Shown here: in pieces, positions 1 through 64,000 of the stretch
How the letters are laid out: each line of letters starts with the position of its first letter
How positions within the stretch are numbered: position 1 is the first letter of the stretch
Assembly (NCBI GenBank): GCA_025558095.1
Contig: JAIVFI010000039.1
Location: 248,001-312,000, forward strand
Reading direction: 5' to 3'
DNA: 64,000 nucleotides
From: Hyaloraphidium curvatum SAG 235-1
Taxonomy: Eukaryota > Fungi > Monoblepharomycota
Made by a program: the position numbers and the translations under genes
Notes under the pieces: model-generated
What the model saw: the letters and a program-made list of their open reading frames with translations, nothing else
What the model was told of the DNA's origin: nothing
Databases searched by the model: none

Positions 1-490
1 TTCCTGAAGCAGATATGGCGATTTGCGATGTATTGGAAGGAAAGAGGCCCACGGCGCGCCAAACCTTGGACACTTCCAGACAAAACTTCACGCACCAATC
101 GTGCGTTCCTCGGCAAATAACCCATGGAATAGAAGGATTTGGTACATATCTTTGCTTTGGGCGCGTTTCATTCCTTAGTCTCCGGTGGATTCTGCTGGGC
201 ACATAAGCTAATCCAGGGCACCATCGCGGAGTTGCTGCGCCTTCCAGAGGCCTCAGAATACCACGATACGATATTAGACCTTTTGAGTTTTGCGTGGCTA
301 AATTGTGGAGCTCAAGCAGTTGTTTTGAAGGGGTGTGGTGAGCCTTCTCCAGAATTCTTTAGCTTCCTGTCGGGGACTGTATTCCAAGGCTTGTCTCTGG
401 GCTGTTCCCTGCCAATTGTGTGCAGGGAAGCGAGTTGCGTGTTGGCGGGCACAGGTTTTGGCTGACCATGTGTTGCGGTCACGGACTATA

Positions 491-1869
491 GTATTGGTGA
501 CCCGGACCTGCCCCTGGCTTGGCCGCTGTTACACCATCAGTTTGCTGCTAATTTGAAGTTTGTCGTCTTGCATCTTTTTCATTTTCCCCGTTTTCTGTCC
601 TTCATGGACTTTGAGATGAAGCTGGCAATGGAGTTGAGGGCCTTCTCCTTTTGCCGCCTCAGTTTGATGGTGGGCTCGAACTCCTTGATGCTGTGTGAGA
701 GTCCAGAGCCAGGTCTCCATGTTCCACTCGCGGCCCAGTGCTTCCAGTCTGGTCTGCAGCTTCTGGCGCCGCTCTGCATTTGCTGAACAGTGGAACAGAA
801 AATGCTGTTCATCTCCAATGTGCTCAGGGTCATGTTTGCACATCCTCTGCTGCACCTCAAGTCCTTGGTGCCTGCCTGTTTCCACCTCCAGGTCGTGGGT
901 AGAGCAGAGCAGCTTCTGGACGTCCCTCTGGTGCTTCTCCACCCGGATCAGCGACGATGCAATGTGACCAAAGGTCATGTCACACGTCCTCCAGAAGTGC
1001 AGCTTGTCGTTAGTTGTCCTTGAGCTTTTGGGCATTGATCTCCCTGAACTTGCCCTTCACAAGATTCTCCACAGTCTCCTTGGCCCATGAAAAAGTGTCC
1101 TTCTCCCACATCTCCTTCCCCTCCTCTCCACCATAGTACACAAGTAGTTCCCTTAGGAAGGCAGCCCAGTTCCAGCACCCCTTCAGTGCCTCGATCTTGA
1201 GCTCCTTGTAGAGCAGGTACAATGCAGGGTCAGCTGTTTTGATACACATGAGGAACTTGAGAGCCGACTCATGGTCATGAACTGCAAGAGGGTACTGGCC
1301 AGTGATCGCATATAGACAAGCCAGGGAGGTAGACTTGGGCTGATGAGTGACAGCACGAAGGGCCATGCATGTCACTTTGTCCCTGGTGCTTTCCCCGGCA
1401 AGGTACTCCTCCTTCGGCATCTCCACAATGAACGGGTTCCCATATTGGCCCACTGCCTTGACCTTTGTGTTGTAGAGCTTGAGCTGGAGGTCAGGACTCA
1501 TCCCAGGCTGCTGCCTGATGTCGCGGAGCCAGAGCCCAAAAGCAGCGTTCATCTTGGCCTCCCTGCCATGCACATGGTCCTTGCTCCGCCCAGTTGACGT
1601 GAGCTGGTACCCCAGAAGCTTGAAGCTGTCGACCCTCTTCAGCTCCTGGCCCCTGTACAAGAGCTTTGCACGGTGGGGTATCCTCCTGGCCATCCACTCT
1701 GTCTTGCTGACGTTGATCTCCAGCCCATTGGCACTGGCATATGCAGACAAAAGATCCAGCTGCATCTTGGCATCCTTCACCGTCTTCGAGATCAAAGTGG
1801 TGTCGTCTGCAAAGAACAAAGCCAGCAAGCTGACCATCCTTTCCTGATCCTCCTCTTCCTCAAACACCA
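491..1869 (-). mobile_element. 5'-truncated, frameshifted copy of the non-LTR retroelement (inverted relative to 4298-5673)
   Basis: Reverse complement matches 4298-5673. ORFs 1010-1978 and 529-1035 reproduce RT FADD and the C-terminal region. Two frameshifts in the 3' part. Shared 3' terminus ...GGGTCACCAATACTAT. Confidence 0.95.
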
Positions 1870-2069
1870 CGTAGAGCTCAAGGGAAGCAAGCTTCCCCCG
1901 CTGGTCCCTTTTGACAACTCCATGGGCGCAATGCGTTGCATCAATGGAGAAGTTGATTGATTCTATACATGGCACCACAATTTACCCCGATGCACAAATA
2001 TCGTACCGATCACATGCCCTCCATCCTTGCCAAAAACACCGATTGTGCCACCTGGGTCTATATGGTATG

Positions 2070-2600
2070 GGTATGGTATTGGTGACCCGGACCTGCCCCT
2101 GGCTTGGCCGCTATTACACCACCATTGGTTTGTTTAGCTATGTCGACCTATCTGCCTCCTCCTTCCCTTGAATCCACAGTGTGCTCCAGTCCCGGTGTTG
2201 TTTGCTGGCAGGAAAACCTTCCCACGAAGGTGAAAAACCTTCCAGAAAGAATGAGCAGTTTGGTTTCGGTTTGGGTTTTGGGACCTTCCCATCCAGCAGG
2301 CACAATGTCAGGCATGCAGCTTCATCTAGGTCCTGAAAGGTTCAGTGTTGGTTCTGGTCAAAAGGTGCTGGATTCGCCGTGTAGGCGAGCAAAGAGCCGT
2401 AGGGCTCCTGCCTCCATTCCCCGTGCGCTTTGGAGTCGCCGTGCAGGCAAGCAAAGAAGCCGTAGGGCTCCTGCCTCCATCCCTGTGTTGGCCGCTTACG
2501 TGTCCAGAGACCGGAATCTGCACAAATCCCCGGATATGTTGTTGTTTGCACCGCGGCCCCTCCTTGAAGAGGCGCACCGGCGGGCAGTCAGCAGCATTTA
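2070..2600 (-). mobile_element. Possible non-autonomous (SINE-like) element sharing the LINE 3' terminal motif; 5' boundary uncertain
   Basis: 2076-2121 matches the LINE 3' motif and is followed by an (ATACC)-like tail. The body is unrelated to the RT and contains a duplicated ~33-bp unit at about 2391-2424 and 2454-2487. Confidence 0.45.
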
Positions 2601-3093
2601 GAGCCAATGCGCCGCGCAGCTGCCTGCTCCATTCGCGCCCTTTCGCACCAGAAAGCGCACGCGGTTGGTCGCTTGTTGTTTGGCGGGGCGCGTCCACGCG
2701 AGCGACGCGTCCCATGTTTGACGTGCGCTGCCGTTAAGTGTCGTGTTTCCGCGCCCAGAGCCAGAGAGCCACGCGGTCCTACGGCACGTTTTTCAAGTGG
2801 CACACGTGAGGCACACGCTGTCGTAGGCCCGCGGTCGCGTCTTCAGCACGCGACGTGTTGTTTGCCCACTAACAGACGCGGGGCCCCCCGGAGAAGAGCC
2901 TAGCCGCCCTGCAGGGCCAGCGCAAGCCTCTTGAGGCCAATGGGCTCCTCAAGCGCTTTTGCGGCGTCGCCTGCCACGCTTGGGGCACCGGTTTTGCAGC
3001 CGGTCCCGTTTGCGCGTCCCCGGGTGCCCAACCCGCACACCGTGCCGGCGCCGCGCTAGAGGGCAGGAGCCCTAAAGCACGACGACCCAGATC

Positions 3094-5616
3094 ATGGCAG
3101 CGGTGAACAAGGTCGCGAAGAAGAAGTACGACAAGGTCAGCGTACACGAAGAGGCGGACAAGTTCCTCAACGGCTTTGCGGACTCGGCAGAGAGGGCCGA
3201 GATCGATCGGGAGCTGTCACGCCTTCTTGAGCTACGATCCCTCATGGAGAAGGACGAGTGGAAGAAGGAGTACCAGGGGAAGACGCGGGAGCTGGAGAAG
3301 GAGCGGAAGAAGTTGGAGAAGAGGATGCGGAGGGTTGCTGAGCGAGAGAACTCCAAGCTGCTAGAGCGACTCTTCAGGCGAGAGCCTAAGGGGTACTACC
3401 AGCTGCTTGGAAAGGCTCACGCAAGGCGCAAGGGCAACCCCGTGCCCTTTGCAGAGCTGGTGCGCCACATGGAGATGGTCGCCAGCGCCGAGTACGTGAC
3501 CAAGATCGAGGAGGATCCAAGGCTCACGTTTCCACCACTTCCCAAGGCCACGATCACGCCTTCTGGAGACCTGCTGCGCCCCATCACCCTCAAGGAGCTG
3601 GAGAGGGTCTTGAAGAAGGCCCCCAACGGCAAGGCAAAGGACGAGGATGGGATCCGGCTCGAGTTCGTCAAGTACGGGACTGCAGTACTGAAGCAAGCTG
3701 TTGTCAACCTCCTCAACGACGTGCTCAATGGCGTCAAGATGGATGACTGGGGCCAGACACTGCTGGTGATGCTGCACAAGAAGGGGCCCAAGAACGTGGC
3801 TGGCAACTACCGAGGCATCAGCATAGAGAGGACGCTGGAGAAGGTCTTCTCCCTGGTCTGGAACGCTCGGCTAGCTCCCTGGGCTGAGTGCAACAAGCTG
3901 CTGGAAGGCTCGCAGTTTGGATTCCGTGCACGGAGATCGACCCTTCATGCAGTGTTCCTTGCCGAGGCACTCTTCTCCTTGGCCAAGGCACGCAAGGAGA
4001 AGCTGATCATGGTGTTTGTAGACTTCACAAAGGCTTTTGACATGGTGGAGCGCCCCAGGTTATGGCAGAAGCTGGAGGAGATGGGAGTACCCAAACAGGC
4101 TGTTGACATGTTCGAGATGGCGTTCGGGCGCGTGTGGGGACGGCTCCGGGATGAAGACGGGACCAAGTCAGACTTCATCAAGTTCCTGACCGGAGTGAAG
4201 CAGGGGGACCCTCTCTCGTCGCTGTTCTTCATCTTGTTCATCAACGACATCACTGCTTTCATGGAGGCCAATGGTGCAAAAGGGATGGATCTGGGCATGG
4301 TGTCTGAGGAAGAGGAGGATCAGGAAAGGATGGTCAGCTTGCTGGCTTTGTTCTTTGCAGACGACACCACTTTGATCTCGAAGACGGTGAAGGATGCCAA
4401 GATGCAGCTGGATCTTTTGTCTGCATATGCCAGTGCCAATGGGCTGGAGATCAACGTCAGCAAGACAGAGTGGATGGCCAGGAGGATACCCCACCGTGCA
4501 AAGCTCTTGTACAGGGGCCAGGAGCTGAAGAGGGTCGACAGCTTCAAGCTTCTGGGGTACCAGCTCACGTCAACTGGGCGGAGCAAGGACCATGTGCATG
4601 GCAGGGAGGCCAAGATGAACGCTGCTTTTGGGCTCTGGCTCCGCGACATCAGGCAGCAGCCTGGGATGAGTCCTGACCTCCAGCTCAAGCTCTACAACAC
4701 AAAGGTCAAGGCAGTGGGCCAATATGGGAACCCGTTCATTGTGGAGATGCCGAAGGAGGAGTACCTTGCCGGGGAAAGCACCAGGGACAAAGTGACATGC
4801 ATGGCCCTTCGTGCTGTCACTCATCAGCCCAAGTCTACCTCCCTGGCTTGTCTATATGCGATCACTGGCCAGTACCCTCTTGCAGTTCATGACCATGAGT
4901 CGGCTCTCAAGTTCCTCATGTGTATCAAAACAGCTGACCCTGCATTGTACCTGCTCTACAAGGAGCTCAAGATCGAGGCGCTGAAGGGGTGCTGGAACTG
5001 GGCTGCCTTCCTAAGGGAACTACTTGTGTACTATGGTGGAGAGGAGGGGAAGGAGATGTGGGAGAAGGACACTTTTTCATGGGCCAAGGAGACTGTGGAG
5101 AATCTTGTGAAGGGCAAGTTCAGGGAGATCAATGCCCAGAGGCTCAAGGACAACGACAAACTGCACTTTTGGAGGATGTGTGACATGACCTTTGGCCACA
5201 TCGGACCATCCCTGATCCCGGTGGAGAAGCACCGGAGGGATGTCCAAAAGTTGCTGTGCTCTACCCACGACCTGGAGGTGGAGACAGGCAGGCAACAAGG
5301 ACTTGAGGTGCAGCAGAGAACGTGCAAGCATGACCCTGAGCACATTGGAGACGAACAACACTTTCTGTTTCACTGTTCAGCCAATGCGGAGCGGTGCCAT
5401 AAGCTGCAGACCAGACTGGAAGCACTAGGCCGCGAGTGGAACATGGAGACCTGGCTCTGGGCCCTTAGCATCAAGGAGTTCGAGCCCACGATCAAAGCGA
5501 GGCGGCAGAAGGAGAAGGCCCTCAACTCCATTGCCAGCTTCATCTCAAAGTCCATGAAGGACAGGAAAACTGGGAAAATGAAAAAGACACACGACGACGA
5601 TGAACTTTGCAATTAG
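3094..5616 (+). CDS. Non-LTR retrotransposon reverse transcriptase (RTEX/RTE-like) with no apurinic endonuclease domain
   Basis: 840-aa ORF with NYRGISI, QFGFR, FVDFTKAFDMV, GVKQGDPLS and LFFADD. C-terminal HDLEVETGR...RTC...DEQHFLFHC. In-frame TAA at 3073 upstream of the ATG. Confidence 0.95.
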   Translation: MAAVNKVAKKKYDKVSVHEEADKFLNGFADSAERAEIDRELSRLLELRSLMEKDEWKKEYQGKTRELEKERKKLEKRMRRVAERENSKLLERLFRREPKGYYQLLGKAHARRKGNPVPFAELVRHMEMVASAEYVTKIEEDPRLTFPPLPKATITPSGDLLRPITLKELERVLKKAPNGKAKDEDGIRLEFVKYGTAVLKQAVVNLLNDVLNGVKMDDWGQTLLVMLHKKGPKNVAGNYRGISIERTLEKVFSLVWNARLAPWAECNKLLEGSQFGFRARRSTLHAVFLAEALFSLAKARKEKLIMVFVDFTKAFDMVERPRLWQKLEEMGVPKQAVDMFEMAFGRVWGRLRDEDGTKSDFIKFLTGVKQGDPLSSLFFILFINDITAFMEANGAKGMDLGMVSEEEEDQERMVSLLALFFADDTTLISKTVKDAKMQLDLLSAYASANGLEINVSKTEWMARRIPHRAKLLYRGQELKRVDSFKLLGYQLTSTGRSKDHVHGREAKMNAAFGLWLRDIRQQPGMSPDLQLKLYNTKVKAVGQYGNPFIVEMPKEEYLAGESTRDKVTCMALRAVTHQPKSTSLACLYAITGQYPLAVHDHESALKFLMCIKTADPALYLLYKELKIEALKGCWNWAAFLRELLVYYGGEEGKEMWEKDTFSWAKETVENLVKGKFREINAQRLKDNDKLHFWRMCDMTFGHIGPSLIPVEKHRRDVQKLLCSTHDLEVETGRQQGLEVQQRTCKHDPEHIGDEQHFLFHCSANAERCHKLQTRLEALGREWNMETWLWALSIKEFEPTIKARRQKEKALNSIASFISKSMKDRKTGKMKKTHDDDELCN

Positions 5617-5680
5617 CAGCAAACTCATGGTGTAACAGCGGCCAAGCCAGGGGCAGGTCCGGGCCACCAATACTATTCTA
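5617..5680 (+). repeat. Conserved LINE 3' terminal motif and tail (copies at 491, 2076, 5628 and 10025)
   Basis: GGTGTAACAGCGGCCAAGCCAGGGGCAGGTCCGGG(T/C)CACCAATAC occurs four times in the first 10 kb, with single-base variants. Confidence 0.9.
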
Positions 5681-7680
5681 TGGCCTCCACTCCAGAATCA
5701 TGGCTGGTAGGTCCAGGCTGCAAGTTGGCCGGCAGAACTCCAACAGTCTCCAGGAGGTCTTGGCCATCTTTACCATGTTCTGCAGCAAACCCGTGCAGAT
5801 TATCCTCCCCAGTGACACTTGACATGCTTTTTGCCACATCATCCAGTACCTGGGGATCTTCAATCACGTTGATAGGGATCTGGGTTGGAACACCGTCTGC
5901 ACAATCATCCAGATCGCACAGATCATCATGCAGAACGATGTCTCCATACAATGGATTGTGTGCAATGAGGTACTTGAGGGCCAACAAGACTTTGGTTTTC
6001 CGAACACGGAAGAACTTCACGAATCCCGGTGCCTGGAAATCCCAGATCCTCCCAACAGCACTATGGATATTTGGTCTGCAAGATCGGCTAGTGCATGGGG
6101 GAGCACAGTTGCGACGCCAATCGGATCTCCAGGCAGTACAGCAAAGTTCCCTGTCATTGCATGATGGCCACTGGGCCTCTTTTTGTCCGGTTCAAGGAGC
6201 TGCACGATGGTAGTGCGGATCCGGACCGGACTAATCAGCACTTGCTCAATGTAAGTAAGGTCTTGTAGTTCCTCTGGCACGGGGCCCCGAAGGAGGCCAT
6301 TTGAAAGGGAAACAACCGGTGTCGACCCGACCCGGCCTCAAGTGAGGCAGTGCAGTCTCTGCACGTGCGTATGTACTGGCGTCTGTTCTTGGTGACAAGT
6401 CCCAAGGGCTCAATCACGATCCCATTGATGATGCCGCTGGATTCCAACCGTTCCGGGTGATCCTGGAACTCTGGCAGAAGAAGGATTTCGGGATTCACCT
6501 CCAGCAATCCCTTCTTCCTCAGAGCAGTCAGAGTCCATTCAACAACACAGTCGCACTCGAACACCCAGCATCCACAGCTCTCGCAAACAGCCTGCCTCAC
6601 TTTATATTTGCTGTCGGCTGTCTTTTCACGGAACCGACGTATGGTGTTCTGGATTACTTTGTCATCCACAGGGCTGTCAAACATGGTTGGCCGGCCTTCC
6701 CGGACGTAGTGCTGCAGGTGCTGTGCATACAGATCCCTGACTTCTGCTTCCATGGCAGCCGTCCTACGCTCCTGTGCAGCTGTAGGGGCATCCCATTTGG
6801 GGTTCACAAGGGGGTACTCGTCACCCGGCTTGGTCTAGAAGTGGTGGCTGTATGCGATTCCATGCAAATAGGATGGTTGGTAACCATGCAGCACGATGGC
6901 AGTGGGTACTTGCATTGCTTTGTGAGGCTTCCAAGACATGGCTCATTCAGATGGGTGCACAGTTCCTCGTTGGGGTCGGATCCATCAGAGAATAGGCTTT
7001 GAGAAGACCGTGTCCCTTGCTGGTGCACACGCTTGTAAACCCGACGCCGCTCTGGAGAGGTCAACAGTGCAGATGAGGCATTCAGCGCTTCAGATACTGC
7101 TTGTTTAGCAGCGGCTGCTGCAAGGGAATCATCATCTGGGGATCTGGCTGGGGATTCCAAGGCCCGTTGCACATTTTGGTACTCGTTCTTGTATATGCGG
7201 TTGGCCTCGGCTTCAGAAAGGGCAGGTCCATGAGCATCCCGTGCCATCTCCATTGCAGCTCGAGCAGCCCTGGCAGGAAGACTGAGTTCTTTTTGTTTGT
7301 CTGGCTTTCGGATGGAATATGGATTCGCTGACGTCCTCTGTGGCCGATTGCCCTCCTTCGGGATAGGTGGAGGTCTTGGTAGTCCACCTCGCAGTTGGCT
7401 GGTAACTTCCAGCAAGGACTCTCGCCCAATGCCTAGACGTGAAACGGTAAAGTGATCTTGCAGGTAGTTGCTCTGGAAAAATGAGTGACAGGTAGTGGCA
7501 TGGGATGCTCAGCAAGGATGCAAGGTGAAGCTAAGGCAACACATCAATATGCGAGCAACCGCCCTGGCAATAAGCGCGTACCTTCAGATCTGCAACCGTC
7601 TGATGACGGGTGACGTTCACAACCCGAGTTCTTCCTTCCCACGTCTTCACAAAAATAGGAAAGACTGATGCATTTTGCAT
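5681..7680 (-). pseudogene. Decayed Helitron-type Rep protein N-terminal part (ubiquitin-like domain, Cys motifs, DUF6570-like domain), cut by the LINE
   Basis: Successive minus frames give CESCGC...CRDC, PEELQDLTYIEQVLISP and FRVRKTKVLLALKYLIAHNPLYGDI, the pattern that precedes Helitron Rep/helicase domains. Several frameshifts. Ubiquitin-like domain at 7383-7680. Confidence 0.75.
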
Positions 7681-9818
7681 GAAGCCTCGCTTGGTCTGCC
7701 CGAACGTGCCAACGAGACAGAACACTGCAACCCATATCCAGGCAAACGATAAAAGGCACCACTGAAGGGAGGGATCCAGCAAAGATATCCCAAAGTTGAG
7801 GACCACCCGCCCAAATGAAGCCAAGTGCGACACAAGTTTCGGTCGGCAGAATTTGCAACCGGCGCAATATAGGGTCTGAAGTGGACAACACAGACTTTGA
7901 AATGCGTCAGCATTATCCACAGACAGCCCAGACAGGTGTTAATACGTACTGGAATGGACAGACGAAGACTTGTCAGTCAGGCAACAACACCTAAACTGGG
8001 TTTTGATCTGGTGGCATGCAACCCGTTCGTCCTCGAGGAGCTACTCGGATTAGCCGCAAGCGCGTGCAAATGTGTGGGGCTACTCACTTTTAGACGGTTC
8101 AGCCACTTTGTCTTATGGTACGATCTCCAGTATTCGGTCTCAGGTTCCTGGGCACGATGGAAGAATCCGCTGTACATGGCCTGCAACGGAACAGACCAAT
8201 CAAAATTGTAGACACAGCCAAAAACCAAGTGAACCCACCCGCACGGCATGACGCGCTTCGGGACTGCAGTCCGGGTCGCGAATCATCCGAGCCTCCACTT
8301 GCCAATAATTCTCTTCCCCCGCCCAATATACGGCATTCGCCGCCGCATTACCAACACTGCGCCAGTTCACGCGCGGTGGCGGGGGCGGGGGATCCGTGGG
8401 AGGCTGCGATATGTAGGGATTGTCCATGTAGGCCTGTCTTCTATAGAGACGGCGTCAGCTCCCGAACTTCTTGGTCAGCAAGCCCGCACCCACGATCACG
8501 ACGAACAACCACACGCGATTCGTCGCTCGTGCGGGTCTGAACCCCTCGAAACCGGGCGCGCGATCCCCTGTTGAACCCGGCCGGTCCCCTGGATCGAACG
8601 GGTGCGACACCCGAGATTATTGGCACGCTGCCTCAGGAATAGGGCGCGGACTTACGACGGTAATCGCTGTAAATGTTGCGGCCAAGGTCGGACACGTGCC
8701 GCAACGACAGCGCGTCGACTTACAGTGGCGGCGCCGGCACCCTGCGGCCCAACGCGGTCACCGCCGCCCTCTTCGCGAATCGAGTGCCGCACTTACTACG
8801 ACGCCTTCAATTCAGGCTTCCGGCCGTTCGGCGACTGACAAGCGAGACGGGGCAACGAAGGTGAGGAAATTGACAAGGGTTTATTATGTCGACTCCGGTC
8901 TCCACGGGGGCCCCGCCGGACACTTTACTACCAATCATCTCCCAGATCCCGCGCCACAGGAAGGTCTTCCCGATTTACATGAGCCTGATCGCGCGAATAG
9001 AAGGTCCTACTCGGCTCCTCGGTGGTGCACGGGGGGAATTGCGATGTCTTCGGGACTCGAGTACCCGCCCGTCTCCCGTGCGTCTTCCCGCCCGTCAATC
9101 CCCCCGCAGTACGGTTCTCGCCTCTGCACGACGTTGTTCGACGACAATGAAGCTGTTCGTTCCTTGAAGAGGTGCCTAGGGAGGCGGCAAGAGCCGCTGC
9201 AGACGTCCCGCACTCAACGCTCCCCAACCGTCCACTACACAACACCACGCCATTGCAGAGCCCAAATCGACCCGCAAAAACCACGATGCCACATCAGAAA
9301 AGCGTTTCGGATGGGCTCCTGCTGCCCTGACACGGGATTCGCGGAACCGCGACGCTCGCTGCCCGATGCCCCATAGTCCTGCACCACCGTACGGGCCCGC
9401 GCCGCCAAAAACGCCCCTGGATGGCGTTGGCGGGTAATAATAATCGACATTCAACGGGGCGGCAGGCGCCATTCGGCAAAGCTCAACGAGAAACGACGGT
9501 TTTCCTCAAAGTGTCCTCATTCTGAGAGATTTTGGCCCCGGTATAATTTCCACTAACCTTTTGCCCATAACTTCGTTACACTCGATATGTTGTCAAAAGG
9601 GAGATCCAAGCCAGAATGATCCGTCGCAACCCTCTACGGTACTGGTTGGTGCCTGGAGGCGATCTCTCCTTCTCTGCTCTGCCGGTGCTCCCGTGCAGGC
9701 CATCTCTCTCTTTCTCTCTCGTGCTCCTCGCCGAGTTCTCGCACGGTCGGACCATCTGGTGCTCCCATGCATGGTCTCTTCTCATCTCTTCCTCCAATGA
9801 TTCTTCGTGCACATAACC

Positions 9819-9963
9819 CTGTTGTGACGGACGGCTCGTCCGGCCTCTAGCTGGACTGGACGTGAGGATGCCGTGGCCCTGGTGTGGGGAATTCTGTCCC
9901 GTTGTGATTGGAGTTGGGACTGCTTCCCTACGAATCCTGGCTAAAGCAGCCCCGTCACAACAG
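9819..9963. repeat. 145-bp segment with perfect 12-bp terminal inverted repeats (MITE-like or solo-LTR-like)
   Basis: CTGTTGTGACGG at 9819-9830 and CCGTCACAACAG at 9952-9963. No clear target-site duplication. Confidence 0.5.
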
Positions 9964-10024
9964 CACGAGCTTCGGAAAACGTGTAATTCGGTCGGAGCAG
10001 CGCACGGATCATCATCATAGAATA

Positions 10025-10246
10025 GTATTGGTGACCCGGACCTGCCCCTGGCTTGGCCGCTGTTACACTATCAGTTTGCTGCTAGTTTGAAGTTTGTCAT
10101 CGTGCATCTTTCTCATTTTCCACGTTTTCTGTCCTTCATGGACTTTGAGATGAAGCTGGCAATGGAGTTGAGGGCCTTCTCCTTTTGCCGCCTCACTTTG
10201 ATCGTGGGCTCAAACTCCCTGATGCTGAGAGCCAAGTGCCAGGTCT
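10025..10246 (-). mobile_element. Short 5'-truncated copy of the LINE 3' end
   Basis: Reverse complement aligns to about 5446-5673, including the terminal motif. Confidence 0.9.
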
Positions 10247-10499
10247 AGCTCAAGGCAGCAAAGGGTAATTGTAGTGAGAATCGGTGAGGTACAAGGGTTT
10301 GTGCGGATGGCCTCTCGGCTGCACGCTAGCCCTCCACTACCCTAAGTCACAGATAGGGCTAGTCCTCACACACTAACACACAGGGCAGGCAATATTGGCA
10401 GTGAACCCCACACCGGTGCCCCTTAGCAGTGTCCAGAGTCCAAGCCTCGCCGTGATGCCCGTGACCAGAGCCGCTCTTGTGGTGCCTGCACCAACCGTA

Positions 10500-11223
10500 A
10501 CGCCGTGAGTTTAGCACGGTAGCGACCCACGGAGAGGTATGAAGCCAGTGCCCGACCATGGTCCAAGAGACTGCAGTTGCCTCCTGATTCGGATCAAGCA
10601 TTCTCCGTGCGATGATGAGGAGCTCCGCAATGTCACGGCGGGCATCTGAATAGAAGCCCGTGATGGCCTCAATCTGTGCATTTGCCGGCACCCAGGTTGA
10701 CCATATCAATGATGAGCAGATACAGACAGTAGACCACATATGCAAGAATCCACCCGACAACGCATGAGCCAACGGCAAGGTTGATGACCAGACCCACGAA
10801 GAGGCCAGGCAAGGTGGTGGCGTAAAAGTTTGAAGACGAAATGACGGGGCAGGACCGCCAGGAGCCAGCAAAATGGGCATGCAAGCGGGAGTACAAGTCG
10901 GGGCTTTGGATCGTGTATATATTTGGCGAAGAACCACTCGCAGTGATCAAGGCGCGGCGGTGCACGGCCAAGAGATTACCGAGAGCGAGGTGCATGGCGC
11001 GGTGTTAGAGCCGCAACGCCAGCTGTAGAGCGGCCAGGTTCTGTGCAGGCCGCGAAACAACGTTGGCACAGTGGAACACCACGTTGCGGAGCAAGTACAA
11101 CACCATGACTGCTGCGGCCCACGGTGCCGAGAACGAATCCGCGCCGAATGTCACGAGGGAGGTCCACACGAGAGACGCGCCGATCAGGTACGCAAGGCAA
11201 AGCCTCGTGCACATTTCCAGCAA
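10500..11223 (-). pseudogene. Probable disrupted multi-pass membrane protein
   Basis: Hydrophobic ORFs 11005-11223 and 10669-10995 share a frame and are separated by a TAA. A helical continuation (NAQIEAITGFYSDARRDIAELL) lies in another frame. Confidence 0.35.
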
Positions 11224-11501
11224 ACACAGAAGTCAGCGACAGGGGCCCCGACGTTCCGTTCCATCTCTCCTCCGGCAAGCAAGCTCACAGGTACACTGTA
11301 AGGCGGAGCGAAAGAGCGTCTGCTCGTTGGGTGAGATTTGGGCGAATGGTGCCGGGCGCGGCGGGCAGTCTGCGAGTGTTCAGTCAGCCAAGACCCGCCG
11401 TTGCTCCGAACGGCCAGGCTGGACCGCGCGCCCCAGAGTCAGTGCCCGATCGCGCACCAATGCAGAGTCACAGCGGTGCCAGCCAGGGTGCCAGCGAGCA
11501 G

Positions 11502-12559
11502 TTAAATGCGCAGTGACAACACGGATCGTACATCATCAACGTATCTCAACGAATCAAGGAAAGGAAGCAAATCAAGGAGCGATTCATCAAGAGGATCGCT
11601 AATCCATCCATCAATCGGAATACCGTTGTCTACAGGGGCGGGGGGCGTCAGCAAGCAAACAACAGCAGCTCTAGCAAACACTCCCACCCTGGTTTATGGC
11701 GTAGGAGATGGGCGAATTGTCAATGAGGAAAACTCGGGACAAGTCCGGCTCGATGATGGCTAGATCCTTGATGTACGTTCCGTTGTGTTGGGTGCAGGAC
11801 TTTGCAACGACGATGCCGCGGGGCCCGGTTCGTGAGGGTGCCGTCGGCGACGCCACGTGCCAGCTCACCTGTCGAAAATACCGCCGACTGATGAGCGTTC
11901 TCGAGACGTCCAAGTAATCGATGACGGGATCGGCATATTCCGGCATCGAAGCCGTGAAAATGACCACGTCGTACCACTCGCTGACCTAGAGAAACGTTCC
12001 AGCAAACGACGTAAACCAGCGAATCCCCCTTGCACGCATATGTGGTCCGGACCTTTCGCAGGAAAAAGTCGACGAAAGGTCTCTTGTATATGTAGTAGAG
12101 GCATACGTGCTTGTCGACGAGCACTTCGATCACGTGGTCGTGGTTGCGGGATCCGCGCGACGTCGAATGAATCAGAGTCTCATCGAGATCCAGGACCAGT
12201 GTTTTCCGCTTGCCCGGGGTACTGGCCGAATCATAGCCGCGCCATAGGCAGTAGTTGCCAAAGAGCACGGCCGACAGCCGGCGCGCGCGCGCAACAATCG
12301 CAGCCGGCACAGTAAAGGCAGGTCCGTCGCGTCGTCTTCGAGAAATATTGCCGCCTTTTCTAGCCCCGGCCCCAGCCCCGAGCCGCGTCAGGCCCCGCTG
12401 TTCGGCTGAACGCCCGGTCGAAGAGCGGCCATCGGAACGCGTCGTCGCCCCACTTCGTTTGCTTAAAGGCATTACAGCCGCCAGGAGATCGTATGTAACA
12501 TTCGCTGTCGTCAAGAGAGTCCTTCGGAGAAACGAAAGGGGGGATCTTTCGTCTGGCAT
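11502..12559 (-). CDS. NEM1: Nem1/CTDNEP1 (Dullard) HAD-family CTD-type phosphatase, spliced; start approximate
   Basis: [37 protein letters not shown] and C-terminal [21 protein letters not shown], across GT-AG introns. Confidence 0.85.
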
Positions 12560-12667
12560 TTGGAGTTCGCGGCCCGGGCGGGTTTCGTCGCTGTCGATCA
12601 CTCGATGGTCGTCCCGTGCTAAAGCTCATGGCCGCAAGCCATCAATCATTCAATTGCAATGCCGGCA

Positions 12668-14936
12668 CTACATTCTTTGCTTCTTCTTCCTATGTTGCTC
12701 AATGTACTTCTGATCTTCCTGTTTGATCGCGAACGACCATCAGACGAATCGAACCGGCATCGTGGGACGCACGAACCTCATCGTTGAAAGAGACCTCTGC
12801 CTCAACTTCCGGCACTGCCTTCTTCGCCGACTTCTTCTTTTCCTTCTGGAGAGGTTGCGGGTCCTCGACCGCAGCAAGCGTTTGCACATCAGCATGCTTC
12901 GGGATCTTGTTTGACAGCTCTGAAGAGAAGTCAGCCACGATCAACCGAAGCATGAGAAAAGGGCGCAGGCACCCACTTCGAAGCTAGCGGTACCGACGCA
13001 CCATTGGAAAGAACGTCAGAACTCTTGAACTGGCCATGCATCACACCCACCTTTGCAACAAAGAACCCGTCCATGTTGTTGACGTGGGGATAGTAGCGCC
13101 TCGTGAGAGACAGAGACGGTGCAAAAGTCTTGCCCCGGAAGCTGGTGAAACCCTCCTTGCCAAACTCCAAGCCCGTTGGCACAAGCTTGACATTGGGCCG
13201 CTTCTTCAGCGCGTAGTCAACGACATCCTCGTTCTCCTCCACCGTGACGGAGCATGTCGAGTAGACGATGTAGCCGCCAGACTTCGAGTTGGCGTCCACG
13301 GAATCGATCGCGGCAAGGATGAGCTGCTTCTGAAGGTGGGAGAGCATCTGGAAATCCTGCTCGGTCTTGGTGCGGAGAGTTAGGTAGGGTAACCACAACA
13401 CGTCTGGCGAAAGGCTACCTTGCTCGTCTTAACCGAGGGGTCCTTGGATATGACGCCCGTCCCGCTGCAGGGAGCGTCCAGAAGGACTCGATCGAAACCA
13501 CCAATGACCTTGGGAAACTCCCTAGCATCGTAGTTGGAAACGGAGGTGTTCGTGACGCCCATGCGGTGTATGTTGGCGACGAGTCCCCGGCAGCGATCGC
13601 GGTTCGCATCGTTGGCAAAGACCATGCCGGTGTTCTTCATCAAGGCGGCCATGTACGTGACTTTTCCGCCCGGTGCGGAGCACATGTCCAGGATACGCTC
13701 GTTTTCCTGCGGAGCAAGAGCCATGACGGGGAGAAAGGAAGAGGCAGCCTGGAGTATGTAGTGGCCCGCCATGTACTCGGGAGTGGCACCTGACGGAGCG
13801 AGAGCGATCAATCTTTGGCGACGCGACCACGGCGCCGCGGGCCCCACCTATGGGAACGGAAGACTCGAACACCTGGAGGCCGACTTTCGACCATTTGCCG
13901 ACGGAGTCCAAGTTGACTCCACGATTGATCAAGGCCTGCACGAGGTCTCGCCGCCTGGTCCGCAGAGTGTTGGTCCGAATGACTACAGGCCGGGGAACCT
14001 CGTTCGCCTCGAAGAAGGCGACCGCCTACACGTGTGGCACGATCATCAGCGTTACAGCGACCAGCAAGCGCCTTTCGAGCTCACTTCCGGGGGGGTGAAA
14101 AGATGAAAAAGCTTCTCGACCATGAAGTCCGAGTAGCCGTAATAGAGGGCCAAGTCCTTGAGCAGCTGCTCAAGGTAGTCCGTTCTCGGCCGGTCGGGAT
14201 CCCGCAGTTCCTTGAAGTTACCGAGGACCCGGATCACATCCTGGATCCGTTGCTGCACCAGGGCCAAATCCGGTGCTACCAAAGTGTCCTTCTCGATCTC
14301 CTGCCCGCTCGGAAGAACGAACTTTTGGGTCTCCGAGATGTTTGTCTGCAGCAGCTCCGCGTCGGAATCCGAGCCTCCGTCTCTGTCCCCTTCTCCCTCC
14401 GAAGCGTCCTGGAACTCGTTCTCCTCCTCATCATCGTCAAAGTCGTCCGCGAGGAGCTCCTCCTCCTCGTCGTCTTCTTCCGCAGCTTCAGAGTCTTCTG
14501 ACCCGTCCTCCTCGTCGTCTAGCTCGGCCCCATCGAACGAGTCTCCCATCGATTCTCCGCCCTCACTCGAATCTCCAACCTCCTGATGTTCATCGCTCGA
14601 GCTCGCGTCCAGCTCGGGGTTCATCCGCGCGGTTCCGTTTGCCGAACCAGTAGACACTCTTTGGCCCGCGGCAACTCCGGCCTCCGACGAGCTGACTTCC
14701 GAATCGCTGATGTCCTCGTCGCTTTCCGCTTGTTTGCGTTTTCTTTTGGACAGAGATGGCCCCGGAGGACGGCCCAGCCCCTTGCCTCGCCCATCAGCCT
14801 GCCCGCCGGACTTTGACCGGGCGACTGGACTTGGCTTGCCGCGTCGACCGCCCAGGCCCCTGCCTCGGGAAGGTCGACCTGGCGACACCTCCAGCGCCGC
14901 CGGTGGCGGCTGCTTGTTGCGGCTTTTCCTGCTCAT
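12668..14936 (-). CDS. NOP2: 25S rRNA cytosine-C5 methyltransferase Nop2, spliced
   Basis: [64 protein letters not shown]. Acidic N-terminus. Confidence 0.97.
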
Positions 14937-15274
14937 TTCGGCTCTGGAGTGTTGTTTTGGCTTGTTTACACACTCGGCGTCGGATCTGCGCCTGATCTCT
15001 CTTCTCCTCGCTCCCCAAACCTCGCAAGCCCACGAGTGTGAAAAGAACGAGGTAGAGAAGCACCAGGCCACACGGGCATTCGTCGCGGTTCCCTTGAGCA
15101 GGCAGGGGTATCCAACCCACGTGACGTGTAGATCGGAAAGAACAGCAGACTATCTGCACCCTTCCGTCAAGCGCGGAAGCACGACCGGTGGAACAATCCG
15201 TCTGCTAGGCAGGTTGCGTATGTGCAGCAAGGACACGCATGGCCAAAACGTGGCAAGGCGGTCCAAGAGCGCCG

Positions 15275-15834
15275 TCAAGACGCCGTTGCCCACACCTGGC
15301 GGTCCATGGGGCACTGCTGTCGAGCATCTTGCTGGAGCCACTTCAAAAGACAGTGCAAATGGAAGACATGGCGGCAGCGGCCCCAGACTTCCAAGGAAGG
15401 ACAGGTTCGGAGACGAGGTGGACAAGCACAAACACCGGAGGAGAGAGTTGCAAGCCACCGGTATCAGCGAGAGATCCGGCGAAGATGAGGCAGAGCAAAT
15501 GCGAGGCGTGAATGAGAAAGCAGGTAGATTCCCGGCTGAAGCGAGACGCACTCAGCGGGCACTCGTCCCCGGGAACCTTGCAATCCGGGCAGCAGCCGTC
15601 AAAGGCGTTCCTGCAGATCCCACACACGTCGTCGTCATCGCTGACGTTCCATTTCCAGACCGCAACCGCGTTCCAGCTGGGCCGAGGAAGCGTGAGCGAT
15701 GCGCGCGCGAGGCAGAAGGTCCCAACTCGCGACCAACCCTGCACCGCGGCGAGGACGCGACGGTCAGAGGCGTCTACAGCAGACATGAAGAGACGGCGGG
15801 AACGAAGAAGCTCACTCTTGACGCGGACCTTCAT
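15275..15834 (-). CDS. APC11: Anaphase-promoting complex RING-H2 subunit Apc11, spliced, with a probable 1-nt exon at 15738
   Basis: MKVRVK-S-WNAVAVWKW...CGICRNAFDGCCPDCKVPGDECPL-IWGRCRHVFHLHCLLKWL...CPMDRQVW. Confidence 0.95.
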
Positions 15835-16164
15835 TCCCCGAGTGTGGTCGAGTGGACGTGCGTCCCGCGGCGCCGGCCGGTGCCGATCAAAGTACACCGT
15901 GGTCACCGAACCTCCGGAGGTCATCGCGAGCCATCGCCGCGCTGGCACGCGAATCCGCGCCGCCGCCGCCGCCCCGGCCCGACTGCATCGGCTGCCGCAT
16001 CGTCGGGTTCGCGGCGTTCGCGGGCCTCGGCGCGCACCTCGTCAACACCTCGCGCACCTGGAAAGCCGCGCCGCCCGCGCGCGCCCTGCTTGCCACCGCT
16101 GGCGTGGCGTTGGCCGGCGTGGGCGTCCACAGGCTGGTGGCGTAGCGACGCCAGCGGCACGGAC

Positions 16165-16881
16165 ATGGAGGCGCCCGCGACCTTCACAGTGCAATACGAC
16201 CGGCGGAAGCTCACGGTCAACATGCCGCTGGACCGTCCCCTGGCAGCACTCCGGGACCTGCTGGCAAAGGAGACCGGATTGCCGCCGGAAAGACAGAAAC
16301 TGTTTTGCTCGGGCGTGGTCATGGCAGACGACGGCGCATCGCTCCGCCGCTACATCAGGCCGGGGTCGAGGCTTATGCTGATAGCGACCGGACCGAAGGA
16401 CGCCCCGGCGCCGCCACCGAAGGACAGTGCCCGAAATGGAGCGAATGGTGCTGGAGTCGGACGTCATGGTCCCGGGCACCAGCGTCACCACGGCCACAAG
16501 CAGCCCGCTGCTGGTTCTCCATCGTCGACGCGCGAGGAAGAATCCATCCGGCAGCTGGATGCTGCTTTAGCGCAGGCAAAGCAGCAGTACCTTCCCATGT
16601 TGGATGGACTTTCCGCAGCGGCAAAGGCCTTTGCGGCGGACCAGACATTGCCACCCCCTAGGGAGCTGAAGCTGCCGCCGCACGTGACCATGCGCTCCCA
16701 TCTCCTGGATATGTACGGCCGAGTCACGGAGGGGTTGATGAAAGTTTTGCTCGAGATTGACAACGTGCAGCTCGAGGATGGCGAGGAGGAAGCTCGCGCG
16801 AAGAGGAGGCAGGCTGTCAAGCTGGTGCAGGACTTTCTGGACCGCGCAGACAGCATCAAGGGCTCCATTCCGCCAGTGTAA
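16165..16881 (+). CDS. BAG1-like co-chaperone (ubiquitin-like domain plus BAG domain)
   Basis: UBL motif TGLPPERQKL. BAG motif EGLMKVLLEIDNV...RAKRRQAVKLVQDFLDRAD. Confidence 0.85.
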   Translation: MEAPATFTVQYDRRKLTVNMPLDRPLAALRDLLAKETGLPPERQKLFCSGVVMADDGASLRRYIRPGSRLMLIATGPKDAPAPPPKDSARNGANGAGVGRHGPGHQRHHGHKQPAAGSPSSTREEESIRQLDAALAQAKQQYLPMLDGLSAAAKAFAADQTLPPPRELKLPPHVTMRSHLLDMYGRVTEGLMKVLLEIDNVQLEDGEEEARAKRRQAVKLVQDFLDRADSIKGSIPPV

Positions 16882-16972
16882 CCAAAGCGGAGGGGTGGCG
16901 TTGATCGAAACGTGCACAAAAGTCTATTCCACCCCGTCGGTCCATTCGTCCGTGGCCAGCCGTTACATGGCT

Positions 16973-18937
16973 TTAAAAGTGATCCCAGTCGTCGTCCTCC
17001 GGTTTGTTCGCGGATTGCTTCAGCGGGCTGGCTTTCGTTGCACCGTACCCAGTCGTCCTCGAGGTCGAAGGCGAGGCACGTCCTGACGGGGAGGCACGCC
17101 CCGACGGCGAAGCACGGCCGCCAGAGGGAGAAGCCCGCCCACTACCACCCCACGAATCCACCGGTGCCGTCTGTGCCCGCGAAGGAAACTTGCTGCCCGA
17201 CCCGCCCGAGTTGCGGTTCCCATAATCTCCCCACCCGTCGTCTTGCTTGTACCCTCCGTTGGACCACTGATCTCCGTCGTCGTCGTCGTCCTTGTATGCT
17301 GCCCATCCGCCGTCCGCGCCTTCCCTCGACTTGGAATCCGTCCCACCGTAGGAGCCGTTCGAAGCTTCGAACGAGGCCCAGCCTTCGTTTTGAGAGGCAG
17401 AACCCGGGCCAGAGGATCCGGCAGTGGAATCGAAAGTAGCCCAAGCCTGCTTGCCCGTTTCAGTCACCTGACGAAGGGTAAGCGATTCCGTGGTGCTGAA
17501 TGACCCGAGACGCCCACCTTCTTCCCAAGCTTGGACATGCCATCAATGAGAGATTCCACTGCATGACCCTCGCGGATCGCAGCGGCTCCGGGTTTGAGAA
17601 CGTTCTCGTCGAGCTGAGCGGCAACGAGGGTTGATGATATCACGACAATCTCGCCACAACCACAAAACCCACCTTCTGCGTGATGACTTGCGCAGATGCC
17701 ATGGCCACCTTGGCTCCTTGGTCAAGGTACTGCGCCGCCGTGCTCGAAAACATGCTCCAGCCTTTGCTCAGGCTGCCCAGCACATCCTCGGTGTCGAAAG
17801 GCAGCGCAGATGCGCCGCCGCGGCCCGAAAACGATGAAGATCCACCGGAAGAAGCCTGGAAGTTGGGGTTTCCGAACCCTGAGTACTTTCCTCCTTGCGA
17901 TGGCGCCAGTCCGTCAGGCCTCTGCGAGTTGCTGGCCCCCATCCGCGCAAAGTACGCTTCGTTCCGCGCACGATCGGTCTGGGGCGCGCGAGAGGAAGAA
18001 CCGTCGAACACCGGTTCACTCTGGGGGCGCTGCACAGGATCCCCCCGAGGCTGACGAGGCGGCTCATTCCTGGCGCTTTCCCAGGCGTCCCATCCCGAGT
18101 TTGAAGAAGATTTCGGGGGGCTGCTGAAGTCGAGAAGATCGCGATCGTCGTCCTGGTACGTCGATTTGCCGGTGCCCTGCTTGGGCGGGGGCTTTGGCCG
18201 AGACGGAGAGGGAGTCCACGGCCTGCCTTCGGCCTCTGCAGCCAGTTTCTCGCGGTACTGGCGCGCAAAATCAGAGTTGTACTTTTCCTGGATCGACATG
18301 CCATCGCGGTAGTCGGACGAGGCCTTGAAGAAGGTGAGGCACTTCTTGTTGCCGCCTATCTGCATCCGCTTGACCTGGTCCTCCCGCCAAGCATCCATCG
18401 TTATCGAGCGAACGAAGGAAATGTGAACGCCGAGGCCTCGATGTTGGCTGGGGGGGGAGACCAGCATCAGAACCAAAGAACAGACGCCAGCGACAATGGC
18501 AACAGCAAGGCTAGCCAGAAAGCGCAGGGCCAAGAGCCGGGAGCCGTCAAAGGCGGTGGCTTCGCTCACAAGATTGTGCAGAGCAAGCTGCACTGGCGTT
18601 GCGGATCACCCAGGATGGCCAATCGTCGTTCCCGCCACCACTACGGGAAGTACGGCCTTCATCTTAGCCGAGGCCAAAGAATGGGGCAGCTTCCCAAATA
18701 GCAAGCAACTACCAGCAGCACGAGGCTGCCTATCTCCGCCTCGGGCCATATCCGGGTGCCTGCACCATCCACTCACCCCGAGCACTCCAGGCAGAAGAAC
18801 GTGCCGTACGACACGCTGGCCCACTGAGGATTGGGGGCCCCGCAGTCGACGCAATTGCTGTTGCCATCCTCCTTCCTTCGCTGAAGGTCCAATAGCAGTT
18901 GCCGAAAGTAGCGCTCGCCGCCCGCCGCGGCAGCCAT
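16973..18937 (-). CDS. GCS1: ArfGAP (Gcs1/ArfGAP1-like), spliced
   Basis: [55 protein letters not shown], acidic C-terminus DDDWDHF. Confidence 0.9.
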
Positions 18938-19110
18938 GGCGTCGAGCCGAGGCGCAAGGGCCGCTGCGGTCACGATGCGCGGAAGACGGAGGCGCGGAAC
19001 GGGCCCCCGGGGCTGGCGCGGTGCTCGAATGCAAAGTGTGAGCGGGCGTTAGGGACCTGATGTTTGGCGCTGCGGTGCATGGAAGCGCGGGAAGTCGATA
19101 GTAGTTCTAG

Positions 19111-20448
19111 ATGTCTTCCGCGCTTGCCCGTGCTGGGGCAGCTTTGCTTCGGCTGGCGCAGTTCTTCGGCGGTTCCGGATCGGATGGGGTGGACATCGAG
19201 CCGTTGGAGACCGCCCTGGCTACCTTCGCCGGGAGCATCGCCCTCATAGACGCTGGCGAGATGGATGACGCGTCCCGCATCGCTGCCCTAGCTGAAATGG
19301 ACGGCTGGCTCGCCGCACACAGCTCCGTGCTTCCTTTTCCCGTCACGGGCGCCGTTGTGGACAAGATGATGGAACTCGCTGCTTCTCGCGACGGAGATGA
19401 CGAAGCCGCTCAAGCGAACGAACTCACCGTGCAGGCGATTCGGGATCGTTATTCGTCGTTCCTCGTATTGATGGAGGATGATCGCGAGGCGATGTATGCA
19501 GGGGAGGACGCAGAACCGGTCGAAGTGCGCACCGCGGACACCGCAGGGGACGCACAGGCTGGGGAAGCGGCACGGACGATCGAGCTTGCAGAGCAATGGA
19601 AGATGACCAGGGAGGGCTCTTATTTGGACGACCTGGTTGCGCTTGTGGAACCTCATCTGGGGGACGCGGTGCTGGAGCTGCGACCGACGCCGTCGCTTGC
19701 CTTGGTCTTCAGCCTCGCTCGTCGCTCTCCTGAAGCTACCTTCTTCCCCTCTTTCCCCCCTCGAGGTGACACACCTGTCCCGCAGAGGCCGGCGGAATGC
19801 CCGGCAAATCTTGCCGCTCCGATCGAGGTCGACCCCAACGATCCATCGTTCTATCACCGCGGGCGGCTTGTTCGCAACTCGCGCAAGACGGTTCCGCCCC
19901 TTCCCGAGACCTTCTCTTGCGTTCTCGCAAGCTGCATCGATTCCTTGCGCTATCAAGCGTCCCTCGTCGAGTGCGTGCTGCGCGGTTGCAGGTTGCTCGT
20001 GCGTCCAAGCGGCAAAGCTGTGCTATGGACATGCATCGGGCAGGAGGACGCGCGGGAATGGGAGGCCGGGATACTCGTAAAGGAGAGTGACCACTCCACC
20101 CGGAATTTGCCCCTTCCCTCGGAAGCCGTCAAGTCCGACACAGACCCCACCGTAGACCATATCAGTGGCTCCGCAGCGGCTCTTCCGGACGTTTCCATCG
20201 GTGTGGCCTCGGGACACGGTCCTGCACCTGATGCCCAAGGAGAAGAGCTCGAACCAACCCTTCGCGGGATCGTGGATCAGCATCTCGTCCCGCTGGCTTG
20301 GCGATGCTTGTTTAGGCACGCGAGCTCCGAGCTGGTGCCTATTTCGGACGGAGACGGACATGCCGGTGGGCCGACAGCGCTACTGGTCCTCGCATTCGTG
20401 CGAGATGAGGTCAGCGAGGATGATGACGTGGATTTGACAGTCTTTTGA
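19111..20448 (+). CDS. Hypothetical protein with a divergent DUF938/METTL26-like methyltransferase fold
   Basis: 445-aa ORF. VLEL...PEATFFPS...NLAAPIEVD...VLRGCRLLVRPSGKAVLW resembles DUF938, but the Gly-rich SAM motif is absent. Confidence 0.45.
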   Translation: MSSALARAGAALLRLAQFFGGSGSDGVDIEPLETALATFAGSIALIDAGEMDDASRIAALAEMDGWLAAHSSVLPFPVTGAVVDKMMELAASRDGDDEAAQANELTVQAIRDRYSSFLVLMEDDREAMYAGEDAEPVEVRTADTAGDAQAGEAARTIELAEQWKMTREGSYLDDLVALVEPHLGDAVLELRPTPSLALVFSLARRSPEATFFPSFPPRGDTPVPQRPAECPANLAAPIEVDPNDPSFYHRGRLVRNSRKTVPPLPETFSCVLASCIDSLRYQASLVECVLRGCRLLVRPSGKAVLWTCIGQEDAREWEAGILVKESDHSTRNLPLPSEAVKSDTDPTVDHISGSAAALPDVSIGVASGHGPAPDAQGEELEPTLRGIVDQHLVPLAWRCLFRHASSELVPISDGDGHAGGPTALLVLAFVRDEVSEDDDVDLTVF

Positions 20449-20467
20449 AAGAGAACAATCGCGCCGT

Positions 20468-21685
20468 TCAAAGCCTCGCGTCCACCTTTAAGGACTCGAA
20501 GAAGTCCCTCAGAATGTTCGTCACCACATCTGCCGCTTCCATCGTTACCCTGAAAGTGGGGCGGGTCGGGTCAAGGAGGGAGCCTGGCGCCGAAAGGAAC
20601 CAAACACTGTACCAGTGGCCTGCTCCAGGGAGCATCTTGCGGCCCCGGAAACCAGGGAGCTTTTCCATGGCCTCAATGGCGCCCGGTGTCTGCCAGACGC
20701 CCCAGTCCCGATCGCCCCCCACAAAGATGAAGGGTACCGAGAGACGTATGCCGGCAAAGAGGGCAACATCGTCATTGAGCGTTGACGTCCTGCTTCGATA
20801 CCAGTTCAAACCGCCTTGGAAGCCAGCCCTCTGATACTCTTGGACGTAGACGGCAAGGTCCGAATCGGGAAGCCAACGGCTCGATTTCTCGGCCACCTCC
20901 GCGTCGGTTGGGTAGATGACACTCTCTGGCATGGTTGCCCCAAGGTTCATTATGTAGTAACTGGGAAGTACCGCCATCGCCTCGGCCGATCTGGCTTTCA
21001 GCGGGTGCGGGCGATTGCCTTCCCAGTCACCCGACTTGTGGTGAAAGTAGGCGCGCATGAAAGCATGGAATCCGGACGGAGCATTGAGCATGTCCGACTC
21101 GGCTCGGCGTTCGCTGTAGTACATCTGGTAATGGATACGCGGTTGCGGCAGCGCAGCCAGCTGCTCGTGGATAGAAGGACCACGTTCTCCTTGCTGCTTT
21201 TTCGGTGCGTTGGCATAGTCGAACGGCAAGCTGGGGCCGCCGGTGAACGGGGCCGACATGAGCACCAACGCTTGGCACACGTCCGGGCGCATTAGAGCGA
21301 TATGGCCCGCCAGGAAAGACCCGAAGTCGTGGCCCACGACATATGCACGGCGGTGACCGAAAGCAAACAGAAGCGAGATGGCGTCGATGACGAGGTTCGA
21401 CATCCGGAACGAAGCCACGTCCCCGTCGAAGCGATTGTCCCAGCCCGTAGTGCGTCCGTAACCGCGCAGATCGGGAGCCAGCACGTGGAAGCCCAACGCG
21501 GCGAGGCCAGGCATCACGAGCCGCCAGCTGAACGCTAGCTCGGGAAAGCCGTGCAGGAGCAGTGCGCACGGTCGGCCGGCCGTTTCGAAGCCCGCCTCGA
21601 GGACGTGAACCGTCAGCCCGTTGCATCCCGGCACGAAACGCGAGCGAACGCCGCTCGGCAGCGGCAGCGGGGGAAGGTTTTCCAT
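20468..21685 (-). CDS. Alpha/beta-fold epoxide hydrolase-like protein (bacterial type), one 3' intron
   Basis: LLLHGFPELAFSWR, APDLRGYG, VGHDFGS, GLNWYR, GAGHW. Confidence 0.9.
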   Translation of the reverse strand: MENLPPLPLPSGVRSRFVPGCNGLTVHVLEAGFETAGRPCALLLHGFPELAFSWRLVMPGLAALGFHVLAPDLRGYGRTTGWDNRFDGDVASFRMSNLVIDAISLLFAFGHRRAYVVGHDFGSFLAGHIALMRPDVCQALVLMSAPFTGGPSLPFDYANAPKKQQGERGPSIHEQLAALPQPRIHYQMYYSERRAESDMLNAPSGFHAFMRAYFHHKSGDWEGNRPHPLKARSAEAMAVLPSYYIMNLGATMPESVIYPTDAEVAEKSSRWLPDSDLAVYVQEYQRAGFQGGLNWYRSRTSTLNDDVALFAGIRLSVPFIFVGGDRDWGVWQTPGAIEAMEKLPGFRGRKMLPGAGHWYSVWFLSAPGSLLDPTRPTFRVTMEAADVVTNILRDFFESLKVDARL

Positions 21686-21784
21686 TTGTAAAGTGCGGCG
21701 GGTTTGTCTCCCTCGGCGGCAGCCGTGCCGCGCACTACCGTCTTTTGCGGCAAAGAAGCAACTTCGAGTCATCTACTGGCCCGC

Positions 21785-22217
21785 ATGGGCAGACCATCTT
21801 ACAATATCAAGAGCAAGCTGCTGTATGCAGTGCGGAAGGCGATTCGGGGTTCGGCTTCGTGCGTGGCGACGCAGCTTGGCGTCCATCGGTCATTGCTTTC
21901 GCGCTGGCATTCCGAAGCCCCACGAACTTGCCAAAGCCCCGGGAAGGATCACTCGGCGCGATGTCCCGCATTATGTGCGGCTGCCGTACGAGCGTGTCGA
22001 GGTCCACTTGGCCCAATGGGTACAGATTCGGCGGGTTGCCGGCATCGTAGTCAACCTACCGCGATTGCAGTGCGCGAATGGCGGAGCTGGTCTTGGAGAC
22101 GACACGGCAGACTCCCAGTTGGAATGTCAACGTTCATTGGGGGCGCAAGTGGTTCTCTGGGTTCCTCAGACGGCGGGGGCTCTCGCTCCGCGTGCCAACC
22201 ACGGGATTCGCATCTGA
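21785..22217 (+). mobile_element. Remnant of a pogo/Tc5 (CENP-B-like) transposase DNA-binding region
   Basis: Three frames give MGRPSYNIKSKL...VATQLGVHRSLLSRW, then YERVEVHLAQWVQIRRVAGIVV, then KWFSGFLRRRGLSLRVPT. This is two HTH domains with frameshifts and no DDE domain. Confidence 0.7.
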
Positions 22218-22499
22218 CCGGCCGCGGCCGTCGCTGAAGCTGGTTCCAACGGGATCTTCTTGCTTTCTCGAGGAGGCTAGAGGTTAGCGGCGACGATTCC
22301 CACGAGTTCGCGGAGCTGCGTGTGCAGTCCATGATGGCGAAACTTTGGACTCCTGGACCGCTGCGAAGAAGTTGTACACAATGCCATTTCTCCAGCCTAG
22401 TACATCAGCGCGCGGCGCGAACTTCTGCATCGGTGCTTCGCTGCCCGGAAACATCCTGCTCAAGGCGTTCTATCGTGGCCCGTGCGAGAGCAATGTTCC

Positions 22500-23575
22500 T
22501 CCGTATCTTCAGTGCCGGCCCACATCCCGACCATGACCGTGCGCAAGACGCTCATGTTCGCCGCAGAGTGCCGCATGCCGAGGCACTCGACCAAGGAGGA
22601 GCGCATCGCCCGCGTCGACGACGTCTTTGCCGGCCTCAATCTCACCAACGCGCAGAACACGCCCGTTGGCGACGAGCTCATCCGCGGCGTCTCGTCGGGC
22701 GAGAAGAAGCGCACCATGGTCGCCACGGAGATGATTGCCTGGCCCAAGATGCTGTTCTTGGGGGAGCCGACTTCGTGCGTTCACACCTGCCCTTGGTCTC
22801 GCAAGGAACTCGCTCACCCTGCAGCGGTCTCGACGACCATGGTGCTCGCTTCACCATGGAGCTCGTGCTCAAGTACGTCAAGGCCTTCTTGCAGGTCATC
22901 GTGATCCACCAGCCTGCCGAGTCGGTTTTCAAGCTCTTCGACAACACGCTGCTCATCTGCGGGCGAGGGTCGGACCTGCTACCCCGTCGCCGCCGCCGAG
23001 TCGTATTTTACGACGATGGGCTACCCGACGCTGAGGCTGCAGAACCCGATTGAGCACTACCGTGGGTACCTTGTGGGTACCTCGCCCCCTGATCCGTGCC
23101 TGCTCTTCTGACCCGGAATCCGCAGTCGACGTCATCTCCGCCAACGCCCTCGCCGCCTCGCAGTACTACGAGCGCTCGCCGCTCGCCGCCGCGAACATGG
23201 ACGCGATCCACCGACTCAAGGCGCAGCAGTACGGGTCCGTGCGCTACTCCAGGTACACCGTCGAGCGGCCGTGGTACAACCAGATCGCCCTCGTCGGCCA
23301 CTGCTGCCTGCTGCGCTGCTGGCGCAACCCGTCGACCTCGTGGTGCAGGCCCTTTATGTTCATCGGTCTGCTCTTTGGAGGCCTGTTTTACAACGCGAGC
23401 TTCTACCAAATGCCTCGCGCTCACCTTTACCGTCCATCCAGCTGCAAAACGATGTCCAGGGAATCCTCAACCGCCGTTCATGTGACGTCGACATTCGGTT
23501 CCTTCCCATCTTCGTCGCCCTCGCCGCCGTGCCGCAGTTCTCGGGAACCACGAGCTGTACTTGCCGGAGCATGAA
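22500..23575 (+). pseudogene. Degenerate ABCG/PDR transporter fragment
   Basis: TMTVRKTLMFAA, NTPVGDELIRGVSSGEKKR (mutated signature), LFLGEPTS-GLD (Walker B D to G), IHQP. No Walker A. Frames are broken. Confidence 0.8.
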
Positions 23576-24787
23576 TGCCTGGATGGCACCAGTGCCAACA
23601 ACGTCACGGATAGAAGACCCCGCAGCATCGAGGACGCGGACCAGCCCGAGGACGACTTCTGGGAGGAGACGGTTGCGATAGTGCCCATCCCTCATCTATC
23701 GCACTATCGCAACGGTCACGGTCCTGAGGCTGCACGTGGCGAACTTGAAGGCCAACCTGGAGGAGGTGTGGTCGAGATCGTGAAGACGAAGACGTGGGAG
23801 TTTCTAGGTCTCGTACCTGTACCTGCACGCTCTTTTGTGATACCGGATTCTAATCCGGGCTTTACAAGCGGGCAGATGCTTTGTCCAAGTTTTGTCCGGG
23901 GGCTTGTAACGCTGAGGCCACAAAGCGTGACGGTGTGCGTCGAATCACCCACCACACCATCACATCGGCCCCATCTGCCGGCCGGCAACGGCGATGCGGG
24001 CTCGCAAGAAGCGCAAGAAGGAAGTCTCGGTAGCGCGCTCTCGGTGAGGGCGCTGTCTCGGTGAGCCGGCCTGCTTGGCGGCCGCGGCACGACGTCGGAC
24101 GCCCACTGACCCCCCCACCCCCCTCCCGCACCGGATTCGACCCTCCTCGCCCTCCACGCCCTCGAAAGCGTATTGCCGGCCATTACGCGAGAGCCACATC
24201 CACGACCGGCAACCAAACCCTCCGGCTCACCGAGGAGGTGGGGGACACGGAGGCGCCGTGGACCTGGCTCACTCTTCCCTCTCCTCGACCCTTGCTTCTC
24301 CTTCAGGATCTTACACACCGTTGTCTTTCATCGTGAGTGGCAGCGTTTCGACATCATTGCCCTGTGAGCTGATCCTTCTGTGACCCTGCTCCGACGACAG
24401 TCGACGCGCGGCGTCAAGGCCGACAGCACGACCGCTCTCCATCAAGTTGCGCATCCACAACGCTGTTAAGATCAGCAGTGGAGGTGCACGCGGATGCTCA
24501 AGCTGCTGCTGCCTGCGCCGAGCCGATCTTCACCGATGGGGCCAGGAACTTCATCTAAACATACCTGTCCGCAGGGTAAGCGGCGGCAGCTACGAAAGTG
24601 TGCGCATGTTGACCAGCATTCCTTTTCCTACGATCTCAACGCTGACGGGCCTGATTTTTGATCTGCAAACGGATGATGGCGCTGCGGTGCTATTGTGTGG
24701 CATATGTGTTGCTTGTATGCAAATTACAGTATAGAGCGTCGATCGATTGAGCGTCGATCACACCCACGTCCGTCGTGAGAGATCAAT

Positions 24788-25447
24788 ATGTCTTACTTCC
24801 TGCCCCATCTGGTGCGCTCCGGCCGTCATTCAGCAATGTAGAAGAAAGAGCTGATGTCCCGTTCCCCCTTCCGCGGTCTTTGGCGACACCGTGGCCTTTG
24901 TCTCGGCGTGAAACTCTCGAACCCGTCGAAGCCTTCCGGTTGGCACGTGGACCAGGCGATCTTGAGCGAGGATGACCGCGTGGTCGTGATCCGGTTCGGA
25001 CATGACTGGGACCCGCAGTGCATGATCATGGACGAAACGCTGTACAAGATAGCCGAGAAGGTCAAGAACTTCGCCGTCATCTACCTCGTCGACATCTCCC
25101 AGGTCCCGGATTTCAACAAGATGTACGAGCTCTATGATCCTTGTACCGTCATGTTCTTCTTCAGAAACAAGCACATCAGTGGGGCTCGCGGAGAGAGGCC
25201 ATTTTCAAAGCTGATTGGCACGCTTTCTGCGCAGTGGTGGATCTGGGCACGGGCAACAACAACAAAGTCAACTGGCCCATGGAGGACCAGCAGGAAATGA
25301 TCGACCTCATCGAGGTCGTCTTCCAGGGGGCGCGGAAGGGGCGCGGTCTGGTCGTCAGTCCGAAGGACTACTCGACAAAGTACAAGGTGGGCAGTTGGAT
25401 CGTCCCGTCCGAATGCCACATCAACTCACACGAATGTCCAGTACTGA
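24788..25447 (+). CDS. DIB1: U5 snRNP thioredoxin-like protein Dib1/Dim1/TXNL4A, three introns
   Basis: MSYFLPHL...WHVDQAILSEDDRVVVIRFGHDWD...DLGTGNNNK...GARKGRGLVVSPKDYSTKYKY. Confidence 0.97.
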
Positions 25448-25635
25448 GCAACCTCCGAGCTGGCGGCAATACCCGTTTTTGCTTTGCTACCCGATACCGC
25501 TCTGTCATGTTTTCTCGTTGTCTACAACATTCACGGGAGGGCGGCGTAAGACGCCCTTGAAACCGTCACCACAGACTTGCATGTCCGTAGCAAGAAGCCG
25601 TTGAAATGGCAGTGTCTGTGTTATGGCTGGAAACC

Positions 25636-25675
25636 TGGGGGGGGGGGGGGGGGGCGGCGGGGGGGGGCGGGGGGC
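25636..25675 (+). repeat. Poly-G tract (G-quadruplex potential)
   Basis: A long G run followed by CGGC and further G runs, in the intergenic region. Confidence 0.7.
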
Positions 25676-25797
25676 TCTTTGTCAGCCGTTCCCGCCGCCT
25701 ATCATCAGCAGCGCTTGAGCAGCGCTGTCCCGCGCCCATTATCGTGTACTGAAGCAGATCCCGGGGAATGGAATGAAAAGCCCGTCGCTGGACTAAG

Positions 25798-26791
25798 ATG
25801 GACTATCTCACGGCGGAAGCCTACAGCCTGTTCGCGCCCCGTCGGGCCTACGAGCCTTCGCGGATATTTGTGACTTGCGAACACGCAAGTATGCGGTTGC
25901 CCGAGCCTTATCGATGGACAGCGGGGGACCTCTCGAGTGGCGTCATCGGCACTCACTGGAGTGTGGACATCGGAGCGGAACGCTTGTCGAGGGACCTTTC
26001 GGAGCGACTAGGCTGCCGCGGAATCGCGGCTCGCTTCTGCCGCCTATTCTGCGATGCCAATCGTGCGATAGGCGAGGACACAATGTTTCGCACGAGCGTC
26101 GAGGAGGGGAAGATTCCAATCGGAATCAACCAGGTCGAGAGCATACCCACGAAGCTGGCTTCCGGAGAAGCTGACACAGGCTGTCACCCTCGCCAACAGA
26201 ACCTGACAGAGGAGGAAACCCGCCGCAGGCTGGCCCTCTACTACGAGCCGTACCACAACGAGATTTGCCTCTATGTCGACTCGACGGCGGAACCGATCGA
26301 CTTTGTCTTTTCAATCCACTCCTTCACCCCTGTTTACGAAGGCCAGGTGCGAAAGGTCGAGGTCGGCGTTCTCTACAGGGACCCTATCGACGAACCTCTC
26401 GCCATGAAGGTGGACAGCGCTTCATGGTCAGGTGCCTCAATTGATCCTGAGCTACCACGAATCCAGATGAACGACCTTTTGCTGCGCAAAGGCTTTGTCT
26501 CGCGCATCAATGAGCCCTGGTGCGTGGACAGCGATCGGCGCGCACGCTACCTTCCTTAACTCGACGCCAAGGTCTGGGATGACCGCCCTCGCCGATTCTT
26601 CGACCGTTCACGCCCGAGCGAAGCGCGTTTCCAACGGTTCGCCGAACCTCGCGCGTTCGCTCCTCCTCGAGGTCAGGCAAGATCTGGTCATCAAGGATGA
26701 TTTCCGAGCGAAGCTCGTCGAGACATTGGCTGAAGTGCTGCTTGATCCCGCGGAGAAGCTTGTTGGGCAACCTCCCTCCCAACGCCTCTGA
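25798..26791 (+). CDS. N-formylglutamate amidohydrolase family protein (bacterial type), spliced
   Basis: VTCEHAS, HWSVDIGA, RLFCDANR, YYEPYH, SIHSFTP, LLEVRQDL. Confidence 0.88.
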
Positions 26792-26957
26792 GCTACTTGG
26801 TCCATGTTTAGATTCTTATTCGAGCCTAGATTCAATATAGAGAGTTTGAAGAAAGAGTTTGAAGGGAAGGTGGAAGGGGCGGGGAGAGGTTTGCGGTGTC
26901 TCCCTTTGCATGCAGCTGCCTTTGCAGCCAACTCGCACGCGGACGTCCGCTGCCTCG

Positions 26958-27350
26958 ATGGCAGCGCCGGACCCCTACGCGCGCCCCGGGCGCACGGTGG
27001 ACCTTGTAGGACGGCACGCCATGCCCGAACTGGGCCCGCTGTTCCGCATGAACATCAGCCGCGTGACCTACGAGCCGGGCGTCTCATTTCCGCCCCATAT
27101 CCATACGCATAGCACGTACAACACGGTGCTGTCGGGGGAGATTACTATCGCTGTCGACCCGCCCGACTCGCCCGGCACCAGCGAACGCGTGTACCGCGCC
27201 GGGGAGAGTTGGATCGAGCCCGCGGGCCACGTGCACCGGGTGACGAGGAACGACGGCAAAACGAATGCTGTTTGGCTCGTTCATGCCGTGATTGAGGAAG
27301 GAACGGTGGCCTTTTTCGTGCCGGGGGATCCGGTGCCGTCGAAGCTGTGA
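26958..27350 (+). CDS. Cupin-domain protein
   Basis: PPHIH...VLSGEI...YRAGESWIEPAGHVH...N motifs. Intronless. Confidence 0.8.
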   Translation: MAAPDPYARPGRTVDLVGRHAMPELGPLFRMNISRVTYEPGVSFPPHIHTHSTYNTVLSGEITIAVDPPDSPGTSERVYRAGESWIEPAGHVHRVTRNDGKTNAVWLVHAVIEEGTVAFFVPGDPVPSKL

Positions 27351-28057
27351 TTGCTTGGTTCCTCCTTCTCCGCCTCCGACCGCAGCTAGGATGCAGCGCG
27401 TTGAATCAGAAGACAATAGTTGAGGAAATGGTGTCGACGAGAGAGCTTTAATGGCGGATGCTGCCTCATTGATGTCCGATTGGCTCCATCGCCAGTGACT
27501 GCCCACACCAGTTGTCTTCGCACCGGCTCGGAAACCAACTGATCGATAGAAATGCACGCAGCATTTGCAGTATGACGACCTGGCAAAGCAATCTTTGCCC
27601 AGAATATTGTTGTGGGAATCCTTCCTCCTTGATCGTGGTTGTTGACTGCGCCGCGGCGTCGGCCACCTGATTTCCCCGCACGACGGCTTCGGGCCCGATC
27701 AAGCTCGGGTTTGCTGGAAGCCAGACACTTCGCGCTTCTTGTTCGGCGGGGGCTTCGTTCAATGCAAGTACCGCACTGGCGAAATCGGATCGCGTTCGAT
27801 CCGCCCTTGCTGACGTATTGGCTGGAGATTGACCCGCGACCGACGCGCGCAATGCCGCCCACTCCGCGATCAACGCGCTTGACCTCTTGAAGGCAAGCGG
27901 ATTTGGCCGCTGAACAGCGAGCGTGTCCTCGGGGGAAACGGAACCGAACGCCGCGCGGACGCGGATCCTCTCCTGTTCCCGATCCCCCGAACCCCCGCAC
28001 GCTCGGCTCCCCCGCGACCAGCGCGCAGCACTCTGAATCCCTCGCGGCCGCGTTGAG

Positions 28058-29013
28058 ATGTCCAAAGCCGCGGAAGCCAAGGCCGCTGAGGCCGCGGCGG
28101 CAACGGGCGGGCAGCCGGTCCAGTACCGGGCAATCCAGGAGCCGCTGCAGGTCCAGGAGCCGGACTACAGCAAAGGCGGATGGTTTGGTGCCCTCTCGCC
28201 ACCGCCATGAACCGCGTCTGACGTTCTTTTGCTCCGCTATGGCACTGCAGGCTCGTCAAGACGGCCCGCGGGAACCCGAACCGCCTCATCTTGAACTTCG
28301 AGTCCGACGTCTGGTGCGGGGAGTCAAAGGGCCTGTACGACAAGTCCCTCCCCGCGGAGCTCGCCGTCCGAGGAGTCACCGCGGACGAATGGGGCCGCTT
28401 CATGACCTCCATGAGCGAGATACAGGCAGGTCCCAACCCGGGGGCCACTCGCTCCCCGAGCTCACGCCGGCATTCCAGAGCAAGCGGATCACCATCACCA
28501 CCGGGCTGATTTGCGGTATCCTGCTCCTCCCGTTGCCTTGGGTCTGCGCGTCCGAGGGAAGCTACCACAAGAAGCTGGGCATGTGGCTGCAGACGCTCAA
28601 CGAGGAAGTGCTGGAGCCCAAGGGGTGTTACGCCAAGCTGCAGACCAACAACGAGACGATCCAGACCGGCCCGAACCAGGTACGACGGCGCGGTGCTTGC
28701 TCGATAGGCTGCTAATGTTTCCTTGGCAGACATACTCCGAATCAGTCAGCTGGTAAGCCCGGTAAGCCAACGCCTGCCGTCTCTCGTGGCTCATGGCACC
28801 GTTCCAGGATGGCGATTGCCCTGACGCCTCAGGAATCCGAGGCCCTCCGCCAGGAACCTATATTCTGTGAGTCGCGGCTCGGGGCCGTGCTTGATCGGTC
28901 CTGACAAGTCGGTCTCCGATCCTCCAGGGACCCCGCAGTGCTGCAGCGACAGGATGGAGGCGGACTGCTGCATGTCTGGGGCATGCTGCTGCGGGACGCC
29001 GTGCGTCGTCTAA
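28058..29013 (+). CDS. Erf4/Golgin-A7-like small membrane protein with a Cys-rich tail, spliced
   Basis: Exons give LPAELAVRGVTADEWGRFMTSM, a hydrophobic segment, WLQTLNEEVLEPKG and C-terminal CCSDRMEADCCMSGACCCGTPCVV. Confidence 0.55.
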
Positions 29014-29270
29014 GGACACAGAGTCAGAGGAGATGGGGGGGTTTCTGTCGCGGTACGCTCCGAGAGCAAAAGTACATGGCGCGAAACTCCCCAACTTATT
29101 CAGCAGCAGTCCGATGCTCTTTGAAGGCGCTCTGCGGCTTCCGCTCCATGAGGGACCCACCCGATCGCGCATTTGGGACGCGGGCGGAATTGGCAGGCTG
29201 GTGACGACCCCTCCGCCCAAACGGAGCGAACAACGCAAAGCCGACTCACCCTTTGGGTCTCCGGGTCGGC

Positions 29271-30311
29271 ATGCTGGAGGCGCTCCCGGCCTCGCCGGTG
29301 CCGCGCCATGCCGGCCGCGGGGTCGCGGCGGTGCCGGGGCCCGCCCGGCTGCCGTCGCCCCCGCCGTCCCCGCGGACGCGCAAACATCGGACCGCCGCGC
29401 CCCGCGCGCCCTCCCCGCCGGCGGCGGCGCGCATCGCTTTCCAGCCGCGCGACCTGCGCCTGCTGCTCACTCCGCCGCTGTCGCCCGCCGAGCCGCCGTC
29501 GCAGCCGGCGGACTGGCCACGTCACCCGCCGCCCCCGCGCGGCACGCCGCTGCCCCGCTCCGCGCCGCCGCGCCCGGCGTCCCCGCTCAACGCGCACGCC
29601 GCGCACCTCCGGACAATGCGGGCGGCCCTGTCGGGCGAACTGCCCAGGGTGCTGCCGTCGCGCAACCCGCACCTGGCACGGCTGGTGCCGCGCCGCACAG
29701 CGCCCCCGCCGCCCCGCGAAGACTCGTTCGAGGACGACTCGGTCGCCGTGTGGTGGGTCACGCCCGTGGCCGCAGCCCCCGGCGCGGAGGACGCCGACCC
29801 GCCGGACCTGCGCCGCTGGCTGGCCGGCAAGCGGACGTTCGACCCGCGGCTGCGGCGCCGCAGGGAGCCGGGCATCTCGCCGCTGCGGCTGGAGCTGCTG
29901 CCCGACCCGGCCAGTCCCCCGCCGCCGCCCGCCCCGCTGCGCCGCCGCAAGCTGCCGTCGCTGGGCTCGATGCCAGCGCTCGTGGTGCCGCTCGCACCCG
30001 CCCCACTTCGCCCGCGGATGCGCACGCCCTCGCTCCCCTCGCTCCTCATCCGCCTGCCCTCGCCGCCGGCAGACGCGCTCGTCGCCGTCCTGCCCGCGGA
30101 TGACTCGGACTCGGACCAGGAGCTGCCTCGCTCCCCGTCGCCCCCACAGGACGAGCTGCTTGCGGCGCCCGAACCGGGCAGGCGGCACGCGAGGCGCCAC
30201 TCGGACTCCATCGTCAGGAGGCTGGAGGAAGAGGAGCGGATGGCGACGGCCGCCGATGGCGGCGAGGTGTCGGCGGTCGACGAGCACTTCAGGAGGTCCT
30301 GGTGGGCCTGA
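29271..30311 (+). CDS. Proline-rich hypothetical protein
   Basis: GC3-biased ORF with an ATG at 29271. No domain recognised. Confidence 0.5.
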   Translation: MLEALPASPVPRHAGRGVAAVPGPARLPSPPPSPRTRKHRTAAPRAPSPPAAARIAFQPRDLRLLLTPPLSPAEPPSQPADWPRHPPPPRGTPLPRSAPPRPASPLNAHAAHLRTMRAALSGELPRVLPSRNPHLARLVPRRTAPPPPREDSFEDDSVAVWWVTPVAAAPGAEDADPPDLRRWLAGKRTFDPRLRRRREPGISPLRLELLPDPASPPPPPAPLRRRKLPSLGSMPALVVPLAPAPLRPRMRTPSLPSLLIRLPSPPADALVAVLPADDSDSDQELPRSPSPPQDELLAAPEPGRRHARRHSDSIVRRLEEEERMATAADGGEVSAVDEHFRRSWWA

Positions 30312-31475
30312 CCGGTGCGGGGCGGGTGCCCCACGGAAAGCGCTTTTGCACGGTATACTACGTCGCACAATGTATTGATGAATGTAGTTGAAGATGTCTC
30401 TGGCACCTTGGCACGAGTTCCGCTGCTCCGAGGCCTGCGCGGCCTGCCGGAGGATCGACCGCGTCGGTACTGCCTTGCGCGGGTATGCTGGGGCTGGACC
30501 ACCCATCGGCGGCCATTTCTCGCCGCCAAAACCGGTCGATTGACTCAACTTCCACCCGCAGAGCTATCTTTGGGATTGCGCGATCTGGCCGACCGCCCCG
30601 ACGACGAAGGCCCGCGGGGGAGGCCTGGAACAGCACGCCCAACCCATCGCGGCCGTCCGCCGGGTCCTGCATGTACTAGTGAGATTCTGATTGCCCGAAA
30701 GCATTTTAGGCCTGATTTTGGCGTGCCATGCAACGAGGACCGCTCCGTCGGCCTGGGAAGGGGGACGGGAAATCAGTCAATCAACATCGAACGATGCGGC
30801 ACCAGCCCGCCAGGCAAGAAATCGGATCGCGTCCGGGCGAGAAAGCTGGCCACGTGGGAGTCGGAGTATTCGGGGCCGGTCTTATGGGGCGGATGCCATC
30901 CGCTCTCCGGTGCCCCGAGAAGGCCGCACTAGGGGCAACGGGGTCCGGGGCGCTTCGCCGCTTCGGCCCGCTGCCATGGCGTCCAACCAGGGCAATTCCA
31001 TTTGCAGAAATTGCGCGAGGCCTTGGAACGTGCACAAACGCCGGGTTCTGGGCTCTCTTGTTTGGCGCCGCCGGGAAGGTTCTGCGGGAAAGCGGGGGTC
31101 AGCCACCCGGTGACGCGGCCGGGATCTATAGGGAGCGAGAAGAGTCCCCCCAAACGCTGCCATTTCTGCACATAGGGCGCCGGGCGACCCGGATACTGTT
31201 CTGATCCGGCTTCGGCAACGTTTCCGGGTGTCATTGGCCGCCGGATTCTGTTCTCGTGGGCTCCGACGTGAACGTTCTTGACGGAACTCTAGGGGGGGAC
31301 TGTTCCATGGAATGGTCCCTTCCCGGTTTCGACGCCCGGACTTCGGGCGCATTCCGCCAGAAAGTCTCACCAGAGCGAAGCATATCTGCCGGAGGACTCC
31401 ACCCCGCCGGCAGAGCTGCGTTCGCGGGTGTGCCACGGCCGACGCTGCGCGCCCGGCCGCTGCGGGAGCCGCTTG

Positions 31476-33030
31476 ATGCCCGGGGACGCTCACGAGCCCC
31501 AACGCCCGCCCGCCGTCTCGCCGCCGCCGCCGCTGCCGCCATTGTCGCCGCCCGCCGCGCCAGCCGCGGCCCCTCCGCCCGCCCCGCCCGCCATGGCCGC
31601 CGACGTCGCCCGCGCGCGCGGCCCGCCGATCCCCGCCCCGCGCGGCCGTGCTGCCACGCTGCACCGCGTGCTGCGGCCCGCCGACGATGCTCCGGGCCGC
31701 CTGCGATCGCCGACGCGGTCGCCGGTGTCGGGCTCGGGCGATGAGTCGTCCGGCACCCCGCCCACCGACCCCGACCGCAAGAGGCCCGCACGTGCGGTCG
31801 CACGGCAGCGGAACATGTCGGTATCGTCCGAGGACGACGATCAGGCCGCAGAGAGCGGGCACAACGACGACGGGGACAAGCCCTACGTGTGCACGACCTG
31901 CAACTACACGGTGGGCCCCCCAATCCGCCCCATCCGCCCGTTTCAGTGCTCTGACAAACGTCTACGATACGCAGTTTACGAGAAAGCACGACCGCGATCG
32001 CCATGTGCGCAGGCACGAAGGCTCCAACCCGTACACGTGTCCGGATTGTGGGGAGGTACGTTGGGGGCGGCCTGATGGCTCGTTGCGCGACCCAAACTCA
32101 CATACCGCCGCTTTCTCCTCCCTTCTTATCTCACAGGGATTCTACCGCTCCGACACGCTCGCACGGCACCAACGCTCCGATCGGGGGCGTCTCTCCTGCC
32201 AGCTGCGCCGGCAGATGAACGGCCTCCAGCCAGGCCAGGCCGCCGTCCCTTCGCGCAACTCCTTGCCATCGGGGAGCCCGAGACAGCAGCACATTCCGCC
32301 GACCCAGCGCTCGCCCGGACAGCCCGCACCCCTGACCCCCGCGAGCTGGGAGCAGCACCCCGAGGTGCCGTACATGGACGTGCAGCGGTACCCTTCGGCC
32401 CCCGAGTATCGGCCCGCACCACCTTTGTCTGCTGCCTCGGACGCTCCCCGCGTCCCATACCCGTCCTCGGGCTATTGGGCAGGCGGCTACTACGTTGCCA
32501 TGGACGATCCCATGTGGCGTTCGGGCTACGAGTACGGCCTCAGCCGCGCACGCGACTCGTTCTCTCAGGCCTCGCCTCCGGCCCACAGCCCGCCTCAACA
32601 AGCCGCATCTACTCAAGGATACCATCAGCGACAGCCTTCCAGCCACCAGATCGCACAGTCGCCCCAAGCCCAACACGCACCGCAGCTCCCGGCCGTGCAG
32701 AGAAACGTCTCCTCCGGCACGTTCCGGACGGATGTGGGCTCATACCCGACCCCGGACAGCATCGGAGAATGGCGGCCTCCGAGCGAGCGTCCGGGCCAAT
32801 CGTGGTACGACCAGACGTCGTCCTACCGCCCGCCGTACGACCTCTCGCGGCAGTACGATCCGGCGCGGTTCCCCTTCCCGAACCCGGAGCCAAGCACCAC
32901 CTATCCCCCGCAGTATTATTCGGGAGGGTACTATCCTGCCCCGCCGCCGCCGCCGGCTTCGGCAGACCCCGAGAACGGAAATCGGCTGCCCCCGGTCAGG
33001 GACTTGATGGAACGCAGCACACAAGGTTAG
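31476..33030 (+). CDS. C2H2 zinc-finger transcription factor (two fingers), spliced
   Basis: KPYVCTTCNYT-FTRKHDRDRHVRRH and PYTCPDCGE-GFYRSDTLARH. Pro/Ser/Gln-rich tail. Confidence 0.85.
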
Positions 33031-33298
33031 GAAGCTTGGGCATGGGTGCGGGGCAGCCGCCTGGAGTTGGAGTCTTGGAATTGGACACTCGGAATTGGAC
33101 ACTTGCCTGTAAATATTCTTCAATGGAGTTCCTTCTTCACGTGCTGTACTGAACGCACGGACGGTCCGCCTTCTCATGAAAATGAGCGAAAGAGTTTAGA
33201 CAATCATTCCCCGACAGCGCGCAAGCGCGGGAAACTTTATTGATGCAACAAAGAAAGAATGGGTCGTCAATCAGCAACGCCCCGGTTGGACATGACCC

Positions 33299-35896
33299 TC
33301 AGGCCGAGTCGTCCTTGGCGTCGGTCTCGTCGGGGACCTTCTGCGCAGCCTCCTCCTTCTCCACGGGACTGGCCTTCTTCTCGCCCTCGCGCTTCTTGCG
33401 CAGGTGCTCCTCCAGCACCGTCACGGCCTCGGTAACCTTGAGCTTGAGCTCCTCGGGGGTCTCGAGCAGGTGGAGCAGCTCGGTGTTGTCCATCTCGAGC
33501 AGCATGCCCGTGACCTTGCCAGCGTAGTTGCCGGTCTGCGCCGCAATCTGCGGGAACCTGGAAGCGACATTGGTCAAAACCGACTCCGTTGATGAACCCC
33601 GGAAAGGCACGAGACGTACAGAGCTTCGCCGAGGGTCCTCTTCTGCTCAGCAGGCGGCATGCTGGCCAGGATGCCGGCGGTGAGCTGGGGCCTGGCGGCA
33701 GGAGCGCCGGCGGGAGCACCGCCCGGCGCGGGAGCGCCACCGGGAGCGGGGGCATTCCTGGCCTGCGGGGTGTACTTGTACCCGGCGCGGGCCACGGCCG
33801 GCGGGCGAGCGCCTTGCGGGGGCATGGCGACTCCACCGGGAGCCATGGACATGCCAGGCTGCGCGGGGAGACCGTTGGGGCCGACCATCGGGGCACCGGG
33901 GCGCTGACCGGGGATCGGCGCGGGACCGCCAACCATGCCGGGCTGGCCAGGCATAGGAGCCATCATCCCGGGCATGCCCGGCTGGCCAGGCATCATGCCC
34001 TGAGGGCCAGGCATCCCGGCCATGGGGCCAGCCGGAGCACCGGGGCGGGCACCAGTGACACCAGGCTGGCCAGGCATCACCTGACCCTGCGGAACCGGCC
34101 CACCCATGGGCGCCGGTCCGCCGGGGCCCTGCTGACGGGGCTGGCGAGGCGGCCTGGGCATCCCCTGCATCGGAGGCCCACCGGGCATTCCCGCGTAAGG
34201 CTGCCCAGGCATCATCGGGCCGCCGGGGTAGCCCTGCGGGCCGCCCGCAGCGCCAGGCTGGCCGGGCTGGGGAACCCATGCGCGAGGCCGAGCCATCATC
34301 TGCTGAGGGAAGAAGACGTTGGGCCTCGGGCCGCCGGGGAAGCCGTACATGGGGGCTCCGGGGTACATCATGCCGGGCATGGGACCCTGGGGCATGCCCT
34401 GCGACAGCAAGCGGTGTCAGTTTGGGCAAGCTTTGGCAACTCGCGGCAACCGACCTGCATTCCCATCGGCATTCCGGGCATTCCGGGCATGACCATGGCC
34501 CTGGCGCGGAGCTGGGCCTCGAGCTGCGCCTTGCGGACCTCCTTGCGCTGGGCGAGCGCGACGTACACGGGCTTGCCCCCGATCATCTTGCCGTTCATCT
34601 CGCTCACGGCCTTGGTCGCCTCGTCGGGGCTCGAGAAGCACACGAAGCCGAAGCCCTTGGAAACGTTGGTCTTCTCGTCCCGCATGATCTTGGCCGAGGT
34701 GATGGTGCCGAAAGCAGCAAACTCGGTACGCAGCTTCTCGTCGTCGACGCCGTCGTCGAGGTTCTTGACGTACAGGTTGACGCCCTGGTACTTGTTGAGC
34801 TTCTCCTCGCGCATGGCCTGGTACTGCCTCTTGAGCTCGTCCTCGCGCTCCGACTTCTTCTGCGCGCGCGAGACAAAGATCTTCTTGCCAGCGATCTCCT
34901 TGTCGTTCATCTCCTCGACGGCCTTCTGGGCCGCCTCGTGCCCCTCGAAGTTGACGAAGCCAAAGCCGCGCGACCTGCCCTCGGCGTCCTTCTGCACGAT
35001 GAGGCTCGTGATGGTGCCGAAAGGCTCGAAGAGCTTCCTCAGCTCCTCGTCGTCAACGCTCTCGTCCAGGTTCTTGACGAAAACGTTCGTGAACTTGGCC
35101 TTCAGCTCGTTGATGTTGGCGAGCCGCTCGCGCTTGGGCACGTGGAAGCCGACGTAGACCTTGCGGTCGTTCAGCAGCATACCGTTGACGTGCTTGATGG
35201 CGTTCTCGGCGGCCTCCTGAGTCTCGTAGTGGACGAAACCGTACCCCTTGGAGACGCCGTCCTCCATGGCGACCTTGCACGACAGGATGTTGCCGAAGGC
35301 CGTGAAGGTGTCGTGGAGCGCCTTGTTGTCGATCGAGGGGTCCAGGTTCTTGATGAAGATGTTGCCTTGCCCCGACTTGCGGAGCGACGGGTCACGCTGC
35401 GACCACATGATGCGGATCGGGCGGTCCTTCATCGAGGTGTAGTTGAGCTGCTCCAGCGCGCGCTGGCCTAAAGCAAGGACGAAAATAAGCCACACTATCG
35501 CAGACGCCGTCGCCAAGAGACGCTCACAATCAGCGACGTTGTGGAAGTTGACGTAGGCGTAGCCGAGGGAGCGACGGGTAACGGCGTCCCTGCAGACACG
35601 AATGCTCGCAACGGGGCCGACCATGTTGAACAGCTCGAAGAGCTGGGCTTCGGTGACCGACGGGTCGAGCTCGCCGACGTAGAGCGAGGCATTCTGTCCG
35701 GGCGGCGGAGCGTTGATGCTCGAGGCCGGGGCAGCGGCGGCAGCATCCTTGGCGACGGCAGGCTGTGGACTCTCGTTAGCACAAGGACCAGCGACGGAGC
35801 AGCGCGCATGCGAACCTCGGGGGACCCGTTCGCAACGCCGTTGGCGACGGCGGCGGCAGGGGGCGAGCCCGGCTGAGTTGCAGCTGCAGCAGACAT
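33299..35896 (-). CDS. PAB1: Cytoplasmic poly(A)-binding protein
   Basis: Four RRMs ([38 protein letters not shown]), a Pro/Gly/Met linker and an MLLE domain ([19 protein letters not shown]). Confidence 0.98.
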
Positions 35897-36814
35897 GGTT
35901 TCAGATGTGTCTCCTTGCGAAATGTCGGTTCTCGTTGGGTTTGTGGTTATGGTGCCTCGCTCCAAAAGCTAGGCACGCAATGAACTTCGAGTCGAAAATG
36001 CTCCGGAGTGTTGGCTTTGCGGAAGGCAAGTAGCCCTAGGCTCTCCTTCAATCAACGTGGGTTTTGTGCTGGAAAGGTGAAAGCAGTCAGTACCGAGCTA
36101 CCGAACAGGTTTACGAGCAACCGTGGCCGGATCATCGTCCCGGGAACCGCACTTCACATCTCCCATATGCCGCTATTCACCTTTAACGCCGAACAAGCTC
36201 CTTTTGTCGCTGCAAGGTCCTCTGAACGAAGATCTGGCCGCTGTTTCAGAGAAAAAACGAAAACGGTATACTGGTCGGGAGAGGACAACAGGAAATGAGC
36301 CGATGCCGAACAAAAAACCCAAAGAAAGAGCTCCGCCGGAGGAACGCCCGTCCAGCGGTCGCGGCGTCCGGTGGGGCCGCCCGCGCAGTGCCAGCGTGGC
36401 AACGCAAGCGCCGACCCTCGCCCCCGGCATGCCCTCGTCCACCACAGCGGTGCGGCAGTGATCATCGGCCCAAGTCCCATCGAAGAGGCGCCACGGCTCC
36501 AGCGGGGCGCCGTCAGGAAAGGGGAACCGCCGGTGCCTTTCCCACTCCGCCCTTCCCCGGGAACGATGCTCACCGGTCCCGTGCTTTGCGCGCTGTCGGG
36601 GAGAAAGATGATGTCTAAAGCAAATGTTTTTTTGGATTTGAAAGAGCGAGGAACTGGTGTTCCTGCTCCGACCCGGCCTGCCGATGAGAGAAAAGAAACG
36701 GGCTGCCGCCGCCCGCGCCCCTAGACCTCCCGATCACGAAATCGCAACCCTGCGAAGGAGACGAAGAAACTGATGTATTCGGTGGATTCGACACATATTC
36801 GGATGATAAGAGCC

Positions 36815-37676
36815 TCAGAACTTCTCGACAAAGGGGCGCAATTCAATTTCCCACGTCCACGCCGACCTGTCCTGCTTGTGGAGCTAGCGAAGCGACAGTC
36901 AGTTCGCTCTCTGACATCCAAACATGCAGCGCCCAGAGCAGCAACGACTCACGTGCCAGTAGGTGGCAGCGATCGAGTCGGGCTTGAGCATGCGGTCCTG
37001 TGCGTCGTTGCCGATGCCTCCGTCAATTATCGAGTGCACAACATGAATGCCTTTCGGAGAGAGCTCTCTCGCCATCGACTGGGCTAGTCCACGAAGCGCA
37101 AACTTGCCCTGGATGTCACGACGGGTTGTCAGTCAGAAAGGCGTCGCTGGAGCAACTTTGGTCCCACCATGGCGAAAGAAGAGGAATTCGGATAGCCCTT
37201 TACCGAAGCACTGGCACCGGTCAGAATGATTGTGCCACGTCCCTTCGGTAGCATCCGTATCGCAGCTTGCTGCGTAACCAAGAATCCGCCTGGGGAGCGC
37301 CGTTGGTATGCATTGCTGGCAACTGGGCACCCGCCGTACCGTAAGCCGACACCATCAAGGCCTTCTGCACAGCGATTGGATCGAGCTCTTCAATAGGGCC
37401 CCTCACGCGGCCAGATGCGTTGTAGCACACGAGGTCCGGAGAGCCAAGATCCCGTTCGACGTCGGCAACGAGCTTCTTCACGGCCTCGACGTCTGTTGCG
37501 TCGGCCGCGTAGGCCTTTGCTCCAGTCTCGTTCACGAGAGATTGCAGCTTGTCGACGTTGCGGGCAGCAACGGCCACGCGCATGCCGTTCTGCGCACAGA
37601 GCCGCGCCAGAGAGGCGGAGAGTCCGGGGCCCGTTCCGACGATGAGAGCGACCTCTCCGGCCGCGGGGGATGCCAT
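36815..37676 (-). CDS. Short-chain dehydrogenase/reductase (bacterial type), three introns
   Basis: ALIVGTGPGLSASLAR, YNASGR, TGASASVKG, KFALRGLAQSMAREL, C-terminal QDRSAWTWEIELRPFVEKF. Confidence 0.88.
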
Positions 37677-37994
37677 TCTCTGTAGATAGATAGAAGCTGC
37701 TAACTTGGATAGCTTGTATCGAGCTCGCCTCTTGATGATTCCGGGGGGGGAGACAGTTTCGCGAGCAGTTTCCCCTTGACGCAATTTGACGTGACTACTG
37801 ACATATTCGGGGGCCCCAGCAGACCAGCTCCACAAACCCAGACCGGTACGACATGGTTCGCACAGTCGACACATGTCAGCACTTAGCCGGTTGGCGGGCG
37901 ATGTATAGCAAACGGGCAAAGCTACATGGGTGCATATGCAATAACAACTGCGTCCAACTCACAACTCCCTGATCGCGGCGTCCGGCACCGTCCG

Positions 37995-40502
37995 TCAGTT
38001 GGTGCGCGAGAGCGTAATCGCCTTCTGCGTCTCGAAGTACTCGTTCTCCTCGACCTCTTTGCGGCGCGACAGGGTGTCGGCCTTGATCTGCTCGTCGCCC
38101 TGGTGGTAAGGGCGGTCCTCACGGTAGACGTAGTAGCGGGCGATGATCGTTTGTCCTATGGCCGCGGCGAACGCGATGCCGGCAATCATCCTGTTCGAGA
38201 GGGGGCGAGATCAGCAAATGGTGGGGGGCGGCGCATACTCCAGCCCACCATGTGTACTGGGTCATGGAGAGGACCTTGCCCGCGCCGGGCGCGGTGATCA
38301 TGGGCTCCAGCGAGTCCCAGAGCACGGCATCGAGCAGGTTGGCGATGGCCGAGGTGAGCAGCCACAGCGCGGCGGCCGAGGCCTTCATCTTGCTGCCGAC
38401 CTGCTCGTACGTGAAGTTGAGGCCCGAAATCGAGAAGAGAACTTCTCCGATCGTCATCACGAAGTACGGGATCCACTGCCACTGGAAGGGCCACGGGATA
38501 TTCAGCAGACAACGCGGCTGCAAGCAGCGGTTTGTCCCACCATGATGCTGACGTTGGGGTTGCGGCAGATCTCGTAGCCGTCGTAGTCGTAAGGCAGACA
38601 GTTCGACTCGATCCAGTCTGCAAGCCACCATCAGCGGCATCTCGCCGGCAAGACTCGAGCCTACTCACACTGCAGGCCGTTGGACACGCAGAAGGCGGCG
38701 CCGGCAAAGAACATGCCGACCGCCATGCGGTAGACGAGCGGGAACTTGGTCCTCTTTTCGATCTGGGGGTAGATGAACTGCGTGAACACGGGGACGAGAG
38801 CCAGGATGAGGAGGGGGTTCTGTTTGCCGGGCGCTGTCAGCGCGGTCATCTGGTACTGCATGCCAGCCACAACTCGCCATGATTGCCGCCGCCATCTCGT
38901 CATTGAACGCGCCGAGGGGCTGCATCTGCATGCCCTGGTTGGCCCTGGTGCGCTGCGTTTAGCACAATGTGAAGGTTCCCCGGTGCAGCCGCGGCCCACC
39001 AGAGAACGTAGTTCTGGTCGAAAGCCATCCAGAAAGCCGGGCAAAGGGCGAGCGGAGGGAAAAGGTACAGCGTGTCCATGGTCTCGTCGGCCATCTCCTC
39101 GCCCGCGACGTCGTCGGCGATGGCGCAGAAGTGGCGGTACTTGGACAGCTCCTCCTTGGACTTGCCCCAGCGGCGGGAGAGGGAGACGAACGAAATCTTC
39201 ATGACAACCCAAGGGACGAAGGTGCCGAGGGGCGGGACGACGCGGTAAACGCGGTCGCCGATCCAGAAGAGGGTAAGCTGCAGAGGATCGAAATCAGCAG
39301 AAGACCTCGATGGGACTCAAGCATGCTCACCGCGATGCCGAAAACCATGGCGCAGGTGCCAAAGGCCCAGGTGTAGCAAGTGTCGACGCCGCCGCAGCTA
39401 AGCTGCCTGATCGCGGGGATGACGAAGCCTGCCACGAGACTGCCGATGTTGATTGACATGTAGAACTGTGCCGATCATGGGGACGTGAGCAAAGTCGGCA
39501 GGGAACGACGGGAAAGCGCTCACGTAGTTATAGAACTGGTTCAGGAGCACCTTCTGCTCCGGCAAGAACTGGTCACCGCCGTGCGAAGACACGCAGGGCT
39601 TGATGGCGCCGGCGCCGAGCTGGAATCCCAAGAGCCCAGTCAGTAAGGCTCTCAATCTCACTAGACCCCGCCTGGATACCCACAGCGATCAGCATGAGGC
39701 CAGTGACGGCCATTCCCGAGCTCATGATGGTCGGGGAGGCCGAGACGGCCATGAGGATGATGCCGGCGAGGTACACGAATGAACCGATCAGGATGGTCTT
39801 GAACTTGGTCAGGAACGAGTCGGAAATGGCCGCTCCGACGAGCGGGAAGAAGTACGAGAACATGGTGAAGATGTACACCATGGTGCCGCCGAACGCAAGG
39901 CCCATGTTCAGGTAGATCCCGAGGAAGTTCTTGAGGAGGGGCTTCACGCCGTAATAGGTGAAGCGCTCGCCCGCCTCGTTGGGGACTGCGGGACGGAAAG
40001 ACCTCAGCAACCCATCCCCGTGCCACAGGCAAGGCCAGCGACCCACCGATGTACCACACGGCAGCCGGCATCCTGTCCGGGTGCTCGCGCAGCTTCGCGT
40101 CCAGCTTGGCGTTCCACTCGATCTCCTTCATCTTGAGCTCGCGCTCCTTCTCGCTCATCCCCGCGAAGAGGTCCTCCGCCATGCCGTCGGCCTGTTTCCG
40201 GGGCCATCGGGCGCGCGGAGCGCCGGGAAAAGGGGCAGGGAAAACGGGGATTCGCTTCAGGGCCCCGGTTCCCCACAACCGTCCTCGTCACCCACGGCGC
40301 TCTTATCCACCGGGTAATCGGTTTTATCTTCCCGGGTCCCCGCTCTCGTGGCCGGCTCCGCGCTCGTAGCTGCCTCCTTGGCCTCGACCACCGCGTCCGC
40401 AGTGTTGGAAGTCGAAGAGGAGGAAAGGGGCATCCGCACGGCCTCGGGAGCGCCGTTCAGCGGCTCCAGCGGCACCGCGTTGGTGGCGTCCGGCGTGGAC
40501 AT
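37995..40502 (-). CDS. PTR2: POT/PTR2 proton-dependent oligopeptide transporter, many introns
   Basis: NEAGERFTYYG, GAGAIKPCVSSHGGDQF, YMSINIGS, GEVLFSISGLNFTYEQ. Confidence 0.92.
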
Positions 40503-41149
40503 GTTGCCGGGACGCGGATGGGAACGGGCAGCAGCTTCCGGGACCTCGTTTCCGAACTCCTGAAGATTGTGGAGGTGGGGGCCCTGATCTCGAGCCGTCA
40601 GGCGGAGCAGCCCCTAGGCCGCGGCCGCCCGCTCGATCCGATCGGCGCAGCTTGACCGGTCGCCGCATTATGCAATGCGATGCGCTGGAGAAGTTGCCGG
40701 CAAGGATGCTCTGATGTGCTTATGTGCCGAAAGTCGTTCGCGGGGGACGAGGGTCCAAGTCCCCCATCCTTTCGAAAGCCCCGACGCCGACGGAGAGATG
40801 TGACCGGTTGCAATCTAGATCCTATCGTACAGCCGCTACAATGCATTCGTGTCTATCGCCTTCCCTTCGCCCGGCCCCAGGCCGTCCAAGGTCGTCGTAC
40901 GTATCTGCACAAGCCAATGCCGCGTGCCCAAGATGACAAAGTTCTCCGGCCGCCATGGATGCTCCACGCCCGCATCGCAGCGGGCCGTCTCCCTGTACAA
41001 GCCTGTCCATTATACCACATCCGTGATCGAGTAGTGTGGAAGAGCGGAATCGTTGGTTCGTTGTGTGCGCGGATGCGCATCGAGCAAGAGTCTGGTGAAG
41101 AGTCCGCGCCGCGAGGGCAATCGCGGCGGTCGCTCGCAAGAGGAATGCG

Positions 41150-42146
41150 TCAGCACATGGCCAGCGCGCTGGCGCGGTGCTCCGCAAAGGAGGCCCCGTC
41201 GAGGTCGTCCCGGGCGTCGACGTAGGTCGGCGACCCGGCCATGTCCGAGCACGGGTCAAAGTACGGGCCGAAGCCGCATTCGGCGGCCGGGCTGAGGGCG
41301 TGCTCGGGCGCGGGCACGAAGCTCGGCGAGATGGGCGGGCTGGGGTAGCCGGCGGCGCATTCGGGCTGCTGCAGGTGCAGCGGCCTCGGCCTGCCGTACG
41401 AGACGGTGCCATCGGCGTCGGGGGTCGCGCGCTTCATCTCTTGCCGGTAGCGGATGAGCTCGATGACGTCGTCGCGGGTGAGGTCCGACATGGGCATCGA
41501 CGAGCGGTCGTAGCTGGCCGGCGGGTACGTGTAGCGCACCTGGATGGGGGGCGGCCGGGGTGCGGGGCGGATCGAGGGATGCGATGCGAAGCAGCAGCGG
41601 GTCGCAGAGGGCGGGCAGAGGGGGATGCGGGGGTCAGAAGCGGCGCAGGGGGGTGAGGCGCACCCGACGCACCTGCACGACCTCGAAGAACCTGACCGAC
41701 CTGGCCGACTTGTCGGAGCCGGAGGACGCCAGCGACGACACCGAGGCCTCGCGCGAGACCTGGCGCAGCACGGCCACGCGGCTTGCGGCAGCCTCGTCCG
41801 GCGACTCGCGGGGGCGTTCGGGGGCGGCGGGCGCGGGCAGCAGCGCGGCGGCGGGTGCGGCGGCGGGGCCGGCGGGGAGCGCCGACGGCGGCGGCGACGG
41901 GTAGCGGCCGGCGAGCGGCGGGGGCGTCGGCGGCGGCACCTGCGGCGAGGCGCTGCCCCAGCGGGTGGGCGCGGGCGGCCGCGGCGGCGGCGCGCCCCGC
42001 GCGGCCGCGAACAGCGGGGCGGCGGCGGCCTCGGCCGCGCGCTGCGCAGCGGAGCGCCCCCGCGCGTCGCCCGACGGCGCGCCGAACGGGGGGCCGTCCG
42101 CGAAAAAGACGGGCGCCGCGAGAAAGTCAAATGCCGCGGCGGCCAT
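41150..42146 (-). CDS. Putative PP1/Glc7 regulatory subunit (RVxF motif, Bni4/neurabin-type), one intron
   Basis: Spliced RSVRFFEVVQ-VRYTYPPASYDRS...LTRDDVIELIRYRQEM. Confidence 0.55.
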
Positions 42147-43194
42147 CGCGGGCGCGGCGGCGGCGGGCGCGGGGCGTGAGGCAGAGGTCGCGCCCGGCGG
42201 GAGGCGTGGGCGAGAGAGGGAGAGTGGTCCGAGCACCGAAGAAGGAGCGACGGGGGTTGGAGGAGGGAAGATCGTCGGGAGTCTGGACCGACCTTTTCGA
42301 CGGCCACCGACTCGACGACTCGACGAGAGGCTTCCTCGTCGAATCGCCCAACGCAGCCGTCAGTTCAAATTCGACGACTCTCTGGTGGGCTTCAAAGGAC
42401 GCAGCTTGCGGGTTTCCGGCGCCCTTCGTGCATGTCGAGGCGCTTGTCTTCTGGTTGCTATTTTTGGGCAGCATCGTCTCCTGTGCAATTCTGTGCATCG
42501 CCCTACGTCCTGGAGGCTGAGGAATAACTTCTTTGGCGAGCCTGCCCCTCCGGTGGGGCATTCCGGGGCGGATTTCGATGCTCGCCGACCATCTGCCTCC
42601 CACTCTAGAACCCGGGCAGGACCGAAACCTGACATAATCGCCCCCGAGAACCGCCGGACGGTGATTTTAGACGATCGGAAAGCATTCTGGTCATTGCACT
42701 GTGCGGCCTCGGTCGTCCGGCCAGCTTTTTCTCCCTCTTCGTCTATGTCACAAGTCCCTTTCACCATACGGGGCACTGACTCAAAGGGGTTTCAATTCTC
42801 AATTCCCGCGCCCTGGAATCGATCTGCGCGGACCCGGGACTTTTCGGGTCCGCGGGCGGCGTCAGAGCGGCGAAGCGGCGAAGCCCGCACCAGACTCGGT
42901 GAGCCTGGTAGGAGGCGCGTCGGCTGGAATAAGAAAGCGTCTGCTTTTCGTCGCAACTCTAGAAGGACGTTGTGTACGTGTCGACTGTCTCGTTGAACGG
43001 CGGGTCCTCCGCGGCCCCAGGTCCGCCCCATTCTCGATGGGAGAGCTCACTAAAGGAATTGAGGTCCCGATTCGATTCTTTTCCGGGAGCAACTGTCAGG
43101 ACGACAATGGGGAGGGCTCGAGGTGCACTCTGCGGTTGGTGGTTACCGCAGGTGACGCTGCCGACCGTGCGGCATCCCGACCCCGTCCCCAACA

Positions 43195-44225
43195 ATGCGT
43201 ACCATCCTCTTTCTTGGCCTCCTCCTGGCCATCGCCTTGCTGCTCCTGACGCCGGACGATGCCGACGGCGCCACCACGCGCCGGAAATCCTCGGCGCGGC
43301 GGCGCACCACGTCCCGAAGACGTACGACAACCCGGCGCCGGACCACCACGCGGCGGAAGCGGACGACGGCGGCCCCATCGCCTACCTGGCTCCGCCCGCG
43401 GCCGCATCAATACAGCTGGAACTACCAGCTGAGCGTCGATGCCGCAAATCCCCTCAACACGACGCTTCCGGGCGTGGACCTTTATGTCATTGACGTGTTC
43501 GACACCCCGCCCGCCGCCGTCGCCGCGGCAAAATCCCGCGCCACAAAGGTCATCTGCTACTTTTCCGCCGGCTCCTACGAGGATTGGCGCCCCGACAAGG
43601 CGTCCTTCCCGGCCGCCGTCGTCGGCGAGGGCCTGGACGGCTGGCCGGGCGAGCGCTGGCTCGACGTCCGGCGTCTGGACGTGCTCCGCCCCATCATGGC
43701 GTCGCGTATCGCGCTGGCGAAACAGAAGGGGTGCGATGGGGTGGACCCCGACAACGTCGACGCGGCGTTCCAGGGCGAGACGCCGGCGCAGGTGCTTGCC
43801 AACACCGGGTTCCCACTGACGGCGGCGCACCAGCTGGCCTACAATCGGATGCTCGCGGACGAGGCGCACAAACTTGGTCTGGCGGTCGGGCTGAAGAATT
43901 GCATCAGCCTGATACCGCAGCTTGTGCCTCATTTTGACTTCGGTGAGTCTCCGACCGCTCCATTGTTGCTGGCGGCTCCCTCATCCCTCCCACGACGACA
44001 GCTGTCAACGAGCAATGCCTCGACTACAGCGAGTGCGGCTCCTATGCCCCTTTCCTCTCGGCGAACAAGGCCGTCCTCGCGGTGATGTACGACTGGACCG
44101 ACGCGAACAAGGGCTCGGTGTGCCGCTCGGCGAACTCGTTCGGACTGGACGCGCTGTTGAAGCGGCAGGATCAGATGCTGACGGCGCTTCCGAGGGTGGA
44201 TTGCTGGAGGGAGTTTCAGAGCTAA
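43195..44225 (+). CDS. Secreted GH114 endo-alpha-1,4-polygalactosaminidase (Ega3-like), one intron
   Basis: Signal peptide, WNYQL, ICYFSAGSYEDWRPD, KGCDGVDPDNVD, GLKN, AVNEQC. Confidence 0.9.
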
Positions 44226-44269
44226 TGGCGGAGAGTGTCCCTCTGTTGGGAGAGATATTCAAAAACTGC

Positions 44270-45365
44270 TCATGATCCACCATTCGGCGGTCTTCCCGCC
44301 CGCGTGGCCATCAGATACTGTGTGAACGCCTGTGGATAATTCGGGTGGTTTGGTTGCATCAATGCCTGCATCTGTGCGTCCGTGAGCATCGCCAGATTAA
44401 TCCCCCCAAGACCTGCACCAGGCTGCCCCTGAGCAGGCTGCCGCAAAGGCTGCGGCAGAGGCCTTCGCCCCTGTTGGTGCGGCTCCGCAGGCTGCCCCTG
44501 CCGCTGTGCGAGCTGACCTTGACCTTCCAACGGCCGCTGTGCCACCTGCGGCTGCGAAAGATGGGTGATCGTCCCACTCAGCTCCGGCAATTAGTGCTGA
44601 TTGAGGTGGGATTTCGCTAGAAACCTGACGGACGTAGAGAACGATCTGTATCAACATGAACGATTCTGGCCCCTCGTTGAAGATGCAGGTGTCAGGATCG
44701 AAGTCGCCCTTCTCAACGTAGCGCTCGAAGCCGAACTCGTCGCCGGCCCTCAGAATGGCAGGTCCCAATGTTTTGGCAAATCCAGTGACGTCCCGGCCAG
44801 CCCCATCGAAATCCTTCAGGAAGCGCCAAAACTTCGCCACGACCTTCGCCGAGCCGACGCCGGCGGTAGGCTTGAGCTCCAGCGAAAGACTCATGTTCGT
44901 TGGCAGTGGTCTGGCCTTGATGCAGAAGGTACCTCCACAGTAGAAGGGTGCCGATGATATCAACTGATCGAAGCTGCACGAAGGAAGCGGAAGCTTCAAG
45001 TTCATCACGACACGGTTGGGGCTGGACGATCGCAGTGCGTCGACTTCTTGCTGGAGGTTTGCGACCCTCCAAGACGTTGCCGTCGAGCCGCGCAGGTCTT
45101 CCACAACCGCCCGCAAGGCTCTGTTCTGCTCCCTCAGGTCCGCCATTTCCCGGGCCATTGCCGCCACTTCCAGCCGGAGGTGAGGCACCTGGTTTAGGGG
45201 CTCATGGTCCTTCAGCTGTTCCTGCGTCCCGCTGTACGCACAACCGGGCACCGGGCAGTCGAACAGCTTCGTCGGGCAATCCCTGGCACCGTGGTCCACC
45301 AGGTCCGAGATTTCGACGAGCTTCCCGCATTTGTCCGGGCATTTGACCCGGTGGCGGAGGTACCC
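44270..45365 (-). pseudogene. 5'-truncated TRAF-like protein (zinc fingers, coiled coil, MATH-like domain)
   Basis: VKCPDKCG...HGARDCP...CPVPGC...H, a coiled coil, and SAPFY...FGFERY. The upstream frame hits a stop with no start codon. Confidence 0.6.
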
Positions 45366-45392
45366 GAGTGTTCACGCCGGCGCGCAGAATAC

Positions 45393-45689
45393 ATGGACGC
45401 GGCCGTCCGCGACATCGACGCCAAGTTCGGCGCCGGCTTCTCCAAAAAGCACCCCGAGCTCGTCGGCGCCTACATGCAGACCGCTGCCGCCGACTATGCC
45501 GCCGCGGTGACGACGCAGGCGTACCAGGAACGCACCGAGGTGTTCGACTCCATCAGCGGCAGCCTCGGGGAGATGGCCGGCGCCCTGCGGGACGCCAACG
45601 ATCCGTCCAGGGACGCTGCGGATGCCTCGGATGGGATCAAGGAGGCACTGCAGGCGGATGCGCTCGACAAGAGGCGCAAGCTTGCCTAG
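45393..45689 (+). CDS. Small protein resembling a prophage/satellite hypothetical protein; possibly 5'-truncated
   Basis: IDAKFGAGFSKKHPELVGAYMQTAAADY matches a recalled pattern (ID..FG.GYA..HPELV.A.M..AA). Strong GC3 bias. Confidence 0.5.
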   Translation: MDAAVRDIDAKFGAGFSKKHPELVGAYMQTAAADYAAAVTTQAYQERTEVFDSISGSLGEMAGALRDANDPSRDAADASDGIKEALQADALDKRRKLA

Positions 45690-45870
45690 CGGGTTGATTC
45701 GGACAATCTGGCTGGCGGAGGCATCTTGCGCACACAACGAACATCATGTCCTGGTTTCAATGTTGGGAGGCAGAATGGACATTGGACCCTCTTGCTTCTT
45801 AGGACAGGTCTTTGCAGCCATCATAAGCTCGATGCCAGGGCGGCAGCGGCCCCGCATCCATCGCGCTGCC

Positions 45871-47880
45871 TCACCCTCCCTTCTTCCACGCCTCGACGAT
45901 CCACGTGAGCCCCACCGCGAACCCGTACCTGACCTCCATCGCCCTCTCCACCGCCCTCTTGTTCCCCTCGGAATTCCCCACGTCGTGGAACGCAAACACC
46001 GTCCCCCTGTCCGACCGCAGGAACCTCCCCCAGTCCTTTGCATGCGCCGCGATCTCCTCCTCCCCATGCGCCGCGTCGGTCCACACGAGCTCGTACCCCA
46101 GGTCCGGCACCGTCTCCCCCGCCACCACCGTGACGTCTTCGAGCACCCCCGCGCGGGCGAGCCCCGAGCGGAGGTAGGACAGCTGCCCGCCGTGCTTTTC
46201 GAAGGTCTCCCGGAACGTCGGAGGGTGCGTGCGGTACAGCTCCCCCGGGACCGAGACCAGCCTGCGCCCGCGGCTGTGGAGCGTGGCCTGCGACGCGGGG
46301 TCCGTGGCGTTGTCGTACGACCAGTAGTACGGCGCGTGCGATTCGGGGAAGCCGGATGCGGATTGCATCGTGTCCGCGCCCACCGGGAACAGATCCGCAG
46401 TGACGAATGTCCGTCCCGGTACGCCCGATGCCTGGATGCCCTTTGCGATGCACACGGTGGAGCGCCCGCGGTACGGGCCCTGCTCGTAGACGTTGCCCCG
46501 TGTGCGGCGGGCGAGGATGAAGAGGAGGCAGCACTCGCTGTCGAGCGTCCAGCCCTCGGGGAGCAGCGAGGCAAAGGGGCGGAAGCAGGTGGGCATGCCG
46601 GCGTCGAGCTCGCGGTCGATTTCGGCGCGGATGGCGCGGAGGTCGAAGCGGGGGGGGTCCGATGCGTCAGGTGCTGCCGGGCGGTTGCCGTCGCCGATCG
46701 GCGCCGCAGGAGCCTCCGCAGCCTTTGTGTAGGCCGTTGCGTCCACAATGCTGTCCGTCGCCGCATTGCGGTCCTCCGCTGCGCTACGGTCCTCACTCGG
46801 ACCCTGCTCTGCAGCGTCCGGGTACCATTTCCGCAGCACCCTCCGCACGAGCTCGTCGACGTGGCCTTCTTCCTCCTCCCTCCTCCTTTTCAGGTGATCC
46901 CTGACCAGGCCCAGAGTGCTCTTTGCCGACGGCAGATCCTCCTCACCGTACGCGATGCCGTACTTGTAGTCATCCTCGGCCGTCGCCAGCCACTCCTCCT
47001 TGGTCACCCCCGGCACCTTTTCCACGACCGCCGGACACCCCGCCGACGCCGCCTCCACGGCCCGGAAAGTCAGCGGATCCCGAGTTACAAAGAGCTCCGC
47101 GCGCGAAAACAGCTCCAGCCGGCGGCGCTTGCCCTCGTCCTTGGAGAGCAGGAAGGCGCCGCGCGCGCGGGCCTCGGCCGCGGGGTCGACCTTGGGGATC
47201 GCCACGGTGCGGTTGCCGGCGCGCCAGCGGCTCTTGCGGGCAAAGTAGATGGTCCCCTTTCGGGGGCGGCGGTCGCCGCCGGGCAGGCCGCGGTAGTGGT
47301 CGGGGTAGTAGTCCGTCACGCGGAGGTGGAAGGGGTCCTTGTGCGCCAGCTCCGCGCACACGCCCATGGCGTAGCACGCGATCAGGTCCTCCGACGCGTC
47401 GTAGGATGCCGCATCCGGGCCGCTGTTGGCGCCCGGAAAATACAGCATCCAGCGCACCACGCGCTGCGCCTGGAGCGGGTTGCCGAAGATGATCTCGGGG
47501 TACACGACCACGCCGTCGCGCGGGTCGATCCACGCGGGCAGCCCCGGCGTCGCGTAGCCGGAGTTTGTGGGACTGCCAGCGGACTGGCCCCACGGCACGA
47601 TGAATGCGGCCGACGGCTCGCCGCGCGCCGAGAAGCGCCTGTTGAGGCGGTCGACCAGCGCGTGCAGCACGGTTGTGCCGCCCGAGGACTCGGTGTACGG
47701 CGGCGCGACAACCGCGAAGAAGAGGCCGCCGGGGAGGGCGGCCGGGCGGGCGCCGGGCGGGGTTGGCGGGGGAGCCGCGGCGGCGCGAGGCGGGGGCAGC
47801 CGGGGGACGCGGCCCCACGCCGCGAGGGCGAGCAGCAGCGCGAGTGCCAGAGAGGCGAGCAGCACCCGCAGTCCAGCCAT
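45871..47880 (-). CDS. Signal-anchored WavQ-like glycosyltransferase-like domain fused to a class I SAM methyltransferase (Methyltransf_24-like), intronless
   Basis: N-terminal TM segment; SGGTTVLHALVDRLN, VVYPEI..GNPL.A.RVVRWML, DPLTF..VEAA..GC, KYGIAYG; then EQGPYRGRST, VWTDAAH, FAFHD. Confidence 0.75.
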   Translation of the reverse strand: MAGLRVLLASLALALLLALAAWGRVPRLPPPRAAAAPPPTPPGARPAALPGGLFFAVVAPPYTESSGGTTVLHALVDRLNRRFSARGEPSAAFIVPWGQSAGSPTNSGYATPGLPAWIDPRDGVVVYPEIIFGNPLQAQRVVRWMLYFPGANSGPDAASYDASEDLIACYAMGVCAELAHKDPFHLRVTDYYPDHYRGLPGGDRRPRKGTIYFARKSRWRAGNRTVAIPKVDPAAEARARGAFLLSKDEGKRRRLELFSRAELFVTRDPLTFRAVEAASAGCPAVVEKVPGVTKEEWLATAEDDYKYGIAYGEEDLPSAKSTLGLVRDHLKRRREEEEGHVDELVRRVLRKWYPDAAEQGPSEDRSAAEDRNAATDSIVDATAYTKAAEAPAAPIGDGNRPAAPDASDPPRFDLRAIRAEIDRELDAGMPTCFRPFASLLPEGWTLDSECCLLFILARRTRGNVYEQGPYRGRSTVCIAKGIQASGVPGRTFVTADLFPVGADTMQSASGFPESHAPYYWSYDNATDPASQATLHSRGRRLVSVPGELYRTHPPTFRETFEKHGGQLSYLRSGLARAGVLEDVTVVAGETVPDLGYELVWTDAAHGEEEIAAHAKDWGRFLRSDRGTVFAFHDVGNSEGNKRAVERAMEVRYGFAVGLTWIVEAWKKGG

Positions 47881-48013
47881 CCTCCCGCGCCCACTCCACT
47901 CGCTGGTCGCCGGGGTGACTCCCCATCCCTTGCTGTCCCTCCCTGTCCCCTGCATCCCGGCCCCCGCCCGATCCCCCAAACCCCAAACACACACTCCTCC
48001 CCATCGCCCCGCC

Positions 48014-48098
48014 ATGGCCGGGCTGCGGTGCGCATCCGACGCATTCGACTCGCGCCTGTTCGGCTTCGGCGTGGCGCGCCTCGCCGTGCTCCGCGGCG
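48014..48098 (+). pseudogene. Detached N-terminus of the WecD-WecE fusion gene
   Basis: MAGLRCASDAFDSRLFGFGVARL matches the WecD-type N-terminal motif (W/F-DS-xx-FG-xxx-ARL). It ends in CCGCGGCG, in frame with 50497. Confidence 0.7.
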
Positions 48099-48219
48099 GA
48101 GGCAGCATTCGGCGTCGAGCGTCCAGCCCTCGGGGAGCAGCGAGGCAAAGGGGCGGAAGCAGGTGGGCATGCCGGCGTCGAGCTCGCGGTCGATTTCGGC
48201 GCGGATGGCGCGGAGGTCG
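48098..48219 (-). repeat. 122-bp direct duplicate of 46524-46645 (start of the methyltransferase domain)
   Basis: Near-identical sequence; encodes DAECCL instead of DSECCL. Confidence 0.95.
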
Positions 48220-48429
48220 GTTTAGTCAGAACTTTCACTCAAAAGCCCAACTATAGTGAAGGCTATGCACATTGTTGCGGAGCTACCAGCGAATCCCGGG
48301 CGGCCTGGTTGAAGCATGGCGCGTCGTACATCCAATCGAAGGCAAGGAAAGTGTGCGGTGCTGAGCCAGTTGCCGCTGACGTTGGTGTAGGCCGCTTCCT
48401 GCAGCCGCGGCAGAAGCTCGGGAATGACG

Positions 48430-49185
48430 AGCCGCATCGATGGCCGTCGCGTGGGCCCAGCGGCTGATGGAATGCCTCGCGTCTGCATTGGCACGGCAGG
48501 GATCAGCCTCGGAGCACCGGCATCCGCCCCGGCGCGACGCACCGTCGACGGCCTTTGCGGCCAGCAGCAGCGACACGGCCGTCACCGCGTAGTGCGACCC
48601 CACCGCGAAGCTCGCCTCGGTCCTGACCCTCCGCCTCAGTTCCCGCACGTAATCCATCGCCCGCGACACCACGTACGCCGACGGCCTCGCGTGCGCGAGG
48701 AGCCGCCCCAGGTACGCGGCGAAGGCGGGCTGGTCGGAGGAAAAGAGCGTCGGGTGCCTCGCGTGCGCCCCCGCGGCGGAGGGGGGGTAGCACGATGCGT
48801 AGACGGAGGAGATGATGATGGAGACGAGGAGGTCGGCGGGGTAGGTGTCGGGAGGGGGGTGCGTGCAGCACGCGGGGGGGTGCGAGCGCGAGCGGAGGTG
48901 CGAGGGGGTTGCGTGGGGCGGTGGGTGGAGGGCGGGGAGCGAAGCGAGCGCGGGTGCATCGCGTACAGGGGGTTGCGCCGGGGGAGGGAAGGGGGAGGCG
49001 TCCTCCGAGTCGTCGTCCGAGTCGACGCGCGGGGGGGAAGCGGGGTCTGGGCGCCGCAGCCAGCCCGGTGCGGGCGAGAAGCACGTGCTGTCCGGCGAGC
49101 TCCCCTCCTCCGAGGCCCCCTCGCCCCCCTCAGAAAGTCCCAGTCGCCGACGGCGGTGGCCGATGACGACGTCGAGCGGCAGCAC
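48430..49185 (-). pseudogene. 3'-truncated Pcl/Pho80-type cyclin fragment
   Basis: FAAYLGRLLAHAR...AMDYVREL...SLLLAAKAVD-DARHSISRWA, then an abrupt switch before the conserved E..FL helix. Confidence 0.65.
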
Positions 49186-49380
49186 TCCGCGTCGCCGGGG
49201 AGCGGCTGCCGGCCCCCGTGAGCGGCGGACCCGGCCTCGCGCGCCAGCAGCTGCCTGGCCTGTGGCGCGGAAGGCAGCCCGCGCAAGCGGCGGAAGCGCA
49301 TGAGCTCGCGCTTCCAGCGCTCCACCCGCGGGCGGGGTTCGCCTGGCACGGGCACAAGCGGCGCGCCGCGCGGGGTGCTG

Positions 49381-49780
49381 ATGGAGCGCGGCGCGGTGTT
49401 CCGCGCGTACCCACGGCGCTCGAGCTGCGGCGGCTGCGCGGCGCGCTCGTCGCGGGGTTCTACGCGCTGCCGGCCGGCGACCGCGAGCGGTGGCACGCGC
49501 TGCTCTTCGTGCCGCCCGCCTCGGACGCGCCCTCGCCCTACGCAGGCGCCGTGTTCCGCCTGCTGTTCGCGCTGCCCGACGACGGCCCGATCGCTGCGAC
49601 CGTGCTCAGCATGCCGTTCTTCCACCCGCTGGCGGACCCAGGCTCGGGGCGGCTGCACCTGCCGCCAAGGCTGCTGCCAGAGGGGGCGGCGCACCTGGAC
49701 GACTTGGGGCGGGTGTTGCGGCGCGCGTTTTCGGACGACTTTCTGGAGCAGCTGGAGGAGGGGGATTTGCCTTTTTCGGG
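49381..49780 (+). pseudogene. UBC/UEV (AKTIP-like) fragment with an early frameshift
   Basis: GFYALP...WHALLFV...SPYAGAVFRL...FHPLADP.SGRL. No catalytic Cys. Confidence 0.6.
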
Positions 49781-49839
49781 TGTGTGTGACCTCCGTTTGT
49801 GTTTGTGGCCAGGCGTCGTCTGATCGCCCTCGCGTCCAG

Positions 49840-50086
49840 CTCCCCGAAGCCCTTCGACCGCCACGACTGGTTCTTCGACCGCTGCGGCAAAAAGACGGTC
49901 CGCTACGTGATCGACTACTACGCCGGCCCGGACGAGGCACCCGGGCAGCCGACCTTCAGCGTGGACGTGCGGCCGGCGCTGGATTCGGCGGGGGCCGTGG
50001 CGGACAGGTTCAAGGTCGCCTTTGGGGGGCTGTACGACGGGTTCAGGGCAAAGTGGGCGGGGGCACCGACGTCCGAGTCGAAGTAG
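49840..50086 (+). pseudogene. Orphan last exon of cytochrome c/c1 heme lyase
   Basis: [13 protein letters not shown]...VRYVIDYY...DVRPALDS, preceded by a CTGAT...CAG acceptor. No 5' exons in the window. Confidence 0.85.
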
Positions 50087-50496
50087 GGGACGAGGAGGCC
50101 GCCTCGGGTACATTTCGGCGCGGAGCCGCGCCGGTTATTCGTGATTCACCATACAGTGCTTTCCATGTTTCCCATTGCGCGTCCCGTTCCGCCGCGCAGG
50201 TATCATTCCAGTCCCCTCACGTGCGCCACGACCACCATCGCGTCGTCCACGCGGATCCAGCCCCCGAAAAACAGCTCCGAGTTGCGCTCCCGGTCCGCCA
50301 ACCGTTTTGCCAGCTTCTCCAAAAGCCGGCCGTTGGTCCCCCCGCACCGCGTCCGCACCGCCGTCGGCCCGTCCTCCTCCTCCTCCTCGCCATCCGGACT
50401 ACCGGATCCGGGGGCGTGCCTCGCGGCAGCCGGCAACCCCCTCTCGTCCGCCGCGAACTCGGCCTCCCCGATCCGGTCCCACTCTTCGCCAGCCCA

Positions 50497-52348
50497 CCGC
50501 GGCGCCGCTCCGGGGGATATTTCGGACGCATTGAGGGACGCAATGGCCGACGGCGCTCGCCTCGTCTACATCTTCGGCAGCGAGGAGGCGGCAACCGACG
50601 ACGGCGGTCCCTCGCTGCCGGGATTCGCCCTGGACCGCCGCACCGTGTACGAGGCACGCACGGGGGACCTCGACTGGGCGGCGCTCGAAAAGGACGCCGT
50701 CGGCGCAGCACCGGGCATCTCCTTCGCATCGGCAGCCGCCGACGCCCCTCCGGCCGGCATCGAGGAGCTCGCCTTCGCCGCCGGCGAATGGTCGCGCTAC
50801 AAAACCGATCCATGGCTGCCCGCCGCGTGCTTCCGCAAGATGTACGGCGCCTTCCTGGCCAACTCCCTCAACAGGTCCATCGCCGACGAGGTGCTGGTCG
50901 CCGCCGCACCGTGCGGCAAGCTCTGCGGCCTCATCTCGTTCGGCGTCGACGGCACCGAGGGCAAGGTCGTCCTCCTGGCCGTCGATCCCGACCGCCGCCG
51001 CGCCGGCATCGGCAAGGCCCTCCTCGCCCGCGCCCTCCTCTGGGCGCGCGACCACGGCGCCGCCACCATCAGGGTCGTCTCGCAGGGCCGCTCCTTCCGC
51101 CTTCCCTCGCAGGCCCTGTACGAGCGCGCGGGCCTGCGCATCGCCTCGCGCACGCCCGTGCACCACGCCTGGCTGCCGCAGCACATCCTCGAGCCCGCCG
51201 CCGTGCGCGCCGACGTCGGTCCGATCCCGTTCCTCCGCCCGTACGCGGCCGGCGGGGAGCTGGCCCTGGCCGCGCGCGCGATCGGGTCGCCCGACTCGGC
51301 CGAGTTCCAATCCCGCTGCGTCGCGTTCCTCTCCTCCATGCTCGGCCCCGGCTGCGAAGCCGTGCACCTCACCCCCTCGTGCACCGCGGCCCTGGAGCTC
51401 GCCGCCCTCTGCGCAGACCTGGCCCCGGGCGACGAGGTGATCGTCCCGGCATTCACCTTCCCCACCACCGCCTCGCCGTTCGCCCTCCGCGGCGCCGTCC
51501 CCGTCTTTGTCGACGTGCAGCCCGCCACCCTCAACATCGATCCCGCGCTGGCCGAGGCCGCCGTCACCCCCCGCACCCGTGCGATCGTCGCCGTGCACTA
51601 CGCCGGCGTCCCCTGCGACATGGACGCCCTCGCATCCATCGCCGCCCGCAACGACCTGCTCCTGATCGAGGACGCCGCGCAGGCCCTCTTCTCCACCTAC
51701 AAGGGCCGCCCCGCGGGCTCCCTCGGCGACGCCGCCGCCTTCTCCTTCCACAGGACCAAGAACGTCTCGTGCGGCGAGGGCGGCGCGCTGGCCCTCCGCC
51801 GCGCGGGGATGGCCGCCGGCGCGGCCGAGGCGTGGGACAAGGGCACCGACCGCCGCGAGTTCCTCGCCGGGCGCGCGGAGACGTACCAATGGACGCGGCT
51901 GGGGTCGTCGTACGCGGTGCCCGAGACGTCGGCGGCGGTGCTGCTCGCGCAGCTGGAGCGCGGGGAGGCCGTGTGCGAGGAGAGGAGGGGTGTGTGCGGG
52001 AGGTACGCCGAGGGGCTGGCCGATCTGGTGGCCGTGGGGAGGTTCGCGGCATGCGAAGTGCCGGAGTGGTGCGAGCCCAACGGTCACATCTTCTGGATAA
52101 TGCTTCCCTCGGCGGAGGAGCGGGCGCGATACGAAAGGGTGCTGGCCGAGGCGGGCGTGTCGACGGCGCGGCACTACCAGCCGCTACACCTGTCGCCGGC
52201 GGGGCAGAGGTACGGCCGCGCGCACGGCGCGCTGCCCGTCGCGGAGAGGGCGGCGGAGGCGCTGCTGAGGCTGCCGGTGTGGCCGGGGATGAGCAGGGCA
52301 GAGGTGGCGCACGTGATCGCCGCGGTGAGGCGGGCGGCGGGGGCGTAG
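50497..52348 (+). CDS. Fusion of a WecD/RffC-like GNAT acetyltransferase and a WecE/RffA dTDP-4-amino-4,6-dideoxyhexose aminotransferase, intronless; N-terminus displaced
   Basis: GNAT: SRYKTDP...MYGAF..NS, LLAVDPDRRRAGIGKAL, VVSQ, LYERAG. Aminotransferase: LTPSCTAALE, PGDEVIVP, VHYAGVPCDMD, IEDAAQ, SFHRTKN (PLP lysine), KGTDR, GSSY, HYQPLH. Confidence 0.9.
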
Positions 52349-52396
52349 ATCCCCAGGCGGGGAGCAGGATGCGTTGGCGAGGGTACGAGGCGATGG

Positions 52397-53527
52397 TTAT
52401 GGGGGTCGCTGCCCCGTAGATCGATTTCCGCTCTTGCGCCGCGCGGAATGGGCGATCGTCCGGCCTTCCTTCTGTTCTTGTGCGGGTCCTGCTTTGTCCG
52501 AGTACCACTTCTGCAGCACCCTCCGCACAAACTCGTCCAGGTGGGCGTCCTCCGCCCGCCTCCTCTTCATGAGCTGCTCCTTCACCATGTTGAGCGTGCT
52601 TTTCGCCCAGGGGAGGTCCTCCTCGCCGTACGCGATCCCGTACTTGAACTCGTCCTCCGCGGTCGCCAACCACTCCTCCTTAGTCACCCCGGGCACCTTT
52701 TCCACGACAGCCGGGCAACCAACCGAAGCCGCTTCCACGGCGCGGTAGGTCAGCGGGTCCCGCGTGACGAACTTGGCGGCGCGCGAAAACAGCTCCAGCC
52801 TCCTCCGCTTCCCCTCGTGCGGGTCCAGCAGGAAGGCGCCACGCGCGCGGGCCTCGGCCGCGGGATCGATTTCGGGGAGCGTCACGGTGCGGTTGCCGGC
52901 GCGCCAGCCCGTCTTGCGGGCAAAGTAGATGGTCCCCTTGCGCGGCCGGTCGTCGCTCGGCAGGCCCCGCGAATAGTCGGGGTAGTGATCCGACACGCGG
53001 AGGTAGACGGGGTCCTTGTGCGCGAGCTCGGAGCAGAAGCCGGCCATGTAGCAGGCGACCATGTCCTCCCACCCATCGTAAGCCGCCGCCTGCGGGCCGC
53101 CGTTGAGCCCCGGGAAGTAGAGCATCCAGCGCACCACGCGCGGCGCCTTCAGTGGGTTGCCCTCGATGATCTCGGGGTACACCACCACGCCCTTTGCGGG
53201 ATCCAGCCACGGGGGCAGCAGCGGCGACGCGTAGCCGGGATTCGTGGCGTGCCCGCCGCCCCACGGCACCACGAACGCCGCCGAGGGCTCGCCGCGCGCC
53301 GAGTAACGCCTGTTGAGCCTGTCGACCAGCGCGTGCAGCACCGTGGTGCCGCCCGAGGACTCGGAGTACGGCGGCGCGACGACTGCGAAGAAGAGGTCCG
53401 GAGGAAGCGACGGCGGGGAGGGCGGGCAGTCGGCGCCCACTGGCGCCCGGCCGAGCACGGCAAATCCAGTGACTGCAGCCGCGACCGCTGCGGCGCCCAT
53501 GAGCGGGCGGAACCACGGCGGCGTCAT
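52397..53527 (-). CDS. Second WavQ-like glycosyltransferase-like paralog, without the methyltransferase domain
   Basis: Colinear and highly similar to the 46830-47730 region, with its own N-terminal TM segment. Confidence 0.75.
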   Translation of the reverse strand: MTPPWFRPLMGAAAVAAAVTGFAVLGRAPVGADCPPSPPSLPPDLFFAVVAPPYSESSGGTTVLHALVDRLNRRYSARGEPSAAFVVPWGGGHATNPGYASPLLPPWLDPAKGVVVYPEIIEGNPLKAPRVVRWMLYFPGLNGGPQAAAYDGWEDMVACYMAGFCSELAHKDPVYLRVSDHYPDYSRGLPSDDRPRKGTIYFARKTGWRAGNRTVTLPEIDPAAEARARGAFLLDPHEGKRRRLELFSRAAKFVTRDPLTYRAVEAASVGCPAVVEKVPGVTKEEWLATAEDEFKYGIAYGEEDLPWAKSTLNMVKEQLMKRRRAEDAHLDEFVRRVLQKWYSDKAGPAQEQKEGRTIAHSARRKSGNRSTGQRPP

Positions 53528-53606
53528 TGGCGGAACTCGCGTCGGTGATCGGCGCCCCCGCGTCCCCAGCGCGGCCGGCCGCCACCCCTTCCCTGCCCAC
53601 GATCCT

Positions 53607-53790
53607 ATTGTGCCTAAAGTGGAAGACAACAGTGCATCCAATTTCTCTCATCGCATGTCCAACTCGAAACAATTCTGTGGCACCGGTACTCGGTCTCAAT
53701 TGTGCTCTAAAGTGGAAGACAACAGTGCATCCAATTTCTCTCATCGCATGTCCAACTCGAAACAATTCTGTGGCACCGGTACTCGGTCTC
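53607..53790. repeat. Tandem duplication with a period of about 93 bp
   Basis: CTAAAGTGGAAGAC...GGTACTCGGTCTC at 53614-53697 and 53707-53790 are identical. Confidence 0.95.
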
Positions 53791-53819
53791 TTTAAAAGGC
53801 TTCCTCCCGGAAGGAACCT

Positions 53820-54978
53820 CTACGACGTGATGCAGCACCCCGAGATGAGCCCGGCAGCGGCGCTCGTTCCGCCAGGAAGTTGGCACTGGCCACCACCGGT
53901 AGCATCCGCCGCCGGGGCACCCCCTCCGGAGCAGTAGGCGGTCTCGCCGGCGGATTGCGTGACCCTGAAGTCCGTCTCACCAACGGTACCTTGGCACATC
54001 GTGGAGCCGGGGCACATATCGTACAACGCCTGATCCGTGGCACCGCTGTAGCCGACGCAGCACATGCCGACCCCGCTCGACTCGCTAAGGCAAACGCCGG
54101 TGCTGGCGCCGGAACCGCCGGGGGCCGTCTCGCCGGTCGACGCGTCGCAAGCGGTGTAGTTGGCTGCCGATCCCGAGCAAGGATGGTATTGGCCTTTCCA
54201 ATTCTCCGAGGTGCACATCGCGCGCGCGCAGCAGCCGGCAAGCATGCCGACTGTAGGATCATTGCCGCAGGCCCCGCCGCCTGACCCGACGATGCCCGTG
54301 TCGAGAGTGCAGCTGATGGGGTTGGTGTCGGCGTAGATGGCGAGATCCGTTCCGCTGACGGTGCAGGTGGTGCAGCCTATGAGGGATGATATGTAGGTCG
54401 CAGGCACGCAGCACAGGTCGCCGCCGTCGGGGAAGCAGATTCCGGAGGCGCTCGTGGCTCCGCTGATGGAAATCGATCCGTCCCCGGCATCGCATCCTCC
54501 TCCGAAAGTGCCGCCGCCGGAGCACTTGAGGTATCCTTCCATGCCGGCGCCCGCGCAGTTGGGCGATGCGGTGTAGCGGCTGTACAGGGCGTGCTTTTCT
54601 TCGGTGCCGTAGGTGACGCATGCCACGCCACCCTCTGGCGCGCCGGGGTAGCTGAACTCGCTGCGGGGCGGTGATAGGTAATGGACATAGATGGTGCAGG
54701 GTGATTAGCGGAAAAGGGTTGTGCAGTGGGTGAGCGCCGGGGCCGCGATGAGGTCGAGCGCTGCTTACCAGAAGCTTTCGGTGGCACAGGCTGAGCACTC
54801 CGTGGCAAACGTGACGGAACCGGCGTTGAGCTGTGTGGACCTGTGGGAGAGACAGAGTGAGACCGTGGTTCCTGGAGTCCGGATTTCCCGCCCACATCGC
54901 TGTTGCGACCCCGACGAGCGCTGCGAGCAAGGCGAGCGATGCGAGCAAGGCGAGCGAGACGATCGCGGCGGCGGGCAT
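53820..54978 (-). CDS. Secreted Cys/Gly-rich protein; exon structure uncertain
   Basis: Signal peptide MPAAAIVSLALLASLALLAAL. A 268-aa Cys/Gly/Ser/Thr-rich frame with repeated C...C...CC units. Confidence 0.65.
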
Positions 54979-55472
54979 TCTTGAAGCCTTTACGGGAATG
55001 GGTGAGGGAAGGGCACGCTGTCACCTCCTTCGGGACACGAAGAGGAAGGGGTATCCTCAGAGTCCCTCAAGATTCGGGCCGAAACGATACCAGCCCTCGC
55101 ACGGCCACCGTCCTTCCGTCCCCTTGTGATGTCACCAACTCTTGGACCAGGACAACAAGTGGTCTCGTCCAGACTAGGTCGGTTCGCAGGCACTTGTGAC
55201 GAAGCTCAGCTCTTTTCGCCGGTGTGAGGCAGCTGGTGGGAGGGGACAATGGGTTGCACCCGCTGCGGCCTGTGGCAACTTCGGAAACCACACAGGCCAA
55301 AACCTAACCTATCGCAATCAGACTAGATTGAATTGTCTATTCAATGCGATGCGGTCTAGTCGGCGGCATGTTTTGCAAGAGAAGAGTGCGAGATGGAATG
55401 CCATTCGTCGCCAGGCCGCGGCTGCACGGCAAACAGATTTCCCGACACCACATCGTCTTCCCCGTTTCTGCG

Positions 55473-55918
55473 ATGGCAAACGAAGCAGCGGCCCTCGCCT
55501 TCTTCGACGCGTTCGCCACGAAAGACTTGGACAAAATCTGCTCCTTCCTCGCGGACGATGCCACGATTCTGAACCACCCCACCCCGCCGGCTCAGAGTAA
55601 GGCGCAGTGGCGGGAGGGCATGGCGGGCTTCATCGGCGCCTGCAAGGAGATTGTCTTTGTCATCGATCACATCGCAACCGGTGCGGACGGCTCCGTGTTT
55701 TCCGAGCGCGTGGACAAGTTTTCAATGAACGGGAAATGGCTCGAGCTACCCGTCGTGGTGGGCTTGGCGCCTGCGGAACCTTGTTCCAAGTCGTGCTGAT
55801 TCGCAGTGGACTGCAGGGCGTAATGGAGTTCAATTCCGAAGGCAAGATCTCGGCCTGGAGAGAATTCTGGGACATGGCATCCTTCCAGAAGCAGATGGCA
55901 GCGATGACCCCTCAGTAG
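55473..55918 (+). CDS. Limonene-1,2-epoxide hydrolase-like (NTF2/SnoaL fold) protein, one intron
   Basis: VFSERVD, LELPVV-GVMEF, GKISAWREFWD. Confidence 0.85.
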
Positions 55919-56361
55919 GACAGATTCTGCTGGCGTCGAATGGACAATCGAGATTGTGGAGTGCTGTGGGACGAATCCTCGGCTCGGAGGACGGACGAAG
56001 TTAAAGGAACTTGCGGGAGACAGTCCGTGGTCTGAAACCCGGATCAACTGCAGGTCGAATAGGTTCGTGGCGAATGTCATCTGCCTTTCCATCCCAACAT
56101 TGGACGAGTTGATGATCTGTTTATGTCCGTACCAAGAGGTCGCCGTGTGGGGTCGGGAGAACGGAAGCGGCGGGCCCTGAGCCACACCTCGCCATCCCAA
56201 CCTTTCGTCAGCGTCGAAACCCCCGCTTCCCGGACCGTAAGGCACTTCGCCCGACCACCCAAGGTACGAATCGTATGCTTCTCAATGGGGGCCGCCTGGT
56301 TCCGGCTGCAATTGAGCCCGATTGACGCGCTCACACCTCCCGTCGCTAGAACTCCTTCGAA

Positions 56362-56828
56362 ATGGCCGCCGCCGAAGTTGCTACGCCCGCCGAGCCCGTC
56401 GTCGCGAAGGCCGGGCCGTACGCCGTGCCAATCGAGGAAGGCAAGACGTGCCACGGGGTGCCTGTGCGGATTCAGTATAAGAGCTGGCCTTTCTGCAGGC
56501 AAGACGTACTACTGGTGCCAGTGCGGACTGAGCAAGAACCAGCCTTTCTGCGACGGCAGCCACAAGGGTACGGATGGGCGGGTTCTTCTCACGACAATGT
56601 GCTGATGGCGCCACAGGCACGGGACTGGCGCCGAAGGCCTTCACCGCGACCGAGAGCAAGACTGCTTACCTCTGCGGCTGCAAGCAGACGGAGAACGCCC
56701 CATTCTGCGACGGCACGCACAACAAAGAGAAGGGTATCAAGGCCTGGAACAAGACGCTGCTCGCGTCGAACAACGCGCTGAAGGCGCGCGTCGCCGAACT
56801 CGAGGCTCAGCTCGCCGCCAAGTCCTAA
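56362..56828 (+). CDS. CDGSH iron-sulfur protein with two CDGSH motifs (CISD3/MiNT-like), two introns
   Basis: WCQCGLSKNQPFCDGSH and LCGCKQTENAPFCDGTH. Confidence 0.92.
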
Positions 56829-56951
56829 GGGGTCAGCCCCACTGGTTTTCACCTGACCTGTCTTTAGAGATGCTCTATCTCTTGTTAACTACAACCCTTC
56901 GGTGTAGACGCACTTTTCATTGGAGACCTCCTACATGTCTGACCAATAATC

Positions 56952-59900
56952 TCATCGAAATGTGAACGCGATCGACGTCCCGAACGCGTTCCAAATATGT
57001 TCCGCCTCGTCGAGCCAGGTCTGCGCCCCCGGCGGCAGCTTCTTCATCCACTTGATCTCCTTCTTCTCGAGACGAGTCTCCAGGCTCCGTCTCCGCTCCT
57101 CGTCCGTCTGCTTCTGCACGTAGCGGGGCCGAACCTGGGCGACGTTGATGGTGTGCTTGCGTCCCGGGAGCCAGAGCTGCGGAAGCGCGCCCGAAACGGC
57201 CGGGTGTGCGTAGGTGTACGTCTGCGGATCTTCCTCACTTATTCTATAGCGGTTCAGAGAGCCTATGGGGATGGGAGAGTCAGTGACCATGCCTGGAGTG
57301 AAAAGTAGCCACGATTTCACCTTTGAGGGGAGTGATGGGGTCAAGCACGCCCTTGAGGCGCCAAATGTCCGGTTCCAAGTAGTATCCGGTGTAGCCACCG
57401 CGGTCGGGCCTGAAGATGGCGTCCTCAGCCATCTCCTCGTCCATGTCTGGCTATCATGTGAGCATACTACAAAGCAAGGTCGCCAGCGCGGGGCTTACCA
57501 ATCTCTCCGTCTCGACCAAGATCCATCTTCATGGCGTAGTCGTACTTGTACTTTCGCAAGTCATCCGTGTTCAGCAGGACGCCTGCGTGTGTGACCTGAC
57601 CGGTTCGTGAAGCATAGTCGAACGCCTCCGGCGTTTGCTCCTTTCTTTGGTCCCGCACGAGCAGCAGCTTCTCAATGACACCTTCGTCGTAGCCCGCCAT
57701 CGCCTCCTCTGCCAGCAGACCCGATCCGGCGCTCCCGGTGATGGCGTAGGTAAAGAGGCTGGCGATATCCTTGCCAGCTTTTCCCGTCATGGTTGGGAAC
57801 GTGTTGCCAAGGGTCTGGGCCTTGTAGCCCTCTTTGGCCGATTCTTCAGTAGCGACGGCCCCAACGGATCCGACGGCAGCGACGGCCTCGACAGATTTGG
57901 CGGGAGCGACGGGGTCGACAACGGCCGACGGGGTAGAAGCAGCAGCGCCGGCGTCGACCTGTTTGGCGTTTCGTAGCAAGGATTCGCGCATCTCAAGTTC
58001 GACGGCATTCAGGGGCACGTTTGTGTGGCTGTCGCGGTTGACCTCGCTGATGTCCTTGCGCAGCTTCGCGAGCAAGACTTCCTCGCGAGTGCGGGCTTGA
58101 TTCGCGGATCGCAGTGGAATGAACTTTTCCCAGCTCGCAAGCCCGTTGTCCATGGAAAACCACGTCATCGACGCCAGAATGAGGAGCGTGAGGCAGATTG
58201 GAAGGGCCAGGTACCACTGACCCTTCAAGGCCAGCACTCCCAACATCATGAGGACTTGTCGTTCACGGATGTCAGCAGTGGAACCACCTTGCGGCCAATT
58301 CCACTCACTCTGAATGATGGATGTGAACATGGTCCGCCGCATGATCATCCCGCTCCAGCCGACTTGCCCGTATCCAGTCCCGCGCGTGTCGTAAAGCGGG
58401 CTGGGCAGTGCTGGCGTTAGCCTCTGCAGGGCCAGAAGCGAACGAGGCCACCAACAAGTGAAGGTACAGAAAGACGTATTTGAAGATGACGTAGGCCAAA
58501 AAGAAGTAGACGAATCCGGCAGGGAGAATGAGAGGCTGAATCTGAGCGTCTGCGGTATGATCAACGTTAGAGAGGGTACGGCGAGGCCCAATCGCCAGCC
58601 CACAAAAGAAGGTGAGGATGTAGACGACCTGCGATGCGACAAAATGAGATCCAGCCCGCTACTGCACATGCGATACCTACCATTGGCGTGGTGAGAAGGT
58701 CACCAAGCCGGTAGTGCATGGAATTGATCGGAACAACAAGGCGGGCGACCCTACGCGGCGCCAGCTTCTTGTAGTTCGGGAAGAGGCGGCGCAAGAACGA
58801 GAGATAGATGTAGCCTGGTGGACGTGACGTCAATCGCTCTTCTCGGCATGTGTCTGGCTTGCGCAGCCTCACCCGGGAGCAGCAAGCGCATTGGCAACAT
58901 GACTTGCGAGGAAGAAACTATCAGCAGGCATTCGGCGATCGCAGATCGAGGCTACCAACTGAATGCGTTCAGGAAGATGTACACCATGAAGAAGGGAGAG
59001 ACGCCGCTCAAAGCGCTGGCCAGCATGTACGGAATCTGAGACGGATCGTTCAAGATGGCGTCGAGGGCGTTCCAGACGGAACCCGAGATCGCGAAGATGA
59101 AGAGGGTGTTGAAAACGTTGTAGAAGTAGAGTCTGTAAGACGAACATGAGCCTCGTCGCGTCACTTCACGGTCGTCTCTTTACTCACTTCGCAAACAGCG
59201 AATGATCAACCCAAGAGTAGGCTTCGATACCCTCCAGCATCGACAGAGCGTAGAGAATCTGCGGGAGAATGCCCATCCAAATCGACAGGATGATGGAAGG
59301 GATGAGGCCCTGGATCAGGTTCTTGAGCGCCGGCGGCATGGATTCGACGATGACGCCGATCGAGTCCGGGAAGGCGTAAGCGAGCGAGTCGAGCGAAAGG
59401 AACGAGGAGATGAGGGTGACGGGGACGGACCTGTTTCCCGCGTGGATGGAGTAAGGACATGCCGAAGTGCGACGGAGCGACAAACACGCACCAGAAGAAC
59501 ACGAGCAGAACGAGGATGAAGGCAACTATGAGGGTACGAACGGCCTTCAGCGACGGCGCTGCCCATTTGCTCGAGATGTTGTCCCAGACGAGGTCGCGCG
59601 TGCCCGGCGAAGGCAGAATGCGCATGTAGCCCAGCCCCGGCCGCGAAGGCAGCAGCGCCTGGGTGGCAACGACGGCCGACTCGGGCGAGAAGAAGACCAC
59701 AAAAGCCGTGGTCGTCTTGTCCGACGACTCCATGCGCTCCCGGAGGTGGCGAACCTTCTCGTCGGCCTCTACGAACTTGGCGTAGTAGAGGTTCAGAGCG
59801 TCCCTCAGCGGGCCACACGGGTAGGCAGACTCGAGCTGGCGGCCAAAGGTCTCGGAAAAGTCCTCGGGGTCGTACTTGGAAGTGGTTGCCGGTAGCGCGG

Positions 59901-61344
59901 CAGTTGTGCCGTTCGCATCAGCGTCCTTGAATGTGTCCGCGGTGCCGTTCGCTCCAGGCACCTTGGATATCGGAGCAGCAGCACCTTCCGAGACGACTTC
60001 CTCCAGCTCGACAGTTTCGACGTGCCCGGCGGCGGCAGGCTTGGCTTCCCCGTCAGCATTGCCTGCTCCGCTCGCAGCGGACCCGTTGGCTTTGTGCTCC
60101 GACTCGGGCGAGTACTCCATGATCCTGAGCACCTCCTCGTCCGTCATCTGATCGAACACGTCGCCGGGGTTTCCGAGGTAGCGCGCCCAGGCGCCCTCGA
60201 GCTTCTTTAGCCACTTGGCCCGCTCGCGGATCGCGGCGCGCAGCCTCGTGTAGCGCCGGGCGATGTGCACCTGCTCGACCGGCCCGAGGTTGAGCTCGGT
60301 CTCGAAAAAGTCCCTGAGCTCCTCCTCGGTCGACAGCACGTCCGGCAGGTTGAGGATCACCACGGTCCGCAGGTCCACATGCCGCCGCCGGGCCAGCAGG
60401 ATCAGGAGCTTCTGCTGCTCCGTCAGCGAGGGCGAGTCGAGCATGGCTCTGCTGACTTCCTGGGCCTTTGCATGCTTGCGCTGCGCCGTCGCGAAGTTCG
60501 GATTCGGGCCGCCGCCGGAATCCGCGACTCCCGTGGGGGTCTCGTCCATCACGGCGTCGATCGCCAGCTTCGCCGTCATCTCGGCCCCCGGCGGCGGCTT
60601 CTCCGCCGCCACGTTCTCGGCCGCCTTGACCGCCTCGTCCTCCCCGGGCGCGTGCGGCAGAGCGAACTCGGGGAGCTCGATCCGCGGCAGCTCTACGGCC
60701 CCCCTGCCCGACATCTCCCCAAGCACCCTCTCGATGGTCTGCACCCGCGTGTTGATGCACGACTTGTAGAACGAGCGGACGTTCAGGAACAGGAGGATGT
60801 TGAAGACGAACAGCATTACGTAGTGCACGATCAGCAGCGGCGAGTCCCCGGGGATGTTCTCGATCGACAGCTGCCGCAGGATGCTGATCTCCTGCGACAT
60901 GTCCGTCGTCCCGTTCCCTGCGGCCTCCTGAGCGGCCTGCTGCGTCGGGATCGCGCCGCCGGCCCAGTTGATCGGCACGACGACGCCGCAGCCGAGGACG
61001 GTGAGGATCCCGAAGAGGAAGGCCGAGGACTTGAAGAAGCGCAGGATGATGAGGGCGTCCATGCCGCTGCTGCGGGCGACGTACTCCTCCGGGATGCGGA
61101 GCAGCTCGATGAACCACCCCAGGAAGGTCGGCGAGAGCCGCGGCGGGGCGGCGATGCGGAGCTTCCGCCGCGGGTAGAACCACGACGGGATCCTGGTCCG
61201 CAGCCGGCAGAAGAGGAGGAACATGAGGATGCCGCCGATCAAGTACACCAGGAAGGGCACGAGGACCGAGGTCGTCGTGGTGGCCCCGTAGCGGGGATCG
61301 ACCGGGTTGTCCGGATCAGGGGGGTAGATGGGCGTCGTCGCCAT
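56952..61344 (-). CDS. OSCA/TMEM63/CSC1 (RSN1/PHM7) calcium-permeable channel, many introns
   Basis: GMDALIILRFF, TTTAFVVF, P...DLVWDNI, multiple TM exons, YAHPAVSGALPQLWLP. Confidence 0.9.
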
Positions 61345-61726
61345 CCTGTCGCCTCAGCAGCCCCGAGAAAAAGTCGCGGAGACTGCCGTCACTCTTTCTC
61401 CTGGCGGCTTTGAGCCCGTGGGCGCGAGAGGGAGGTGGCCGACGGTTGCGTCCCTAGCGCGGGTCCACGACGGCGGGCAGAGGTCTCCAGCGACCGAGCC
61501 GTCCGCGGAAAGGCAAGCTCGGTGACTCGAGGACGCGAACCGCAGGTGGCCGGGTCGCAGCAACCCGCGTGCTGCGAATGTGCGGGCGGTATCTTTCGAG
61601 GGGGACGAACGCAGGGTCTCCCGTCCCTGTGCCGCCCTCCGCATCCCGCGCGATCGACGCTCCAACAGTGCGCTGCACGACCAACGGCATATCCAGGATA
61701 TCTTAGCATACCATACAGACGGTCCG

Positions 61727-63144
61727 CTACTCTTCCACGACCTGCGGCCAATACTTTGCGAACAGGAACTCGGAGCCCTCGAAGTTCTTTGCCTGCTCCG
61801 AATCTTCCTTGATCCCGTTGCGCTTCATGATGTTGTCCGTGTGTGCCCACGAGCCCGCGATGTGCCACGTGAAGTCGCCGCGCTGCGAGGGCGGGAGGTC
61901 AGCAGGTGCCGGCCGACTATGCGGGGAGGGGATCGGCCCACCTTCCACGGCCGGCCCGACTCGCCCGTGCCCTCGAACCACTCCAGACAGCTGATGTCCT
62001 CCGGATTCCCGTTCAGCACCGTCTGCGGCAGGAACGCGGCCCGCGCGCGCACGTCCTCCTTGGTCTTGTACAGGTACGCCAGCGCGTCCTGCTCGCTCCG
62101 CTTGTCCTTGTCGATCTTGGGGAGCTCGTCCCGCATGGACCACAGCAGCGCCAGGAAGCGCTGCACCCACGGCGAGCGGCGCAGCAGCAGCGAGCCCGCG
62201 TTGAGGCCGTTGCAGTCCCGGCTGAGGATCATCTCCAGGTCAGGGGCGTCCTTCTTGCCCTTGTGGTTCTCCCGGTGCACCTCCTTGGCGGCCACGACGA
62301 TCGACGCCAGGGACACCGAGTAGTTGGTGATGAGGGTGTCGATGTCGAACCACCAGGCCCAGTGTTCGCGGCCGCCCTTGGGGACCGGCACGGGCTTCTT
62401 TGTCGACCAGTCCGCGGAGCCGGGCGGCACCGGGAGGTCGAGGCGCTCCCTGGGGATGCTCGAGCACCCGAACAGCGCGAGTTCCATGGCGGGGATCTTG
62501 CTCCACACCGGGTCGTTCTCGGCCAGCGTCTCGAGGTGCAGCTCCCACGAGTAGCCGTGGCGGCGCACGTAGCGCTGCTTGTTGAGCAGCGTCTTCTGCA
62601 GCCACGGCTTCTGCTCCGTGGCCATGTTGACGAAGGTGAATGTGAGCAGCTTCTCTGCCTCGCCGGCGCGGGGCAGCGGCCGCGAGGCGCGTGCAGCCGA
62701 GGGGCCGACGGCGCCCAAGTCCTCGACGGGCGTCGCGTCTGCTTCGTCGGCCCTGCGCGCCAGCTCGTCGTCGCCGCCCTGCTGCTCGCCGTCGCCCTCG
62801 TTGTCCTCCCTCTCCCTCTCCGCGGGCTGCCCGCCGTCGTCCGACGCGTCGCCGCCCTCCTCGTCCGCGTGCGCGGCGCGCTCCCTCCGCGCGGCCGCCC
62901 GCCGCACCGCGTCCGCGTCCGCGCGGCCGCCGTCGTCCGCGCCGCCCGCAACCGCCACCGCCGCGGGCGCCGATCCGCGCCGCAGCACCACGAACAGCAG
63001 CAGCAGCCCGACCACCGTGAGCACCACGGTCGACGGCGCAACAGGCCACGCGTCGCCGCCAGGGCTCCACCGCCGCCGCCGCTTGTGGTACTTGCCCTCC
63101 TCCTCGTCGAGCGACGACGTCCGCGGGAAGTGGGGATGGTACAT
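61727..63144 (-). CDS. GT34 (Mnn10/Gma12-like) glycosyltransferase, one intron
   Basis: Type II TM segment, NKQRYVRRHGY, WSKIP, WWFDIDTLITN, DCNGLNAGS, EQDAL, GDFTWHIAG. Confidence 0.9.
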
Positions 63145-63327
63145 TGTGCACGTGGAACGAAGGGGGAGGATTGGGAGAGAGTCACGGCGCCGGCCTCGCT
63201 CCTCGCTCGCACGCGATCGAGCAGTGTGGCCACACATCCATCTGTCCTCTTGAGTCCGAGTTTCTCTCCAGTTCATCTATCTTATTCGTCCATCTTTCTC
63301 AGGCAACGTTGCCCGCCCGGCATCCAA

Positions 63328-64000
63328 TCAGCCCTTTCTCCCGACGTTCGCCAGGTCCTTCATTTCCGGCACCGGGTAGGGCACCGTCTCGCCCTTCACA
63401 AACGCCGTCACGTTGGCGATCACCGCCTCGGTCATGAGCTGGAACGCCCTCGCCGTGATCGGCGCGTAGTGCGGCGTCAGGACCACGTAAGGCCCGCCGC
63501 CGGTCCCGTCCCTCCCCATCTCGAACAGCTCCGGCGGGACCTCCGGCTCGGCCTCGAACACGTCCAGTCCGGCGCCGGCGAGCTTGCCCTCCTTGAGGTA
63601 CCGCACGAGGGCCTCCTGGTCGATCGCCGAGCCACGCGAGATGTTGACGACGTAGCCGTCGGGCCCGAGGGCGTCGAGCATCGCCGCGTCGACGATGTGC
63701 CGGTTGCTCGCGTCGGCGCGGAGGCACACGGCCAGCACGTTGGACCACTTCGCGAGCTCCATCGGGCTCTCGAAGAACTCTGCGGGGCCTGATCAGCGAC
63801 AATTTTCTCGCGCCGCTTCAGCAGAGACCCACTGTAGTCCGGATCCGCGCCCTCCTTCGAGTTCCGATTGCAGTACGCCACGTTCATCTCGAACGCCTTT
63901 GCCCTCTTGGCAACCCGCTCGCCAATATCTCCCATTCCAAGGATACCGATGTTCAGCCCCCCCATCCCCGGCGACGGCTTGTGCCTAATCGCGAACATCG
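63328..64000 (-). CDS. D-isomer 2-hydroxyacid dehydrogenase (glyoxylate/hydroxypyruvate reductase-like); 5' part lies outside the window
   Basis: GILGMGDIG, VNISRGSAID, GAGLDVFEAEP, LTPH. Confidence 0.9.

Follow-up and report, generated by a model that had tools for sequence, protein, structure and literature searches.

A host-adapted gene set in the fungus Hyaloraphidium curvatum predicted to make and transfer an N-acetylated 4-amino-4,6-dideoxy sugar

In the zoosporic fungus Hyaloraphidium curvatum we describe an intact gene set, adapted to its host, which is predicted to make an N-acetylated 4-amino-4,6-dideoxy sugar and to transfer it. In the 64,000-nucleotide stretch of its genome analysed here (the window), a gene for a WecD-like acetyltransferase (GNAT) fused to a WecE-type aminotransferase is flanked by two paralogous WavQ-like genes, g1 and g3. 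We think that this is probably a native cluster adapted to its host and devoted to rare amino-sugar glycosylation. To our knowledge, the 4-acetamido-4,6-dideoxyhexose class has been reported solely from bacteria and giant viruses.

Results

Layout of the locus

All elements of this arrangement, which an earlier note on the DNA had described, were located in the window as follows.

45871..47880, minus strand: g1, 669 aa from the ATG at 47880 in a single open frame (anchor, WavQ-like GT-B domain, linker, C-terminal O-methyltransferase-like domain)
47812..47880, minus strand: N-terminal hydrophobic signal anchor of g1 (Kyte-Doolittle mean 2.29, 19 residues from residue 1)
46783..47724, minus strand: WavQ-like GT-B domain of g1 (314-aa alignment with g3; same family profile)
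45874..46671, minus strand: class I SAM-dependent, cation-dependent O-methyltransferase-like domain of g1 (Pfam core 45979-46485)
48098..48219, no strand assigned: 122-nt copy of the start of the g1 linker/methyltransferase (46524-46645), 98% identical (repeat search family D4)
49841..50014, plus strand: C-terminal fragment of a cytochrome c/c1 haem-lyase (PF01265 positions 236-297 of 299, E 8e-23)
50483..52348, plus strand: GNAT(WecD-like)-WecE fusion gene, homologous span to the stop codon; start uncertain
50666..51148, plus strand: WecD-like N-acetyltransferase domain of the fusion (best GNAT families NF008212 and TIGR02382; WecD the top PDB chain)
51224..52333, plus strand: WecE-type PLP sugar 4-aminotransferase domain of the fusion (NF008687 above cut-off; 4piw, E 1.6e-90)
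52397..53527, minus strand: g3, 376 aa (type-II anchor at about 53450-53506, WavQ-like GT-B domain at about 52499-53395)

Each homologous span of g1, the fusion gene and g3 is one uninterrupted frame, in agreement with the earlier description of the three genes as intronless. g3, which is identical to the public gene call P0001, is convergent with the fusion gene, and 48 bp separate their stop codons. The haem-lyase fragment between g1 and the fusion gene is a last exon of ordinary eukaryotic sequence; it lies outside the sugar module, and the three genes are not strictly contiguous.

A WecD-WecE fusion enzyme and its predicted product

The open reading frame at 50141-52348 (plus strand) matched Pfam Acetyltransf_1 (E 6e-10) and DegT_DnrJ_EryC1 (E 2e-83). 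Its aminotransferase part scored 403.5 bits against the NCBIfam model NF008687 (dTDP-4-amino-4,6-dideoxygalactose transaminase), over profile positions 2-372 of 375 and above the equivalog cut-off of 375 bits; the score against TIGR02379 was 358.6 bits, under its cut-off of 434.85. The domain aligned end to end with E. coli WecE (4piw; 368 residues, 308 bits), and the Schiff-base lysine in the motif FSFH-x-TKN is conserved between the two. Scores against ArnB, QdtB and perosamine synthases were about 170 bits, and against DesI 148 bits.

For the GNAT domain, the two WecD models were the best-scoring NCBIfam GNAT families (E 5e-12 and 3e-10), TIGR02382 with 46.1 bits over positions 27-167 and NF008212 with 40.1 bits, both under their cut-offs of 219 and 195. 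When a profile of the N-terminus from 14 fusions was compared with PDB, the top chain was E. coli WecD (2fs5/2ft0; E 1.3e-12, residues 98-229 of the chain). These results confirm the identities that had been read from the DNA, a WecD-like domain joined to a WecE-type domain.

Homology with related fusions begins at 50483, and the first ~35 residues of those proteins had no counterpart upstream in the window. Candidate ATGs stand at 50165 and 50543, and the public gene call starts at 50840. No hydrophobic N-terminal segment was found in the fusion (Kyte-Doolittle maximum 0.82).

In the synthesis of enterobacterial common antigen in E. coli, WecE is the dTDP-4-keto-6-deoxyglucose 4-aminotransferase and WecD the dTDP-fucosamine N-acetyltransferase. 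The fungal enzyme has the same two catalytic domains and would follow the same reaction order. Unlike the E. coli pair, it is one polypeptide, with the GNAT domain ahead of the aminotransferase, and it is encoded by a eukaryotic gene with host codon usage. The E. coli system uses dTDP as carrier, whereas the fungal carrier is probably UDP: RmlA was not found in the genome, which makes a UDP-linked sugar likely. The 4,6-dehydratase that the proposed synthesis needs is also present, as two intron-split genes outside the window with TIGR01181 as their best match.

Since the aminotransferase is close to WecE, the product would be most like Fuc4NAc, and a galacto configuration is predicted, unlike that of the Mimivirus sugar. 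Mimivirus makes UDP-2-O-methyl-Vio4NAc with the dehydratase R141, the aminotransferase L136, the acetyltransferase and glycosyltransferase (GT) L142 and the methyltransferase R132 (PMC10117803). Matching functions are seen or predicted in the fungus, namely a 4,6-dehydratase, a PLP 4-aminotransferase, an N-acetyltransferase joined to another enzyme of the pathway, a SAM/metal-dependent sugar O-methyltransferase and GTs, and a UDP substrate is likely in both. The two systems differ in their protein families and fusions. Mimivirus has an acetyltransferase joined to a GT, GTs of the GT2 type and a free-standing methyltransferase, whereas in the fungus the aminotransferase carries the GNAT domain and a GT-B protein carries the methyltransferase domain, and the dehydratase is unlinked and has introns. 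L138 of Mimivirus gave a generic GT-B structural match.

These parallels raise the alternative that the fungal sugar is of gluco configuration (N-acetyl-viosamine, Vio4NAc/Qui4NAc) and is 2-O-methylated as in Mimivirus. The functional counterparts in R141, L136, L142 and R132, the probable UDP linkage shared by the eukaryotic and Mimivirus pathways, and the abundance of the WavQ-like family in giant-virus contigs are consistent with it. However, the aminotransferase passes the WecE equivalog cut-off and is much nearer to WecE than to all other sugar aminotransferases of solved or modelled structure, DesI included, and the acetyltransferase is WecD-like and neither of the L142 nor of the hexapeptide type. 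We therefore regard a gluco product as rather unlikely and retain Fuc4NAc as the better model.

Two anchored WavQ-like GT-B proteins, one with a methyltransferase domain

g1 and g3 share 75% identity over 314 aa (78-85% at the DNA level). Their dN/dS is 0.28 over 301 codons, and the paralogues are under purifying selection. Each opens with a hydrophobic 19-mer (Kyte-Doolittle mean 1.79 in g3), so the eukaryote-style signal anchors that had been proposed for both transferases are seen in the hydropathy profiles. Signal anchors occur in all six WavQ-like paralogues of the genome, and they support a secretory-pathway topology for both transferases.

Searches of Pfam and NCBIfam placed the WavQ-like domain in no family, with nothing even at E 10 and no Glycos_transf_1 signature. 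Its fold was apparent from structure. The AF2 model of g3 (pLDDT 75.5) aligned with 8xsh in VIA-align (Z 14.4 over 265 residues); all of the top 50 chains were GT-B enzymes and 49 were glycosyltransferases. Foldseek also gave a GT-B match (probability 1.0). A structure search of the ESM Atlas returned 'WavQ family protein' at rank 1 (TM 0.62/0.76, 272 aligned) and 'WavQ' at rank 3, names that the Atlas clusters carry automatically. The glycosyltransferase fold, whose absence the earlier note had regarded as telling against its reading, was thus found, in a GT-B form that also occurs in non-glycosyltransferases such as the pyruvyltransferases and 2-epimerases seen among the weaker structural matches. 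In the family alignment (A1), K205, D257 and G270 are invariant and Asp257 is followed by an x7-Glu arrangement. As read from the sequence, Lys205 and the D-x7-E pattern resemble the donor-binding motif of GT4 enzymes.

A profile search of the WavQ family gave 2995 representatives. These uncharacterised proteins of ~300 aa are encoded in polysaccharide loci of bacteria, in phages and in giant viruses, and no other structures matched the fungal proteins better. The N-terminal anchors, the one fused methyltransferase and a six-paralogue clade of their own set the fungal members apart. A further difference from the E. coli system is that Pfam reported no match to WecF (GT56), and the putative fungal transferase is a WavQ-family GT-B protein with a type-II anchor.

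The C-terminus of g1 matched Methyltransf_24 over profile positions 2-105 of 105 (E 3.7e-4) with 21.8 bits, under the Pfam gathering threshold of 26.3 bits. Atlas features linked it to Methyltransf_24/TylF/CmcI clusters (score 0.96). Its AF2 model, of moderate confidence (pLDDT 64), had M. hassiacum MeT1 as its top Foldseek match (E 7e-7, probability 1.0), followed by other cation-dependent O-methyltransferases (Rv0187, CCoAOMT-like enzymes and MycF); sugar and catechol O-methyltransferases are both represented among these matches. Atlas and Foldseek are in line with the suggestion that a SAM methyltransferase is fused to one of the WavQ-like proteins. Like MeT1 and MycF/TylF-type enzymes, the g1 domain appears to carry a glycine-rich motif for SAM as well as acidic/His motifs. 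It differs from them in having 15-20% identity, an insertion of ~70 residues, the fusion to GT-B and a predicted luminal location. The motifs E-x-G-x-x-x-G-x-S, TADLF, D-x-A-H and FAFHD are kept in g1, P0283 and the C29 paralogue. Sequences of this family are very rare, and we found one relative in the databases and one paralogue in the genome.

Gene neighbourhoods and the proposed pathway

No characterised member was found in the literature on the WavQ family, so we infer which donor the GT-B proteins use from gene neighbourhood only. In a Marinobacter O-antigen-type locus, a WavQ-like gene lies between Wzx and a GT2 gene, with DegT and WbqC close by. In giant-virus-like contigs it stands beside genes for an RmlD-like SDR, DegT, an NTP transferase and a methyltransferase. 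Among 57 IMG/VR loci with a WavQ-like gene, largely from giant viruses, a DegT gene was present within 8 kb in 30 and a 4,6-dehydratase in 23; 30/57 overstates independence because many of the loci are near-duplicates. Eukaryote-like contigs gave similar arrangements, one (L093) with two DegT genes and a TPT transporter next to the WavQ-like gene, and another, which also carries CIA30 and LSM genes, with DegT, a PglD-like acetyltransferase, a nucleotide-sugar transporter and a WavQ-like gene in 5 kb. A related GNAT-WecE fusion elsewhere adjoins a TPT transporter and a Golgi-type GT92. The recurrence of WavQ-like genes with DegT, acetyltransferase, 4,6-dehydratase and transporter genes backs the earlier proposal that the cluster serves to synthesise an N-acetylated 4-amino-4,6-dideoxyhexose and to transfer it, within which the C4 configuration, carrier and acceptor are what we infer.

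It could instead be that the fusion makes this sugar while the flanking proteins use another donor or belong to another GT-B class (pyruvyl- or phosphotransferases), their adjacency being coincidental or loosely functional. Four of the six WavQ-like paralogues are away from any DegT gene, 27 of the 57 viral loci have none within 8 kb, and the pyruvyltransferase and epimerase folds among the weaker matches, in a family with no characterised member found, fit such a reading. Against this, a bacterium, giant-virus contigs and two further eukaryote-like contigs independently have WavQ-like genes in the company of DegT and acetyltransferase genes, nearly all top VIA-align matches are glycosyltransferases, and the GT4-like acidic/Lys motif is conserved. 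We judge this reading of g1 and g3 to be unlikely.

In the pathway that we propose, the unlinked NDP-glucose 4,6-dehydratases would supply NDP-4-keto-6-deoxyglucose, probably on UDP. The WecE-type PLP domain of the predicted cytosolic fusion enzyme would aminate C4, and the WecD-like GNAT domain would then N-acetylate the amine to give NDP-4-acetamido-4,6-dideoxyhexose. A nucleotide-sugar transporter, for which no gene was found in the window, would bring this nucleotide sugar inside the ER or Golgi. There the two type-II-anchored WavQ-family GT-B proteins may move the sugar onto glycoprotein or wall glycans, and the putative luminal O-methyltransferase domain of g1 may methylate it or an adjacent residue.

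Origin and host adaptation

A protein that NCBI lists under H. curvatum, P0181, is 100% identical to C21:391976-393160 of this genome. Genome-wide, there are six WavQ-like paralogues on four contigs and eight DegT genes. The six group together in a single clade that also includes one environmental sequence, and the 22-row clade that holds them has 0 viral rows. The GNAT-WecE fusion groups with eukaryotic fusions (SH-aLRT 96), in a clade that occurs in many uncultured eukaryotes. Neither the fusion family nor the WavQ-like family is a recent transfer. The horizontally acquired, secretion-adapted module of the earlier note thus keeps its adaptation to secretion, which the predicted topology supports, and gains no support for its arrival as one unit.

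High GC and the lack of introns had been taken as foreign signs. We found that GC3 is 0.88-0.93 in the three genes and 0.84-0.97 in intron-containing host genes; because codon usage is host-like, neither the GC content nor the missing introns point to foreign DNA of recent arrival. Although the genes are intronless while the host dehydratases and the neighbours are split, and although the families are ultimately bacterial or viral, foreign DNA with no working fungal pathway (contamination from bacteria, DNA transferred very recently from a bacterium, or part of an endogenous giant-virus element) is highly improbable, given a position inside a 485-kb eukaryotic contig with the haem-lyase fragment and a GH114 exon, host-like GC3 against a GC of 0.23-0.43 in viral WavQ-like loci, eukaryotic type-II anchors on g1 and g3, and the monophyly, eukaryotic grouping and purifying selection described above. 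Of the outcomes that the earlier note had named as refuting its reading, none arose: the WavQ-like domain has a glycosyltransferase fold, the genome encodes dehydratases, and the segment belongs to a long eukaryotic contig.

Native, host-adapted genes of this kind may have a wider meaning. We tentatively propose that Hyaloraphidium and a broader range of mostly uncultured eukaryotes with the GNAT-WecE fusion build secretory glycans with a (possibly O-methylated) 4-acetamido-4,6-dideoxyhexose, by means of a eukaryote-specific fusion, transporters and a WavQ-type GT-B family that is common to giant-virus dehydratase-GT-aminotransferase modules. If this is true, such hosts could be a source or a sink of giant-virus fibril-glycosylation genes.

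Contigs from run X1, which we guess to be RNA, covered the fusion gene and g3 with 0 mismatches and skipped most intergenic bins, suggesting expression of these two genes, as far as contigs, which cannot prove transcription, allow. As minor features of the locus, the 122-nt copy lies just upstream of g1 and its protein-level match has an internal stop, and a fuller copy of the haem-lyase is present on contig C27.

The cluster and its enzymes

Between 45.9 and 53.5 kb of the window the GC content is 0.69-0.76 and spurious long open reading frames are many, but three frames are real. These and two neighbouring features are:

45871-47880, minus strand: g1, encoding a signal anchor, a WavQ-like GT-B domain and a methyltransferase domain
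50483-52348, plus strand: homologous span of the fusion gene, a WecD-like GNAT joined to a WecE-type aminotransferase; start codon uncertain (50165 or 50543)
52397-53527, minus strand: g3, encoding a signal anchor and a WavQ-like GT-B domain
49841-50014, plus strand: cytochrome c/c1 haem lyase, C-terminal fragment located between g1 and the fusion, with only the last ~60 residues detectable
43195-44085, plus strand: signal-peptide exon with a GH114 (endo-alpha-1,4-polygalactosaminidase-type) domain, profile positions 1-168 of 231

In the fusion, the GNAT domain and a DegT/DnrJ/EryC1 aminotransferase domain share one plus-strand frame (50141-52348). The aminotransferase keeps the Schiff-base lysine motif and passed the NCBIfam model for dTDP-4-amino-4,6-dideoxygalactose transaminase (NF008687; 403.5 bits, equivalog cut-off 375). 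When it was compared with solved structures, E. coli WecE (4piw/4zah) aligned end to end with the C-terminal 368 residues of the fusion (E 1.6e-90), and ArnB, QdtB and perosamine synthases reached about 170 bits in the same comparison. For the acetyltransferase half, the WecD models were the two best NCBIfam GNAT families, both far under their cut-offs; when the N-terminal halves of 14 fusions related to it were combined in a profile, the top PDB chain was that of E. coli WecD (2fs5, the TDP-fucosamine acetyltransferase; E 1.3e-12). No match to the N-terminal WecD motif of the relatives was found by tblastn upstream of 50483, so no upstream exon of the fusion can be placed. With the ATG at 50165 as start, the protein gains a 106-residue Arg/Ser/Pro-rich extension (50165-50482, plus strand) nearly without acidic residues; it resembles an organellar presequence but could just as well be 5' UTR.

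g1 and g3 each begin with a hydrophobic 19-mer of the signal-anchor type, which the fusion protein lacks. The two are 75% identical over 314 residues (78-85% in DNA), and their dN/dS of 0.28 over 301 codons indicates purifying selection on both. Their shared WavQ-like domain had no match in Pfam, NCBIfam or PDB sequence searches, and a word-index search returned only six relatives. A full HMMER profile search recovered 2995 representative proteins from bacteria, phages and giant viruses, most of about 300 residues; fusions to GT2, GT9 or TPR domains occur among them. The AlphaFold model of the domain (pLDDT 75.5) has a GT-B fold and matched GT-B glycosyltransferases at Foldseek probability 1.0. 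In an exhaustive VIA-align search 8xsh scored Z 14.4, and all 50 top chains were GT-B enzymes, 49 of them glycosyltransferases, covering residues 40-344. The name WavQ, proposed in the earlier note, proved reasonable, as the first- and third-ranked clusters in a structural search of ESM-Atlas carry the automatic names "WavQ family protein" and "WavQ" (TM 0.62/0.76); a literature search for WavQ gave only irrelevant papers. Alignment A1 of the domain showed an invariant Lys and an Asp-x7-Glu arrangement which, read from the sequence rather than from a superposition, is reminiscent of the GT4 donor site. Specific homology to BFVD matches, including Mimivirus L138, was dropped because the similarity is that of GT-B enzymes generally.

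The C-terminal 266 residues of g1 gave a sub-threshold match spanning the whole Methyltransf_24 profile, and a language-model feature score of 0.96 to Methyltransf_24/TylF/CmcI clusters. In a structural model of moderate quality (pLDDT 64), the predicted fold was best matched by the sugar O-methyltransferase MeT1 of Mycobacterium hassiacum, followed by cation-dependent O-methyltransferases and MycF. A word-index search found one database relative for this domain, and SAM-binding and acidic/His motifs are common to the domain, that relative and a paralogue on contig C29 of the same genome. The position of the methyltransferase domain, behind a type-II anchor and a GT-B domain, predicts a luminal location, where it would act after sugar transfer or on an imported substrate. 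Overall, we regard the enzyme identities in the cluster as solid.

Supply of the proposed sugar and gene neighbourhoods

The genome of H. curvatum, a monoblepharid zoosporic fungus, comprises 31.9 Mb in 55 contigs; a database protein that NCBI assigns to this species (P0181) matches another of its contigs (C21:391976-393160) at 100% identity. The earlier note had proposed a genome search for the 4,6-dehydratase absent from the window, and we found two loci, both intron-split (C1:1122886-1123610 and C21:552595-553315); with exons searched singly, the best family was TIGR01181 (dTDP-glucose 4,6-dehydratase). No RmlA thymidylyltransferase was found in the genome (best match E 5e-9, far under cut-off), which makes UDP the more likely carrier, by analogy with the eukaryotic and Mimivirus rhamnose/viosamine route. 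Six WavQ-like paralogues are present, all with a signal anchor. There are eight DegT-type genes, seven besides the fusion:

C24:606464-607501
C5:903061-905274
C20:342878-343912
C29:586661-587761
one each on C4, C37 and C21

DegT-type fusions include FdtA 3,4-ketoisomerase with DegT, DegT with an SDR epimerase/dehydratase, and a hexapeptide acetyltransferase with DegT. This repertoire suggests a broad range of rare amino-deoxy sugars.

WavQ-like genes elsewhere repeatedly adjoin the same chemistry. The Marinobacter gene is flanked by Wzx and a GT2, and DegT and WbqC belong to the same locus. On two giant-virus-like contigs, which encode MutS7 and a Pox_A22-like resolvase, the WavQ-like gene directly adjoins an RmlD-like SDR, with DegT, NTP transferase and methyltransferase genes close by. 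Among 57 IMG/VR loci, not all independent and many of them GVMAGs (GC 0.23-0.43), a DegT homologue occurred within 8 kb in 30 and a 4,6-dehydratase in 23. A further contig, carrying CIA30 and LSM, holds DegT, a PglD-like acetyltransferase, a nucleotide-sugar transporter and a WavQ-like gene inside 5 kb. The closest relative of the fungal WavQ-like clade, the environmental protein P0069, is encoded on a eukaryote-like contig (L093) with two DegT genes and a TPT transporter, a homologue of which was not found within the window. The gene contexts of three other database proteins (P0008, P0003, P0169) were uninformative. These neighbourhoods point to g1 and g3 acting on the amino sugar as donor. 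They also support an order in which the NDP-amino sugar would be made in the cytosol, a transporter would bring the donor in, and transfer would take place in the lumen. The donor specificity of the WavQ-like proteins is inferred, as are the C4 configuration, nucleotide carrier, acceptor and methylation site of the sugar.

The arrangement of dehydratase, WavQ-like and DegT genes recurs on giant-virus contigs (loci L033-L089 and the contig of P0010), where the viral dehydratases reach 58% identity with the fungal dehydratase exon. One virus-like contig and L093 share a further feature, a TPP-dependent enzyme next to DegT.

Origin of the cluster

Contamination is excluded for practical purposes by the 485-kb contig, the haem lyase and GH114 neighbours and the host-like GC3, and an endogenous giant-virus element was also rejected as the origin. 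The earlier note had set these very GC-rich genes apart from their intron-rich neighbours. However, GC3 of g1, the fusion and g3 (0.875-0.926) matches the GC3 of host genes with introns (dehydratase exons 0.92-0.97, galE 0.91, GH114 0.84), indicating that high GC is typical of the host and no foreign mark.

In a tree of 120 WecE domains, a branch with SH-aLRT 96 separated 30 sequences from 90 bacterial-type stand-alone enzymes. On the smaller side stood every one of the 28 GNAT-WecE fusions, together with an MMETSP fragment and the stand-alone paralogue from the fungus itself; the window's fusion formed a long basal branch. Named members among the fusions are ochromonad, EukProt and MMETSP sequences. 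Two fusion-bearing contigs are eukaryotic by gene content, one with TRM10, a split BCS1 and WKF, the other with GT92 and a TPT nucleotide-sugar transporter adjoining the fusion; no WavQ-like gene was found on fusion-bearing contigs L026 and L027. The six fungal WavQ-like paralogues and P0069 formed a clade (support 97) nested in a 22-sequence group that contained none of the 53 viral sequences. Ultimately the two families are of bacterial or viral type, but their residence and diversification in eukaryotes are long-standing. Arrival as one horizontally acquired module, as in the earlier note, is not supported. The stand-alone WecE paralogue (C21:391976-393160) has a GC3 of only 0.58, against 0.88-0.93 in the cluster, yet groups with the eukaryotic fusion clade.

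Relation to known systems

4-Amino-4,6-dideoxyhexoses such as Fuc4NAc and viosamine are regarded as bacterial sugars. Functionally, the fungal fusion corresponds to the successive WecE and WecD reactions in the synthesis of enterobacterial common antigen. A close analogue of the whole cluster is the Mimivirus Vio4NAc cluster (R141, L136, L142, R132), described in work that states viosamine to occur in bacteria only (PMC10117803). The fungal cluster differs from both sets in its fusions, its transferase family and its adaptation to the eukaryotic secretory pathway. The literature searched held no earlier description of Fuc4NAc or viosamine in eukaryotes, or of Hyaloraphidium glycosyltransferases. 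If our reading is true, an intact, purifying-selected, secretory-adapted fungal cluster would extend this sugar class to cellular eukaryotes, to which the same fusion in many environmental eukaryotic contigs points likewise. The large, unnamed WavQ-like GT-B family would also gain a first function open to testing, and host and giant-virus glycosylation toolkits would be concretely linked. With seven further DegT-type aminotransferases, several of them fused, the surface glycans of H. curvatum may be unusually bacteria-like, which would bear on walls and recognition in early-diverging fungi.

Possible transcription and minor features

The only public sequencing run that contains the stretch (X1) is RNA by a guessed label, and its contigs were compared with 6000 bases from 47601 upward. 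They covered 50455-52202 and 52280-53526 with zero mismatches; most intergenic bins were empty and depth varied from gene to gene. This pattern looks transcriptome-like and is no proof of transcription. Contigs at 48439-48831 and 49610-49751 had a depth of 156-669, against 22-104 on genes, with 3-8 mismatches per contig on 48543-48831 and none in the 49610-49751 contig, which suggests that the intergenic region contains an element that is repeated or strongly expressed.

The haem lyase piece could be a pseudo-exon or belong to a second haem lyase whose N-terminus has diverged; a fuller copy lies at C27:457905-458884. The GH114 exon is another secreted glycan enzyme, 2 kb from the cluster. Finally, a 122-nt direct repeat, 98% identical, occurs at 46524-46645 (g1 linker and methyltransferase start) and at 48098-48219, just upstream of the g1 start codon. 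The latter copy has an internal stop at the protein level, and the repeat is an artefact of the assembly or else a small duplication of recent origin.

Follow-up and report, generated by a model that had tools for sequence, protein, structure and literature searches.

In the fungus Hyaloraphidium curvatum, a gene for a WecD-like/WecE fusion enzyme is split by a 2398-bp patch that, judged from its sequence, is a single-copy mosaic of six fragments from five other places in the same genome and not an element. Most likely the insert exemplifies, in a clean natural form, a type of mutation already known, and is neither a novel mobile element nor a genetic switch; it is probably best read as a one-off break repair with templated or captured filler DNA. 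All positions refer to the window, that is, the whole stretch of 64,000 nucleotides analysed.

Removal of one CCGCGGCG copy together with the intervening DNA makes the 28 N-terminal codons continuous with the open reading frame for WecD-like/WecE, yielding a 642-aa model (a local translation, whose two parts were searched separately). Such a gene, split in frame, had been proposed in the first-pass annotation, and the spacing at the join indeed matches that of uninterrupted homologues within one residue at most. Alignment A1 sets exon 1 (48014-48097) against columns 1-33 of four fused homologues that lack an interruption, and the frame resumes after the insert at column 38; the motif of the severed part aligned to the N-termini of P0056, P0121, P0123 and the in-genome paralogue. 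Across the join, the R..P spacing is identical to the one in the uninterrupted metagenomic homologue P0121 and is one residue off with respect to P0056, also metagenomic, and to the paralogue, an uninterrupted and intact gene of 652 aa on another contig (C21; L010:1408-3366). The join is seamless against the four fused homologues and the paralogue, and the original gene can be deduced from comparison with them. Since the N-terminal 28 residues alone matched 0 Pfam or NCBIfam models, and a phmmer search against solved structures aligned the GNAT core alone with these residues outside, their assignment rests on alignment A1 and the paralogue.

In the downstream part, region 51251-52345 scored 400.7 bits against the WecE profile NF008687 (dTDP-4-amino-4,6-dideoxygalactose transaminase; cut-off 375), and the WecE part matched PF01041 at 2.2e-83. 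Against the WecD profile (NF008212/TIGR02382, dTDP-fucosamine acetyltransferase) the post-insert part reached 49 bits, below the cut-off of 219; the uninterrupted homologue P0056 obtained 89 bits, with profile positions 7-221 of 232 aligned. The best solved relative is E. coli WecD (2FS5). Because the score of the acetyltransferase part is far under the NF008212 cut-off, we label this part a predicted WecD-like GNAT rather than a certified equivalog. The present-day frame starting at ATG 48014 enters the insert and stops at 48254, and the gene ends with the stop codon at 52346-52348. The ATG at 50543, previously suggested as a possible rescue start for a shorter protein, is the first in-frame ATG 3' of the insert (601 aa); the public annotation starts the protein instead at 50840 (P0001, 502 aa) and does not splice out the insert. 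An exact look-up of P0001 on other contigs recorded none. On the left, the divergent neighbour, whose ATG had been placed about 130 bp away, starts 133 bp from the split gene, at 47880, and has only a weak match, to Methyltransf_24; its paralogue on the right is 80% identical to it in nucleotides over the compared stretches and 75% in amino acids.

Table 1 Features of the split gene, its insert and its neighbours (positions in the window).
Feature	Position	Strand	Source of the piece	Basis or remark
Left neighbour gene, divergent; source of piece A	45874..47880	-		Open frame, GC3 0.86
Severed 5' part of the WecD-like/WecE fusion gene (28 codons and 1 nt)	48014..48098	+		Motif FDSRLFGFGV
Left copy of the 8-bp flanking duplication CCGCGGCG	48091..48098			Sequence identity
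Piece A	48099..48219	+	Window 46524-46645, same orientation, 97.5% identical	Homology; base 48098 common to the duplication
67-bp orphan filler, lower G+C	48220..48286			0 other copies in assembly
Piece B1	48287-48393	-	C16:72999-72891, inverted	Homology
Piece B2	48393-48435	-	C16:72687-72645, inverted	Homology
Piece C	48439..49366	+	C33:78484-79410, 91% identical	Source is an open frame without Pfam family
Piece D	49364..49771	+	C27:475557-475966, 90% identical	Part of hypothetical protein P0124
Piece E	49770..50496	-	C27:458143-457426, inverted, 95% identical	Homology
Right copy of the 8-bp flanking duplication CCGCGGCG	50497..50504			Sequence identity
Rest of the gene: WecD-like GNAT acetyltransferase domain and WecE-type PLP aminotransferase	50505..52348	+		PF00583, PF01041
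Right neighbour gene, paralogue of the left neighbour	52400..53647	-		46816-47752 vs 52496-53424

The pieces of the mosaic derive from the neighbouring gene, from contig C16 (two pieces), from C33 and from two places 18 kb apart on C27; each has one other genomic copy, and their borders are sharp. Compared as a whole with the organism's own genome, the insert retrieved only these separate sources and no second copy of the composite, and no other locus with two adjacent pieces in the same order has been found so far. Pieces B1 and B2 are 91-94% identical to their source, of which 203 bp are skipped between them. Three bases without match (48436-48438) follow B2, and the total without known source is 70 bp. 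The 67-bp orphan found only itself in the organism's own genome and had no Rfam match. P0124, the source protein of piece D, looks like a ubiquitin-conjugating-enzyme fold, by eye only. In piece E lie the final exon of a gene for cytochrome c haem lyase (+ strand in the window, 49813-50086), the intergenic spacer and the 3' end of a gene of PP2C-like type (- strand in the window). As it spans two convergent genes and their spacer, this piece was copied from genomic DNA and not from one mRNA. We also considered the skipped 203 bp as a removed intron, with the filler as cDNA, and rejected this because the stretch has no terminal AG and the source frame is open throughout. Piece A, the first, has its source on the same strand at a distance of 1.5 kb, and this speaks for assembly of the patch at the site itself.

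The direct repeat reported in the first-pass annotation is present in both copies. By itself an 8-mer repeat of this kind is weak evidence, because CCGCGGCG can be found at 14 places on the window's + strand. Homology to other loci, which is independent of the repeat, places the insert borders at 48098/48099 (first piece) and 50496/50497 (last piece), and the mosaic ends so defined (48099 and 50496) adjoin the two 8-mers exactly. The chance of finding 8/8 identical flanks in this region is 8e-5 at fixed positions and 1.5e-3 with a slack of ±2 nt. Moreover, as 8 is not divisible by three, the second copy cannot be ancestral coding sequence. Junctions overlap by 1 bp (duplication/A), 1 bp (B1/B2), 3 bp (C/D), 2 bp (D/E) and 1 bp (E/duplication). 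Another patchwork, at 21.7-24.7 kb, was examined as a clean empty site with respect to contig C6 and discarded, since the mosaic is common to the two loci, which differ in internal length; it has no flanking duplication and offers no second measure of duplication length.

According to the break-repair reading, an ancestral uninterrupted gene of about 642 codons, specifying a WecD-like N-acetyltransferase fused to a WecE-type dTDP-4-keto-6-deoxyhexose aminotransferase, would have been broken between codons 28 and 29. From the anatomy only, we infer that the lesion was a DNA double-strand break; the repair route and its completion in a single step are likewise deduced. Repair synthesis or end-joining would have serially copied or captured DNA from five or more further sites in this genome (the neighbouring gene 1.5 kb upstream, the source of the 67-bp orphan, C16 twice, C33, and C27 in two places), successive pieces being linked via 1-3 bp microhomology. 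The 8 bp at the break might have been duplicated by the filling-in of 8-nt staggered ends, for example where a hAT transposase had cut or excised, or by synthesis re-entering the original locus 8 bp upstream of its departure point; the sequence fits a staggered cut and an offset re-entry equally well. An enzyme making 8-bp staggered cuts is predicted to be available in this genome, which contains a young hAT family of at least eight copies. Among the five copies that we read, identity is 99.3-99.8% and the 844-aa frame is intact; clean 8-bp duplications surround three of the five. The outcome would be a single-copy, immobile 2398-bp patch that left the 28 first codons stranded behind their promoter, and the intact paralogue on C21 could cover the function of the split gene. 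Two alternatives had been put forward in the first-pass annotation. The first, a target-site-like duplication around filler or captured DNA that severed the N-terminus, is borne out by the single-copy mosaic and its 1-3 bp overlaps. The second, an excisable switch, is unsupported: no recombinase and no empty or joined contig turned up, and the fragments have already decayed by a few per cent.

Most differences between the fragments and their assembled sources are synonymous (for B, D and E, dN/dS is 0.04-0.23). Because copying from these very loci followed by decay fails to predict such synonymous-biased differences, an extra assumption has to be made, namely that the direct templates were alleles not found in the assembly. 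A collection of 5.8 billion proteins was screened for another allele of the locus behind piece D and yielded nothing beyond the assembled one, P0124, and a relative at 43%. It is conceivable, but doubtful, that patchwork insertion is recurrent in this genome, possibly ongoing and perhaps triggered by hAT activity, and that the templates were alleles since segregated away.

Identity to the sources is also unequal: 97.5% for A, about 98% for the haem-lyase exon, 91-94% for B, 91% for C and 90% for D. That A and this exon are much closer to their sources than C and D (90-91%) is an observation against a one-step model. It could suggest stepwise growth, in which several separate insertions or ectopic gene conversions accumulated over a long time at one fragile spot. 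However, the different allele genealogies of unlinked sources explain unequal identity equally well. The flanking duplication is found at the outermost borders only, the inner junctions having just 1-3 bp overlaps, and the least-diverged pieces, A and E, are the outer ones, so that later arrivals would have had to land exactly between duplication and core on both sides. We consider stepwise growth quite unlikely.

It is very unlikely that the patch jumped in as a non-autonomous cut-and-paste transposon (hAT-like), a Helitron or a Pack-type element with captured gene fragments. The 8-bp flanking duplication is the same as that of the young hAT family, and in this respect the locus resembles hAT insertion or excision sites. 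However, the insert contains neither terminal inverted repeats nor hAT ends (TAGGGTGCC.../...GGCACCCTA; family ends TAGGGTGCCTGGCA), and no transposase, so that a hAT cut at most supplied the break. The only Pfam match among the insert ORFs scanned was the haem-lyase fragment, no recombinase was found, and an Rfam scan of 47500-51000 gave no RNA family. Both termini are plain copies of ordinary genes, the composite is single-copy, and the origin of the leftmost piece in the adjacent gene fits building in place. Helitrons have a 5' TC, a 3' CTRR and a subterminal hairpin, insert between A and T, and leave no flanking duplication. The insert starts GGAGG and finishes GCCCA, between G and C, and a Helitron would not leave this kind of duplication. 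Helitron-like genes do occur at three loci in the genome, and fragment-capturing Helitrons are among those described from fungi in PMC4289320. A chimeric array of fragments from several unrelated host genes does recall Helitron or Pack-MULE capture, from which the insert differs by the absence of such termini and by its single copy.

The insert might also be a very long newborn spliceosomal intron from whose transcript the full-length protein is still made; we see only a slender chance of this. Both the 28-codon exon and the downstream frame are intact, and in Daphnia the short direct repeats that flank new introns are reportedly ascribed to break repair. Many in-frame GT/GC...AG pairs could be used (for example, GC 48093 with AG 50492, which adds two residues). 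However, the 398 in-frame splice pairs found are expected by chance and are uninformative, and no GT/GC-AG pair is present at the repeat-defined borders; the earlier description of an insert lacking GT-AG ends, terminal inverted repeats and a transposase held on all three counts. No contig contains a joint across the insert, contigs run through both junctions, and the public annotation (P0001) is unspliced. Usual fungal introns are, in addition, far shorter than 2.4 kb.

Raw reads at the junctions had been named as a test of the locus, and short-read contigs bridge both without mismatches: X1 47001-48143 and X2 48029-48219 on the left, from two studies, and X1 50455-51193 on the right, from a run of one of those. 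Contigs of the source loci diverge from the window exactly at 48219, 48439, 49771 and 50497, and inside the mosaic the window and source versions are both present in read contigs, as two separate sequences. The runs probably come from the assembled strain, and they exclude a mis-join without being independent evidence on the population. Chimeric long reads do look like mosaics of distant loci, but an assembly artefact that put foreign pieces into an intact gene is hardly credible, given that the pieces are just 90-97.5% identical to other loci, that contigs from two studies (left) and one (right) bridge the junctions and that window and source versions coexist. No empty, joined or spliced form was seen among the read contigs, which drop rare forms and include one probably-RNA run. 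A loose end at 50372, considered as a splice or an inversion, was dismissed as a graph join through a (TCC)n run common to L003:947.

Contigs of a probably-RNA run cover the downstream frame from 50455 onward. As to the earlier claim that the insertion knocked the gene out, the severed N-terminus stands, but 'knocked out' may be too strong, because the 1.84-kb frame is unbroken and covered by these contigs. The remaining frame is probably transcribed from inside the patch and would produce, at best, an N-terminally truncated protein.

Filler or captured DNA is known at double-strand breaks, as plant filler DNA and as mitochondrial, retrotransposon-cDNA and multi-locus fragments in yeast. NUMT insertion at repaired breaks is among the subjects of PMC2567098, and insertions at yeast breaks are among those of PMC11372161 and PMC11724301. 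Like such filler, the insert of H. curvatum is single-copy, without element hallmarks and with templates identifiable elsewhere in the genome, and it consists of several pieces head to tail, with 0-3 bp microhomology and one orphan stretch. Unlike usual filler, it is large for a natural germline event (2.4 kb, six pieces), lies between the copies of a perfect 8-bp duplication, within a coding region still open today, and its pieces match alleles not found in the genome. It also resembles the products of microhomology-mediated break-induced replication or fork stalling and template switching, as treated in parts of PMC2621351, in its serial template switches, the first of them to a site close by on the same chromosome, its mixed orientations, its microhomology and the possibility of a small duplication at the point of return. 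In contrast with the mostly nearby templates of human copy-number variants, four of the five known source places lie on other contigs, and the case here is known from sequence alone.

Most known complex templated insertions come from tumours or from breaks engineered in yeast and plants. The locus provides a natural record of one, with borders defined to the base and sources identified. For annotation, the public 502-aa model corresponds to what truncation has left of a gene that specified about 642 aa, and the bacterial-type sugar pathway of Hyaloraphidium curvatum includes a fused enzyme with one damaged and one intact copy. The fragments would be dated fossils of alleles at unlinked loci, and may offer a testable handle on population diversity or introgression in a fungal lineage that has hardly been studied. 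If the templates were lost alleles, they would imply either an outcrossing population with a very high silent-site diversity of roughly 0.1-0.2 or a locus introgressed from a sister lineage.

The frame that follows the insert encodes two domains, one of the GNAT type (PF00583) and one aminotransferase domain of the DegT/WecE type (PF01041, 2.2e-83), with the aminotransferase half above the curated NCBIfam cut-off for dTDP-4-amino-4,6-dideoxygalactose transaminase (400.7 versus 375 bits). We found four uninterrupted fused homologues in metagenomic data (P0056, 645 aa; P0121, 652 aa; P0122; and P0123) and, in the same genome, an intact 652-aa paralogue, 49% identical, at C21:391298-393127 (L010:1408-3366). 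The FD-S/T-x-L-F/L-G motif of the 28 codons stranded before the insert opens P0056, P0121, P0123 and the paralogue; P0122 lacks the N-terminal end bearing it. In the protein alignment of the split gene with its homologues, the stranded codons occupy columns 1-33 and the post-insert frame starts at column 38. The first-pass annotation had proposed that removing the insert rejoins a single gene and had named such an alignment as a check; the residue spacing across the join is identical to that of P0121 and one residue away from that of P0056 and of the paralogue, the joined model being translated only locally and its two parts searched separately. The paralogue has a visibly less G+C-biased amino-acid make-up and is not adjacent to any paralogue of the split gene's neighbours. 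These neighbours are themselves paralogous and in the same orientation (46816-47752 and 52496-53424; 80% nucleotide and 75% amino-acid identity), so that the split gene lies between direct repeats of ~930 bp. The divergent genes starting at 47866-47880 (-) and 48014-48028 (+) both begin with MAGLR, encoded by partly different codons, which is either coincidental or due to a small inverted duplication covering the gene starts.

The window (G000:C39:248001-312000) is eukaryotic sequence. When searched against the genome of the same organism (31.9 Mb in 55 contigs), the insert proved to be composed of copies of other loci, joined as a mosaic with sharp borders and with overlaps of 1-3 bp between neighbouring pieces.

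Pieces of the insert with their sources and divergence (Nei-Gojobori dS and dN/dS), and the hAT family of the same genome
Feature	Window position	Source or locus	Orientation	Identity	dS	dN/dS
Piece A	48098-48219	window 46524-46645, neighbouring gene	same	97.5%	0.036	ratio from only 3 differences
Orphan	48220-48286	none found in own-genome search
Piece B (B1 and B2)					~0.27-0.28	0.04-0.13
Piece B1	48287-48393	C16:72999-72891	inverted	91-94%
Piece B2	48393-48435	C16:72687-72645	inverted	91-94%
Unmatched (three bases)	48436-48438
Piece C	48439-49366	C33:78484-79410	same	91%	0.16	0.42
Piece D	49364-49771	C27:475557-475966	same	90%	0.25	0.23
Piece E	49770-50497	C27:458143-457426	inverted	95%	0.09-0.19	0.10
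hAT copy		G000:C2:633683-636541; at least 7 further loci (L029-L033 included)

Piece A derives from the left neighbour gene, and the source frames of pieces B and C are open and match no Pfam family. Between B1 and B2 the insert passes over 203 bp of the source, a stretch that has no AG at its end and across which the source frame remains open. Piece D is part of P0124, a hypothetical protein of Hyaloraphidium curvatum 100% identical to the source gene. Piece E comprises the ends of two genes that meet tail to tail, one PP2C-like and the other for a cytochrome c haem lyase, with the spacer between them, so the template was genomic DNA and not one mRNA; the insert thereby contains the final exon of the haem lyase gene (PF01265, 7.7e-23).

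The 8-mer CCGCGGCG is present at 48091-48098 and again at 50497-50504. The + strand of the 64-kb window has 14 occurrences of it, and the repeat by itself is therefore no proof. The very high G+C content around the insert (65-80%) produces long open frames in all six frames, which mean little alone. However, the outer borders of the mosaic, set by homology, coincide exactly with the inner edges of both 8-mers; eight identical flanking bases would arise there by chance with a probability of 8e-5 (1.5e-3 with ±2 bases of slack). Since eight extra bases would disrupt the reading frame, the second copy came with the insertion. The direct repeat pointed out in the first-pass annotation is thus real on two independent lines, the seamless join and the mosaic insert.

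An assembly artefact is excluded by contigs from three public runs of the same organism, possibly of the sequenced strain itself, which we compared with 47001-52500. Contigs of run X1 span the left (47001-48143) and right (50455-51193) junctions and a contig of run X2 spans the left one (48029-48219), all with zero mismatches. Other contigs leave the window exactly at 48219, 48439, 49771 and 50497 and run on into the source loci, and of 16 variant letters within the mosaic 15 agree with the assembled sources; window and source versions therefore coexist in the read contigs, ruling out a chimeric assembly. Two X1 contigs end or start exactly at 51830/51831, with differing letters beyond that match none of the loci compared; a graph break at a repeat or a variant could account for this.

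A Helitron was rejected because the insert ends, GG...CA, are unlike Helitron termini. As anticipated, the insert has no terminal inverted repeats, and its scanned ORFs encode no transposase or other mobile-element domain; the insert region matched no RNA family, and the own-genome search found no further copy of the composite in the assembly. The idea of an excisable switch is unsupported: among the read contigs, which lose rare forms, none joins 48098 to 50505 as an empty allele or spliced form would. The alternative idea, a target-site duplication from a filler or capture insertion, gains support from the single-copy mosaic bounded by the 8-mers. The anatomy of the insert fits filler DNA, templated or captured, at a break that was repaired, or a series of MMBIR-type template switches; that the first switch landed 1.5 kb upstream and kept to the same strand argues for assembly of the patch in situ. 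The duplication of 8 bp could have arisen by fill-in of an 8-nt staggered break or by repair synthesis re-entering 8 bp upstream of its departure point, and the sequence does not distinguish between them. For a staggered break, a hAT cut or excision site would be a concrete candidate, given that the genome carries a hAT family with an intact 844-aa frame (at least eight copies) and 8-bp target duplications, clean at three of the five copies read. These five are ~2.86 kb long, 99.3-99.8% alike and have the ends TAGGGTGCCTGGCA...TGCCAGGCACCCTA; the family is young and probably still active. The insert is an unusually well-resolved new instance of an already known kind of mutation.

Pieces and sources differ chiefly at the third position of the source codons (5.2% at position 1, 4.1% at position 2, 12.2% at position 3), and in piece E some differences repeat at every third base. 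A neutral copy compared with a constrained source is expected to give a dN/dS of at least ~0.5. The ratios being mostly lower, most divergence accrued while both lineages were functional genes, and the direct templates were alleles or copies at ~0.1-0.25 dS from the assembled loci. Piece A, copied from a template in close linkage with that site, suggests a true neutral age of only ~2-3% for the insertion. We saw no template version of this kind among the read contigs or in the protein collection. The simplest account would be that unlinked alleles coalesce deeply in a highly diverse population that outcrosses; introgression of the locus or lost paralogues would be alternatives.

The frame from the old ATG at 48014 enters the insert and stops at 48254. 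The first in-frame ATG past the insert, at 50543, would give 601 aa, 41 residues fewer, and the public annotation starts at 50840 (P0001, 502 aa). Neither a stop nor a frameshift interrupts the remnant frame of 1.84 kb relative to the paralogue and the bacterial profile, whereas the mosaic pieces bear several uncompensated 1-2-nt indels, a contrast in sequence that suggests continued selection on the remnant. X1, labelled 'RNA?', has very uneven depth (270 over the neighbour gene against 23-54 over the split one) and, at 48543-48704, only the source version of piece C, where a DNA library is expected to yield both. We therefore took X1 as RNA, with reserve; if so, and with the same reserve, transcripts of the remnant gene reach back at least to 50455, within piece E. 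With a depth of 156, a 142-nt X1 contig agrees at every base with the window copy of piece D (49610-49751), where 10 or more differences would mark the source version. Were X1 indeed RNA, transcription would be stronger over part of the insert than over the remnant gene.

A further patchwork lies in the window at ~21736-24731. Segments 95-98% identical to C13:652368-653063 and C6:887362-888959 flank part of an ABC-transporter sequence, a copy of C31:500585-501729 (PF00005) at 86-89% identity. The C6 locus shares a large part of this mosaic but lacks ~900 bp of it; we saw no flanking duplication at this length difference. The frequency of patchworks in this genome, together with the allele puzzle, deserves follow-up.
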